NCBI RefSeq assembly: GCF_000023965.1
Contig: NC_013202.1
Coordinates: forward strand, 1,830,001 to 1,862,000
Length of the DNA stretch: 32,000 nt
DNA from: Halomicrobium mukohataei DSM 12286
Lineage (GTDB): Archaea > Halobacteriota > Halobacteria > Halobacteriales > Haloarculaceae
Direction of reading: 5' to 3'
In this document: positions 1 through 32,000 of the stretch, piece by piece
Layout: each line of letters starts with the position of its first letter
Numbering within the stretch: position 1 is the stretch's first letter
Notes under the pieces: model-generated
The model's database searches: none
What the model was told of the DNA's origin: nothing
The model's input: the letters and a program-made list of their open reading frames with translations, nothing else
Program-made: the position numbers and the translations under genes

Positions 1-572
1 GACTGCGCGCGGTCGCACAGAACCTCGCCTACGAGATTCCGCTGATCCTGACGGGGATGTCCGTGGCGCTTTTCGCCGGGACGCTCCGCCTGAGCGAGAT
101 CGTCGCGGCCCAGAGCACGACGCTGTTCAGCCTCGGCGGCCTCGCGATCCCGTCGTGGTACGCGTTCGTCAACCCCTTCGCGTTCGTGCTGTTCATGGTC
201 GCGAACCTCGCGGAGGTCGGACGGAACCCGTTCGACATTCCCGAAGCGCCGACCGAGATCGTCGCCGGGTGGCAGACCGAGTACTCCTCGGTGTACTTCG
301 TGCTCGCGTACCTCTCGGAGTTCATCCACATCTTCCTCGGCGGTGCGATCATCGCGACGATCTTCCTGGGCGGTCCGGCCGGCCCGGTGTTGCCGGGCAT
401 CGTCTGGTTCCTGATCAAGATCGTCGGGATCTACCTGTTCACTCAGTGGGCGCGTTCCGCGATCCCACGGGTCCGGATCGACCAGCTCATCGAGATCGGC
501 TGGAAGGGCCTGCTCGTGCTGGCCTTCGCGAACCTGCTCCTGACGGCCGGGATCGTCGGGGTGATCGCCTGA
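1..572 (+). CDS. nuoH: NADH-quinone oxidoreductase (complex I-like) subunit H, C-terminal part; gene starts upstream of the window
   Basis: Frame is open from base 3 (LRAVAQNLAYEIPLILTGMSVALFAG...). Hydrophobic polytopic protein with a NuoH/ND1-like C-terminus. Heads a tightly packed nuoH-I-J-K-L-M-N series. Confidence 0.9.
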   Translation, partial: LRAVAQNLAYEIPLILTGMSVALFAGTLRLSEIVAAQSTTLFSLGGLAIPSWYAFVNPFAFVLFMVANLAEVGRNPFDIPEAPTEIVAGWQTEYSSVYFVLAYLSEFIHIFLGGAIIATIFLGGPAGPVLPGIVWFLIKIVGIYLFTQWARSAIPRVRIDQLIEIGWKGLLVLAFANLLLTAGIVGVIA

Positions 573-606
573 TGAACGCGACGACCACAACCCGAGGTGA
601 CCTGCT

Positions 607-1068
607 ATGATCGGAATCCTGAAATCGATGGCAACGACGATGAAGCACGCGCTGGACGGCGAGACCTTCACGGTCTCGTATCCCGAAGAGGTACCCGAAG
701 TGAGCCCGCGTTTCCGCGGTGTCCACAAGTTCAGCCAGGAGCGGTGTATCTGGTGTCGCCAGTGCGAGAACGTCTGTCCGAACAACACGATCCAGATCGT
801 CACCGACGACCAGCGCAACGGCGAGCAGTACAACCTCCACATCGGCCAGTGTATCTACTGTCGACTCTGCGAGGAGGTCTGTCCGGTCGACGCCATCCTG
901 CTGACCCAGAACTTCGAGTTCACGGCCGACACCAAAGACGAGTTCGCCTACAACAAAGAACAGCTGAAGAACGTCCCGTGGTACAAGGACATCGACCCGC
1001 TGCAGTCGCGTGAACCCGACCGCGGCGCGTGGATCGGCGAGGGCGACGGCGAAGTCGACTATCAGTAA
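607..1068 (+). CDS. nuoI: NADH-quinone oxidoreductase subunit I (2x[4Fe-4S] ferredoxin type)
   Basis: ATG at 607. Two CxxCxxCxxxCP motifs (CIWCRQCENVCP, CIYCRLCEEVCP). Sits directly after nuoH. Confidence 0.92.
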   Translation: MIGILKSMATTMKHALDGETFTVSYPEEVPEVSPRFRGVHKFSQERCIWCRQCENVCPNNTIQIVTDDQRNGEQYNLHIGQCIYCRLCEEVCPVDAILLTQNFEFTADTKDEFAYNKEQLKNVPWYKDIDPLQSREPDRGAWIGEGDGEVDYQ

Positions 1069-1078
1069 ACAGTCGTCT

Positions 1079-1133
1079 CCGGCGACCGCGTCGCCGGTTC
1101 ACTCGCTCACGCGAACGCTCGCCGGCTCTTTTT
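1079..1133 (+). terminator. GC hairpin CCGGCGAC-cgc-GTCGCCGG (1079-1097) plus T5 run (1129-1133) downstream of nuoI
   Basis: Perfect 8-bp stem with a 3-nt loop, 11 nt after the nuoI stop, and an oligo-T tract a little further on. Archaeal terminators are oligo-T based. Function not proven. Confidence 0.3.
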
Positions 1134-1394
1134 CATACTGCCAGAGAACCCCTTCGAGAGCGACGCGGCCGAACGCGACTCGTGGCGACTCCGTCACTGG
1201 TGCTCGTCGCGCGCGCTGCGCACCGGCCGCGGATTCGGAGAGCCTGGTCGCCGGGCCAGACCACCATTCTGTGGGGCTTTCCCCCTCACTCGGCAACATT
1301 CTCCGGCAATTGCTGTCAGCGAGTGCCAAACCGGCCGTGTTCTGACGAACGGAAAGAGGAATCTTCAAAAGCGCGCCGGCAAGACTGTGCAACA

Positions 1395-1667
1395 ATGATG
1401 GGACTGTACGAGACAATAGCGTTCGTGCTGTTCGCGGTGGTTACCATTGCGAGCAGCTGGGGCGTCGTGCTCGTCCGCGACGTCTGGCACTCGGCGCTGT
1501 TACTGGGCGTGGCGTTACTGAGCGTCGCGGTCCACTACCTCATGCTCAGGGCCGAGTTCGTCGCCGCGATGCAGATCCTCGTCTACGTCGGCGGGGTTCT
1601 GATCCTGATCACGTTCGCGGTGATGCTCACGCGCAAAGACGAGAGCGTCGTCGAGGTGGGGGCATGA
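1395..1667 (+). CDS. nuoJ1: NADH-quinone oxidoreductase subunit J, N-terminal half (split nuoJ as in haloarchaea)
   Basis: ATG at 1395 inside the 1029..1667 ORF, whose upstream part is Arg-rich junk. Protein MMGLYETIAFVLFAVVTIASSWGVVLVRD... is a typical NuoJ N-terminus with 3 TM segments. ATGA overlap with the next gene. Confidence 0.85.
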   Translation: MMGLYETIAFVLFAVVTIASSWGVVLVRDVWHSALLLGVALLSVAVHYLMLRAEFVAAMQILVYVGGVLILITFAVMLTRKDESVVEVGA

Positions 1668-1987
1668 GTCGTCCGCAGCTCCACACCGGAACTTCCCTGT
1701 GGCCCGGGCTGGCGGCGGTCGCGCTCTTTGGCGTTCTCGCGGCCGCGTTCCTCGGGGCGTCGCTGCCGGAGCCCGCCGGCTTCGGGGCCGACGCACAGAT
1801 CGTCAAGAGCATCGGGGCGGCGATGTTCAACATCGACCCGACGGCGATCATGGACGAGGGTGCGGTCCCGAGTGAGGGCTTCCTCGCGTTGTTCCTCATC
1901 ATCGCCGTGGTGCTCGACGCGGCACTCGACGGCGCGCTGATGCTCGCCGAACGCGACGAGGACCACTCCGGTGGTGAGAGCCGATGA
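1664..1987 (+). CDS. nuoJ2: NADH-quinone oxidoreductase subunit J, C-terminal half
   Basis: ATG at 1664 overlaps the nuoJ1 stop (ATGA). Membrane protein lying between nuoJ1 and nuoK. Its stop overlaps the nuoK start (ATGA). Confidence 0.75.
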   Translation: MSRPQLHTGTSLWPGLAAVALFGVLAAAFLGASLPEPAGFGADAQIVKSIGAAMFNIDPTAIMDEGAVPSEGFLALFLIIAVVLDAALDGALMLAERDEDHSGGESR

Positions 1988-2286
1988 TCCCCACGCAGTA
2001 CTATTTGTTGCTCTCGGCCGCGGTCTTCTGTATCGGGATCTTCGGCGTCCTCACCCGCCGGAACGCGCTCATCTTCCTGATGTCCGTCGAGTTGATCCTC
2101 AACGCCGCCAACATCAACCTCGTGGCGTTCTCGTTTCAGTACGGGAACCTCTCGGGGCAGGTCTTTGCCCTCTTCGCGATGGGGCTGGCGGCCGCGGAGG
2201 TCGCCGTCGGGCTCGGGATCGTCCTCGTACTGTACCGCAACTTCTCGGACATCGACGTGACCGAGGCGACGACAATGAGGTGGTAA
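1984..2286 (+). CDS. nuoK: NADH-quinone oxidoreductase subunit K
   Basis: 100 aa with 3 TM segments. NuoK-like sequence (LLLSAAVFCIGIFGVLTRRNALIFLMSVELILNAANINLVAF). Confidence 0.92.
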   Translation: MIPTQYYLLLSAAVFCIGIFGVLTRRNALIFLMSVELILNAANINLVAFSFQYGNLSGQVFALFAMGLAAAEVAVGLGIVLVLYRNFSDIDVTEATTMRW

Positions 2287-2287
2287 C

Positions 2288-4363
2288 ATGACTGCATTCG
2301 ACTACGCACCCGCGATCGCGTTGCTTCCGTTCGTATCGTTCCTCGTCGCGCTGTTCGGCGGGCAGTACCTCCCGAAGAAGGGGGCCCTGGCCGGGATCGC
2401 AGCCACGGCCGGTTCGCTCGTGCTGTCGGCGTGGGTCGCGCTGACCGTCGCCGGGGGCCAGACGTACAACGAGGCGCTGTACACCTTCACTGCTGGGCTG
2501 GAGACGTTCGAACTGCACCTGGGGATCCTCATCGATCCGCTGACGGCGCTGATGCTGTTGATCGTCTCCTTTATCGCCCTGCTCGTCCACGTCTTTTCGC
2601 TTGGCTACATGAACGACGAGGGCGAGACGGGCCTACCCCGCTACTACGCCGGGCTGGGGCTGTTCACCGCGAGCATGCTCGGGTTCGTCTACGCCGACAA
2701 CATCCTGATGGCGTTCATGTTCTTCGAGCTGGTCGGGCTCTGTTCGTACCTCCTGATCGGCTTCAACTTCCGGGAAGCAGGCCCGCCGAGCGCCGCCAAG
2801 AAGGCGTTTCTGGTCACTCGCTTCGGTGACTACTTCTTCCTGATCGGCGTCGTCGGCATCTTCGTCACCTTCGCGGGCGCGACCCAGACGCCGGGCCTGT
2901 TCGCCGGTGAGGGCTCGTTCCCCGTCGTCGCGGAACACGCGATCGTCGACGGCGCGACCGAGGGGCTGAACACCTTCGGCTTCGAGCCCCAGACCTGGTT
3001 CACGATCCTCGGACTGCTCGTGCTCGGCGGCGTGATGGGCAAGTCGGCCCAGTTCCCGCTGCACACGTGGCTGCCCGACGCGATGGAAGGCCCGACGCCG
3101 GTCTCGGCGCTGATCCACGCGGCGACGATGGTCGCGGCCGGTGTCTACCTCGTCGCGCGGATGTACGGTTTCTACGCCCTGACGCCGACGACGCTCGCGG
3201 TGATCGCGCTCGTCGGCGGCTTCACGGCCCTGTTCGCGGCGACGATGGGCGTCGTCAAGCAGGAACTCAAGCAGGTGCTGGCGTACTCGACGATCTCGCA
3301 GTACGGATACATGATGCTCGCGCTGGGGTCGGGTGGCTACATCGCCGCCGTCTTCCACCTGACCACCCACGCGGTGTTCAAGGCGCTCCTCTTCCTCGGT
3401 GCCGGTGCGGTGATCATCGCGATGCACCACGAGGAGAACATGTGGGAGATGGGCGGTCTCAAGGACAAGATGCCCGTCACCTACTACACGTTCCTCGCGG
3501 GCTCGCTCGCGCTGGCGGGCATCGTTCCGTTCGCGGGCTTCTGGTCGAAAGACGAGGTGCTGTACGAGGCCCTGATCCACGGGTTCGGGACCGAGGGCGG
3601 TCTCGGTATCGTGTTCCTCGTCGCGTACGCGATGGGACTGCTGGCCGTCTTCTTCACCGGCTTCTACACCTTCCGGATGGTCTACCTGACCTTCCACGGC
3701 GAGGCCAGGACCGAGACGGCGCGCAAGCCCCACGGCGTTCGCTGGAACGTCAAGGGGCCGCTGACGGTGCTGGGCATCCTCGCGACGACGATCGGCTTCG
3801 TCAACCTCGCCCCGGTCAAGAAGCTCACCGGCCTCGAGGTCGACTTCCTTCACAAGTGGCTGCTCGGTTCGGAAGGGTCCGGCTGGGAAGCACTGCTAAC
3901 CGGCTACGAGCACTACGAACACGTACTCCACGACGGGCCGGCACACGTGGTCGTGGGCGAACCACTCGGTGCGACGGGGACGCTGATCGCTTCCGCACTG
4001 ATCTCGCTGGGGCTCGCGGTCGCTGGTGTCCTCGCCGCGCGCTCGCTGTACAAGGTGCCCGAACCGGTCGAACACACGGACAAACTCGGATCGATCAAGA
4101 CGCTGCTCATGCACAACTACTACCAGGACGAGTATCAGGTCTGGCTCGCGACGGGGTTCACCTACCCGCTCTCACGGGCCGCAGACAAGTTCGATCAGGG
4201 CGTGATCGACGGCGTTGTCAACGGAATTAGCAGCGTCAGTCTGTTCTCGGGCAGCCGCGTTCGCCGCCTCCAGACTGGCGTCGTCACCAACTACGCGCTG
4301 TTCATCACGATCGCACTGGTCGTATTACTGGTCGTCTTCGGCCTCACTGGGGGGTGGTTCTAG
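2288..4363 (+). CDS. nuoL: NADH-quinone oxidoreductase subunit L (Mrp antiporter-like)
   Basis: 691-aa polytopic protein with the conserved antiporter-like core (GKSAQFPLHTWLPDAMEGPTPVSALIHAATMV). Sits after nuoK. Confidence 0.93.
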   Translation: MTAFDYAPAIALLPFVSFLVALFGGQYLPKKGALAGIAATAGSLVLSAWVALTVAGGQTYNEALYTFTAGLETFELHLGILIDPLTALMLLIVSFIALLVHVFSLGYMNDEGETGLPRYYAGLGLFTASMLGFVYADNILMAFMFFELVGLCSYLLIGFNFREAGPPSAAKKAFLVTRFGDYFFLIGVVGIFVTFAGATQTPGLFAGEGSFPVVAEHAIVDGATEGLNTFGFEPQTWFTILGLLVLGGVMGKSAQFPLHTWLPDAMEGPTPVSALIHAATMVAAGVYLVARMYGFYALTPTTLAVIALVGGFTALFAATMGVVKQELKQVLAYSTISQYGYMMLALGSGGYIAAVFHLTTHAVFKALLFLGAGAVIIAMHHEENMWEMGGLKDKMPVTYYTFLAGSLALAGIVPFAGFWSKDEVLYEALIHGFGTEGGLGIVFLVAYAMGLLAVFFTGFYTFRMVYLTFHGEARTETARKPHGVRWNVKGPLTVLGILATTIGFVNLAPVKKLTGLEVDFLHKWLLGSEGSGWEALLTGYEHYEHVLHDGPAHVVVGEPLGATGTLIASALISLGLAVAGVLAARSLYKVPEPVEHTDKLGSIKTLLMHNYYQDEYQVWLATGFTYPLSRAADKFDQGVIDGVVNGISSVSLFSGSRVRRLQTGVVTNYALFITIALVVLLVVFGLTGGWF

Positions 4364-5932
4364 ATGGTCGCCGTCGCCGCACTACTTGCCGTCACGCTAC
4401 TCGGTGCCATCGCGACCTTCCTGGTCGACGACCGCTACGCGGCGAAGTTCGCGACCGCTGTGAGCACGATCCCGCTCGTCGGCTCGGTGTGGATGTACTA
4501 CGTCTACCTCACCGAGTACCAGGGCGTCGGGAACGCCTTGCTCTCGCCCGACACGGTCGCTTTCAGACAGACGATCGACTGGATCGAGCTGGGCGGTTAC
4601 ACGATCCAGTACTCCGTCGGACTGGACGGCGTGAGCATGCCGCTGCTGGCGCTGACCGGCATCCTGACGACGCTCGCACTCGTGAGTTCCTGGACGCCGA
4701 TCGACGAACGTCAGTCGCAGTTCTACGGACTGATGCTCCTGATGGAGGTCAGTCTCATCGGCGTCTTCTCGGCGCTGGACTTCTTCTTCTGGTTCGTCTT
4801 CTGGGAGGGCGTCCTCATCCCGATGTACCTGCTGATCGGGGTCTGGGGCGGCCCGCGCCGGAAGTACGCCGCGATCAAGTTCTTCGTCTACACGAACGTG
4901 GCCTCGCTGGTCATGTTCGTGGGCTTTTTCGCGCTGGTGTTCTCGCTGGGCGACTCCATCGCGACGCTCGGCCTGCCGGAGATCACGCAGGCCCTCGTCG
5001 CCGGTGAGATGGGGTCGCTCGCCGGTATCGCCGTCGCCGACCTGAAGCTGCTGGCGTTCGTCCTGATGTTCGTCGGCTTCGCGGTGAAGGTGCCGGTCTT
5101 CCCGCTGCACACGTGGCTGCCAGACGCTCACGTCGAGGCTCCGACGCCGGTGTCGGTGATGCTGGCCGGCGTCCTCCTGAAGATGGGGACCTACGCGCTC
5201 TTGCGGTTCAACTTCACCATGCTGTCGGACGTGGCGACGGGTTCGGTCCTCGCGATCATGCCGGTCGCGATCGCGGTGATCGGCGTGTTCAGCGTCATCT
5301 ACGGCGCGTTGCTCGCACTCGCACAGCGCGACCTCAAGCGCATCGTCGCGTACTCCTCGATCTCGTCGATGGGATACGTCATCCTCGGGCTGGTCGCGTT
5401 CACGCCACACGGCATGGGCGGGGCGACCTTCCAGATGATCTCCCACGGCCTGATTTCCGGGCTGATGTTCATGGCCGTCGGCGTCATCTACAACGAGACG
5501 CACACGCGCATGGTCGGCGATATGTCCGGCCTGGCGGATCGGATGCCCTGGACGGTCGGCATCTTCGTCTCGGCGGCCTTCGGGTATATGGGGCTGCCCC
5601 TGATGAGCGGGTTCGCCGCCGAAGTGTTCATCTTCCTGGGCTCGTTCGGTGCGACCGACACGCTGGGAACGCTCGCGCCGGTGCTGACTTCGATCGCGAT
5701 GTTCGGCATCGTCATCGTCGCCGGCTACCTCCTGTGGGCGATGCAGCGGACCCTCTTCGGTGGCTACGAGCTCGAAACCGACTACGAGCTCGACGGTGCG
5801 GCGTTCCACGACGTGGCTCCGCTGGCAGTCCTGCTCTTGCTGGTCATCCTGCTCGGGGTCGCGCCCGACCTCTCGTACGGGATGATCCAGGAAGCGGTTA
5901 ATCCGATCCTCGACATCGGAGGTGGTGTCTAA
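4364..5932 (+). CDS. nuoM: NADH-quinone oxidoreductase subunit M
   Basis: 522 aa with an antiporter-like core (VKVPVFPLHTWLPDAHVEAPTPVSVMLAGVLLKMG). Starts 1 nt after the nuoL stop. Confidence 0.93.
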   Translation: MVAVAALLAVTLLGAIATFLVDDRYAAKFATAVSTIPLVGSVWMYYVYLTEYQGVGNALLSPDTVAFRQTIDWIELGGYTIQYSVGLDGVSMPLLALTGILTTLALVSSWTPIDERQSQFYGLMLLMEVSLIGVFSALDFFFWFVFWEGVLIPMYLLIGVWGGPRRKYAAIKFFVYTNVASLVMFVGFFALVFSLGDSIATLGLPEITQALVAGEMGSLAGIAVADLKLLAFVLMFVGFAVKVPVFPLHTWLPDAHVEAPTPVSVMLAGVLLKMGTYALLRFNFTMLSDVATGSVLAIMPVAIAVIGVFSVIYGALLALAQRDLKRIVAYSSISSMGYVILGLVAFTPHGMGGATFQMISHGLISGLMFMAVGVIYNETHTRMVGDMSGLADRMPWTVGIFVSAAFGYMGLPLMSGFAAEVFIFLGSFGATDTLGTLAPVLTSIAMFGIVIVAGYLLWAMQRTLFGGYELETDYELDGAAFHDVAPLAVLLLLVILLGVAPDLSYGMIQEAVNPILDIGGGV

Positions 5933-7422
5933 TGGTACAACTTCCAACGTGGACGGCCCTCAGCCCGACGCTCCTGCTCGGTCTGACGGCTATCGTCCTC
6001 CTGCTCGTCGATAGCATCGATCCGGACTCCTCGAACAACGAACTGCTGGCCGGCGTCGCGGGGCTCGGCTCGATCGCCGCCGCGGCGACGAGCGTCTGGT
6101 TCATCGTCGCCGGGACGGGGCTGCCGGCCGAGAACGGCGAACTGATCTCCCTGTTCGACGACCAGCTCGTCGTCGACCAGATGGCGCTGTTCTTCTCGTT
6201 CCTGGTCGCCAGCGTCCTCACGCTGGTGGTCGTCGCCAGCTACGACTACATGGCGGACAAGGCCCGACAGGCAAAATACTACTCCCTGACGGTGATGGCT
6301 GCGACGGGGATGAGCCTGCTGGGCAGCGCCAACGGCCTCGCGGTCGCGTTCGTCGCCCTCGAACTGGCCTCCCTGCCGTCGTACGCGCTCGTGGCGATCC
6401 TCAAGACGAACAAGGGGAGCGTCGAGGCCGCACTGAAGTACTTCCTCGTCGGTGCGCTCTCATCGGGCGTGTTCCTGTACGGCATCTCGCTGGTGTACGG
6501 TGCGACCGGCTCGCTCCAGTTCGACGCCGTCGCAGCGGCACTGACCGACGGCGTGCCCGCGGGCATCCTCGGCATCGGCGTCCTGATGATCGTCGGCGGC
6601 GTCGCGTTCAAGACCGCGAGCGTCCCCTTCCACTTCTGGGCACCGGAAGCCTACGAGGGCGCGCCGGCACCGATCTCGGCGTTCCTCTCTTCGGCCTCCA
6701 AGGCCGCGGGCTTCGTGCTCGCGTTCCGCGTGTTCGCTACCGCACTCATGGGCGATGCGGTCCTCGCGGTCGTCGACTGGGTGCTGGTCTTCCAGGTGCT
6801 GGCGATCGTGACGATGTTCGTCGGCAACTTCGCGGCCGCGACCCAGGAGAACGTCAAGCGGATGCTGGCCTACTCCAGCGTCGGACACGCCGGCTACGTC
6901 CTGATCGGACTGGCGGCACTGACCGGCGGCAGCAGTGACGCCTACGTGCTCGGGTCGGGGATGATGCATCTGCTCGTCTACGGCTTCATGAACACGGGCG
7001 CGTTCCTGTTCATCGCGCTGGTCGAGTACTGGGACATCGGTCGCACCTTCGAGGACTACAACGGGCTCGCGACCCAAGCGCCCCTGGCCTGTGCGGCCAT
7101 GACGGTGTTCCTGTTCAGTCTCGCCGGCCTCCCCATCGGCGGGGGCTTCTTCTCGAAGTTCAACCTACTGATGGCGACCGTCCGTTCGGGGACGTGGTTC
7201 CTCGGCGCGGCACTGATCGTCAACAGCGCACTGAGCCTCTACTACTACACGCGGGTCGTCAAGGCCATGTGGATCGAAGAGCCCGCCAGCGGCCTGGAGA
7301 TCGAGCGGTACCCGATCGGGCTGTACACCGCGGTGCTCGTGGCCGCGCTCGTGACGGTCCTGCTCTTGCCGGGCTTCGACGCGGTGTCTCAGACCGCAGA
7401 AACAGCTGCGAGCCTGCTCTAA
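5932..7422 (+). CDS. nuoN: NADH-quinone oxidoreductase subunit N
   Basis: 496 aa with an antiporter-like core (FKTASVPFHFWAPEAYEGAPAPISAFLSSASKAAGF). TAATG overlap with nuoM. Confidence 0.92.
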   Translation: MVQLPTWTALSPTLLLGLTAIVLLLVDSIDPDSSNNELLAGVAGLGSIAAAATSVWFIVAGTGLPAENGELISLFDDQLVVDQMALFFSFLVASVLTLVVVASYDYMADKARQAKYYSLTVMAATGMSLLGSANGLAVAFVALELASLPSYALVAILKTNKGSVEAALKYFLVGALSSGVFLYGISLVYGATGSLQFDAVAAALTDGVPAGILGIGVLMIVGGVAFKTASVPFHFWAPEAYEGAPAPISAFLSSASKAAGFVLAFRVFATALMGDAVLAVVDWVLVFQVLAIVTMFVGNFAAATQENVKRMLAYSSVGHAGYVLIGLAALTGGSSDAYVLGSGMMHLLVYGFMNTGAFLFIALVEYWDIGRTFEDYNGLATQAPLACAAMTVFLFSLAGLPIGGGFFSKFNLLMATVRSGTWFLGAALIVNSALSLYYYTRVVKAMWIEEPASGLEIERYPIGLYTAVLVAALVTVLLLPGFDAVSQTAETAASLL

Positions 7423-8366
7423 GCGCGCTCGTAGAGGACGACGCCGCCGCTCTCTTCTCGCTCGACGCGACCTCGTTGTTCCAGCACGTCCAGGTGGCCG
7501 ACAGCCTCGCTCATGCCCGAGAACTGCTCGGTCACGGGGAGGTCACCGAAGAGTCCCTCCATCACGCTGACCGGCGTCGTGGGGCTATCCAGTAGCGTCT
7601 CGACATCGTCGGTGCGGTCCTCGTGTTCGGCTCTGATGGCCTCGATGCGTGCGCTTGGCTCCTCGATGTCCGTTCTGTGGCCCGGCAGGAATCGATCGTA
7701 CCCCGCCGTCGCGAGCCGGTCGAGCGAGTCGTTGTACCGCGGCAGCACCCGCGGCCGCGCCTCGCCGTCGTCGGCCGGCGGCTGGAGGAAAGGGTTCGGC
7801 GTGATGTCGGCCAGCACGTTGTCGCCGACGATCGCCCGGCGTTCGCCGTCGGCCTCGAACGCGAAGAGGACCTCGCCGACGGAGTGGCCGACGAGATCGT
7901 CGACCGCGACGAGGCTGTCGTCGACGGTGACCTCGTCGCCGGCAGCGACCGACCGATCGACCGTGACGCTGGACGCGTAGTTGAGGAACGCCTCGGGCAG
8001 CTGTGTGACGGTCTCGGCGGTCTCGGCCGCCATACCACAGCGCTCGAAGAAGTCCACGAAGTACGCCTGCTCGTGATCGAGTCGTCCCGCGAAGTCTTCG
8101 AGGATCGGCGTCGCGGGCTCGCTGGCGACGATTCGGGCACCCCGTTCGCCAAAGCGGTGAGCCAGCCCGAAGTGGTCCGGGTGGGGGTGGGTGATCAACA
8201 CTTGCTCGATATCGTCGGGCGCGAGCGACCGCGCTTCCAGGGCCGTCAGCAGCTCCGACCACGCTTCCTCGCTGTCGGGGCCGGGATCGACGATCGTCCG
8301 ACCGGCGAGGTAGCTGTTGACTGGGCCGACCTGAAACGGCGTCGGAAGTGACACACGGCGAAACAT
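7419..8366 (-). CDS. MBL-fold metallo-hydrolase
   Basis: 315 aa with an HxHxDH motif (VLITHPHPDHFGLA) and an N-terminus typical of the family (SLPTPFQVGPVNSYL). Acidic composition. Confidence 0.8.
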   Translation of the reverse strand: MFRRVSLPTPFQVGPVNSYLAGRTIVDPGPDSEEAWSELLTALEARSLAPDDIEQVLITHPHPDHFGLAHRFGERGARIVASEPATPILEDFAGRLDHEQAYFVDFFERCGMAAETAETVTQLPEAFLNYASSVTVDRSVAAGDEVTVDDSLVAVDDLVGHSVGEVLFAFEADGERRAIVGDNVLADITPNPFLQPPADDGEARPRVLPRYNDSLDRLATAGYDRFLPGHRTDIEEPSARIEAIRAEHEDRTDDVETLLDSPTTPVSVMEGLFGDLPVTEQFSGMSEAVGHLDVLEQRGRVEREESGGVVLYERA

Positions 8367-8455
8367 ACCACCCGTACTCGCTCACGCTGGAAAACAGTTC
8401 TCTCAACGCCAGTCGCGCCACAAACGATTTATTCGTCCTCTGCCGAAGGTCAGAT

Positions 8456-8584
8456 ATGGACAGGCACGTCGAAGACACACGGTACTACCGCAAACGCGCG
8501 GGTACGACGGCGAAGAAAGGCGTCACAGCCGAACTCGAAGCGGCGCGCGAGCGGATCGGGTCCTATCGCCGGACAGAGGCCTGA
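8456..8584 (+). CDS. small basic protein (42 aa), function unknown
   Basis: ATG at 8456 is preceded by a TATA-like box (cgatttattcg, 8424-8434) at leaderless spacing. Protein is MDRHVEDTRYYRKRAGTTAKKGVTAELEAARERIGSYRRTEA. Coding status uncertain because of the short length. Confidence 0.4.
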   Translation: MDRHVEDTRYYRKRAGTTAKKGVTAELEAARERIGSYRRTEA

Positions 8585-8632
8585 TCGGGAAGACAATTCT
8601 TAAGTCGACTCCTCGAATAGCAACAGGTGTCC

Positions 8633-8706
8633 GGGTTGGTGATCTAGTCGGTTATGATACCTCCTTCACACGGAGGAAGTCGGCGGTTCGAATCCGCCCC
8701 AACCCA
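8633..8706 (+). tRNA. tRNA-Val (anticodon CAC)
   Basis: Cloverleaf folded by hand. Acceptor GGGTTGG/CCAACCC, anticodon stem CCTCC/GGAGG with loop TTCACAC, T arm GGCGG-TTCGAAT-CCGCC, discriminator A. No encoded CCA. T5 run immediately downstream. Confidence 0.9.
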
Positions 8707-8757
8707 TTTTTGACGACACCACACCGCGAGCGCAGCGAGCGGTCCATGTCGTCAAAA
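8707..8757 (+). terminator. T5 run followed by an 11-bp inverted repeat (TTTTGACGACA ... TGTCGTCAAAA) with a 28-nt loop
   Basis: Seen directly. The oligo-T abuts the tRNA 3' end. The loop contains GCGAGCGCAGCGAGCG, related to a motif in the downstream repeats. Confidence 0.4.
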
Positions 8758-8773
8758 CTGTTGACAAGGATTC

Positions 8774-8974
8774 GAACCCTATCAGTCGCGCGCAGCGAAG
8801 CGAGCACGTCTGATTCCGGTTCGAATCCGCCCCAACCCACTTCTGGGACGAACGGACGTGAGAAACGGAGTGAGAACGCTGATGAGAACCCTATCAGTCG
8901 CGCGCAGCGAAGCGAGCACGTCTGATTCCGGTTCGAATCCGTCCCAACCTACTTCTGGGACGAACGGACGTGAG
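8774..8974 (+). repeat. Tandem duplication (two 89-nt units, 8774-8862 and 8886-8974, period 112 nt, 87/89 identical), each carrying a copy of the 3' 22 nt of tRNA-Val
   Basis: GGTTCGAATCCGCCCCAACCCA (tRNA 8685-8706) recurs exactly at 8818-8839 and with 2 mismatches at 8930-8951. The flanks on both sides of the core are also duplicated. Confidence 0.85.
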
Positions 8975-9032
8975 GAGCGAACGCGTTCGAGACACGTTGC
9001 CACCGGTGCGACGATCCATCAGATGCCGAGCT

Positions 9033-9052
9033 GGCTCGTCCGTCCCCAACAC
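9033..9052 (+). repeat. Possible third, decayed copy of the tRNA-Val 3' end
   Basis: GGCTCGTCCGTCCCCAACAC aligns to GGTTCGAATCCGCCCCAACCC with a 2-nt gap and about 3 mismatches. It lies about 100 nt after the previous copy. Confidence 0.3.
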
Positions 9053-9080
9053 GTAATCCGCTGGCGGTCGCGTGGCTGGT

Positions 9081-9644
9081 ATGAGCGACGATCCACTGCA
9101 CGAACGGATGGCCCGCTACGAGCAACTCGCCAGAGAGGCCAGGGAGCGTGCCAGCGAGCGCGACGCCGTCGGTGACGAGGTGGGTGACCGACTCGCCGAC
9201 GCGATCGCCGAGGCGGTCGACGAGGCGGGTGTCTCCATCGGGGCCGTCGATCGCTCGCGGGACGGTCACCACTACCGGTTCACGGCGCGACTCGACCGCG
9301 CGGCGCTGGTCGCGGCCCTGACCGACGCCTTGCCGGCCGGGTTCGTCGTCTCGCACGTCAACGACGACGGATCGCTGAGCATCGAGTGGACGGGCTCGGA
9401 TCGGACGCCGTCGAAGCGCGAACACGGGGCAGTGTTGAAAGCGATCGTCGCCGAGGCGACCGAGACCGACGCCGACGGACTCATCGAGTCGGTACCGTCT
9501 CGGACGGCCGTCCTCGACCGGGCCGAACAACTGGGGATCGACCGGGAGGACGCCGCCGATCGGCTGAGTCGGCTGGCGACGCTCGACGTGGTCGACATCG
9601 CCGACGGCCGGGTCTACCCGGACACGAACTTCTCGCGGTACTGA
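9081..9644 (+). CDS. acidic conserved-hypothetical-type protein
   Basis: ATG at 9081 (alternative GTG at 9072). 187 aa with high GC3 and haloarchaeal acidic composition. No motif recognised. Confidence 0.6.
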   Translation: MSDDPLHERMARYEQLAREARERASERDAVGDEVGDRLADAIAEAVDEAGVSIGAVDRSRDGHHYRFTARLDRAALVAALTDALPAGFVVSHVNDDGSLSIEWTGSDRTPSKREHGAVLKAIVAEATETDADGLIESVPSRTAVLDRAEQLGIDREDAADRLSRLATLDVVDIADGRVYPDTNFSRY

Positions 9645-9680
9645 GCGGCGGGTGATCGACGCTCCCCGCGGCTCAGCGTG

Positions 9681-10043
9681 TCACTCGCTGAGATCGACCG
9701 TGCCTTTCGAGTCCCAGATCTCCATCATCAGCTGGGCGAAGGTGGCCGTCCGGACGGGGTAGCCGTCGGCGTTGGTCGCGTCGACGGGCTTGCTGGCGAG
9801 CTTCTCGACGATCGTCTCGTTGTAGTCCATGTCCGCGAGCGTCTCGCGCACGTCGAAGGTGAACGTCCCGTCGTCGTCGGTCGTGAGCCATGCGGCGGCC
9901 TGTGCCTTCTCGCTGTACTCGATCGTGTACGTCTCACCGCCGACGAGGTCGTAGATGTCGTCGAGGCGTCCGATTTCGAGATCGTCGTCGCCGACCTCGA
10001 CGAACAGCGTGTCGTCGTCGATGCGGGTGTCGTACCGCTCCAT
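9681..10043 (-). CDS. small acidic hypothetical protein (120 aa)
   Basis: ATG at 10043. Strongly acidic (MERYDTRIDDDTLFVEVGDDDLEIG...) with good codon bias. Convergent with the preceding gene. Confidence 0.6.
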   Translation of the reverse strand: MERYDTRIDDDTLFVEVGDDDLEIGRLDDIYDLVGGETYTIEYSEKAQAAAWLTTDDDGTFTFDVRETLADMDYNETIVEKLASKPVDATNADGYPVRTATFAQLMMEIWDSKGTVDLSE

Positions 10044-10154
10044 ACCCGTACTCGGACGGTGAGACTCAAAAGACGTGGTGCTTTCCGGCGAGGTCGTGTG
10101 TCGCTCGCGAGATCCGCCCCCACTGCCTTACCCCTCTGTCGCGAACTGACGACC

Positions 10155-10940
10155 GTGTCGATCGCACTGACGCCCACGACGGCCGCGGTGTTCGTCAGCG
10201 TCGTCCTGATCGCTGGGGTGGTCAACGGCCTCGCCGGCTTCGGTTTCGCACTCGTCGGGACGATGGCACTGGCGACCGTGGTCGAACCGACGACGGCGGT
10301 CGTGTTCATGATCGTGCCGATTCTGGCGGCGAACGCCTCGCTCGCTCGGGAACTGTCGGTCGGGGACGTACGCACCTGTGGTCGCCGGTTCGGTCCGCTG
10401 CTGGCCGCGGCCCTGGTCGGCACCGTCGTCGGGCTGGCCGCGGTCGATCGACTCCCAGCGGCTCCTCTCAGGCTCGGGCTCGGTGTGGTGACGCTTGGCT
10501 TCGTCGCGACGGCCCAGCGAGCGGTGGCGATTCCGGGGTTCGACCGGCTGAAAGCGGGCTGTTTCGTCGAGACGCCACTGGCGATGGTCGCCATCGGCGG
10601 CGTCTCCGGCGTCCTCTTCGGCGGGACCAACGTCGGCGTCCAGCTGATCGCCTATCTGCGGAGCCGCGATCTCTCACACGAGCTGTTCGTCGGGGTCGCC
10701 GCGATGATCTTCCTGGGCCTGAACGCGGTGCGGGTCGGTGCAGCCGGGGCGCTCGGGCTGTATCCCGACCTCACGACGGTGGCCCTCTCCGTCGCGGCCG
10801 CGGTGCCAGCGGTCGCAGGCGTCGCCGTCGGCCGGCGGCTTCGAGTGCGGATTCCAGAGCGGACCCGCCGTCGATTCGTCCTCGGGCTGCTAGCCGTCGT
10901 CGGCGTCCGGCTCGTGGTCGGCGGGCTCGGACTCGCCTGA
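10155..10940 (+). CDS. TauE/SafE-family (sulfite exporter-like) membrane permease
   Basis: GTG at 10155 inside the long 9678..10940 ORF. About 8 TM helices with the family-typical N-terminal VNGLAGFGFALV motif and a glycine-rich second half (GGVSGVLFGGTNVG). Confidence 0.6.
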   Translation: MSIALTPTTAAVFVSVVLIAGVVNGLAGFGFALVGTMALATVVEPTTAVVFMIVPILAANASLARELSVGDVRTCGRRFGPLLAAALVGTVVGLAAVDRLPAAPLRLGLGVVTLGFVATAQRAVAIPGFDRLKAGCFVETPLAMVAIGGVSGVLFGGTNVGVQLIAYLRSRDLSHELFVGVAAMIFLGLNAVRVGAAGALGLYPDLTTVALSVAAAVPAVAGVAVGRRLRVRIPERTRRRFVLGLLAVVGVRLVVGGLGLA

Positions 10941-11020
10941 TCGCGCAGTCCTGTCGACTCTCTCATCCCTTCCCGGCGAGAGCGTGCGGTTCAAGTATTC
11001 CTCGGTGTAACAACTGGGAA

Positions 11021-12187
11021 ATGAGACGACGGAACTTCCTCACGCGAACCGGAGCGGGCCTCGCAAGTCTGACTGCGCTGTCGGGCTGTACCGGTGACGG
11101 CGGCGACGGGACCGAGTCGGCGAGTACCGAGAGCGCGACCGACACCGAGGTCACGGAGAGCGCGACCGATACCGAGAGCGTGACCGACGAGGGAACGACG
11201 ACCGGAACCGTCGAAGAACTGAGCGGGACGCTGTCGGTCGCGACCTACTCGTCGTTCGTCGGCGAAGACACGGCCGGCAACTGGCTCAAATCCGAGTTCG
11301 AGTCCGAGCATCCGGACGTGACCGTCGAGTTCGAAACGCCCGAGAACGGGCTCAACCAGTACATCCAGCGCAAGTCCGAGGGCGCGCCGATCGACGCCGA
11401 TCTGTTCGTCGGGCTCAACACGGGGGAACTCGTCCGGGCCGACGAGCAACTCGACGAGGCGCTGTTCGCGACTGCCAGTGACCGCATCGAAGGGGCGGAC
11501 ACGGTCAAGCCGGAGCTCCAGTTCGATCCCGACGGACGAGTCGTGCCCTACGACACCGGGTACATCAGCCTCGTCTACGACGAGGGCGAGGTCGACGCGC
11601 CGGGCACCTTCGACGCCCTGCTCGAACCCGCCTACGAGGACGCGCTGATCGCCCAGAACGCCCAGCAGTCCGACCCCGGTCGCGCGTTCCTGCTGTGGAC
11701 GATCTACAACAAAGACCCGGACGGCTATCTGGACTACTGGGAGGGGCTGGTCGACAACGGCGTCACGATCCTCTCGGACTGGGAGCCGGCGTACAACGCC
11801 TACTCGGATGAGGAGGCCCCGATGGTCGTCTCGTACTCGACCGACCAGGTGTTCTACCACGGCGAGGGCGTCGACATGTCGCGCCACCAGATCGGCTTCC
11901 TGAACGATCAGGGCTACGCCAACCCCGAGGGGATGGCCCAGTTCGCCGACAGCGACGACGCCGAACTGGCCCGGGCGTTCGCCTCGTTCGCACTGACAGC
12001 TCCGGCCCAGCGCGAGATCGCCACGCGAAACGTCCAGTTCCCGGCCGTCGAGGGCGTCGACCCCGGCGGCGACTTCGGCGAGTACGCGCTGGAGCCCCCC
12101 GAGCCGGTCACCTTCACCTACGACGAACTGTCGGGCAACGTGAGCGGCTGGATCGACGAGTGGGCCCGACAGATCGCGAGCAACTAG
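11021..12187 (+). CDS. ABC transporter substrate-binding lipoprotein, ThiB/FbpA (thiamine or Fe3+) type
   Basis: ATG at 11021. Tat-like signal plus lipobox (MRRRNFLTRTGAGLASLTALSGC) and an acidic Thr/Glu linker, then an SBP fold pattern (LSVATYSSFV...NWLKSEFE). The upstream part of ORF 9890..12187 is Arg-rich junk. Confidence 0.7.
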   Translation: MRRRNFLTRTGAGLASLTALSGCTGDGGDGTESASTESATDTEVTESATDTESVTDEGTTTGTVEELSGTLSVATYSSFVGEDTAGNWLKSEFESEHPDVTVEFETPENGLNQYIQRKSEGAPIDADLFVGLNTGELVRADEQLDEALFATASDRIEGADTVKPELQFDPDGRVVPYDTGYISLVYDEGEVDAPGTFDALLEPAYEDALIAQNAQQSDPGRAFLLWTIYNKDPDGYLDYWEGLVDNGVTILSDWEPAYNAYSDEEAPMVVSYSTDQVFYHGEGVDMSRHQIGFLNDQGYANPEGMAQFADSDDAELARAFASFALTAPAQREIATRNVQFPAVEGVDPGGDFGEYALEPPEPVTFTYDELSGNVSGWIDEWARQIASN

Positions 12188-12188
12188 G

Positions 12189-13886
12189 ATGGACGCCCGG
12201 GTCGACAGACTCGCGCTGCCCGTCGGTACCGTCGCGACGCTGGCGACGCTGCTGGTCGTGTTCTACTACCCCGTCGGGAGCGTCCTCGTCGGCGCGGTTC
12301 GTGTCGGCGGACAGCTCTCGCTGGCACCGCTGAAGGCCGTCCTCGGCGACCCGTTCTACGCGGATCTGTTCGGCTTTACCGCGTACCAGGCGCTGCTGTC
12401 GACGGTCGCCAGCGTCCTCGTCGGACTGCCGGGCGCGTACCTGCTGGCTCGCTTCGAGTTTCCCGGCCGGCGCTTCCTGCGCTCGGTGACGATTCTTCCC
12501 TTCGTCTTGCCGTCGATCATGGTCGCGGTGGGCTTTCTGGCGATGTTCGGCCGCACCGGGCTGTTCAACGACCTGCTCGCCGTCGTCGGGCTCGGCCCGG
12601 TCGAACTCACCTTCACGCTGGAGATCATCGTACTGGCCCACGCCTTCTACAACGCGCCGCTGGTGACGCGACTGGTGACGGCCGCCTGGGAGTCCGTCGA
12701 CGCGCGACGCGTCGAGACCGCCCGGACGCTGGGTGCGTCACCGCTCGTGGCGTTTCGCGACGTGGTCGCCCCGCAGTTGCTCCCGGCGCTGTTGACCGCC
12801 GCGGTGCTCACCTTCCTCTTTACGTTCATGTCGTTCCCCATCGTGCTGGCGCTGGGCGGGCTCGAATTCGCGACCGTCGAGGTGTGGCTGTTCGCCCGCG
12901 TTCGGGACCTCGCGCTGACCGAGGCGGCGACGCTCGGAGCCATCGAAACGGCGCTGTCGCTGGGACTGATCTACGTCTACCTCCGGTTCGAGGCGATGCA
13001 ACTTCGTGCCGGCGGCGGCTCTCGTTCGATCGACCGAGTGCCGCTGTTGGCCGGCTGGCGGTCGCTGACCGATCCGCGCCGACTCGCGCTCCTGTGTTAC
13101 GGCGGCGTCGTTCTGGTCCTGTTCGTCGGGCCGCTGGCGAGCCTGGTCGTCGAGAGCGTCACGACGCCCGAGGGACAGCTCACGACCGACTACTACGCCT
13201 TCCTGCTGGCCCAGCAGGCTTCGGCCGCCACGGGGACGGTTCAGCCCGTGCCGGCGATCACGAACTCGCTGCTGTTTGCGGCCGGCGCGCTCGTGCTCGC
13301 TCTCCCGATGGGCGTCGTCGTCTCGGTGGTCGCCGCCCGCGAGACGCGGGGCTCGCGGGTCGCCGAGGCGCTGCTGACGGCACCGCTCGCGGTCAGCGGG
13401 ATCGTCCTCGGTCTGGGGATGCTCCGGACGCTCGTGTTCGGGACGGAGCTGTTCGGCCACCGGCTGACGGTCACCGGTCCGGTCGCGATCGTCGCCGCCC
13501 ACGCCGTCGCGGGCTACCCCTTCGTCACCCGGACGGTGACGCCGGCACTGAGTGCCATCGACGACCGACTCGTCGACGCCGCCCGCTCGCTGGGCGCGAG
13601 CCGGACGACGGCTCTCCTCGACGTGGAACTGCCGCTGACCGCCGCCGCGCTCGTGGCCGGGGCGGCCTTCGCCGTCGCCATCAGCATCGGCGAGTTCGAC
13701 ACGACGGTGTTGCTCGCCGAGGGCGTCGACAGCGCGACGATGCCGGTGGCGCTGGAACGGTACACCGGGAACCGATCGCTGGGGCCGAACCTCGGACCGG
13801 CGACGGCGATGGGGACGGTGTTGCTCGCGGTGACGACCGTCAGCTTCGTGGTGATCGATCGCGTGGGCGGGCGGTGGGAACGATGA
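12189..13886 (+). CDS. ABC transporter permease, fused two-domain (ThiP/FbpB type)
   Basis: 565 aa with 12 predicted TM segments in two homologous halves, as in thiamine or iron(III) ABC permeases. Starts 1 nt after the SBP stop. Confidence 0.8.
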   Translation: MDARVDRLALPVGTVATLATLLVVFYYPVGSVLVGAVRVGGQLSLAPLKAVLGDPFYADLFGFTAYQALLSTVASVLVGLPGAYLLARFEFPGRRFLRSVTILPFVLPSIMVAVGFLAMFGRTGLFNDLLAVVGLGPVELTFTLEIIVLAHAFYNAPLVTRLVTAAWESVDARRVETARTLGASPLVAFRDVVAPQLLPALLTAAVLTFLFTFMSFPIVLALGGLEFATVEVWLFARVRDLALTEAATLGAIETALSLGLIYVYLRFEAMQLRAGGGSRSIDRVPLLAGWRSLTDPRRLALLCYGGVVLVLFVGPLASLVVESVTTPEGQLTTDYYAFLLAQQASAATGTVQPVPAITNSLLFAAGALVLALPMGVVVSVVAARETRGSRVAEALLTAPLAVSGIVLGLGMLRTLVFGTELFGHRLTVTGPVAIVAAHAVAGYPFVTRTVTPALSAIDDRLVDAARSLGASRTTALLDVELPLTAAALVAGAAFAVAISIGEFDTTVLLAEGVDSATMPVALERYTGNRSLGPNLGPATAMGTVLLAVTTVSFVVIDRVGGRWER

Positions 13887-14941
13887 CGACACCGGGCGTC
13901 GAAATCGAGGGACTGACTGTCGGCTACGACGACGTGACCGCGCTGGACGACGTGTCGCTGTCGGTCACAGACGGCGAGTTCTTCACGCTCGTCGGCCCCT
14001 CGGGCTGTGGGAAGACGACGACGCTGCGCTCGATCGCCGGCCTGGAGTCGCCCGATCGCGGGATCGTCTCGATCGGCGGTCGGGACGTGACGGGCGAGTC
14101 GCCCGAGGACCGCGAGACGGGGATCGTCTTCCAGAACTACGCGCTCTTTCCCCACATGAGCGTCCGCGAGAACGTCGCGTACGGGCTCCAGTTTCGCGAC
14201 AGTCCCGCCCGCGACGACGACGAGCGGGTGACGGAACTGCTGGAACTCGTCGAGGTCGCCGACCTCGCCGACCGCGACCCCGACCAGCTGTCCGGTGGCC
14301 AGCAACAGCGGGTCGCGCTGGCGCGTGCGCTCGCACCCGAGCCGGCGGTGCTCTTGCTGGACGAACCCCTCTCGGCGCTGGACGCACAGCTGCGCCAGCG
14401 CCTGCGCGTCCAGATAAAGCGGATCCAGTCGGAGCTGGGGATCACCACCGTCTACGTCACCCACGACCAGGCCGAGGCGCTGGCGATCAGCGACCGCGTG
14501 GCGGTGATGCGCGAGGGCCGCGTCGAGCAGGTCGCGACGCCGGAGACGGTGTATCGCGAGCCGGCGACGCGGTTCGTCGCGGAGTTCGTCGGCGACAACA
14601 ACGTCTTCGACGGCGTCGTCGCGCCGGACGGGACGCGGGCAACTGTCGGCGACGCTGCCATCGCGCTCCCGACCGGCAGTGACCGCGCTCGCGGCGAGTC
14701 CGTCGCCGTCGCCGTTCGGCCCGAAGCGATCACCGTCGGCCGGGACGGTGCGGACACGGCGGCCACGGAGCGGACGGTCTCCCTGCGGGCGACGGTCGAG
14801 ACGGTGGAGTTCCTCGGTGACGCCTACCGAGTCCACTGCGAGTGGCAGGGCCGGACGCTCGTCGTCAAGACCGACGCCGACGAACCGCCCGCGGGCGACG
14901 TGACGCTACGCGTCGACCCGGCGGACGTGCGCGTCCTCTGA
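13883..14941 (+). CDS. ABC transporter ATP-binding protein
   Basis: ATG at 13883 (ATGA overlap). Walker A GPSGCGKTT, signature LSGGQQQRVALARAL, Walker B LLLDEP, and a C-terminal TOBE-like domain. Confidence 0.9.
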   Translation: MTTPGVEIEGLTVGYDDVTALDDVSLSVTDGEFFTLVGPSGCGKTTTLRSIAGLESPDRGIVSIGGRDVTGESPEDRETGIVFQNYALFPHMSVRENVAYGLQFRDSPARDDDERVTELLELVEVADLADRDPDQLSGGQQQRVALARALAPEPAVLLLDEPLSALDAQLRQRLRVQIKRIQSELGITTVYVTHDQAEALAISDRVAVMREGRVEQVATPETVYREPATRFVAEFVGDNNVFDGVVAPDGTRATVGDAAIALPTGSDRARGESVAVAVRPEAITVGRDGADTAATERTVSLRATVETVEFLGDAYRVHCEWQGRTLVVKTDADEPPAGDVTLRVDPADVRVL

Positions 14942-14942
14942 T

Positions 14943-15026
14943 ACGGAACGTTGTAGGTCGTTACCAGATCGATCGCACGCCGTCGTGCGGTCGACTGGGT
15001 GAACGCCTACAACCGTCCGTATGAGG
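14943..15026. repeat. 84-nt structured intergenic repeat, copy A (long imperfect hairpin centred on GATCGCACG-ccgt-CGTGCGGTC)
   Basis: About 88% identical (74/84) to 28707-28790 in the same orientation. Outer arms TTGTAGG / CCTACAA also pair. Confidence 0.8.
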
Positions 15027-15078
15027 CCAGGGGAGACGGATGGCTGGCTCTTTACCTCCCCGCCACCAACGCCGGCCC

Positions 15079-16086
15079 ATGACAGATCTGGGCAAGATCG
15101 ACGCCTCGTTCTTCGACGAGACGATCTATCCGAACCTCGGCGCGTCGCGGGCCGACGTGACTGTCGGGCCGCGCCACGGCGTCGACTTCGGGGTCCTCGA
15201 CGTGGGCGGGCAGGCGGTCGTGATCGCGACCGATCCGGTCTCTCTGCTGCCGGAGCTCGGGCTCGAACGCGCCGGCCGGTTCGCTCTGGAGATCGTCCTG
15301 ACCGATGTCGCCGTCTCGGGTGTCCCGCCGACCCACCTGGCGATGAGTCTCACGCTGCCGCCGTCCTGGAGCGACGACGACCTCGCGACGGTGTGGCGGG
15401 CGATCAGCGACCACGCCGAGCGCCTGGGCGTGAGCATCGTCTCGGGTCACACCGCGCGCTACCCCGGCATCGACAGCTCGTGGGTCGGGGGTGCGACGGT
15501 GCTGGGCGTCGGCGACCACGACGACGTCGTCCGCCCCGACGGTGCGACGCCCGGCGACCGGCTCGTCGTGACGACCGGGCCGGCGGCCGAGGTGACGGGC
15601 CTGCTCTCGACGCTGTTTCCCGAGCGGCTGGGCGTCGACGCCGAAACCGTCGCGATCGCACAGGAGCGCGTCGACGACATCGCGGCCGTGGCCGACGCGC
15701 GGACGGCCTTCGCGGCCAGCGGCGTCACGGCGATGCACGACGCCACGGAGGGGGGCGTCGTCGGCGGGCTGACCGAGATGGCGAGCGGAGCCGGTGTCCG
15801 CTTCGAGGTCGACAGCGACCGGATGCCGGTCCGGCCCGGCGTCGAGGCGGTGTGTGACGCCCTCGACGTGGATCCGTGGATGGTGACGAGTGCGGGAACG
15901 CTGTTGCTGACCGTCGAGCCGAGGGCCGCGGACGACGTGGTCGAGGCGTTGCGCGATCGCGGGACCCCGGCAGCGACCGTCGGCGAGGTCGTGGCCGGCG
16001 AGGGCGTCGTTCGCGACGGGGAGCGCGTCCACCCGCCCAACGGCGACCCCTCGTGGGACGCGTTCGACCGACTGAGCGGGGCCTGA
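15079..16086 (+). CDS. AIR synthase-related (PurM/ThiL/HypE-fold) protein
   Basis: ATG at 15079 (alternative at 15040). N-terminal GxDFGVLD...VIATDP pattern and C-terminal AMHDATEGGVVGGL pattern typical of the AIR-synthase-related family. Confidence 0.7.
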   Translation: MTDLGKIDASFFDETIYPNLGASRADVTVGPRHGVDFGVLDVGGQAVVIATDPVSLLPELGLERAGRFALEIVLTDVAVSGVPPTHLAMSLTLPPSWSDDDLATVWRAISDHAERLGVSIVSGHTARYPGIDSSWVGGATVLGVGDHDDVVRPDGATPGDRLVVTTGPAAEVTGLLSTLFPERLGVDAETVAIAQERVDDIAAVADARTAFAASGVTAMHDATEGGVVGGLTEMASGAGVRFEVDSDRMPVRPGVEAVCDALDVDPWMVTSAGTLLLTVEPRAADDVVEALRDRGTPAATVGEVVAGEGVVRDGERVHPPNGDPSWDAFDRLSGA

Positions 16087-16154
16087 TACTGCCGATTGTA
16101 CGACCCCGCCGACGAGTTCGGCACGCATTTACTCGCGGGGTCCCTTGTGTGGGT

Positions 16155-16406
16155 ATGGTAGCGGACACGAGCGGTCATCGGAACAAGATCGCCTTCGGCC
16201 TCGCGTTCGCGACGGTCGTGATCGTTCCCGGGCTGGCGAACTACGCGCTCTCCGGGATCGGACTGGACACCCTCGGCAGCGTCGTCTGGGCGATCGGCTA
16301 CGGGATCGGTGCGATCGCGATGTGGTCGATCTGGATCAGGCCACTGGAGCTGACCGGGCCCGACGGCGTCGACCCCTCGGAGACCGGCGAGGAACACGTC
16401 GACTGA
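16155..16406 (+). CDS. small membrane protein (83 aa, 2-3 TM)
   Basis: ATG at 16155. Hydrophobic (IAFGLAFATVVIVPGLANYAL...VVWAIGYGIGAIAMWSIWI) with an acidic tail. Sits immediately upstream of the GH68 gene. Confidence 0.5.
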   Translation: MVADTSGHRNKIAFGLAFATVVIVPGLANYALSGIGLDTLGSVVWAIGYGIGAIAMWSIWIRPLELTGPDGVDPSETGEEHVD

Positions 16407-16460
16407 ATCAGATACAACGGCTGTAGTAACTCTTTTCAGCCAGTCGGCCACACGTGCAGT

Positions 16461-17771
16461 ATGAGCAAGGACAGTCCTGGGACCGCCGTTCCGGGCCACG
16501 GCGCGCGCTCGGGGTGGTCGCGCGAACAGGCGAGTCGCATCGAGCGAACCGACGACACGACGGCACCGATCGTCTACCCGCCCGCGACCGACCAGGCACC
16601 CGACGTTCACGTCTGGGACACCTGGCTGTTGCGCGAGCGCGACGGCACGGTCGCCACCGTCGACGGCTACCGTGTCACGTTCTCGCTGACTGCGCCGGCC
16701 GATCTCTTGCCGGGCAAGCGCCACGACGTGGCGACGATCCGGTACTTCTACTCGGCCGACGGCCGGACGTGGCAGCCCGGTGGCGTCGTCTTCGAGGAGC
16801 CGCTGGGCCAGCGCACCTGGGCCGGCTCCGCGCTGTACGACGACGGCGACATCTACCTCTTCTACACTGCGGCCGGGGAGCGCGGGGCGGACGAACTCAC
16901 CTACACCCAGCGCATCGTCGCCGCGTCCGGGGGGACACCGCGGACCGACGGCGAGTTCGCCATCGAGGGGCCCTGGACCCACCACGAACTGCTCCGCCCG
17001 GATGGCGACCGCTACGAGCGCCAGGACCAGTCTCGCGGCATGACCTACACCTTCCGAGATCCGTGGTTCTTCGAGGACCCTGCGACCGGCGAGACGCACC
17101 TCCTGTTCGAGGCCAACACGCCGGTGCCGGCGGCGAGCGACGCCTGCGGCGGCGACCCGGATCTACAGTCGTTCAACGGCAGCGTCGGCCTCGCGCACTC
17201 GCCGACGGGTGACCCCCTCTCCTGGGAGCTGTGTGACCCGCTGCTGGATTCGGTCTGTGTCAACCAAGAGCTCGAACGTCCCCACGTCGTCCCCCGGGAC
17301 GGCCGCTACTACCTCTTCGTCTCCAGCCACGACCACACCTTCGCGCCGGGGCTCGACGGCTACGACGCGCTGTATGGCTTCGTCGCCGACTCCCTGCGTG
17401 GCGACTACGTCCCGCTCAACGACTCCGGACTGGTCGTGACCAACCCCGCGAACGCCCCCTTCCAGGCGTACTCGTGGATGGTGTTCCCGCACCGGGAGGA
17501 AGTGCTGGTCCAGAGCTTCTTCAACTACTACGACTTCGAGGCCGACTCGATGGATCGGGTCGCAGACCTGCCCGAGTCCGAGCAGCTGCGACGCTTCGGC
17601 GGAACGCTCGCGCCGACGCTGCGCCTCCGGGTCGAGGGGACCCACACGGAGATCCTCGGGACGCTCGACCACTGGCAGATCCCGCTGCCCGACGAGGTCC
17701 TGCCGCCGACGGACCGAGAGTACTTCGCGGGCGAGAGCGGCGACGGCGGATCGTACTATAGTAGCCATTGA
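16461..17771 (+). CDS. GH68-family fructosyltransferase (levansucrase or inulosucrase-like)
   Basis: The three GH68 catalytic motifs are recognisable: VWDTWLL (nucleophile), FRDPWFF (RDP), and NQELERPHVV (the DEIER-type acid/base motif). No N-terminal signal peptide is evident. Confidence 0.8.
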   Translation: MSKDSPGTAVPGHGARSGWSREQASRIERTDDTTAPIVYPPATDQAPDVHVWDTWLLRERDGTVATVDGYRVTFSLTAPADLLPGKRHDVATIRYFYSADGRTWQPGGVVFEEPLGQRTWAGSALYDDGDIYLFYTAAGERGADELTYTQRIVAASGGTPRTDGEFAIEGPWTHHELLRPDGDRYERQDQSRGMTYTFRDPWFFEDPATGETHLLFEANTPVPAASDACGGDPDLQSFNGSVGLAHSPTGDPLSWELCDPLLDSVCVNQELERPHVVPRDGRYYLFVSSHDHTFAPGLDGYDALYGFVADSLRGDYVPLNDSGLVVTNPANAPFQAYSWMVFPHREEVLVQSFFNYYDFEADSMDRVADLPESEQLRRFGGTLAPTLRLRVEGTHTEILGTLDHWQIPLPDEVLPPTDREYFAGESGDGGSYYSSH

Positions 17772-17780
17772 AAATCAATG

Positions 17781-17816
17781 CACACCCGATCGCACGACGG
17801 CAGTGCGATCGGTGTG
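17781..17816. terminator. 14-bp hairpin (one bulge) between the convergent GH68 and GH32 genes
   Basis: CACACCCGATCGCAC-gacggca-GTGCGATCGGTGTG, 10 nt after the GH68 stop. The reverse-complement core resembles the core of the 84-nt repeat. Confidence 0.45.
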
Positions 17817-17940
17817 TAAATCGTTTCAATTGTTACTATACCGCTAGGGACTGCTCCGCGCGGGGTCGCCGGAGTAGACGGTACCACGCCACGTGCAGAC
17901 GATTCCCCGAGCACGTCCCGATCGACGCCGGTAACGGGTG

Positions 17941-20058
17941 CTACCAGATCGACGCCAGCTCCCAGGCTTCGACTGTCGGCAGTCGCGCGCGGCCGCCGAC
18001 GGTCGCGAGGTCGACGCCGGTCGCGTCGTCGCCGGCCGGATAGACGCGGCTCGTCAGGCAGTGGCGCTCGTTGGCGAACAGTTCGACGACCGACCCGTCG
18101 ACGAACACGCGCAGGTCCAGGGGCTCGTCGTACGGTGTGACGGGCACGTGCTGACTGTCGCTCGTCGCGCGCGGGTCCCTGCTGGAGCGACTGCGATCGA
18201 CTTCGAGCACGTCGTCTCTCGTGTATCGCAGCGTCGTGCGCTCGTTCTCCGTCGCCGTCCCGAGCAGCGTCACCTCGACGGCGTCGGCGTCGACCAGCGA
18301 GAGGCGGGTGGCGAGTTCGAACGAGCGTCCGTCGGTGTCCAGCCGGATCGACTCGCCGTCGTCGAGCGTGACGCTCTCGCGGGACTCGCAGTCGCCACGG
18401 AGTTCGGTCAGTTCCCGGGCCGGTCGCTGTCGGAGGCGGCCGTCGTCTCCGAGGGACAGCTCCCGCGGGAGCGACATCGTCCCCGACCAGCCGGCGTCCC
18501 ACTGGGCGCTCACGTCGCGCGCCTCGGGGACCCATCCCCAGGTGAGCAGGCGGCCGTCGTCTGCCCGGAGCGACTGCGGGGCGTAGTAGTCGCCGCGGTC
18601 CAGCGTCCCGCGTCGCTCCGGCTCGAAGGTCGCGCCGTCGAACTGGCCGAGGAAGTAGACCACGTCCTCGTAGTTCGAGACGTGCAACAGCTGCTTCTCC
18701 CCGAGGTCGAGTAGCTCCGGGCACTCCCAGACGGTCTCCTGTGGCGTGTCGCGGTCCCCCGAAAGGATCGGGCCACGGTACTCCCACTCACGGAGGTCCG
18801 GGGATTCGTACAACAGGACGACGCCGCCACCGTCGGCCAGTCCGGATCCGATCAGCTGGTACCAGGTCTCGCCCTCCTGCCAGACGCAGTGGTCTCGGAA
18901 CTCCCCGTTCCACTCCTCGGTCGAGAGCAGGTCCGGCTCCGTCGGGGGCGCTTCGATGATCGGATTGTCCGTCGCTTTCTCCCAGCGCCGCAGGGAGGGG
19001 TCGTCCGCCGTCGCGAGACAGGGCAGCTGGTCGCGGCCGCGCCCACCCGTGTACACGAGCGTCGCCGCGCCGTCGTCGTCGACCGCACAGCCCGACCAGC
19101 AGCCGTCGCGGTCGGGACCGTCCGGCGAGGGCGCGAGCGCAACGGGTTCGTCCTCCCAGTGGAGGAGGTCGTCGCTGACCGCGTGGCCCCAGTGGATCGT
19201 GTCGTGGTACGGGCCGCCGGGATTGTACTGGTAGAAGACGTGGTAGCGACCGTTCCACTGGACGACGCCGTTGGGGTCGTTGAGCCAGTTGGCGGGCGTC
19301 GAGAGGTGAAACTGCGGGCGGTGTGGATCGTCCTCGAAGCGATCGCGCAGGGCGGCGATCTCGCCGCCGGTCCGTGGTCGTTCGGGGATCGCGCTGTCGG
19401 CGGCGTTCGTCAGGACCGCACGGGCGAGCCTGTCGCGCTGGTCGTGGTCGCCGCCCTCGGCCGCGAAGACGAGGCCGTCACCGAGGCCGACGACGGAGCC
19501 GTCACCCAGCGACCAGCCCACGACGGTCACGAGGCCGGGCACGTCGTGGTCGGCGCTGACAGTGCTTGCCAGTACCTCGCCACGTTCCGGGAGGATCGAA
19601 TCGTAGCGCGCGAGCGTCGCGTCGGTGCCGCCTCTGGTGAGCGGCCGGCGCGTGGCCAGTGGCTCGAACAGAGGGTGGTCGTCGTAGGCCGTCTTGATCA
19701 GCGGACCGGTCGGGCCGCCGTCTGGGTCCGGCCCGACCGCGTCGGGGGTGACGGGGTCGATGCCGAGATCGTTCACCGCGGTCAGCGCCGCCAGCGAGAG
19801 GACGAGCCCGCCGCCCGAGCGGACGAACGCTCGGAGGACGCCGCCGAGGTCGGTAGTCGATCCCAGCTTCGGGGGCTCGTCGGCGTGCCACCAGCAGGTG
19901 TCGAACGCCGCCAGCGAGCGGTCGCCGTCGACGAGGTCGCTCACGGCGACGGGCGTCAGGTCCAACCCCGCCGTCTCGGCCCACTCGTCGGCCGCGGCCT
20001 GCTCCACGGACCGCCCGCCGTCGTGGAGCGACGCGATACGCACTGCCGTATCAGTCAT
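17941..20058 (-). CDS. GH32-family beta-fructosidase or fructan hydrolase with an N-terminal extension of about 240 aa
   Basis: ATG at 20058 (the track start at 20064 is TTG). GH32 motifs WLNDPNG, FRDH and WECPEL are followed by a beta-sandwich-length C-terminus. The N-terminal part has no motif I recognise. Confidence 0.8.
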   Translation of the reverse strand: MTDTAVRIASLHDGGRSVEQAAADEWAETAGLDLTPVAVSDLVDGDRSLAAFDTCWWHADEPPKLGSTTDLGGVLRAFVRSGGGLVLSLAALTAVNDLGIDPVTPDAVGPDPDGGPTGPLIKTAYDDHPLFEPLATRRPLTRGGTDATLARYDSILPERGEVLASTVSADHDVPGLVTVVGWSLGDGSVVGLGDGLVFAAEGGDHDQRDRLARAVLTNAADSAIPERPRTGGEIAALRDRFEDDPHRPQFHLSTPANWLNDPNGVVQWNGRYHVFYQYNPGGPYHDTIHWGHAVSDDLLHWEDEPVALAPSPDGPDRDGCWSGCAVDDDGAATLVYTGGRGRDQLPCLATADDPSLRRWEKATDNPIIEAPPTEPDLLSTEEWNGEFRDHCVWQEGETWYQLIGSGLADGGGVVLLYESPDLREWEYRGPILSGDRDTPQETVWECPELLDLGEKQLLHVSNYEDVVYFLGQFDGATFEPERRGTLDRGDYYAPQSLRADDGRLLTWGWVPEARDVSAQWDAGWSGTMSLPRELSLGDDGRLRQRPARELTELRGDCESRESVTLDDGESIRLDTDGRSFELATRLSLVDADAVEVTLLGTATENERTTLRYTRDDVLEVDRSRSSRDPRATSDSQHVPVTPYDEPLDLRVFVDGSVVELFANERHCLTSRVYPAGDDATGVDLATVGGRARLPTVEAWELASIW

Positions 20059-20210
20059 AAGCAAACAAAGACGAGTACAATCAAAAACGTCCCGCTCTCC
20101 GTGCCGCCGTCTCCGTCTCTCCGGTAGTGTCGGCTGTCAGCCACTGAAGCCACTCACACTGCCGAAGTGACGAGGCCGTACCAGACGGACAGCCGACGGT
20201 TTGACCGGGG

Positions 20211-20339
20211 CTACGGAGCCATCCGCGCCCGGGACTTGTACTCGATGATCGTCTCGTGACACCGCGGGCAGACGAACTCCGTCAGCTTCGTCGTCTCGTC
20301 GTTGTAGCTCATTCTGACGCCACACGCCGGACAGTTCAT
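20211..20339 (-). CDS. zinc-ribbon micro-protein (42 aa, CPxCG ... CPxC)
   Basis: ATG at 20339. MNCPACGVRMSYNDETTKLTEFVCPRCHETIIEYKSRARMAP has two Cys pairs. A TATA-like box (gctttaac on the minus strand, 20365-20374) lies about 30 nt upstream, inside the longer 94-aa track ORF. Confidence 0.55.
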   Translation of the reverse strand: MNCPACGVRMSYNDETTKLTEFVCPRCHETIIEYKSRARMAP

Positions 20340-20608
20340 TATAGTTCGTGATAGATTCTGCGGTGAGTTAAAGCTTCCGTGGCGGCGTCGTCGAGTGGCG
20401 TCCGCTCTCCGAATGACGACCGTCTGACTGAGCTTTAGGTGCAGTTCTCCCCAACAACGAGTCGAATGTTCGATCGTCGTGACACTGACTGTCAAACAGA
20501 GTCGCCGATAGTTCGCATCGATCCGACGGCTTTCGAGACGCTGTCGCTGTCGAGACCGGCGGATTCACCGTCGATCGTCCGGTGGTTCGACACGCTGGCG
20601 GGCGGCTC

Positions 20609-21718
20609 CTAGGCGTTCTCGCCGAGGCGCTCTGCGATCCGCTGGGCACCGATCGTCGGGGCGATGTCGGGCTGGTCGGCGGCGATGGCCTCGATCTCGC
20701 GGTTCAGCTCCTCGCTGAGTCGGCGCTCGAACTCCTCGACGATCCCCGGGATACAGGCCATTCCGCCCGTGAGGACGATCGGCCGGTCCAGCGCCAGCTG
20801 GTACACTTTCATGTAGTCGTTGGCCAGCTCCGGGAGGAACGTGTTGGCGACTTCCTCGACCGCGTCGTCCAGGTACTCGTCGACAGCGTCCATCACCGAG
20901 CGTTCGATCGTGAACTCGTGAGAGCCCCCGCCGGGCTGTTGAATGATGTCCGTGAAGGGCTCGAAGTCGACGAAGTCGGCGTGTTCCTCTTTGTACTCGC
21001 GGGCCGTCTGGGTATCGATGTTGACCCGCCCCTGGGTCTCTTCCTCGACGTAGTTCGCGATCATGCGGTCGACCTCGTTGCCGGTCACGGCTCCGGTCGT
21101 GAACGGCGCGAGCTGTTCACCGCGCCGGTAGGCCGACGCTTCGAGGTTCGTCGATCCCATGTTGACCGCCAGGAAGATCTCGTCGATGGCTTCCAGATCG
21201 TCGCCGAAGGCCGGGATCGCACCACAGAGGGACTCGGGGTAGCTCTCGACGAGGTGCTTGCCGATCGAACTGCCCTCGATGACCGAGGTGAGGTTCTCCA
21301 GGCCCTGAGGGTTGTCGATCGTCGGAATCGCGTAGACCACGGCGCTGTACTCGGGGAGGTCGTTCTGGTCGATCAACGCCTGGAAGAACGTCTCGGTCAG
21401 CTCCGCCCGGTCCTCGTCTTCCGGCAGTCCCGACCGGAGCATGAACTGGACGCGGTCGGGGTACTCTGCGGCTGCCTCCTCGCCGTAGAGTACCTTCTCC
21501 TCGCCGGTCAGTGCGTCCTCGTAGGTCGCGAGACAGGTCAGGGTCCTGATGATCTCGTCCTCGGTGCCACGGGCTCCGGGGACGGAGATGACGGTTCGGG
21601 TGCTGCCGAGCTTCACGCCGATGGGCACTGCCGCCTCGGCGTCGCCGACCGGTGATTCCTCGTCGACTGACTCCGACTGGTCGCCCGTCGAGGCGTCGTC
21701 TGCCGCGTCGTCACTCAT
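20609..21718 (-). CDS. actin/MreB/ParM-fold (ASKHA) ATPase with an acidic N-terminal tail
   Basis: ATG at 21718. Phosphate-1-like IGVKLGSTRTV, phosphate-2-like LAVNMGSTNLEA, and adenosine-motif-like IVLTGGMACIPGI, in the canonical order and spacing. Confidence 0.7.
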   Translation of the reverse strand: MSDDAADDASTGDQSESVDEESPVGDAEAAVPIGVKLGSTRTVISVPGARGTEDEIIRTLTCLATYEDALTGEEKVLYGEEAAAEYPDRVQFMLRSGLPEDEDRAELTETFFQALIDQNDLPEYSAVVYAIPTIDNPQGLENLTSVIEGSSIGKHLVESYPESLCGAIPAFGDDLEAIDEIFLAVNMGSTNLEASAYRRGEQLAPFTTGAVTGNEVDRMIANYVEEETQGRVNIDTQTAREYKEEHADFVDFEPFTDIIQQPGGGSHEFTIERSVMDAVDEYLDDAVEEVANTFLPELANDYMKVYQLALDRPIVLTGGMACIPGIVEEFERRLSEELNREIEAIAADQPDIAPTIGAQRIAERLGENA

Positions 21719-21741
21719 GTGCCAGTGGTTTTCCCGCGTCC

Positions 21742-21750
21742 GATATATAT
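21742..21750 (-). promoter_or_regulatory. TATA box (ATATATATC on the minus strand) for the actin-fold ATPase gene
   Basis: AT-rich octamer centred about 28 nt upstream of the ATG at 21718, consistent with a leaderless haloarchaeal transcript. Confidence 0.45.
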
Positions 21751-21836
21751 CCCCCGACCGAACTAACAGAGCTGATAATCGAACTGCCAGCAAGCACGCC
21801 GCTCGACCATCCGTCCGCGCGACCCGTTCATACCGA

Positions 21837-21903
21837 TTATTGTAGCGATTTACCGGTGATCGTCTACTCCGTGGCGACGATCACCGGTAAGCAACTACAA
21901 TAA
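21837..21903. other. 67-nt composite inverted repeat (9-bp plus 15-bp arms, 11-nt loop)
   Basis: TTATTGTAG-cgat-TTACCGGTGATCGTC-tactccgtggc-GACGATCACCGGTAA-gcaa-CTACAATAA. It starts 7 nt after the stop of the ArlD/E-like gene and lies upstream of the actin-fold gene promoter. Confidence 0.8.
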
Positions 21904-21909
21904 ACCGTA

Positions 21910-22398
21910 TCAGGCCATCGAGTGGAGCTTCGCGACGTAGACGAGACTCAGCATGTGATCGTCCACGTCGAGGCTGGCACCGTCGTTGGTCCCCGACTCG
22001 TCGATACCACGGAGGTAGTCCGACAGCGACGACTGGACGTCGTCGGTGATCCAGTCGATGTCCTCGTAGTAGTCGAGTGCCTCCTCGGCTCCCTGGTACC
22101 CCGAGTGCATCAGGAGGAACTCCAGCCACTCGAAGACGACGAACTCGGCCGCGTAGTTCTCGGGCAACGCCGCCAGATACGGCTTCTCCGTGCCGTCCGA
22201 GCCGAGGAAGGGCAGCAGCTCGCGGTAGAGACCGGCACGGAACGAATCGCCCGCGGGAGCGTCGCCGCCCTCGTCCATCGCCATTCCCAGCTCGGCCGGA
22301 TCGAGCGTCTCCTCGTCGCCCATCCCGTTGCCCGGCCGCTGTTGCTTTGCCATCTTCCGTAACTCGTCGAGATCGTAGTCGCGCGGATTGATGGTCAT
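21910..22398 (-). CDS. orphan ArlD/E (FlaD/E)-domain protein
   Basis: ATG at 22398 (the upstream start at 22422 would fall inside the TATA region). The C-terminal PYLAALPENYAAEFVVFEWLEFLLMHSGYQGAEEALDYYEDIDWITDDV matches my memory of the archaeal flagellar FlaD/E family core. Confidence 0.6.
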   Translation of the reverse strand: MTINPRDYDLDELRKMAKQQRPGNGMGDEETLDPAELGMAMDEGGDAPAGDSFRAGLYRELLPFLGSDGTEKPYLAALPENYAAEFVVFEWLEFLLMHSGYQGAEEALDYYEDIDWITDDVQSSLSDYLRGIDESGTNDGASLDVDDHMLSLVYVAKLHSMA

Positions 22399-22423
22399 GA
22401 TACTGCCCTGTTTCCCCTGCAAC

Positions 22424-22433
22424 GTGTTAAATC
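22424..22433 (-). promoter_or_regulatory. TATA box (GATTTAACAC on the minus strand) for the ArlD/E-like gene
   Basis: Centred about 31 nt upstream of the ATG at 22398. Confidence 0.4.
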
Positions 22434-22442
22434 TTGCACACA

Positions 22443-22460
22443 GTCAGACGACCGTCTGAC
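22443..22460. promoter_or_regulatory. 18-bp palindrome GTCAGACG-ac-CGTCTGAC in the divergent promoter region
   Basis: Two perfect 8-bp arms. 14 of its nucleotides (GACGACCGTCTGAC) recur exactly at 20415-20428, upstream of the zinc-ribbon gene. Confidence 0.5.
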
Positions 22461-22528
22461 ACGCTGAACGACTCGTTCTCTCGCGCCCCCTCGCTGGCTC
22501 CCAGTCCAGTCGTTGATAATCGGGAGCG

Positions 22529-22540
22529 TATTTTTATATT
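22529..22540 (+). promoter_or_regulatory. TATA box (TATTTTTATATT) for the parA-cheW-like operon
   Basis: AT-rich dodecamer centred about 37 nt upstream of the ATG at 22572. Confidence 0.45.
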
Positions 22541-22571
22541 CGGCTAGCGACGACACCCTGATACTTCGACG

Positions 22572-23483
22572 ATGAGTCGCCAATCTGGGTCCACTGTAGC
22601 GCGCCTGTGTGTGACGAACGCCAAAGGCGGCACCGGGAAGACGACGGTCGCCGTCAACGTGGCCGGCGCGCTCAACGAACGCGGCCGTGACGTGCTGTTC
22701 GTCGACCTCGACCCTCAGGGCAACGCCACGGAGGCACTGGGGCTGGTCGAGAGCTACGACGCCCAGCCACCGACGCTGTTCGACGTGCTGACGAGCGCCG
22801 ACCAGCGCTCGTCGATCGCGGATCTGATCGTGGACCACGACGAGATGGACGTGGTTCCGAGCAACATCGACATGCTCCAGGTCGAACACGAACTGACCAT
22901 CGCCGACCTCGTGGCGCGGGTCCAACACGACGACTCGATCGACATCGATCCCGAGACGCTGAGTGACCTCTCGCTGAACGTCACGCCCGATTCTGTCTCG
23001 GGCGCGCACGCACTCGACGTACTCGACGAGGCACTCGCCGTGGTCGAGGACGACTACGACTACGTCGTCATCGACTCGCCGCCCTTCTACGGGAAACTCA
23101 CAGACGCCGGTATCTACGCGTCTCAGAACATCCTCGTCCCGGCGCTGACCGAGGCGTCCTCGGAACGAGCCATCGAACTCCTGATCGACCAGATGGCCGC
23201 TCTGGAGGGCCAGACCGGCATCACCGTCAACACGCTCGGCGTGGTCGCCAACCGGGTCGAGAAGACGAACGAAGACGAGACGATGCTGTCGTGGCTCGGC
23301 GAGGTGTTCGAGGAGTTCCCGATCTGGGAGGTCCGCAAGCGCGTCGCGCTCCAGCGGGCTTTCACAGCCGGCAGTTCTATCTTCCAGTACGAGGAATCCG
23401 TGGACATGGAATCGGTCTTTCTCGACGTTGCGACGGAACTGGACAGACAGTTCGGCCTGCTGGACGAGGAGGTGCCGGCATGA
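22572..23483 (+). CDS. ParA/Soj-type P-loop ATPase (deviant Walker A)
   Basis: Deviant Walker A NAKGGTGKTT with the signature Lys. A' motif VDLDPQGNAT. Walker B YVVIDSPP. 303 aa. Confidence 0.88.
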   Translation: MSRQSGSTVARLCVTNAKGGTGKTTVAVNVAGALNERGRDVLFVDLDPQGNATEALGLVESYDAQPPTLFDVLTSADQRSSIADLIVDHDEMDVVPSNIDMLQVEHELTIADLVARVQHDDSIDIDPETLSDLSLNVTPDSVSGAHALDVLDEALAVVEDDYDYVVIDSPPFYGKLTDAGIYASQNILVPALTEASSERAIELLIDQMAALEGQTGITVNTLGVVANRVEKTNEDETMLSWLGEVFEEFPIWEVRKRVALQRAFTAGSSIFQYEESVDMESVFLDVATELDRQFGLLDEEVPA

Positions 23484-24757
23484 GCGACGACGACGAGCGC
23501 ATGGACCGCGCCAAACGGATCCGCCGGATGCGCGAAGGCCAGCGGTCCGGCGACGACGCCGACGACTCCGGGGAGGCGGACGCAGACGACACGGAGGCCG
23601 ACGACGCAGCGACGGACGCAGCCGACGAGCCGGAAGCGCCGACCGACGACGAGTCGGAAACAACTGAAGCAGCCGACGAGCCGGAAGCGACTGCAGAGTC
23701 GTCTGACGCTGCGTCCGAGGCAGTCGACGACACGGAGGCCGACGACGAAGCGACGGACGCAGCCGAGGACCCGGCAGTGACGACCGACGACCCACCAGCG
23801 ACCGACGAGGAGTCACCGTCGGAGACGGAAGCCGACGACGCGGTGACGGACCCGGAGGGCGACACGGCCGCCGAGAGGGACGAACCGAGCGAACGAACGC
23901 ACGCGACCCCACAGAACGAGGCGGCCCAGCAGCCGGCACGGGCGGACGGCGCCTCCCAGGGGACGGACGGCACACAGACGAGCGACGACAGTATGAACGA
24001 GGGCACTTCGGCGAGCGACCCGGAGGAATCGAACACGACCGACGAGGGGTCACCCGACCCCGAGGCAATCGCACAGCGGGCCGCACAGGCGGCGGCCAGT
24101 GTCTCGGGCGGCGGGACAGAGACCCAGTCGTCCCAGGCAGGTGGGGGCGAACCGACGCCGGCAGAGACTGCCGCCGCGGTCCAGGAGGCCAGCGGCGTCG
24201 AACTCCCCGACCAGGAACAGATCGACGCTGCGCTGGCGGCGTCCGACGAGTCGACCGCGGACGCCGCGAGCACGGAGACAGCACCGTCGGCGGTCGAGTC
24301 AGAGAGCACGACGACCGAGGAGTCGACGCGCGTCCTGGAGTTTACGCTCGGCGACGAGCACTACTGCATCGACATCTCGCTGGTCGAGGAGATCGTCAAA
24401 CGTGACACGATCACGCGCGTGCCAAACACCGACGAGTACATCGAGGGCGTGGTCGACCTGCGGGGCCAGATCACGACGATCCTCGATCCGAAGGCGCTGC
24501 TCGACATCGACGCCGAGGGCCAGGAGTCCCTGATGATCGTCTTCGACCCCGAAGCGTTCGACGACCAGGGCGCGATCGGCTGGATCGTCGACGAGGTCCG
24601 GCAGGTCGCTCCCGTCGTGGAGTCCGAGATCAACGAGCCCCCGGTCAACGACGAGTACATCCGGGGCGTCGTCGACCGCGACGACGGGTTCGTCATCTGG
24701 ACGAAACCCGAAGTGGCGATCAAGCTCGCGACCGCCGAGGAGACCGACGACGGGTAG
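23480..24757 (+). CDS. CheW-domain protein with a basic N-terminal peptide and an acidic disordered linker of about 255 aa
   Basis: ATG at 23480 overlaps the parA stop (ATGA). Residues 8-24 are basic (MDRAKRIRRMREGQRSG). Residues about 25-280 are D/E/T/A/S-rich with internal repeats. Residues about 283-420 look like a CheW fold (VLEFTLGDEHYCIDISLVEEIV...IEGVVDLRGQITTILDPKALL...IRGVV). Confidence 0.75.
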   Translation: MSDDDERMDRAKRIRRMREGQRSGDDADDSGEADADDTEADDAATDAADEPEAPTDDESETTEAADEPEATAESSDAASEAVDDTEADDEATDAAEDPAVTTDDPPATDEESPSETEADDAVTDPEGDTAAERDEPSERTHATPQNEAAQQPARADGASQGTDGTQTSDDSMNEGTSASDPEESNTTDEGSPDPEAIAQRAAQAAASVSGGGTETQSSQAGGGEPTPAETAAAVQEASGVELPDQEQIDAALAASDESTADAASTETAPSAVESESTTTEESTRVLEFTLGDEHYCIDISLVEEIVKRDTITRVPNTDEYIEGVVDLRGQITTILDPKALLDIDAEGQESLMIVFDPEAFDDQGAIGWIVDEVRQVAPVVESEINEPPVNDEYIRGVVDRDDGFVIWTKPEVAIKLATAEETDDG

Positions 24758-24855
24758 CCCCGGTCATCCGTCTCGTCGGCGCGATACTGCCGGCCGGAAC
24801 GCTGCGTCTCGCTTCTCGACCGTGGGTGGGAACACCGCGCGAGAGTATGAGGAAA

Positions 24856-24866
24856 GCCTTATTCGG
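24856..24866 (+). promoter_or_regulatory. BRE/TATA-like element (gaaaGCCTTATTCGG) for the drg-type GTPase gene
   Basis: Centred about 29 nt upstream of the ATG at 24890. Confidence 0.35.
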
Positions 24867-24889
24867 AACCGAGGGCGGATATACTGTTG

Positions 24890-25996
24890 ATGGGGCTCGA
24901 AGAGGAGATCCGCGAGATCGAAGAGGAAATCGCCAGCACGCCCTACAACAAGTCTACAGAGGCTCATATCGGCCGGCTCAAGTCCAAGCTCGCGGAGAAA
25001 AAGGAGAAGCTCGAACAGCAAGACTCCTCGGGCGGTGGCGGCGGCTACGCCGTCGAGAAACACGGCGACGCCACCGTCGCGCTCGTTGGCTTCCCGAGCG
25101 TCGGGAAGTCGACGCTGTTGAACGCCCTCACGAACGCCGAGAGCGAGACGGGTTCCTACGAGTTTACGACGCTCGACGTGAACCCCGGCATGCTCCAGTA
25201 CCGCGGGGCCAACATTCAGATGCTGGACGTGCCCGGACTGATCGAGGGTGCGGCCGCCGGCAAGGGCGACGGCCAGGCCGTGCTCTCGGTCGTCCGGACC
25301 GCGGACCTGATCGTGTTCGTCCTGTCGGTGTTCGAGATCGACCAGTACCAGCGTCTCAGCGACGAACTGTACAAGAACAAGGTCCGCGTCGACCGATCGC
25401 CGCCGCGGGTCTCGATCCGCCGCAAGGCCAAGGACGGGCTCTCGATCAACGCCAGCGTCGATCTCGATCTCGACGAGGAGACGATCAAGGGCGTCCTCCG
25501 CGAGCACGGCCACGTGAACGCGAACGTCACGATCGGCGAGCAGGTCGACATCGACCGGCTCATCGACGGCGTGATGGACAACCGCGTCTACGTCCCCTCT
25601 GCCGTCGTCGTCAACAAGGCAGATCTCATCGAGCCCGACTACAAGGAGACCGTCGACGCGCAACTGCGCGAGTACGACGTCGATCCCGACGACGCCGTGT
25701 TCATCAGCGCCGTCGAAGAGCGTGGACTGGACGCGCTCCGCGAGCGGATCTGGGAGGAACTCGGACTCATCCGGATCTACATGGACAAGCCCGGTCGGGG
25801 CATCGACAGGGACGAGCCGCTGATCCTCCGGCGGGGCCAGACCGTTGAAGACGCCTGCGAGAAGCTCGGCGGCGACTTCGAGGAGCGCTTCCGCTTCGCT
25901 CGCGTGAGCGGCCCGAGCGCCATGCACGAGGAACAGCAGGTCGGCCAGGACCACGAACTCGAAGACGAGGACGTGCTGCGGATTCTCACGGAGTGA
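24890..25996 (+). CDS. DRG/Rbg-family (OBG-HflX-like) GTPase with a C-terminal TGS domain
   Basis: ATG at 24890 (the track start at 24887 is TTG). G1 motif GFPSVGKST, G3 motif DVPGL, G4 motif NKAD. N-terminus MGLEEEIREIEEEIASTPYNKSTE is typical of archaeal Drg. Confidence 0.88.
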   Translation: MGLEEEIREIEEEIASTPYNKSTEAHIGRLKSKLAEKKEKLEQQDSSGGGGGYAVEKHGDATVALVGFPSVGKSTLLNALTNAESETGSYEFTTLDVNPGMLQYRGANIQMLDVPGLIEGAAAGKGDGQAVLSVVRTADLIVFVLSVFEIDQYQRLSDELYKNKVRVDRSPPRVSIRRKAKDGLSINASVDLDLDEETIKGVLREHGHVNANVTIGEQVDIDRLIDGVMDNRVYVPSAVVVNKADLIEPDYKETVDAQLREYDVDPDDAVFISAVEERGLDALRERIWEELGLIRIYMDKPGRGIDRDEPLILRRGQTVEDACEKLGGDFEERFRFARVSGPSAMHEEQQVGQDHELEDEDVLRILTE

Positions 25997-26155
25997 CGGA
26001 TGGACCGACGCCTCGGCGCGATCTTGATTCAGCGAGAGAATCCCGCCGTTCACGGCAGGCGTGAATCGCGTAAGCTCTGTGAGACAATCTTTGTGATTGT
26101 TGCCGACTGAATACGTAACATAAGTATTTAGTGGGACAAAAATGTACAAATTCTT

Positions 26156-26299
26156 GTGCGAACAGAGATAGATGTGGAGCGCGGTGGCGACCTGCATGAG
26201 CGGATCAAAGAGTACGCTCGTGAGAATGGTATCCGCCATCCGCGTGCTTACCGTGAGCTCATCGAACAAGGGTTAGAGACGGATGGAAACGACGACTAA
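26156..26299 (+). CDS. putative ribbon-helix-helix (CopG-like) micro-protein, 47 aa, overlapping the tnpB start
   Basis: GTG at 26156, about 29 nt after a TATA-like box (AGTATTTA, 26123-26130). Protein VRTEIDVERGGDLHERIKEYARENGIRHPRAYRELIEQGLETDGNDD has a strand-helix-helix pattern. No ATG start and below the ORF-track length cut-off. Confidence 0.35.
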   Translation: MRTEIDVERGGDLHERIKEYARENGIRHPRAYRELIEQGLETDGNDD

Positions 26300-27539
26300 G
26301 ACGCTCGAAGCCACGCTTGTCCCGCCGACAGCACACAAAGAGCGGAAACTGTGTGACCTGCTCGAAACCTACCGGGAGGGGCTTCACGAGGCGTTCGACG
26401 CCAGGTGTGACACGATGAGCGCAACCAGCGATGTGGTGACGCCTTACGACCTGCCGTATCAGGCGAAAGCGGCGCTGTGCAACTACGTCCCGCAACTTCA
26501 CAACACCTACGACGCTCAAGAGTTAGACGATGACCACCCGGTTCGGCTCACCAACCAAGCCGCCGAGTTTGACCACTCTCCGGCGCGTGACTACGAGTTT
26601 ACGTGGTGGGCACCACAACCCGGTCGTGGGACGAATTTCTGGATACCGCTTCGTATCAATCCCGAACAGGAGGATCTGTGGCACGACCTCGTAGATGGGA
26701 ACGCTTCGGCAGGCCAACTCCGCCTGCAACGGAACCGCACATCGTGGACGTTACACGTCACTGTCGAGTTTCCGGTCGAAGAACCCGACTACGCGACGGA
26801 CGGCGACGACGTGACGCACATCGGTCTGGATATTGGTGAAACTGCCCTGATAACGGGCTGTGCCCTCAAGGACGGTTCACCAACTGGCCCGTTCGTGTGT
26901 GACGGGAGCCGTGCGAAGCATCTCCGCAAAGAGATGCACACCACCCTGAAACGACTCCAAGAGCGAGACGCCGTCGAGTGGCGGATTGACGAGCGATTCA
27001 ACCACTACCAGAACGCGCTTACCGATATTGTCGAGAAGGCGTCTCGGCAGGCCGTCGAGTACGCCCGGCAATTCGAGAAGCCGGTGCTGGTAATGGAGAA
27101 CCTGACGTACATCCGCGAAGAATTGGACTACGGTTCGTACATGAACCGGCGACTCCATGCGTGGGCGTTCGCTCGATTACAGAACCGCGTCGAGGACAAA
27201 TCGAAAGAGGCCGGTATCCCGGTCGAATACGTCCGACCGGAGTACACCAGCCAGACGTGCCACGCCTGCGGCCACATCGGAAACAGAGCCGCGCAAGCCA
27301 CGTTCCGGTGTACCAACGACGAGTGTCACATCACGGAGTTTCAGGGCGATATAAACGGCGCAATCAACGTTGCACAACGGGCTGACCCGTGGGGAGAGAG
27401 CGTGCCGCTGAAACCGGCAGGCAATGACTCGCCTCGGGATGGGAGTGCCTGTGACAGCACCACGACCCACACCAAGCAGAGCCAACCACGGCAGATGACG
27501 CTTAGCGAGGTCGGGTCGGAACCCACTGCCGGTAGTTGA
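26283..27539 (+). CDS. tnpB: TnpB (IS1341-type RNA-guided endonuclease or transposase accessory protein)
   Basis: 418 aa. RuvC-like residues lie in IGLDIGETAL, VLVMENLT and GDINGAINVA. Zn-ribbon CHACGH...CTNDECH. The gene appears intact. Confidence 0.88.
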   Translation: METTTKTLEATLVPPTAHKERKLCDLLETYREGLHEAFDARCDTMSATSDVVTPYDLPYQAKAALCNYVPQLHNTYDAQELDDDHPVRLTNQAAEFDHSPARDYEFTWWAPQPGRGTNFWIPLRINPEQEDLWHDLVDGNASAGQLRLQRNRTSWTLHVTVEFPVEEPDYATDGDDVTHIGLDIGETALITGCALKDGSPTGPFVCDGSRAKHLRKEMHTTLKRLQERDAVEWRIDERFNHYQNALTDIVEKASRQAVEYARQFEKPVLVMENLTYIREELDYGSYMNRRLHAWAFARLQNRVEDKSKEAGIPVEYVRPEYTSQTCHACGHIGNRAAQATFRCTNDECHITEFQGDINGAINVAQRADPWGESVPLKPAGNDSPRDGSACDSTTTHTKQSQPRQMTLSEVGSEPTAGS

Positions 27540-27624
27540 CCGGTATTCCCATGTAGGGAAGCCGCGCCGTCATCGGGCTACGCCCGACTGCTTGAGGGAT
27601 CTTCGATCCCTCTCCGTTCACGGC
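27400..27624 (+). ncRNA. putative TnpB omega/right-end RNA scaffold (extent guessed)
   Basis: By analogy with characterised TnpB systems, the guide RNA scaffold overlaps the tnpB 3' end and the IS right end. A perfect 8-bp hairpin at 27594-27612 is present. No direct evidence of transcription. Confidence 0.25.
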
Positions 27625-27671
27625 GCGGAGGATGTCACCTCGGTGCCGTCGCCAGCGCCCTCGCTGGGCGT

Positions 27672-27869
27672 GTGCTGGGCCGCGAGGACCGCCGCGTGAC
27701 CGACGGACTGCTCTTGCTCGCCGGACTGACCCAGCTGTCGCTCGCACACGGCTTCGCTCGCCAGCCCGGCCGCTTCGCGATCCCGCTGGGGACGGTGTTC
27801 TGTGTCGCCGTCGTCTGGTGGTTCGACTGGTCGACGGTCCGCGCCGGTGTCGGGCTGTCATCGGAGTGA
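27672..27869 (+). CDS. possible small membrane protein (65 aa, 2 TM)
   Basis: GTG start. Very high GC3, two hydrophobic segments (GLLLLAGLTQLSLAHGFA; FAIPLGTVFCVAVVWWFDW). The competing frames are Arg-rich. Confidence 0.35.
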   Translation: MLGREDRRVTDGLLLLAGLTQLSLAHGFARQPGRFAIPLGTVFCVAVVWWFDWSTVRAGVGLSSE

Positions 27870-27913
27870 CGGCTGGCACTAGGCTTTTCGGCTCGCACCC
27901 TCTTCGTTCGCAC

Positions 27914-28666
27914 ATGGGACTGACCCTCGACCACACGATGATCCGCGTCGAAGATCTCGACGAATCGCTCGACTGGTACACCACACACCTCGGTTACGAG
28001 GAGAAGGGTCGCTGGGAGGCCGAGACGTTCACCAACGTCTTCCTCGGTCCCGAGGACGTACACGAGGACGGTGCCCTGCTGGAACTCACGTACAACCACG
28101 ACGGGCGCACGTACGAAATGGGCGACGCCTGGGGTCACATCGCGGTCCGCGTCGGGGACGTGACCGAGGCCTACCACGAGCTGATGGACGAGGGCGTCGA
28201 AGACTACCGCCCGCCCGAGGAAAACCCCGGCTACGCCTTCGTGAAAGACCCCGACGGCCACGAGATCGAGATCGTCGAACGCGACCACGGCGCACGCTAC
28301 AGCCTCGATCACACGATGCTCCGCGTTGAGGACGCCGACGCTGCGATCGGCTGGTACGCCCGCAAGCTGGGCTTCGAGCCCGCCGGGCGCTGGGAGGCCG
28401 ACACCTTCGCGAACTACTTCATGGCCGACCCCGACGCCGCCCAGGAGGCGATGACCGTCGAACTCACGTACAACTACGACGGGCGCACGTACGAGATGGG
28501 CGACGCGTGGGGCCACATCGCAGCCCGCGCCGACGACCTCGAAGACGCGTGGGAGTCGCTGATGGTTCGTGAAGCCGAGGAGTACCGCGACCCCGAATCC
28601 TGTGACTACAACTACGCGTTCACGAAAGACGCCGACGGCCACGAAGTCGAGATCGTCACGTCGTAA
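27914..28666 (+). CDS. two-domain VOC/glyoxalase I-family protein (lactoylglutathione lyase-like)
   Basis: ATG at 27914. Two tandem homologous halves each contain LDHTM(I/L)RVED and DGRTYEMGDAWGHIA. The second motif is encoded by near-identical 45-nt stretches around 28100 and 28478. Confidence 0.8.
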   Translation: MGLTLDHTMIRVEDLDESLDWYTTHLGYEEKGRWEAETFTNVFLGPEDVHEDGALLELTYNHDGRTYEMGDAWGHIAVRVGDVTEAYHELMDEGVEDYRPPEENPGYAFVKDPDGHEIEIVERDHGARYSLDHTMLRVEDADAAIGWYARKLGFEPAGRWEADTFANYFMADPDAAQEAMTVELTYNYDGRTYEMGDAWGHIAARADDLEDAWESLMVREAEEYRDPESCDYNYAFTKDADGHEVEIVTS

Positions 28667-28706
28667 GGCTGTGCCAAGGCGGCGATCTCCTCGCCCTTTC
28701 TTTCAC

Positions 28707-28790
28707 ACGGAAATTTGCAGGTCTTTGCCAGATCGACCGCACGCCGTCGTGCGGTCGGCTGGGTAAACGCCCACAACCGTCCGTATCAGG
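28707..28790. repeat. 84-nt structured intergenic repeat, copy B
   Basis: Aligns base-for-base with 14943-15026 (10 mismatches, no gaps). Central hairpin GACCGCACG-ccgt-CGTGCGGTC. The 3' end overlaps the stop codon of the toxin gene. Confidence 0.8.
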
Positions 28791-29127
28791 GAACGAGCGA
28801 GATCAGCGACTTCTTGAGGAGTGTTCGACCCTCCTGGGTAAGCTCTCCCTTCGTCGCGCCGTTCAGTACCGTCGCCGGTGGGATCGTGTACAGCGCCCAG
28901 GGCATCAGGTACGACGCGTTACCGAACGAAATCCCATCGAGATGCTTTTCGGTGAGTTCCGGCGTGGTCTGGTGGTATTTTCCGGCACTCGTTCCGATGC
29001 ACATCACGGTGCAATCGGTGGCGCTGAACGGGTGCGTCTCGTGGGCCAGGACGACGACCGGACGCTGAGAGTGGGCTTCTGTCGGATCCTGTGCCCAGCA
29101 AACGTCGCCCGCTGATAGCTTACTCAT
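28786..29127 (-). CDS. PemK/MazF-like toxin (type II TA)
   Basis: 113 aa. N-terminal GDVCWAQDP...RPVVVL pattern, a central (C)IGTS segment in place of the family P(I/L)TS, and length typical of the MazF/PemK SH3-like fold. Overlaps the upstream regulator gene by 8 nt. Confidence 0.6.
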   Translation of the reverse strand: MSKLSAGDVCWAQDPTEAHSQRPVVVLAHETHPFSATDCTVMCIGTSAGKYHQTTPELTEKHLDGISFGNASYLMPWALYTIPPATVLNGATKGELTQEGRTLLKKSLISLVP

Positions 29128-29530
29128 TCACGCCAGGGTCGTCTTCGAGTGCTTCGAGCTCTGCTTCGAGCTCCTCGTCGGTACGACCGTCGCCGATCTG
29201 TCGCTGGGGTTGCTCGGGCTCGGCGTCCGCATCACGATGATGACCGAACAGCCGATTCGCCTGACCGAGGCTGGAGACGTACCGCCGAACGTCGGCCCGT
29301 TCGCCGAGTGCGTGATAGTACCCGTCGTCGGTCTTTCCGACGAAGCCCTCGTCGTAGAGACGCTTGAGCGTGGCCGTAGCGGTACCGCGAGGGATCTCCA
29401 GCGCGTCCGCGATCTCTCGTGGGGCATATCCCCATTCGGGGTTTCGATAGAGGTGTGCCACGATGTCTGACTTCGTGGTCCCCGGCCGGAGGTCGATCTC
29501 GGCGTCGTGATCTTCGAGGAATACGGGCAT
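29120..29530 (-). CDS. winged-helix (MarR/TrmB-like) DNA-binding protein, putative antitoxin
   Basis: 136 aa. The wHTH pattern is KSDIVAHLYRNPEWGYAPREIADALEIPRGTATATLKRLYDEGFVGK, with an acidic C-terminal tail. A 10-bp palindrome TAATCGATTA overlaps its TATA region around 29545-29560. Confidence 0.6.
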   Translation of the reverse strand: MPVFLEDHDAEIDLRPGTTKSDIVAHLYRNPEWGYAPREIADALEIPRGTATATLKRLYDEGFVGKTDDGYYHALGERADVRRYVSSLGQANRLFGHHRDADAEPEQPQRQIGDGRTDEELEAELEALEDDPGVNE

Positions 29531-29780
29531 CGTGTAACCGTATGTAATCGATTATAGCGTAAAACCGCTGCGGTCAGTCGGCGAGATCGGTCGGTGTCTG
29601 CGGTCTCTGCACGACCGACACACCTCACGATTGCGCGTCCATCGCTCGCACGAGGAAGATGTCGTCTCCCGTAGGACCGCAAAGCAGCCACGAATCGACG
29701 CCGCCGCCTGAACGACAATTCCGCCGATATCGGCCGCGACAGGCCGTGAGTATGTGTGTCATCCTCCCGCGAGTGACCAC

Positions 29781-29793
29781 AAAGCATTTATAA
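29781..29793 (+). promoter_or_regulatory. strong BRE/TATA element (AAAGCATTTATAA) upstream of the surface glycoprotein gene
   Basis: Near-consensus haloarchaeal BRE plus TATA, about 140 nt upstream of the ATG at 29934. This implies a 5' UTR of about 110 nt. Confidence 0.5.
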
Positions 29794-29933
29794 CACCCGA
29801 CTAACGTTTTGACTGTACCCCTACCCATGGTGTCAGTAACGAGTATCCCGGTTCGGTCTGTACGCGGTTCGCCACAAGAGCCGCGTCCGACAGGGAGAAA
29901 GCTGCTGGCTCCGATTGCAACAGACAACAAACT

Positions 29934-32000
29934 ATGACAGGAACTAACGATAAGGTTCGCAGCCTGTTCCTCTCTGCGCTGATGGTCATGTCCGTCGTCG
30001 CGATGGGCACGGCTTTCACTGCAGGAGCAGTTGCGGACACTAGCGGTAATGCGACTGTCGAAAGCCTCGAGGTTACGCAAAACCGCGTCCTCGAAGCTGA
30101 CGACTCTCGTAGTAGCGACATTCAAACACAGACCGTCGAATTCGACGCATATCTCGAATCCGGCGACACGGAAGAGATCACGATCGACACGGCCGACGCT
30201 GAAGACAACGGCCTGACGATCGACGACGTTTCCGTCGACGGCTCCACGTCTAGCGACGTTTCCGTCGAGGACGTCGACTTCGACGACGACCAGATCACCT
30301 TCGATCTGAGCGAGGACGCCGGTGGCTCCACGGTCAATGATGCCACCGTCGCCCTCAACGTCGACTTCGACGTGAGTGACGGTGAGAACGCAAACCGTCT
30401 CGAACACGTCGTCACGGCAACTGGTGACGACGGGTCCACGACGCTCTCCCCGGTCACCGCCACGTACAAGATTGCCGGCGATTACTCGAAGACCGTCAAC
30501 GGCGAGGATTCGGTCTTCGCTGGTGAGACGATCCGATTCACCCCCGGTGCCGAAAACACCCAGATCGAGGTCTACACGACCGACGACGAGGGTGCTCCGA
30601 CGAACAACCGTGTTGCAAACTTCAACACGGCGTTCGACACCGCGATCAACTTCGACACGTCGAACCTCGACACTGGCGAGACGTACAACGTTCAGATCAG
30701 TGGCAGTGGTGTCACCGATACTGACTACGATCTCGCTGTCAACGACCTCGGCCTCGACGCCGAAGCACGTGACACGCAGATCTCCACGGAAGACCGCATC
30801 GTCGCGGACATCACGTCGAACGCGAACCTCGACGACCCGTGGACGGCTACGCTCCTCGACAGCGACGGTGAGGCCGTCGAGGACGACAACGGTGATGCAA
30901 TCGAACGAACTGGTAGCTTCTCCGGCTCCGGTGCAGCAACCGTTCGATTCACCGCTCCGACCGACTCTGACCACTACGGCACTGGCAACTACTCGGTCGA
31001 AGTCACGCACGACGACACCGGCATCACGTCGGAAACCGACTCGATCGAAGTCTCGGAAGCCGGTGACGGCGACGTCTCCTTCGCTGGCGACGGCGTCTTC
31101 ACCGAAGAAGCCGGTGACGTCGCGAACGTCACGGTCGAGATGACCAACACCGACGAAGCGACGGTCACCATCGGTACCGAAGATCAGGGTTACTACATCG
31201 TCTACCAGGTCTCTGACGAGAGCGGTGACGGTCAGGTCTCCCTCGAATTCAACAGCTACACCGCAGGCCGCACGTCCCAGGACAACGTCGTCAGCGTCGC
31301 TAACTCTGACGACGAGATCGAGTTCCTCACGCAGGGTGGCGACTTCACCAACACCTCCGAGGCTGTCGGCTCCGACACCCTCGACCCGACGGAATACGAG
31401 ATGAACGCTTCCGTCGGCCACGTCGACATGGGCACCGACGACTACACTGACTCCGACGCGCTCGGCTCGCTCTCGCTGCAGCCGCGCTCGACCGACGGCA
31501 TGCAGTCGTGGGTCACGCCGAAGGGCACCGACATCAGCGACCTCAGTGATGACGTTGGCAACATCTACGACGAGATCGGCTCGTCGATCACCGAGTCCGG
31601 CGAAGTCGCCTACGACGACGGTGACGCCGACGGCGACACCGTCATCCTCCAGCTCGAAGCTGGCGGTATCGAGGGTGCCATCGACCACGCAAATGGTCTG
31701 AAGACCCTCATCGACAACAACCAGGACAACGACGACGATGAAGCGATCGACCTCACGATCGAGCAGACCAACGAGGATGCAAACCGGAACGCAAAGACGC
31801 TCGACTTCGTGAACGACGACGCGATCTCGGTCATCGAAGACCCCGAGAACAACTCGTACTTCATCGCCGTTGAGCTGTCGAAGGTCGACCAGCCGACCCG
31901 CGACCTCGCGGAAGGCGACAACTTCGAGGCGACATTCACCATCGAGGACGACAACGTCCTCAACACGATCGACGACAACGAGGAAGTCACCAGTGACTTC
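29934..32000 (+). CDS. secreted acidic cell-surface (S-layer-like) glycoprotein, N-terminal 689 aa; continues past the window end
   Basis: ATG at 29934 and open to base 32000. Signal peptide MTGTNDKVRSLFLSALMVMSVVAMGTAFTAGAVA resembles haloarchaeal S-layer glycoprotein leaders. Extremely D/E/T-rich with N-x-S/T sequons (NAT, NVT, NTS, NAS). It is absent from the ORF track because it has no stop in the window. Confidence 0.75.
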   Translation, partial: MTGTNDKVRSLFLSALMVMSVVAMGTAFTAGAVADTSGNATVESLEVTQNRVLEADDSRSSDIQTQTVEFDAYLESGDTEEITIDTADAEDNGLTIDDVSVDGSTSSDVSVEDVDFDDDQITFDLSEDAGGSTVNDATVALNVDFDVSDGENANRLEHVVTATGDDGSTTLSPVTATYKIAGDYSKTVNGEDSVFAGETIRFTPGAENTQIEVYTTDDEGAPTNNRVANFNTAFDTAINFDTSNLDTGETYNVQISGSGVTDTDYDLAVNDLGLDAEARDTQISTEDRIVADITSNANLDDPWTATLLDSDGEAVEDDNGDAIERTGSFSGSGAATVRFTAPTDSDHYGTGNYSVEVTHDDTGITSETDSIEVSEAGDGDVSFAGDGVFTEEAGDVANVTVEMTNTDEATVTIGTEDQGYYIVYQVSDESGDGQVSLEFNSYTAGRTSQDNVVSVANSDDEIEFLTQGGDFTNTSEAVGSDTLDPTEYEMNASVGHVDMGTDDYTDSDALGSLSLQPRSTDGMQSWVTPKGTDISDLSDDVGNIYDEIGSSITESGEVAYDDGDADGDTVILQLEAGGIEGAIDHANGLKTLIDNNQDNDDDEAIDLTIEQTNEDANRNAKTLDFVNDDAISVIEDPENNSYFIAVELSKVDQPTRDLAEGDNFEATFTIEDDNVLNTIDDNEEVTSDF

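Follow-up and report, generated by a model that had tools for sequence, protein, structure and literature searches.

Most of the haloarchaea examined keep the gene for the actin-like protein salactin directly behind arlD, a gene of the archaellum motor, as a conserved two-gene unit. Here, we describe this pair in a 32,000-nucleotide stretch of the Halomicrobium mukohataei DSM 12286 genome (NC_013202.1, positions 1,830,001 to 1,862,000; hereafter the window) and trace it across related genomes. Both genes are already known; their conserved pairing across haloarchaea appears to be unreported in the literature searched. We regard the gene identities and the conserved arlD-salactin linkage as very nearly certain, and we lean slightly towards reading the locus as a module whose two products work together, with ArlD coupling salactin filaments to the polar archaellum base.

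The downstream gene had originally been predicted, from the sequence, to encode an uncharacterised actin-fold ATPase with an acidic N-terminal tail. Fold and tail were both borne out; the protein matched the Pfam Salactin family (PF25229) at 622.8 bits (cut-off, 27.1; profile positions 2 to 334 of 335), and its acidic tail (MSDDAADDASTGDQSESVDEESPVGDAEAA) occupies residues 1 to 30, outside the HMM match. The description as uncharacterised had to be dropped, as the NCBIfam salactin equivalog NF053533 scored 602.6 bits (cut-off, 400; positions 2 to 335 of 335), and by its profile scores the protein is salactin, an already known family. The next-best families were BeeR (42 bits), MamK (33 bits), MreB (21 to 25 bits), and Volactin (18 bits); MamK has been described as the subfamily closest to salactin (PMC10746226). 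Identities as Hsp70, sugar kinase, MreB, ParM, or volactin were rejected on HMM scores. Within the glycine-rich motifs, G34, K36, G38, S39, and T42 were invariant among salactin family representatives. Matches to salactin (E ≤ 0.001) were confined to 69 clusters (50% identity) among 1.84 billion representative proteins, and tblastn against plasmid (PLSDB) and phage collections gave no match, so an origin in plasmid partition gains no support. The protein shares with H. salinarum salactin (VNG0153C; Zheng et al. 2023, PMC10746226) a full-length match to the curated HMM family, the acidic disordered N-terminal tail, and a chromosomal location; it differs in coming from Halomicrobium and in lying directly behind arlD, near parA and cheW-like genes.

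The upstream gene encodes a 162-amino-acid protein in which an ArlD/E domain had been recognized from the motif strings AAEFVVFEWLEFLL...ALDYYEDIDWI. Both strings were present, and Pfam Arch_fla_DE (PF04659) matched residues 71 to 159 (E = 4.1e-30; 104 bits versus a cut-off of 21). The protein had been taken for an orphan, a label that does not hold; on alignment, it is a full-length ortholog of Haloferax volcanii ArlD1/FlaD1 (HVO_1203), and not ArlD2 or ArlCE. The Haloferax FlaD1 cluster aligned with it end to end (40 to 42% identity), whereas ArlD2 aligned over the domain region only (~31% identity) and ArlCE over the E domain only, both lacking the N-terminal motif. This motif is specific to ArlD1-type proteins. 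In an alignment of 8 sequences, drawn from several genera and two metagenome contigs, P5, Y8, D9, E12, L13, and R14 were invariant; across 44 sequences, the conservation of these residues was at least 90%. A scan of 90 sequences gave precisely one occurrence of the motif per source in 75, the window among them. With Haloferax ArlD1 as the query, the best matches outside Haloferacaceae were the salactin-linked proteins of Haloarculaceae, the window's family. The aligned Haloferax cluster holds H. volcanii ADE02570.1, named "FlaD1" or "ArlD", and a 151-amino-acid paralog is named "FlaD2"; an ArlD2-like, orphan-paralog identity was rejected by the alignment and these cluster names. Papers and supplements on the arlD1 deletion do not state the HVO number of the deleted gene, and the tie to it rests on the FlaD1/ArlD names attached to the cluster. 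A Halomicrobium mukohataei protein named "flagella E" was 99% identical to the window protein. ArlD-type queries returned no Halobacterium protein among the matches listed. The AlphaFold2 (AF2) model predicted an all-helical PF04659 domain at moderate to low confidence (overall pLDDT, 54.8; <50 for residues 21 to 55, the linker region), and searches of PDB sequences with ArlD and with salactin returned no match for either.

TABLE 1 Features of the arlD-salactin locus and its divergent neighbors (positions within the window)
Feature	Position	Strand	Basis or remark
Salactin, 369 aa (acidic tail, residues 1-30; actin fold, residues 31-365)	20609..21718	-	PF25229, NF053533
TATA-like element ATATATAT, ~28 nt upstream of salactin ATG	21743..21750	-	Read from sequence
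81-bp palindromic repeat element, arlD-salactin spacer	21830..21910	-	RNA fold -35.2 kcal/mol, z = -5.1
arlD (ArlD1/FlaD1 ortholog), 162 aa	21910..22398	-	PF04659 match; ATG to TGA
ArlD/E (PF04659) helical domain, residues 71-159	21922..22188	-	Profile positions 2-95 of 96 matched
Variable acidic disordered linker, residues about 21-48	22255..22338	-	Length varies greatly among orthologs
N-terminal motif M-x-[ILV]-[DN]-P-x-x-Y-D-x-x-E-L-R, residues 1-14	22357..22398	-	Specific to ArlD1-type proteins
TATA-like element GATTTAAC, ~30 nt upstream of arlD ATG	22426..22433	-	Read from sequence
ParA/MinD-type ATPase, divergent from arlD	22572..23483	+	AAA_31, CbiA, ParA families
CheW-domain protein, 425 aa	23480..24757	+	PF01584 at 84 bits

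Both open reading frames were confirmed on one strand, as predicted, and show haloarchaeal coding statistics (GC3, 0.88; Asp plus Glu, 21%). No archaellum gene was found elsewhere in the 32-kb window, again in line with the prediction; the remainder holds nuo genes, a tRNA-Val, an ABC permease, GH68 and GH32 genes, a DRG GTPase, and a glyoxalase. Absence of arl genes from the vicinity is a weak criterion for ArlD in haloarchaea, because flaD is not cotranscribed with flaCE-J in H. salinarum, and separate transcription of arlD and arlCE-J is the rule among haloarchaea (PMC2666748). At 191 bp, the spacer between the two genes is longer than the median of 81 bp, a difference accounted for by the inserted palindromic repeat; three copies of this repeat occur in the corresponding Halomicrobium katesii locus, one of them at the equivalent site with its loop inverted. 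The position of the TATA-like element before arlD would fit a leaderless haloarchaeal transcript, and that before salactin suggests that salactin may have its own transcription in this genome. With separate TATA-like elements and an inserted palindrome, cotranscription of the pair in H. mukohataei is uncertain.

Linkage was surveyed in the species genomes with the closest salactin relatives (n = 80; at least 70% identity; mostly Haloarculaceae). An ArlD1-type gene lay directly upstream of salactin in 64 of the 80 (the median spacer given above was measured at 60 of these adjacent loci) and ~5 kb upstream, after an insertion, in 7 more, all Halosimplex; ArlCE-like genes stood in its place in three Halovenus genomes. 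No ArlD/E-domain neighbor was found in 5 of the 79 informative genomes (the 80th locus falls at a contig end), nor beside salactin relatives at 36 to 48% identity. In the reverse direction, all 28 metagenome loci found through ArlD1 (a set leaning towards Haloarculaceae) carried salactin downstream. The adjacent pair is kept in Haloarculaceae, Haloferacaceae, Natrialbaceae, and Haladaptataceae, down to ~46 to 50% salactin identity, and the genes on either side of the pair change from clade to clade. It was also found on Natrinema, Haladaptatus, and other contigs; in the first two, it sits away from other motility genes, beside IS and toxin genes. The original prediction had named a sugar-kinase or Hsp70 identity of the ATPase, a small protein outside the FlaD/E profile, or a lack of conserved linkage as grounds for its own rejection, and none of the three was encountered.

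In Haloferax, the order is cheY-cheC-cheD-arlD1-salactin, inside the motility/chemotaxis cluster. The gene downstream of arlD1 scored 445 bits on the salactin equivalog (cut-off, 400), and by this score HVO_1202, still named "conserved hypothetical", is salactin; HVO_1203 is ArlD and HVO_1205 is CheD (PMC12091111; PMC9436352). RNA-seq work gives "ArlD/HVO_1202" as one transcription unit, upregulated with the arl/che units (PMC13286277), and all 25 genes of HVO_1201-1225 are coregulated (PMC10716476). H. volcanii ArlD1 (Li et al. 2019, PMC6509185; 2020, PMC7534055) resembles the window protein in domain, size class, N-terminal motif, linker, and C-terminal domain and in having salactin as its downstream neighbor. 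It differs in lying within a mot/che cluster, whereas the window gene, only 40 to 42% identical, is detached from arl/che operons and divergent from parA and a cheW-like gene. In the three Halovenus genomes, ArlCE-like genes flank salactin; the only annotated one (HT40) reads cheC-cheD-arlCE-salactin-arlCE-arlH-salactin-arlCE-arlH-arlI-arlJ, an archaellum motor gene cluster.

The ParA and CheW genes noted in the original prediction as neighbors lie divergent from the pair, and the ParA gene takes this position in 44 of the 71 genome loci carrying ArlD1. The CheW-domain protein combines a basic N-terminal helix, an acidic disordered region of ~270 amino acids, and a C-terminal CheW domain; the ATG of its gene overlaps the parA stop (ATGA), and the gene is conserved jointly with parA. 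The chemosensory-array positioning systems ParC/ParP of Vibrio and PpfA/TlpT of Rhodobacter share with the window pair the translational coupling of a ParA-type ATPase to a partner that starts with a basic N-terminal peptide, continues in a long linker, and ends in a CheW-type domain. The likeness is purely architectural, the window pair being archaeal and its ~270-residue linker very acidic. The ParA neighbor is possibly part of a wider polar module.

Bacterial cytomotive systems that pair an actin with an adaptor include ParM/ParR of plasmid R1 and MamK/MamJ of magnetosomes. The pair described here may work in a similar way, without homology being implied, in that a small gene adjoins, in the same orientation, the gene for an actin-like filament (64/80 genomes; 28/28 loci in reverse), and the salactin filament is dynamically unstable, as is ParM. 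It differs in that the candidate adaptor carries an archaellum-motor domain rather than a DNA- or magnetosome-binding domain.

Both proteins have been studied in cells. H. volcanii ArlD1 is a cytoplasmic part of the motor/switch complex, needed for archaellation and for docking of CheF, and binds ArlCE/ArlH (PMC6509185; PMC7534055). FlaD-GFP is seen in foci at the poles, and its small foci travel between the two poles in a discontinuous manner; deletion of ArlD1 abolishes archaellation, and FlaD-GFP in trans restores motility (PMC6509185), which rules out a polar effect on salactin as the cause of the archaellation defect. Localization of ArlD depends on ArlH, and the paralog ArlD2 is dispensable (PMC7534055). 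H. salinarum salactin polymerizes in an ATP-dependent manner and forms dynamically unstable filaments that extend from polar foci, with growth at the distal end; its deletion leaves soft-agar motility at the wild-type level, with DNA partitioning at low phosphate the sole phenotype (PMC10746226). According to that study, synteny is poor even inside the genus Halobacterium, and the genes nearby serve DNA replication and repair; archaella are never mentioned in it (PMC10746226). Given these neighbors and the poor synteny, the pair is probably split in H. salinarum, the organism in which salactin was studied.

Direct functional coupling of ArlD and salactin stands, in our judgment, at about an even chance. 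[quoted passage not shown] It could anchor or nucleate the pole-proximal end of the filament; in a second version, motor precomplexes containing ArlD would be carried on the growing distal tip in the direction of the opposite pole. An adaptor role had been proposed in the original prediction; it fits all findings and remains a hypothesis. Several points weaken the case: the wild-type motility of the salactin deletion, the probable separation of the pair in H. salinarum, the 5 genomes and the more distant relatives without an ArlD/E-domain neighbor, the reported dependence of ArlD localization on ArlH with none reported on HVO_1202 (PMC7534055), the low confidence of the ArlD model, and, in the window, the separate TATA-like elements and the palindrome between the genes. 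A wider version is speculative and, taken whole, unlikely. Here, ArlD would be a polar receptor for salactin, anchoring or launching dynamically unstable filaments that carry motor precomplexes, possibly also chromosomes, towards the new pole, which would couple DNA partitioning to the inheritance of the motility organelle; the ParA and CheW-like proteins would form a parallel system of ATPase and adaptor for chemosensory arrays, in a four-gene polar positioning locus.

Coregulation without contact would also account for the pair. ArlD would then be solely a motor protein and salactin solely a protein of chromosome partitioning or another polar task; the shared operon would reflect a common need for both in one cell state, that of motile, polarized rods. 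We consider this possible though rather doubtful. The salactin deletion mutant, which swims normally and is affected in DNA distribution (PMC10746226), speaks for it, as do the coregulation of whole mot/che clusters (PMC13286277; PMC10716476) and the apparent dispensability of the pair in some genomes. Shared regulation is harder to square with Natrinema and Haladaptatus, where the pair persists apart from other motility genes, with the unbroken ArlD-to-salactin link in the 28 metagenome loci, and with Halovenus, where an ArlD/E-domain gene is kept beside each of two salactin paralogs despite replacement of ArlD1 by ArlCE-like genes. Tight adjacency amid complete turnover of the flanks would, moreover, usually mark interacting products.

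There are two further readings. An orphan paralog with an ArlD/E domain, departed from the archaellum system and serving solely as adaptor for an uncharacterised actin-like ATPase, might be suspected in the small protein from the lack of an arl operon within 32 kb and from the dispensable H. volcanii paralog ArlD2 (PMC7534055). It is nonetheless improbable and largely refuted: the window protein groups with ArlD1/FlaD1 and not ArlD2 (by full-length alignment, N-terminal motif, and matches to the ArlD1 query), ArlD1 is required for archaellation and its loss is complemented in trans (PMC6509185), and the ATPase is salactin. Inherited synteny of no selective meaning, inflated by the sampling of related genomes, could be suspected from the makeup of the 80-genome set, closest salactin relatives and mostly Haloarculaceae; retention of the pair in four families, down to ~46 to 50% salactin identity, and flanking genes that change between clades, and are thus not equally conserved, make it highly improbable. 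Functional coupling, with ArlD as the adaptor, remains our slightly favored account of the locus.

Just two haloarchaeal actins have been characterised. Salactin is one of them, and its discoverers could draw nothing from its gene neighborhood. In most haloarchaea examined, it proves to be the downstream partner of arlD and is thereby tied to the swimming machinery, and the previously unannotated HVO_1202, which follows arlD in its H. volcanii unit within the mot/che cluster, is identified as salactin. The pair singles out ArlD as a specific candidate for the protein that anchors salactin at the pole or links it to cargo, and H. volcanii, with its available ArlD1-GFP strains, arl deletion mutants, and live imaging, is an organism in which this can be tested. 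Even without coupling, the "conserved hypothetical" label of a motility-cluster gene and the "orphan FlaD/E" reading are both corrected. If true, ArlD-salactin coupling would explain the small ArlD foci that travel between the cell poles.

The original prediction placed two genes on the same strand of the window; both open reading frames are real and on the minus strand, with haloarchaeal coding statistics (GC3, 0.88; Asp plus Glu, 21%). The FlaD/E-type domain predicted in the small protein was recovered as Pfam PF04659 (Arch_fla_DE; residues 71 to 159, E = 4e-30). The larger protein, predicted as an actin-superfamily member, is on profile evidence unambiguously a salactin, scoring 623 bits over the entire PF25229 model and 603 bits against the NCBIfam equivalog NF053533 (cut-off, 400). 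MreB, MamK, BeeR, and volactin were rejected as identities for it (each <45 bits versus 603 to 623 bits for salactin). The closest public sequences were from Halomicrobium mukohataei and H. katesii (99% identity).

Features at and around the arlD-salactin pair (window coordinates)
Feature	Position	Strand or orientation	Remarks
GH68 levansucrase-like and GH32 genes	16461-20058	convergent	GH32 with ~250-aa N-terminal extension
Zinc-ribbon ORF	20211-20339	minus	42 aa; CxxC...CxxC; 270 bp downstream of salactin
salactin	20609-21718	minus	369 aa; PF25229, NF053533
Palindromic repeat	21830-21910	minus	81 bp, near-perfect; arlD-salactin spacer; overlaps last base of arlD stop codon
arlD (ArlD1-type)	21910-22398	minus	162 aa; PF04659
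ParA-type ATPase	22572-23483	+	divergent from arlD
ParA and CheW-domain pair	22572-24757	+	ATGA overlap, translational coupling

The small protein had been framed as an orphan, wrongly, because both genes are new members of families already known (ArlD/E and salactin). It is instead ArlD1-type, aligning end to end (40 to 42% identity) with the Haloferax protein encoded directly upstream of salactin and sharing with it an invariant N-terminal M-x-[ILV]-[DN]-P-x-x-Y-D-x-x-E-L-R, a variable-length linker, and the C-terminal ArlD/E domain. H. volcanii DS2 ADE02570.1, with the names "Fla cluster protein FlaD1" and "arl cluster protein ArlD", falls in the 90%-identity cluster of the Haloferax protein. 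Lacking the motif and only ~31% identical is a nearby 151-aa Haloferax paralog, "FlaD2". With Haloferax ArlD1 as the query, the top matches outside Haloferacaceae were the same salactin-linked Haloarculaceae proteins as with the window protein. The assignment agrees with earlier studies: H. volcanii has two ArlD homologs, 35% identical to each other; deletion of arlD1 abolishes archaella and motility, deletion of arlD2 gives no motility phenotype, and ArlH is required for ArlD and ArlCE localisation (PMC7534055). Motility returns when FlaD-GFP is provided in trans, and the fusion labels the polar motor (PMC6509185). As predicted, the pair lies outside any archaellum operon, none being present in the 32-kb window; the remainder holds nuo genes, tRNA-Val, an ABC permease, the GH68/GH32 pair, a DRG GTPase, and a glyoxalase. 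Such separation of arlD from the arl operon is normal for haloarchaea, since H. salinarum flaD also lies outside the co-transcribed flaCE-J unit (PMC2666748).

The arlD-salactin pairing is conserved. Genomes (one per species) were scanned with a salactin alignment and the 80 closest loci kept; 64 had a co-oriented PF04659 ORF directly upstream of salactin, with a median spacer from arlD stop to salactin ATG of 81 bp (60 measured loci). Seven Halosimplex genomes had the PF04659 ORF ~5 kb upstream, three Halovenus genomes had ArlCE-like genes flanking salactin in place of ArlD1, five loci had no PF04659 neighbour, and one ended at a contig edge. Conversely, scanning metagenomes with an ArlD1 alignment gave 28 loci, all with salactin downstream on the same strand (adjacent in 22, at the Halosimplex-like ~5 kb in 6). 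Individual look-ups found the pair in Natrinema gelatinilyticum (Natrialbaceae) and Haladaptatus sp., and it was present even on contigs whose salactin was just 46 to 50% identical to that of the window. The pair is the sole constant, for flanking genes vary by clade: most Haloarculaceae have parA with a cheW-like gene, Haloferax has cheD and a histidine kinase, and other loci have rhodanese, methyltransferase, IS, or toxin genes. No ArlD/E-domain partner accompanied the salactin relatives at 36 to 48% identity, nor a salactin-like gene carried by a virus-like contig.

The Halosimplex loci carry a ~4.9-kb insertion between arlD and salactin (L031:5047-9728, and likewise in six other genomes) with two genes, one for a 260-aa regulator-like protein in the opposite orientation and one for a 1,300-aa membrane protein; arlD and salactin each keep their original orientation. 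Tandem salactin paralogs occur at L071:4276-6642, where an ArlD/E-domain neighbour is absent. On metagenome contigs of 36 to 90 kb (L118 and L119; 8001-9116 plus flanks), a distant actin of salactin-like type scored 135 bits against the salactin model, short of its cut-off. Its neighbours include ribonucleotide reductase, Thy1, an SNF2 helicase, a large terminase, and a weak CbiA/ParA match; the contigs probably represent a tailed virus or provirus with its own actin.

In Haloferax, the gene order is arlI-H-G-F-CE, cirA, arlA2-A1, csmR, DUF7500, cheY-cheC-cheD, arlD1, salactin, histidine kinase, and arlD2, and the gene next after arlD1 scored 445 bits on the salactin equivalog, above the cut-off. 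Given this order and the published locus tags (HVO_1203, ArlD; HVO_1205, CheD; HVO_1206, CheC; HVO_1213, ArlCE; PMC12091111, PMC9436352), HVO_1202, still a "conserved hypothetical protein" in a 2026 listing, is the salactin ortholog. The Haloferax pair is part of the motility regulon: "ArlD/HVO_1202" is reported as a transcription unit that goes up along with the other arl/che units when csmR is deleted (PMC13286277), and all 25 genes HVO_1201 to HVO_1225 drop together in a zinc-finger-protein mutant (PMC10716476). The H. volcanii-group salactin (L121:5634-6731; 445 bits, barely over the equivalog cut-off) is 47% identical to the window protein versus 73% for that of Haloferax larsenii (L078:9986-11053), and salactin evolution appears accelerated inside the genus.

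In Halovenus sp. HT40, two genes inside the archaellum motor cluster score as salactin equivalogs (589 and 520 bits). The cluster, ordered cheC-cheD-arlCE-salactin-arlCE-arlH-salactin-arlCE-arlH-arlI-arlJ (L061:5445-20162), has the appearance of a motor module that was duplicated and includes an actin. One of the three arlCE-like genes has an N-terminal hydrophobic segment. For the ArlD/E-domain proteins, two further Halovenus genomes (L067, L077) show the same pattern, with three of them, of 400 to 500 aa, around salactin.

In the window, TATA-like elements read from the sequence lie ~28 to 31 nt ahead of the ATG of both arlD and salactin, and the spacer holds the palindrome; co-transcription in this genome is therefore uncertain. 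The palindrome (fold, -35 kcal/mol; z = -5.1) has three H. katesii copies (L001:9832-9868, 15348-15384, and 16492-16528), one at the same site with its 11-nt loop reverse-complemented and two more in both orientations. It resembles a small MITE- or REP-like element whose hairpin loop inverts between strains. Many Haloarculaceae loci have a homolog of the zinc-ribbon ORF downstream of salactin, at a distance of 0.2 to 2.4 kb, and the GH68/GH32 genes are a fructan-metabolism pair adjoining the module in a haloarchaeon.

The ParA/CheW-like pair accompanies arlD divergently in 44 of 71 ArlD1-carrying genome loci. The window's CheW-domain protein (425 aa) has a basic N-terminal helix (MSDDDERMDRAKRIRRMREGQR), a ~270-aa acidic disordered region, and a C-terminal CheW domain. 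Bacterial ParC/ParP are chemosensory-array positioning systems, and the architecture here recalls them. By this analogy, the locus would have two positioning-type ATPases, each beside an adaptor with a motility or chemotaxis domain, a suggestive arrangement.

The identities of the ArlD1-type protein and salactin are established by sequence comparison; their physical coupling we infer, with the originally predicted adaptor role of ArlD as the leading, unproven hypothesis. Salactin forms polar foci, from which filaments lengthen by distal-end monomer addition and afterwards collapse poleward (PMC10746226); ArlD1 also forms polar foci, and small foci move discontinuously, at times pole to pole (PMC6509185). 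Most simply, ArlD would join salactin to the archaellum base, either tethering the pole-proximal end of the filament or riding as cargo on its growing tip. The ArlD1 layout in alignment and predicted structure (short conserved N-terminal helix, flexible acidic linker, helical ArlD/E domain) would suit an adaptor. The N-terminal motif is confined to the salactin-linked ArlD1 lineage by alignment and motif scan; the Halovenus neighbour of salactin (one genome inspected) is ArlCE-like and lacks it; the partner that matters may therefore be the ArlD/E domain as such. Against coupling, however, an H. salinarum salactin deletion swims normally, its sole phenotype being DNA distribution at low phosphate (PMC10746226), and the pairing is absent from some genomes.

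The salactin paper reports poor synteny, even among Halobacterium, and mentions neither archaella, flagella, chemotaxis, ParA, nor CheW (PMC10746226); no salactin-ArlD link was found in the searched papers that mention salactin, some covered in full text and the others by title and abstract. What is new is that arlD and salactin form a conserved module and that HVO_1202, in the Haloferax motility and chemotaxis (mot/che) gene cluster, is a salactin.

Follow-up and report, generated by a model that had tools for sequence, protein, structure and literature searches.

Two overlapping genes of Halomicrobium mukohataei, one for a ParA-family ATPase (ParA) and one for a protein ending in a CheW domain (CheW-L), rather likely form a system of two components that positions the chemotaxis machinery as its cargo. 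Because the short Arg-rich N-terminal helix of CheW-L tracks the presence of ParA, the pair is probably the archaeal counterpart, so far uncharacterised, of bacterial ParC/ParP, which places chemoreceptor arrays. Strong comparative evidence indicates that the N-terminal peptide of CheW-L is a ParA-binding tag and that the CheW domain is the cargo end. Only MinD4 and MinD2 of Haloferax have so far been implicated in the placement or inheritance of archaeal chemosensory arrays. ParA and CheW-L are candidates for an ATPase and an adaptor dedicated to this task, and the sequence defines a tag of 17 residues.

Both genes lie on the forward strand of the window, i.e. the whole 32,000-nt stretch of DNA analysed. 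The first (22572-23483) encodes a ParA/Soj-type deviant Walker A ATPase of 303 aa, and the second (23480-24757) a protein of 425 aa in which an acidic disordered linker joins an N-terminal helix to a CheW domain. The ATG of CheW-L (23480-23482) and the TGA of ParA (23481-23483) share the tetranucleotide ATGA (23480-23483, forward strand), just as the preliminary description had read, and this points to translational coupling. Upstream, 173 bp separate ParA from a divergent gene for an ArlD-like protein with an Arch_fla_DE domain (21910-22398, reverse strand; Pfam PF04659, 4.6e-30), 162 aa long from its conserved start MTINPRDYDLDELRKMA. This intergenic region contains an A/T-rich TATA-like box, TTTTTATAT (22531-22539, forward strand), which lies about 35 nt 5' of the ParA start codon and whose position suggests a promoter role. 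Further along is the gene for salactin, an actin homolog (20609-21793, reverse strand; Pfam PF25229, 2e-187), with a likely start at ATG 21718. There are no che genes in the window and the pair is not within a che or arl cluster, which counts against a role in positioning.

ParA matches the Pfam families AAA_31 (5e-35, 121 bits for a cut-off of 27) and CbiA (7e-22, 78 bits for a cut-off of 25.4), and is 100% identical to the database entry 'ParA family protein [Halomicrobium]'. No NCBIfam equivalog matched at its cut-off, ParA_partition scoring 88 bits where 180 are required. The deviant Walker A motif KGGTGKT (aa 18-24, nt 22623-22643) and a basic stretch, VRKRVALQRA (aa 254-263), are invariant across the 56 homologs aligned. 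When the AlphaFold2 (AF2) model (pLDDT 85.6) was submitted to Foldseek, Soj, McdA and ParA came on top, with E-values from 5e-16 to 1e-12, and MinD, FlhG and FleN ranked lower, with 1e-10 or weaker. The modelled fold is thus closest to Soj/ParA, not to MinD. On inspection, the MinD-type amphipathic membrane-targeting helix is absent from the C-terminus of ParA, which is acidic (...ELDRQFGLLDEEVPA). In a hand alignment ParA has an Ala where Soj has R189, another point that we counted against positioning.

The three-part organisation proposed earlier for CheW-L was borne out by Pfam, composition and AF2. From the ATG at 23480 its N-terminus reads MSDDDERMDRAKRIRRMREGQRSG, and thus begins seven residues ahead of the 'MDRAK...' given previously. 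Residues 6-22 (23495-23545, forward strand) form the motif ERMDRAKRIRRMREGQR, a predicted amphipathic helix and the proposed ParA-binding tag; AF2 places a helix at aa 3-19 with a pLDDT of about 80. Across 111 homologs the consensus [DE]R[MLI][DE]RAxRI[RS]x[ML]REGx[RK] hardly varies, and the variable positions of the motif fall on one face of the helix. The net charge of the first 23 residues is merely +2, because acidic residues precede the Arg-rich helix, and this too counts against the positioning interpretation. Of the basic, Arg/Lys-rich N-terminus in the preliminary description the Arg-rich helix therefore stands, whereas the start and the overall charge had to be revised; the conservation of the peptide, which that description had proposed to check, is clear both from its near-invariance and from its presence tracking that of ParA.

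The linker (aa 24-280, 23549-24319, forward strand) is as extremely acidic as had been noted and close to the estimated 255 aa: it has 257 aa, 30.7% D+E, 1.6% K+R, 4.7% hydrophobic residues and a net charge of -75. Its pLDDT is below 50 outside two short helices that are conserved, one at aa 194-208 (nt 24059-24103), the other at aa 239-254 (nt 24194-24241). Family members range from 226 to 425 aa and their linkers vary in length and sequence, which fits the earlier suggestion of a spacer; the alternative suggestion of a condensate-forming region found no support here. The second linker helix (aa 239-254) is retained also by homologs without ParA. The C-terminal domain (aa 285-408, 24332-24703, forward strand) is a CheW domain, as had been surmised, according to Pfam (PF01584, 5.4e-24, 84.8 bits for a gathering score of 23.5), NCBIfam (CheW, 1.5e-13) and its sequence matches in the PDB, which are CheW proteins only (2qdl at 6e-17), with no CheA among them at E <= 1e-3. 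In the AF2 model of full-length CheW-L, which used 20 sequences, this domain has low confidence (pLDDT 35-65), which we likewise counted against the positioning interpretation. With 425 aa and a 280-aa N-terminal extension, CheW-L is not a stand-alone CheW adaptor, which would have about 140-170 aa.

The pair is far from restricted to one genome, a possibility that the preliminary description had left to be checked. We found it in at least 72 loci, 65 from Haloarculaceae (in a sample of 71 loci, three of which are cut at a contig end and not scorable for ParA) and seven from other lineages. It occurs in many Haloarculaceae genera, in metagenome-assembled genomes (MAGs) of the Haloplanus clade and in three further lineages. 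All but four of the 72 loci retain the 4-nt overlap (68 in total, 61/65 in Haloarculaceae, 7/7 in the other lineages), and the ParAs from outside Haloarculaceae are 54-67% identical to that of Halomicrobium. In two of the further lineages (L083 and L093) the pair lies directly 3' of cheA, in L083 also with cheB upstream. By these sequence comparisons the arrangement is more than chance, since overlap, motif and gene order come back in 72 loci of several genera, and since six-frame translations of 1.35 Mb of haloarchaeal DNA contain the pattern RAxRIxxxRE[GQNS] at no other place. Six bacterial loci (L075-L080, Thiobacillus and relatives) matched the CheW pattern; they have no ParA upstream and were set aside as unrelated. 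Apparent natural fusions of ParA to CheW-L among long ParA homologs turned out to be only mis-called N-terminal extensions. The papers searched contained no description of the pair, nor of ParA/CheW/ParP in haloarchaea, in line with the earlier remark that a dedicated CheW-domain adaptor for an archaeal ParA was uncharacterised.

The evidence for the tag comes from the lineages lacking ParA. Evolution did part of the experiment, since lineages that lost ParA lost the tag too. The motif is present in 72/72 loci with ParA. Among the seven loci without it, the motif is missing in five, decayed in one and intact in one, the last (L060) carrying it next to the remnant of a recent ParA deletion. At a single syntenic site of the Haloplanus clade, by the archaellin/che cluster, the four loci with the motif all have ParA and the four without it all lack ParA. 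L060 is one of three Haloarculaceae loci without ParA; in the other two the motif is lost (L025) or decayed (L066), and the ArlD-like N-terminus, taken as a negative control, stays intact in all three. The association (72/0 with ParA, 1/6 without) is highly significant when phylogeny is ignored (p = 2.5e-8, Fisher test). Independent losses of ParA are few, perhaps three or four, and several come from MAGs, which we counted against the positioning reading. At the level of these comparisons, we showed that the motif of CheW-L depends on ParA across genomes.

How might such a system work? The Soj-like ParA would alternate between a monomer and a dimer with bound ATP, and the latter would be anchored to some matrix or landmark, for which the nucleoid or a polar site is the likeliest candidate. 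CheW-L would be its cargo adaptor, with the CheW domain inserting into arrays of chemoreceptors (Htr/MCP). The Arg-rich N-terminal amphipathic helix would dock on the ParA dimer and probably stimulate ATP hydrolysis, the acidic disordered linker would act as a flexible tether from array to ParA, and the ATGA overlap would keep the two proteins co-expressed. Direct binding, ATPase stimulation, array integration and an output in positioning or inheritance are steps that we infer from sequence.

Partners of ParA/MinD ATPases generally bind them by a charged N-terminal peptide (PMC10241942, PMC11407121), and ParP has the three-part layout of CheW-L: its N-terminal region binds the ATPase, and a long linker connects this region to a CheW-like domain at the C-terminus (PMC5706961). 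For CheW-L, ATPase binding is proposed from the co-occurrence of its motif with ParA. In the ParC/ParP systems of Vibrio and Pseudomonas, which position polar arrays, the ParA-like gene is also immediately 5' of the gene with the CheW-like domain, and the pair lies inside the che operon; in L083 and L093 the archaeal pair, too, is in a che operon, after cheA. Architecture, gene order and the joint occurrence of motif and ParA thus support the archaeal analogue of ParC/ParP proposed in the preliminary description. The Halomicrobium pair differs in being archaeal and outside che genes, beside an ArlD paralog and salactin, and its linker is polyacidic where that of ParP is proline-rich. Furthermore, CheA-P5, not CheW, was reported as the nearer relative of the ParP-AIF domain, whereas the domain of CheW-L matches CheW in the PDB sequence search. 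Hence, the likeness is probably convergent rather than orthologous. The CheW-L domain also has an identity of about 45% with canonical haloarchaeal CheW, and this suggests that it originated independently. If this is true, the solution 'ParA plus CheW-domain adaptor' arose in archaea, probably independently of ParC/ParP. We know of no HubP/FimV landmark in archaea.

Other systems share part of this logic. In the PpfA/TlpT system of Rhodobacter sphaeroides, a ParA-like ATPase partitions chemosensory clusters and is engaged by the N-terminus of its partner. TlpT is a cytoplasmic chemoreceptor, whereas CheW-L is a CheW-domain adaptor in which Pfam finds no MCP signalling domain. The carboxysome-positioning pair McdA/McdB resembles ParA and CheW-L in the Soj/McdA-like fold of its ATPase and in a partner whose charged N-terminal peptide precedes a disordered region. 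Its cargo is different, as is that of other 'luggage tag' partners, and the peptide of CheW-L is a defined, near-invariant amphipathic helix instead of a loosely basic tail. For synthetic positioning in halophiles, this peptide could be used as a portable 'luggage tag'. In archaea, MinD4 and MinD2 of Haloferax volcanii are ParA/MinD-family ATPases that influence where chemosensory arrays and archaella are placed. Both belong to the MinD type, which has a membrane-targeting helix and oscillates, whereas the Halomicrobium ParA is Soj-like, with an acidic C-terminus and a coupled adaptor. No dedicated cargo adaptor is known to us for MinD4 or MinD2.

The neighbourhood of the pair allows other interpretations. 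ParA and CheW-L might position or regulate the archaellum motor, or couple arrays to it, if the CheW domain or the linker contacted motor-associated proteins such as the ArlD paralog. The divergent ArlD-like gene is a conserved neighbour, syntenic in most Haloarculaceae loci, and in the Haloplanus clade the pair is a few kb from genes for archaellin, a KaiC-like ATPase and cheY/cheC. Yet, the domain at the cargo end is a genuine CheW, known to partner with receptors and CheA, no ArlD-like gene adjoins the pair in the other lineages, and deletion of arlD2 in H. volcanii had no motility phenotype (PMC7534055). We regard a role at the motor as unlikely. One might also imagine, with very little probability, that the genes are merely co-transcribed, the helix being an independent membrane- or DNA-binding element, as Arg-rich amphipathic helices can be, and ParA serving DNA segregation, possibly with salactin. 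This would suit a Soj-like ATPase and the conserved vicinity of salactin, which at low phosphate has an effect on DNA partitioning (PMC10746226) and is syntenic with the pair in most Haloarculaceae loci. But it is at odds with the loss or decay of the motif where ParA is lost, with the lack of a gene for a ParB-like or DNA-binding partner in the module (according to Pfam), and with the observation that the pair has moved as a unit into five different genomic contexts and salactin has not.

CheW-L could instead be a signalling modulator, i.e. a competitor CheW that binds receptors without CheA, and that ParA sequesters and releases instead of moving arrays. The second CheW of Halobacterium salinarum, CheW2, offers a precedent: it is encoded near fla genes, binds transducers (Htrs) but no CheA, and has been proposed as a factor that tunes the formation of complexes (PMC3579733). 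The motif-less homologs of CheW-L in Haloplanus are likewise near archaellin genes. Motif-less homologs persist without ParA, and the CheW part must therefore have a function independent of ParA. The comparison with CheW2 uses primer-derived termini only, which are uninformative for orthology: its N-terminus (MSDDETD, from the cloning primer) lacks the motif, unlike CheW-L, and its C-terminus (SKPDALV) is equally similar to canonical CheW1 and to the CheW-L family. No ParA adjoining CheW2 was found in the tables of the CheW2 paper, and the Haloferax CheW2 is not among the best 120 of the 137 homologs of a Haloplanus-clade query. Since positioning is the known role of ParA-family ATPases whose partners have such an N-terminal peptide, modulation seems quite improbable, and positioning of the chemotaxis machinery is the reading that we favour.

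One might speculate further on the Haloarculaceae block of salactin, ArlD paralog, ParA and CheW-L. These could constitute one polar-organising system, in which a dynamically unstable actin filament and ParA would jointly place and partition both the archaellum base (via the ArlD paralog) and the chemoreceptor arrays (via CheW-L). We find this doubtful. If it were true, salactin would gain a function related to motility, and the block would be a cytoskeleton-plus-ParA positioning machine without bacterial precedent. The ArlD-like N-terminus was also considered as a second ParA tag; this is unsupported, as it stays conserved in loci without ParA. The conserved linkage of the pair to the ArlD paralog and salactin gives in itself a new lead on both proteins.

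ParA, the Soj-type ATPase of the window, is encoded by an ORF of 303 aa (22572-23483, + strand; Pfam AAA_31, 5e-35, and CbiA, 7e-22) with a deviant Walker A (KGGTGKT), and its partner CheW-L by an ORF of 425 aa (23480-24757, + strand). The start/stop overlap claimed in the preliminary description can be read directly from the sequence: the TGA of ParA overlaps the ATG of CheW-L in ATGA (23480-23483, + strand). A TTTTTATAT box lies ~35 nt 5' of the ParA ATG, inside a 173-bp divergent intergenic region. The proposed C-terminal CheW-like domain is borne out by Pfam CheW at aa 285-408 (5.4e-24, 84.8 bits for a cut-off of 23.5), by the NCBIfam CheW model and by PDB comparisons, which returned CheW proteins only (2qdl at 6e-17). 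The linker described as extremely acidic and of low complexity (aa 24-280) indeed has 30.7% Asp+Glu, 1.6% Lys+Arg, 4.7% hydrophobic residues and a net charge of -75. From the ATG chosen at first, the N-terminus reads MSDDDERMDRAKRIRRMREGQRSG; the peptide quoted earlier is present, but the protein begins seven residues before it.

An Arg-rich motif at aa 6-22 of CheW-L, the proposed ParA-binding tag, is near-fixed among 111 homologs ([DE]-R-[MI]-[DE]-R-A-x-R-I-[RS]-x-[ML]-R-E-G-x-[RK]), with invariant Arg at positions 2, 5, 8 and 13, plus Ala and Ile; the peptide singled out in the initial reading is therefore conserved. Translating 1.35 Mb of haloarchaeal loci in all six frames gave no further instance. 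AF2 places a helix at residues 3-19 (pLDDT ~80) and, on a helical wheel, by our own reading, one broad face would carry the invariant Met/Ala/Ile/Met and Arg, with the two variable positions opposite. The linker is predicted to be disordered except for two short helices at about aa 194-209 and 245-256. Across the family (226-425 aa) it is highly variable in length and unconserved in sequence, which is consistent with a tether or spacer. In Haloarcula rara (L017, 7447-8555) CheW-L is frameshifted within the acidic linker, possibly because the gene has decayed to a pseudogene or because low-complexity DNA was misread in sequencing; the locus was rejected as a motif-less case since only its linker is affected.

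A pair restricted to this genome would have refuted the preliminary description, but the pair proved to be widespread. Scanning one genome per GTDB species, we found 71 loci of the CheW-L family in Haloarcula, Halomicrobium, Halosimplex, Halovenus, Halorhabdus, Halapricum, Salinibaculum and related MAGs. ParA lies immediately 5' of CheW-L in 65 of them, and 3 further loci are truncated by a contig boundary. The genes overlap by exactly 4 nt in 61/65 loci and by 8 nt in three; one has a 10-nt gap. When 1.84 billion cluster representatives were searched with a profile, ~45 clusters (50% identity) of full-length relatives emerged, ranked above ordinary CheW and multi-CheW proteins. The pair is also present, with the 4-nt overlap, in other lineages: in Haloplanus-clade MAGs (Haloferacaceae) a few kb from archaellin and cheY/cheC, in a GC-rich lineage adjoining aconitase, and in two MAG lineages (L083, 7051-8681; L093, 1173-3121) directly 3' of cheA, with cheB also 5' of the pair in L083. 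In the last two the pair is inside a che operon, like bacterial parC-parP. The ParAs of these three contexts are 54-67% identical to that of the window and are thus its orthologs. ParA and CheW-L have moved together, as one unit, through five or more genomic contexts. This distribution describes the sampled lineages, with thinner coverage outside them (Haloferax, Halobacterium and Natrialbales included).

The key result of our analysis is that, across genomes, the motif depends on ParA. All loci of the Haloplanus clade share the order MMPL/CARDB gene, [ParA], CheW-L, DUF8057, two KaiC-like ATPases, HTH_20, DUF7521 and archaellin. ParA is present and overlapping in all four loci where CheW-L bears the motif (L081, L086, L087, L088), there in the variant DRA[ED]RIxR[ML]REGRR (RTERIQRMREG in L081), and absent from all four where CheW-L is motif-less (L085, H. 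aerogenes; L089, H. halophilus; L090, H. ruber; L091, H. vescus). Three MAG loci of Haloarculaceae are also without ParA. The motif is intact in L060, beside a ParA deletion remnant (...RQDRAGP...DRQFGYAEVTA*), and decayed in L066 (DQERRVRQTPEGQ), which has a similar remnant; L025 lost both. Over all loci, the motif occurs in 72/72 cases with ParA and is intact in 1/7 without it (Fisher p = 2.5e-8, uncorrected for shared ancestry, with few independent ParA losses, some of them from MAGs). The ArlD-like neighbour serves as a control: its conserved N-terminus is unaltered in ParA-less loci. The remnants (L060 ~7800-7995, L066 ~7600-7800) are short and internally deleted, with N-terminal residues fused to the same ending, and probably derive from one ancestral deletion.

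The AF2 model of ParA (pLDDT 85.6, pTM 0.87) is nearest to Soj, McdA and ParA among solved folds (E 5e-16 to 1e-12); MinD, FlhG and FleN rank lower, and its acidic C-terminus has no MinD-like membrane helix. Residues 254-271 (VRKRVALQRAFTAGSSIF; window 23331-23384, + strand) are invariant in 56 homologs and yet form the sole internal stretch with pLDDT <50 in the monomer. They are thus a candidate for an interaction surface, one that may gain order on binding. ParA is probably a positioning ATPase, which may work on the nucleoid or on a polar landmark, and CheW-L its cargo adaptor: the CheW domain would enter receptor arrays, the N-terminal helix would bind the ParA dimer and probably stimulate its ATPase activity, and the acidic linker would serve as a flexible tether. 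The data show architecture, conservation and co-occurrence, from which binding, ATPase stimulation, array integration and positioning are inferred.

In presumed mode of action the nearest system is ParC/ParP. CheW-L matches the layout of ParP, in which a region that binds ParC at the N-terminus is joined by a long linker to a CheW-like domain at the C-terminus (PMC5706961). Yet, membership of that family is unsupported: the cargo domain matches CheW and not CheA-P5, whereas ParP-AIF was reported to be nearer P5 (PMC5706961); it is ~45% identical to canonical haloarchaeal CheW, which suggests local duplication; and the window pair, unlike ParC/ParP, lies outside che genes. An origin independent of ParC/ParP is thus probable. 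In PpfA/TlpT the partner is a receptor instead of a CheW-domain adaptor, and Haloferax MinD4 and MinD2 differ in being MinD-type with no known adaptor. Halobacterium salinarum CheW2, which binds transducers and not CheA (PMC3579733), could be a CheW-L relative without motif and without ParA. No archaeal pair of ParA and a CheW-domain protein was described in the literature searched in full text, in agreement with the earlier view that such a dedicated adaptor is uncharacterised; Haloferax MinD proteins are the only archaeal entries in ParA/MinD reviews. Databases name the proteins 'ParA family protein' and 'chemotaxis protein CheW', the window ParA being 100% identical to 'MULTISPECIES: ParA family protein [Halomicrobium]'. 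The logic follows ParC/ParP; novelty lies in the lineage, tag, linker and probable independent origin, and in the association with an ArlD paralog and with salactin.

These two genes lie upstream of ParA on the opposite strand: the ArlD paralog (162 aa, Pfam Arch_fla_DE; 21910-22398, - strand) and the actin homolog salactin (20609-21793, - strand; PF25229, 2e-187). The arrangement is retained in most of the 71 loci, and in Halomicrobium katesii the gene order is that of the window, with CheW-L 92% identical. In most Haloarculaceae loci, salactin keeps tight synteny with its ArlD-like neighbour and with ParA/CheW-L; poor surrounding synteny was reported for Halobacterium salactin (PMC10746226). 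In Halosimplex ~5 kb are inserted between salactin and the rest of the block, and several Halovenus loci have no salactin within 8 kb. Two motifs are conserved in the ArlD paralog, one at its N-terminus (M[ST][IL]NPxDYDL[DN]ELRxMA) and another (SFRAGLYRELLP), and both are retained in loci without ParA. A possible counterpart of this paralog in H. volcanii is ArlD2, whose deletion gave no motility phenotype (PMC7534055).

Downstream of the pair lie a Drg-type GTPase gene and, just 3' of it, a TnpB/Cas12f-like ORF (26283-27539, + strand; PF07282, 1.3e-16). The window has no che or arl cluster; its remaining genes include nuo, an ABC transporter and GH68/GH32 fructan enzymes. Two long putative ORFs (219 and 687 aa; 29128-31688, - strand) have no Pfam match and may be genuine genes or GC-rich shadow ORFs. 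GH68 levansucrase-like and GH32 genes close to the ABC transporter (16461-20064) suggest a fructan-metabolism cluster.
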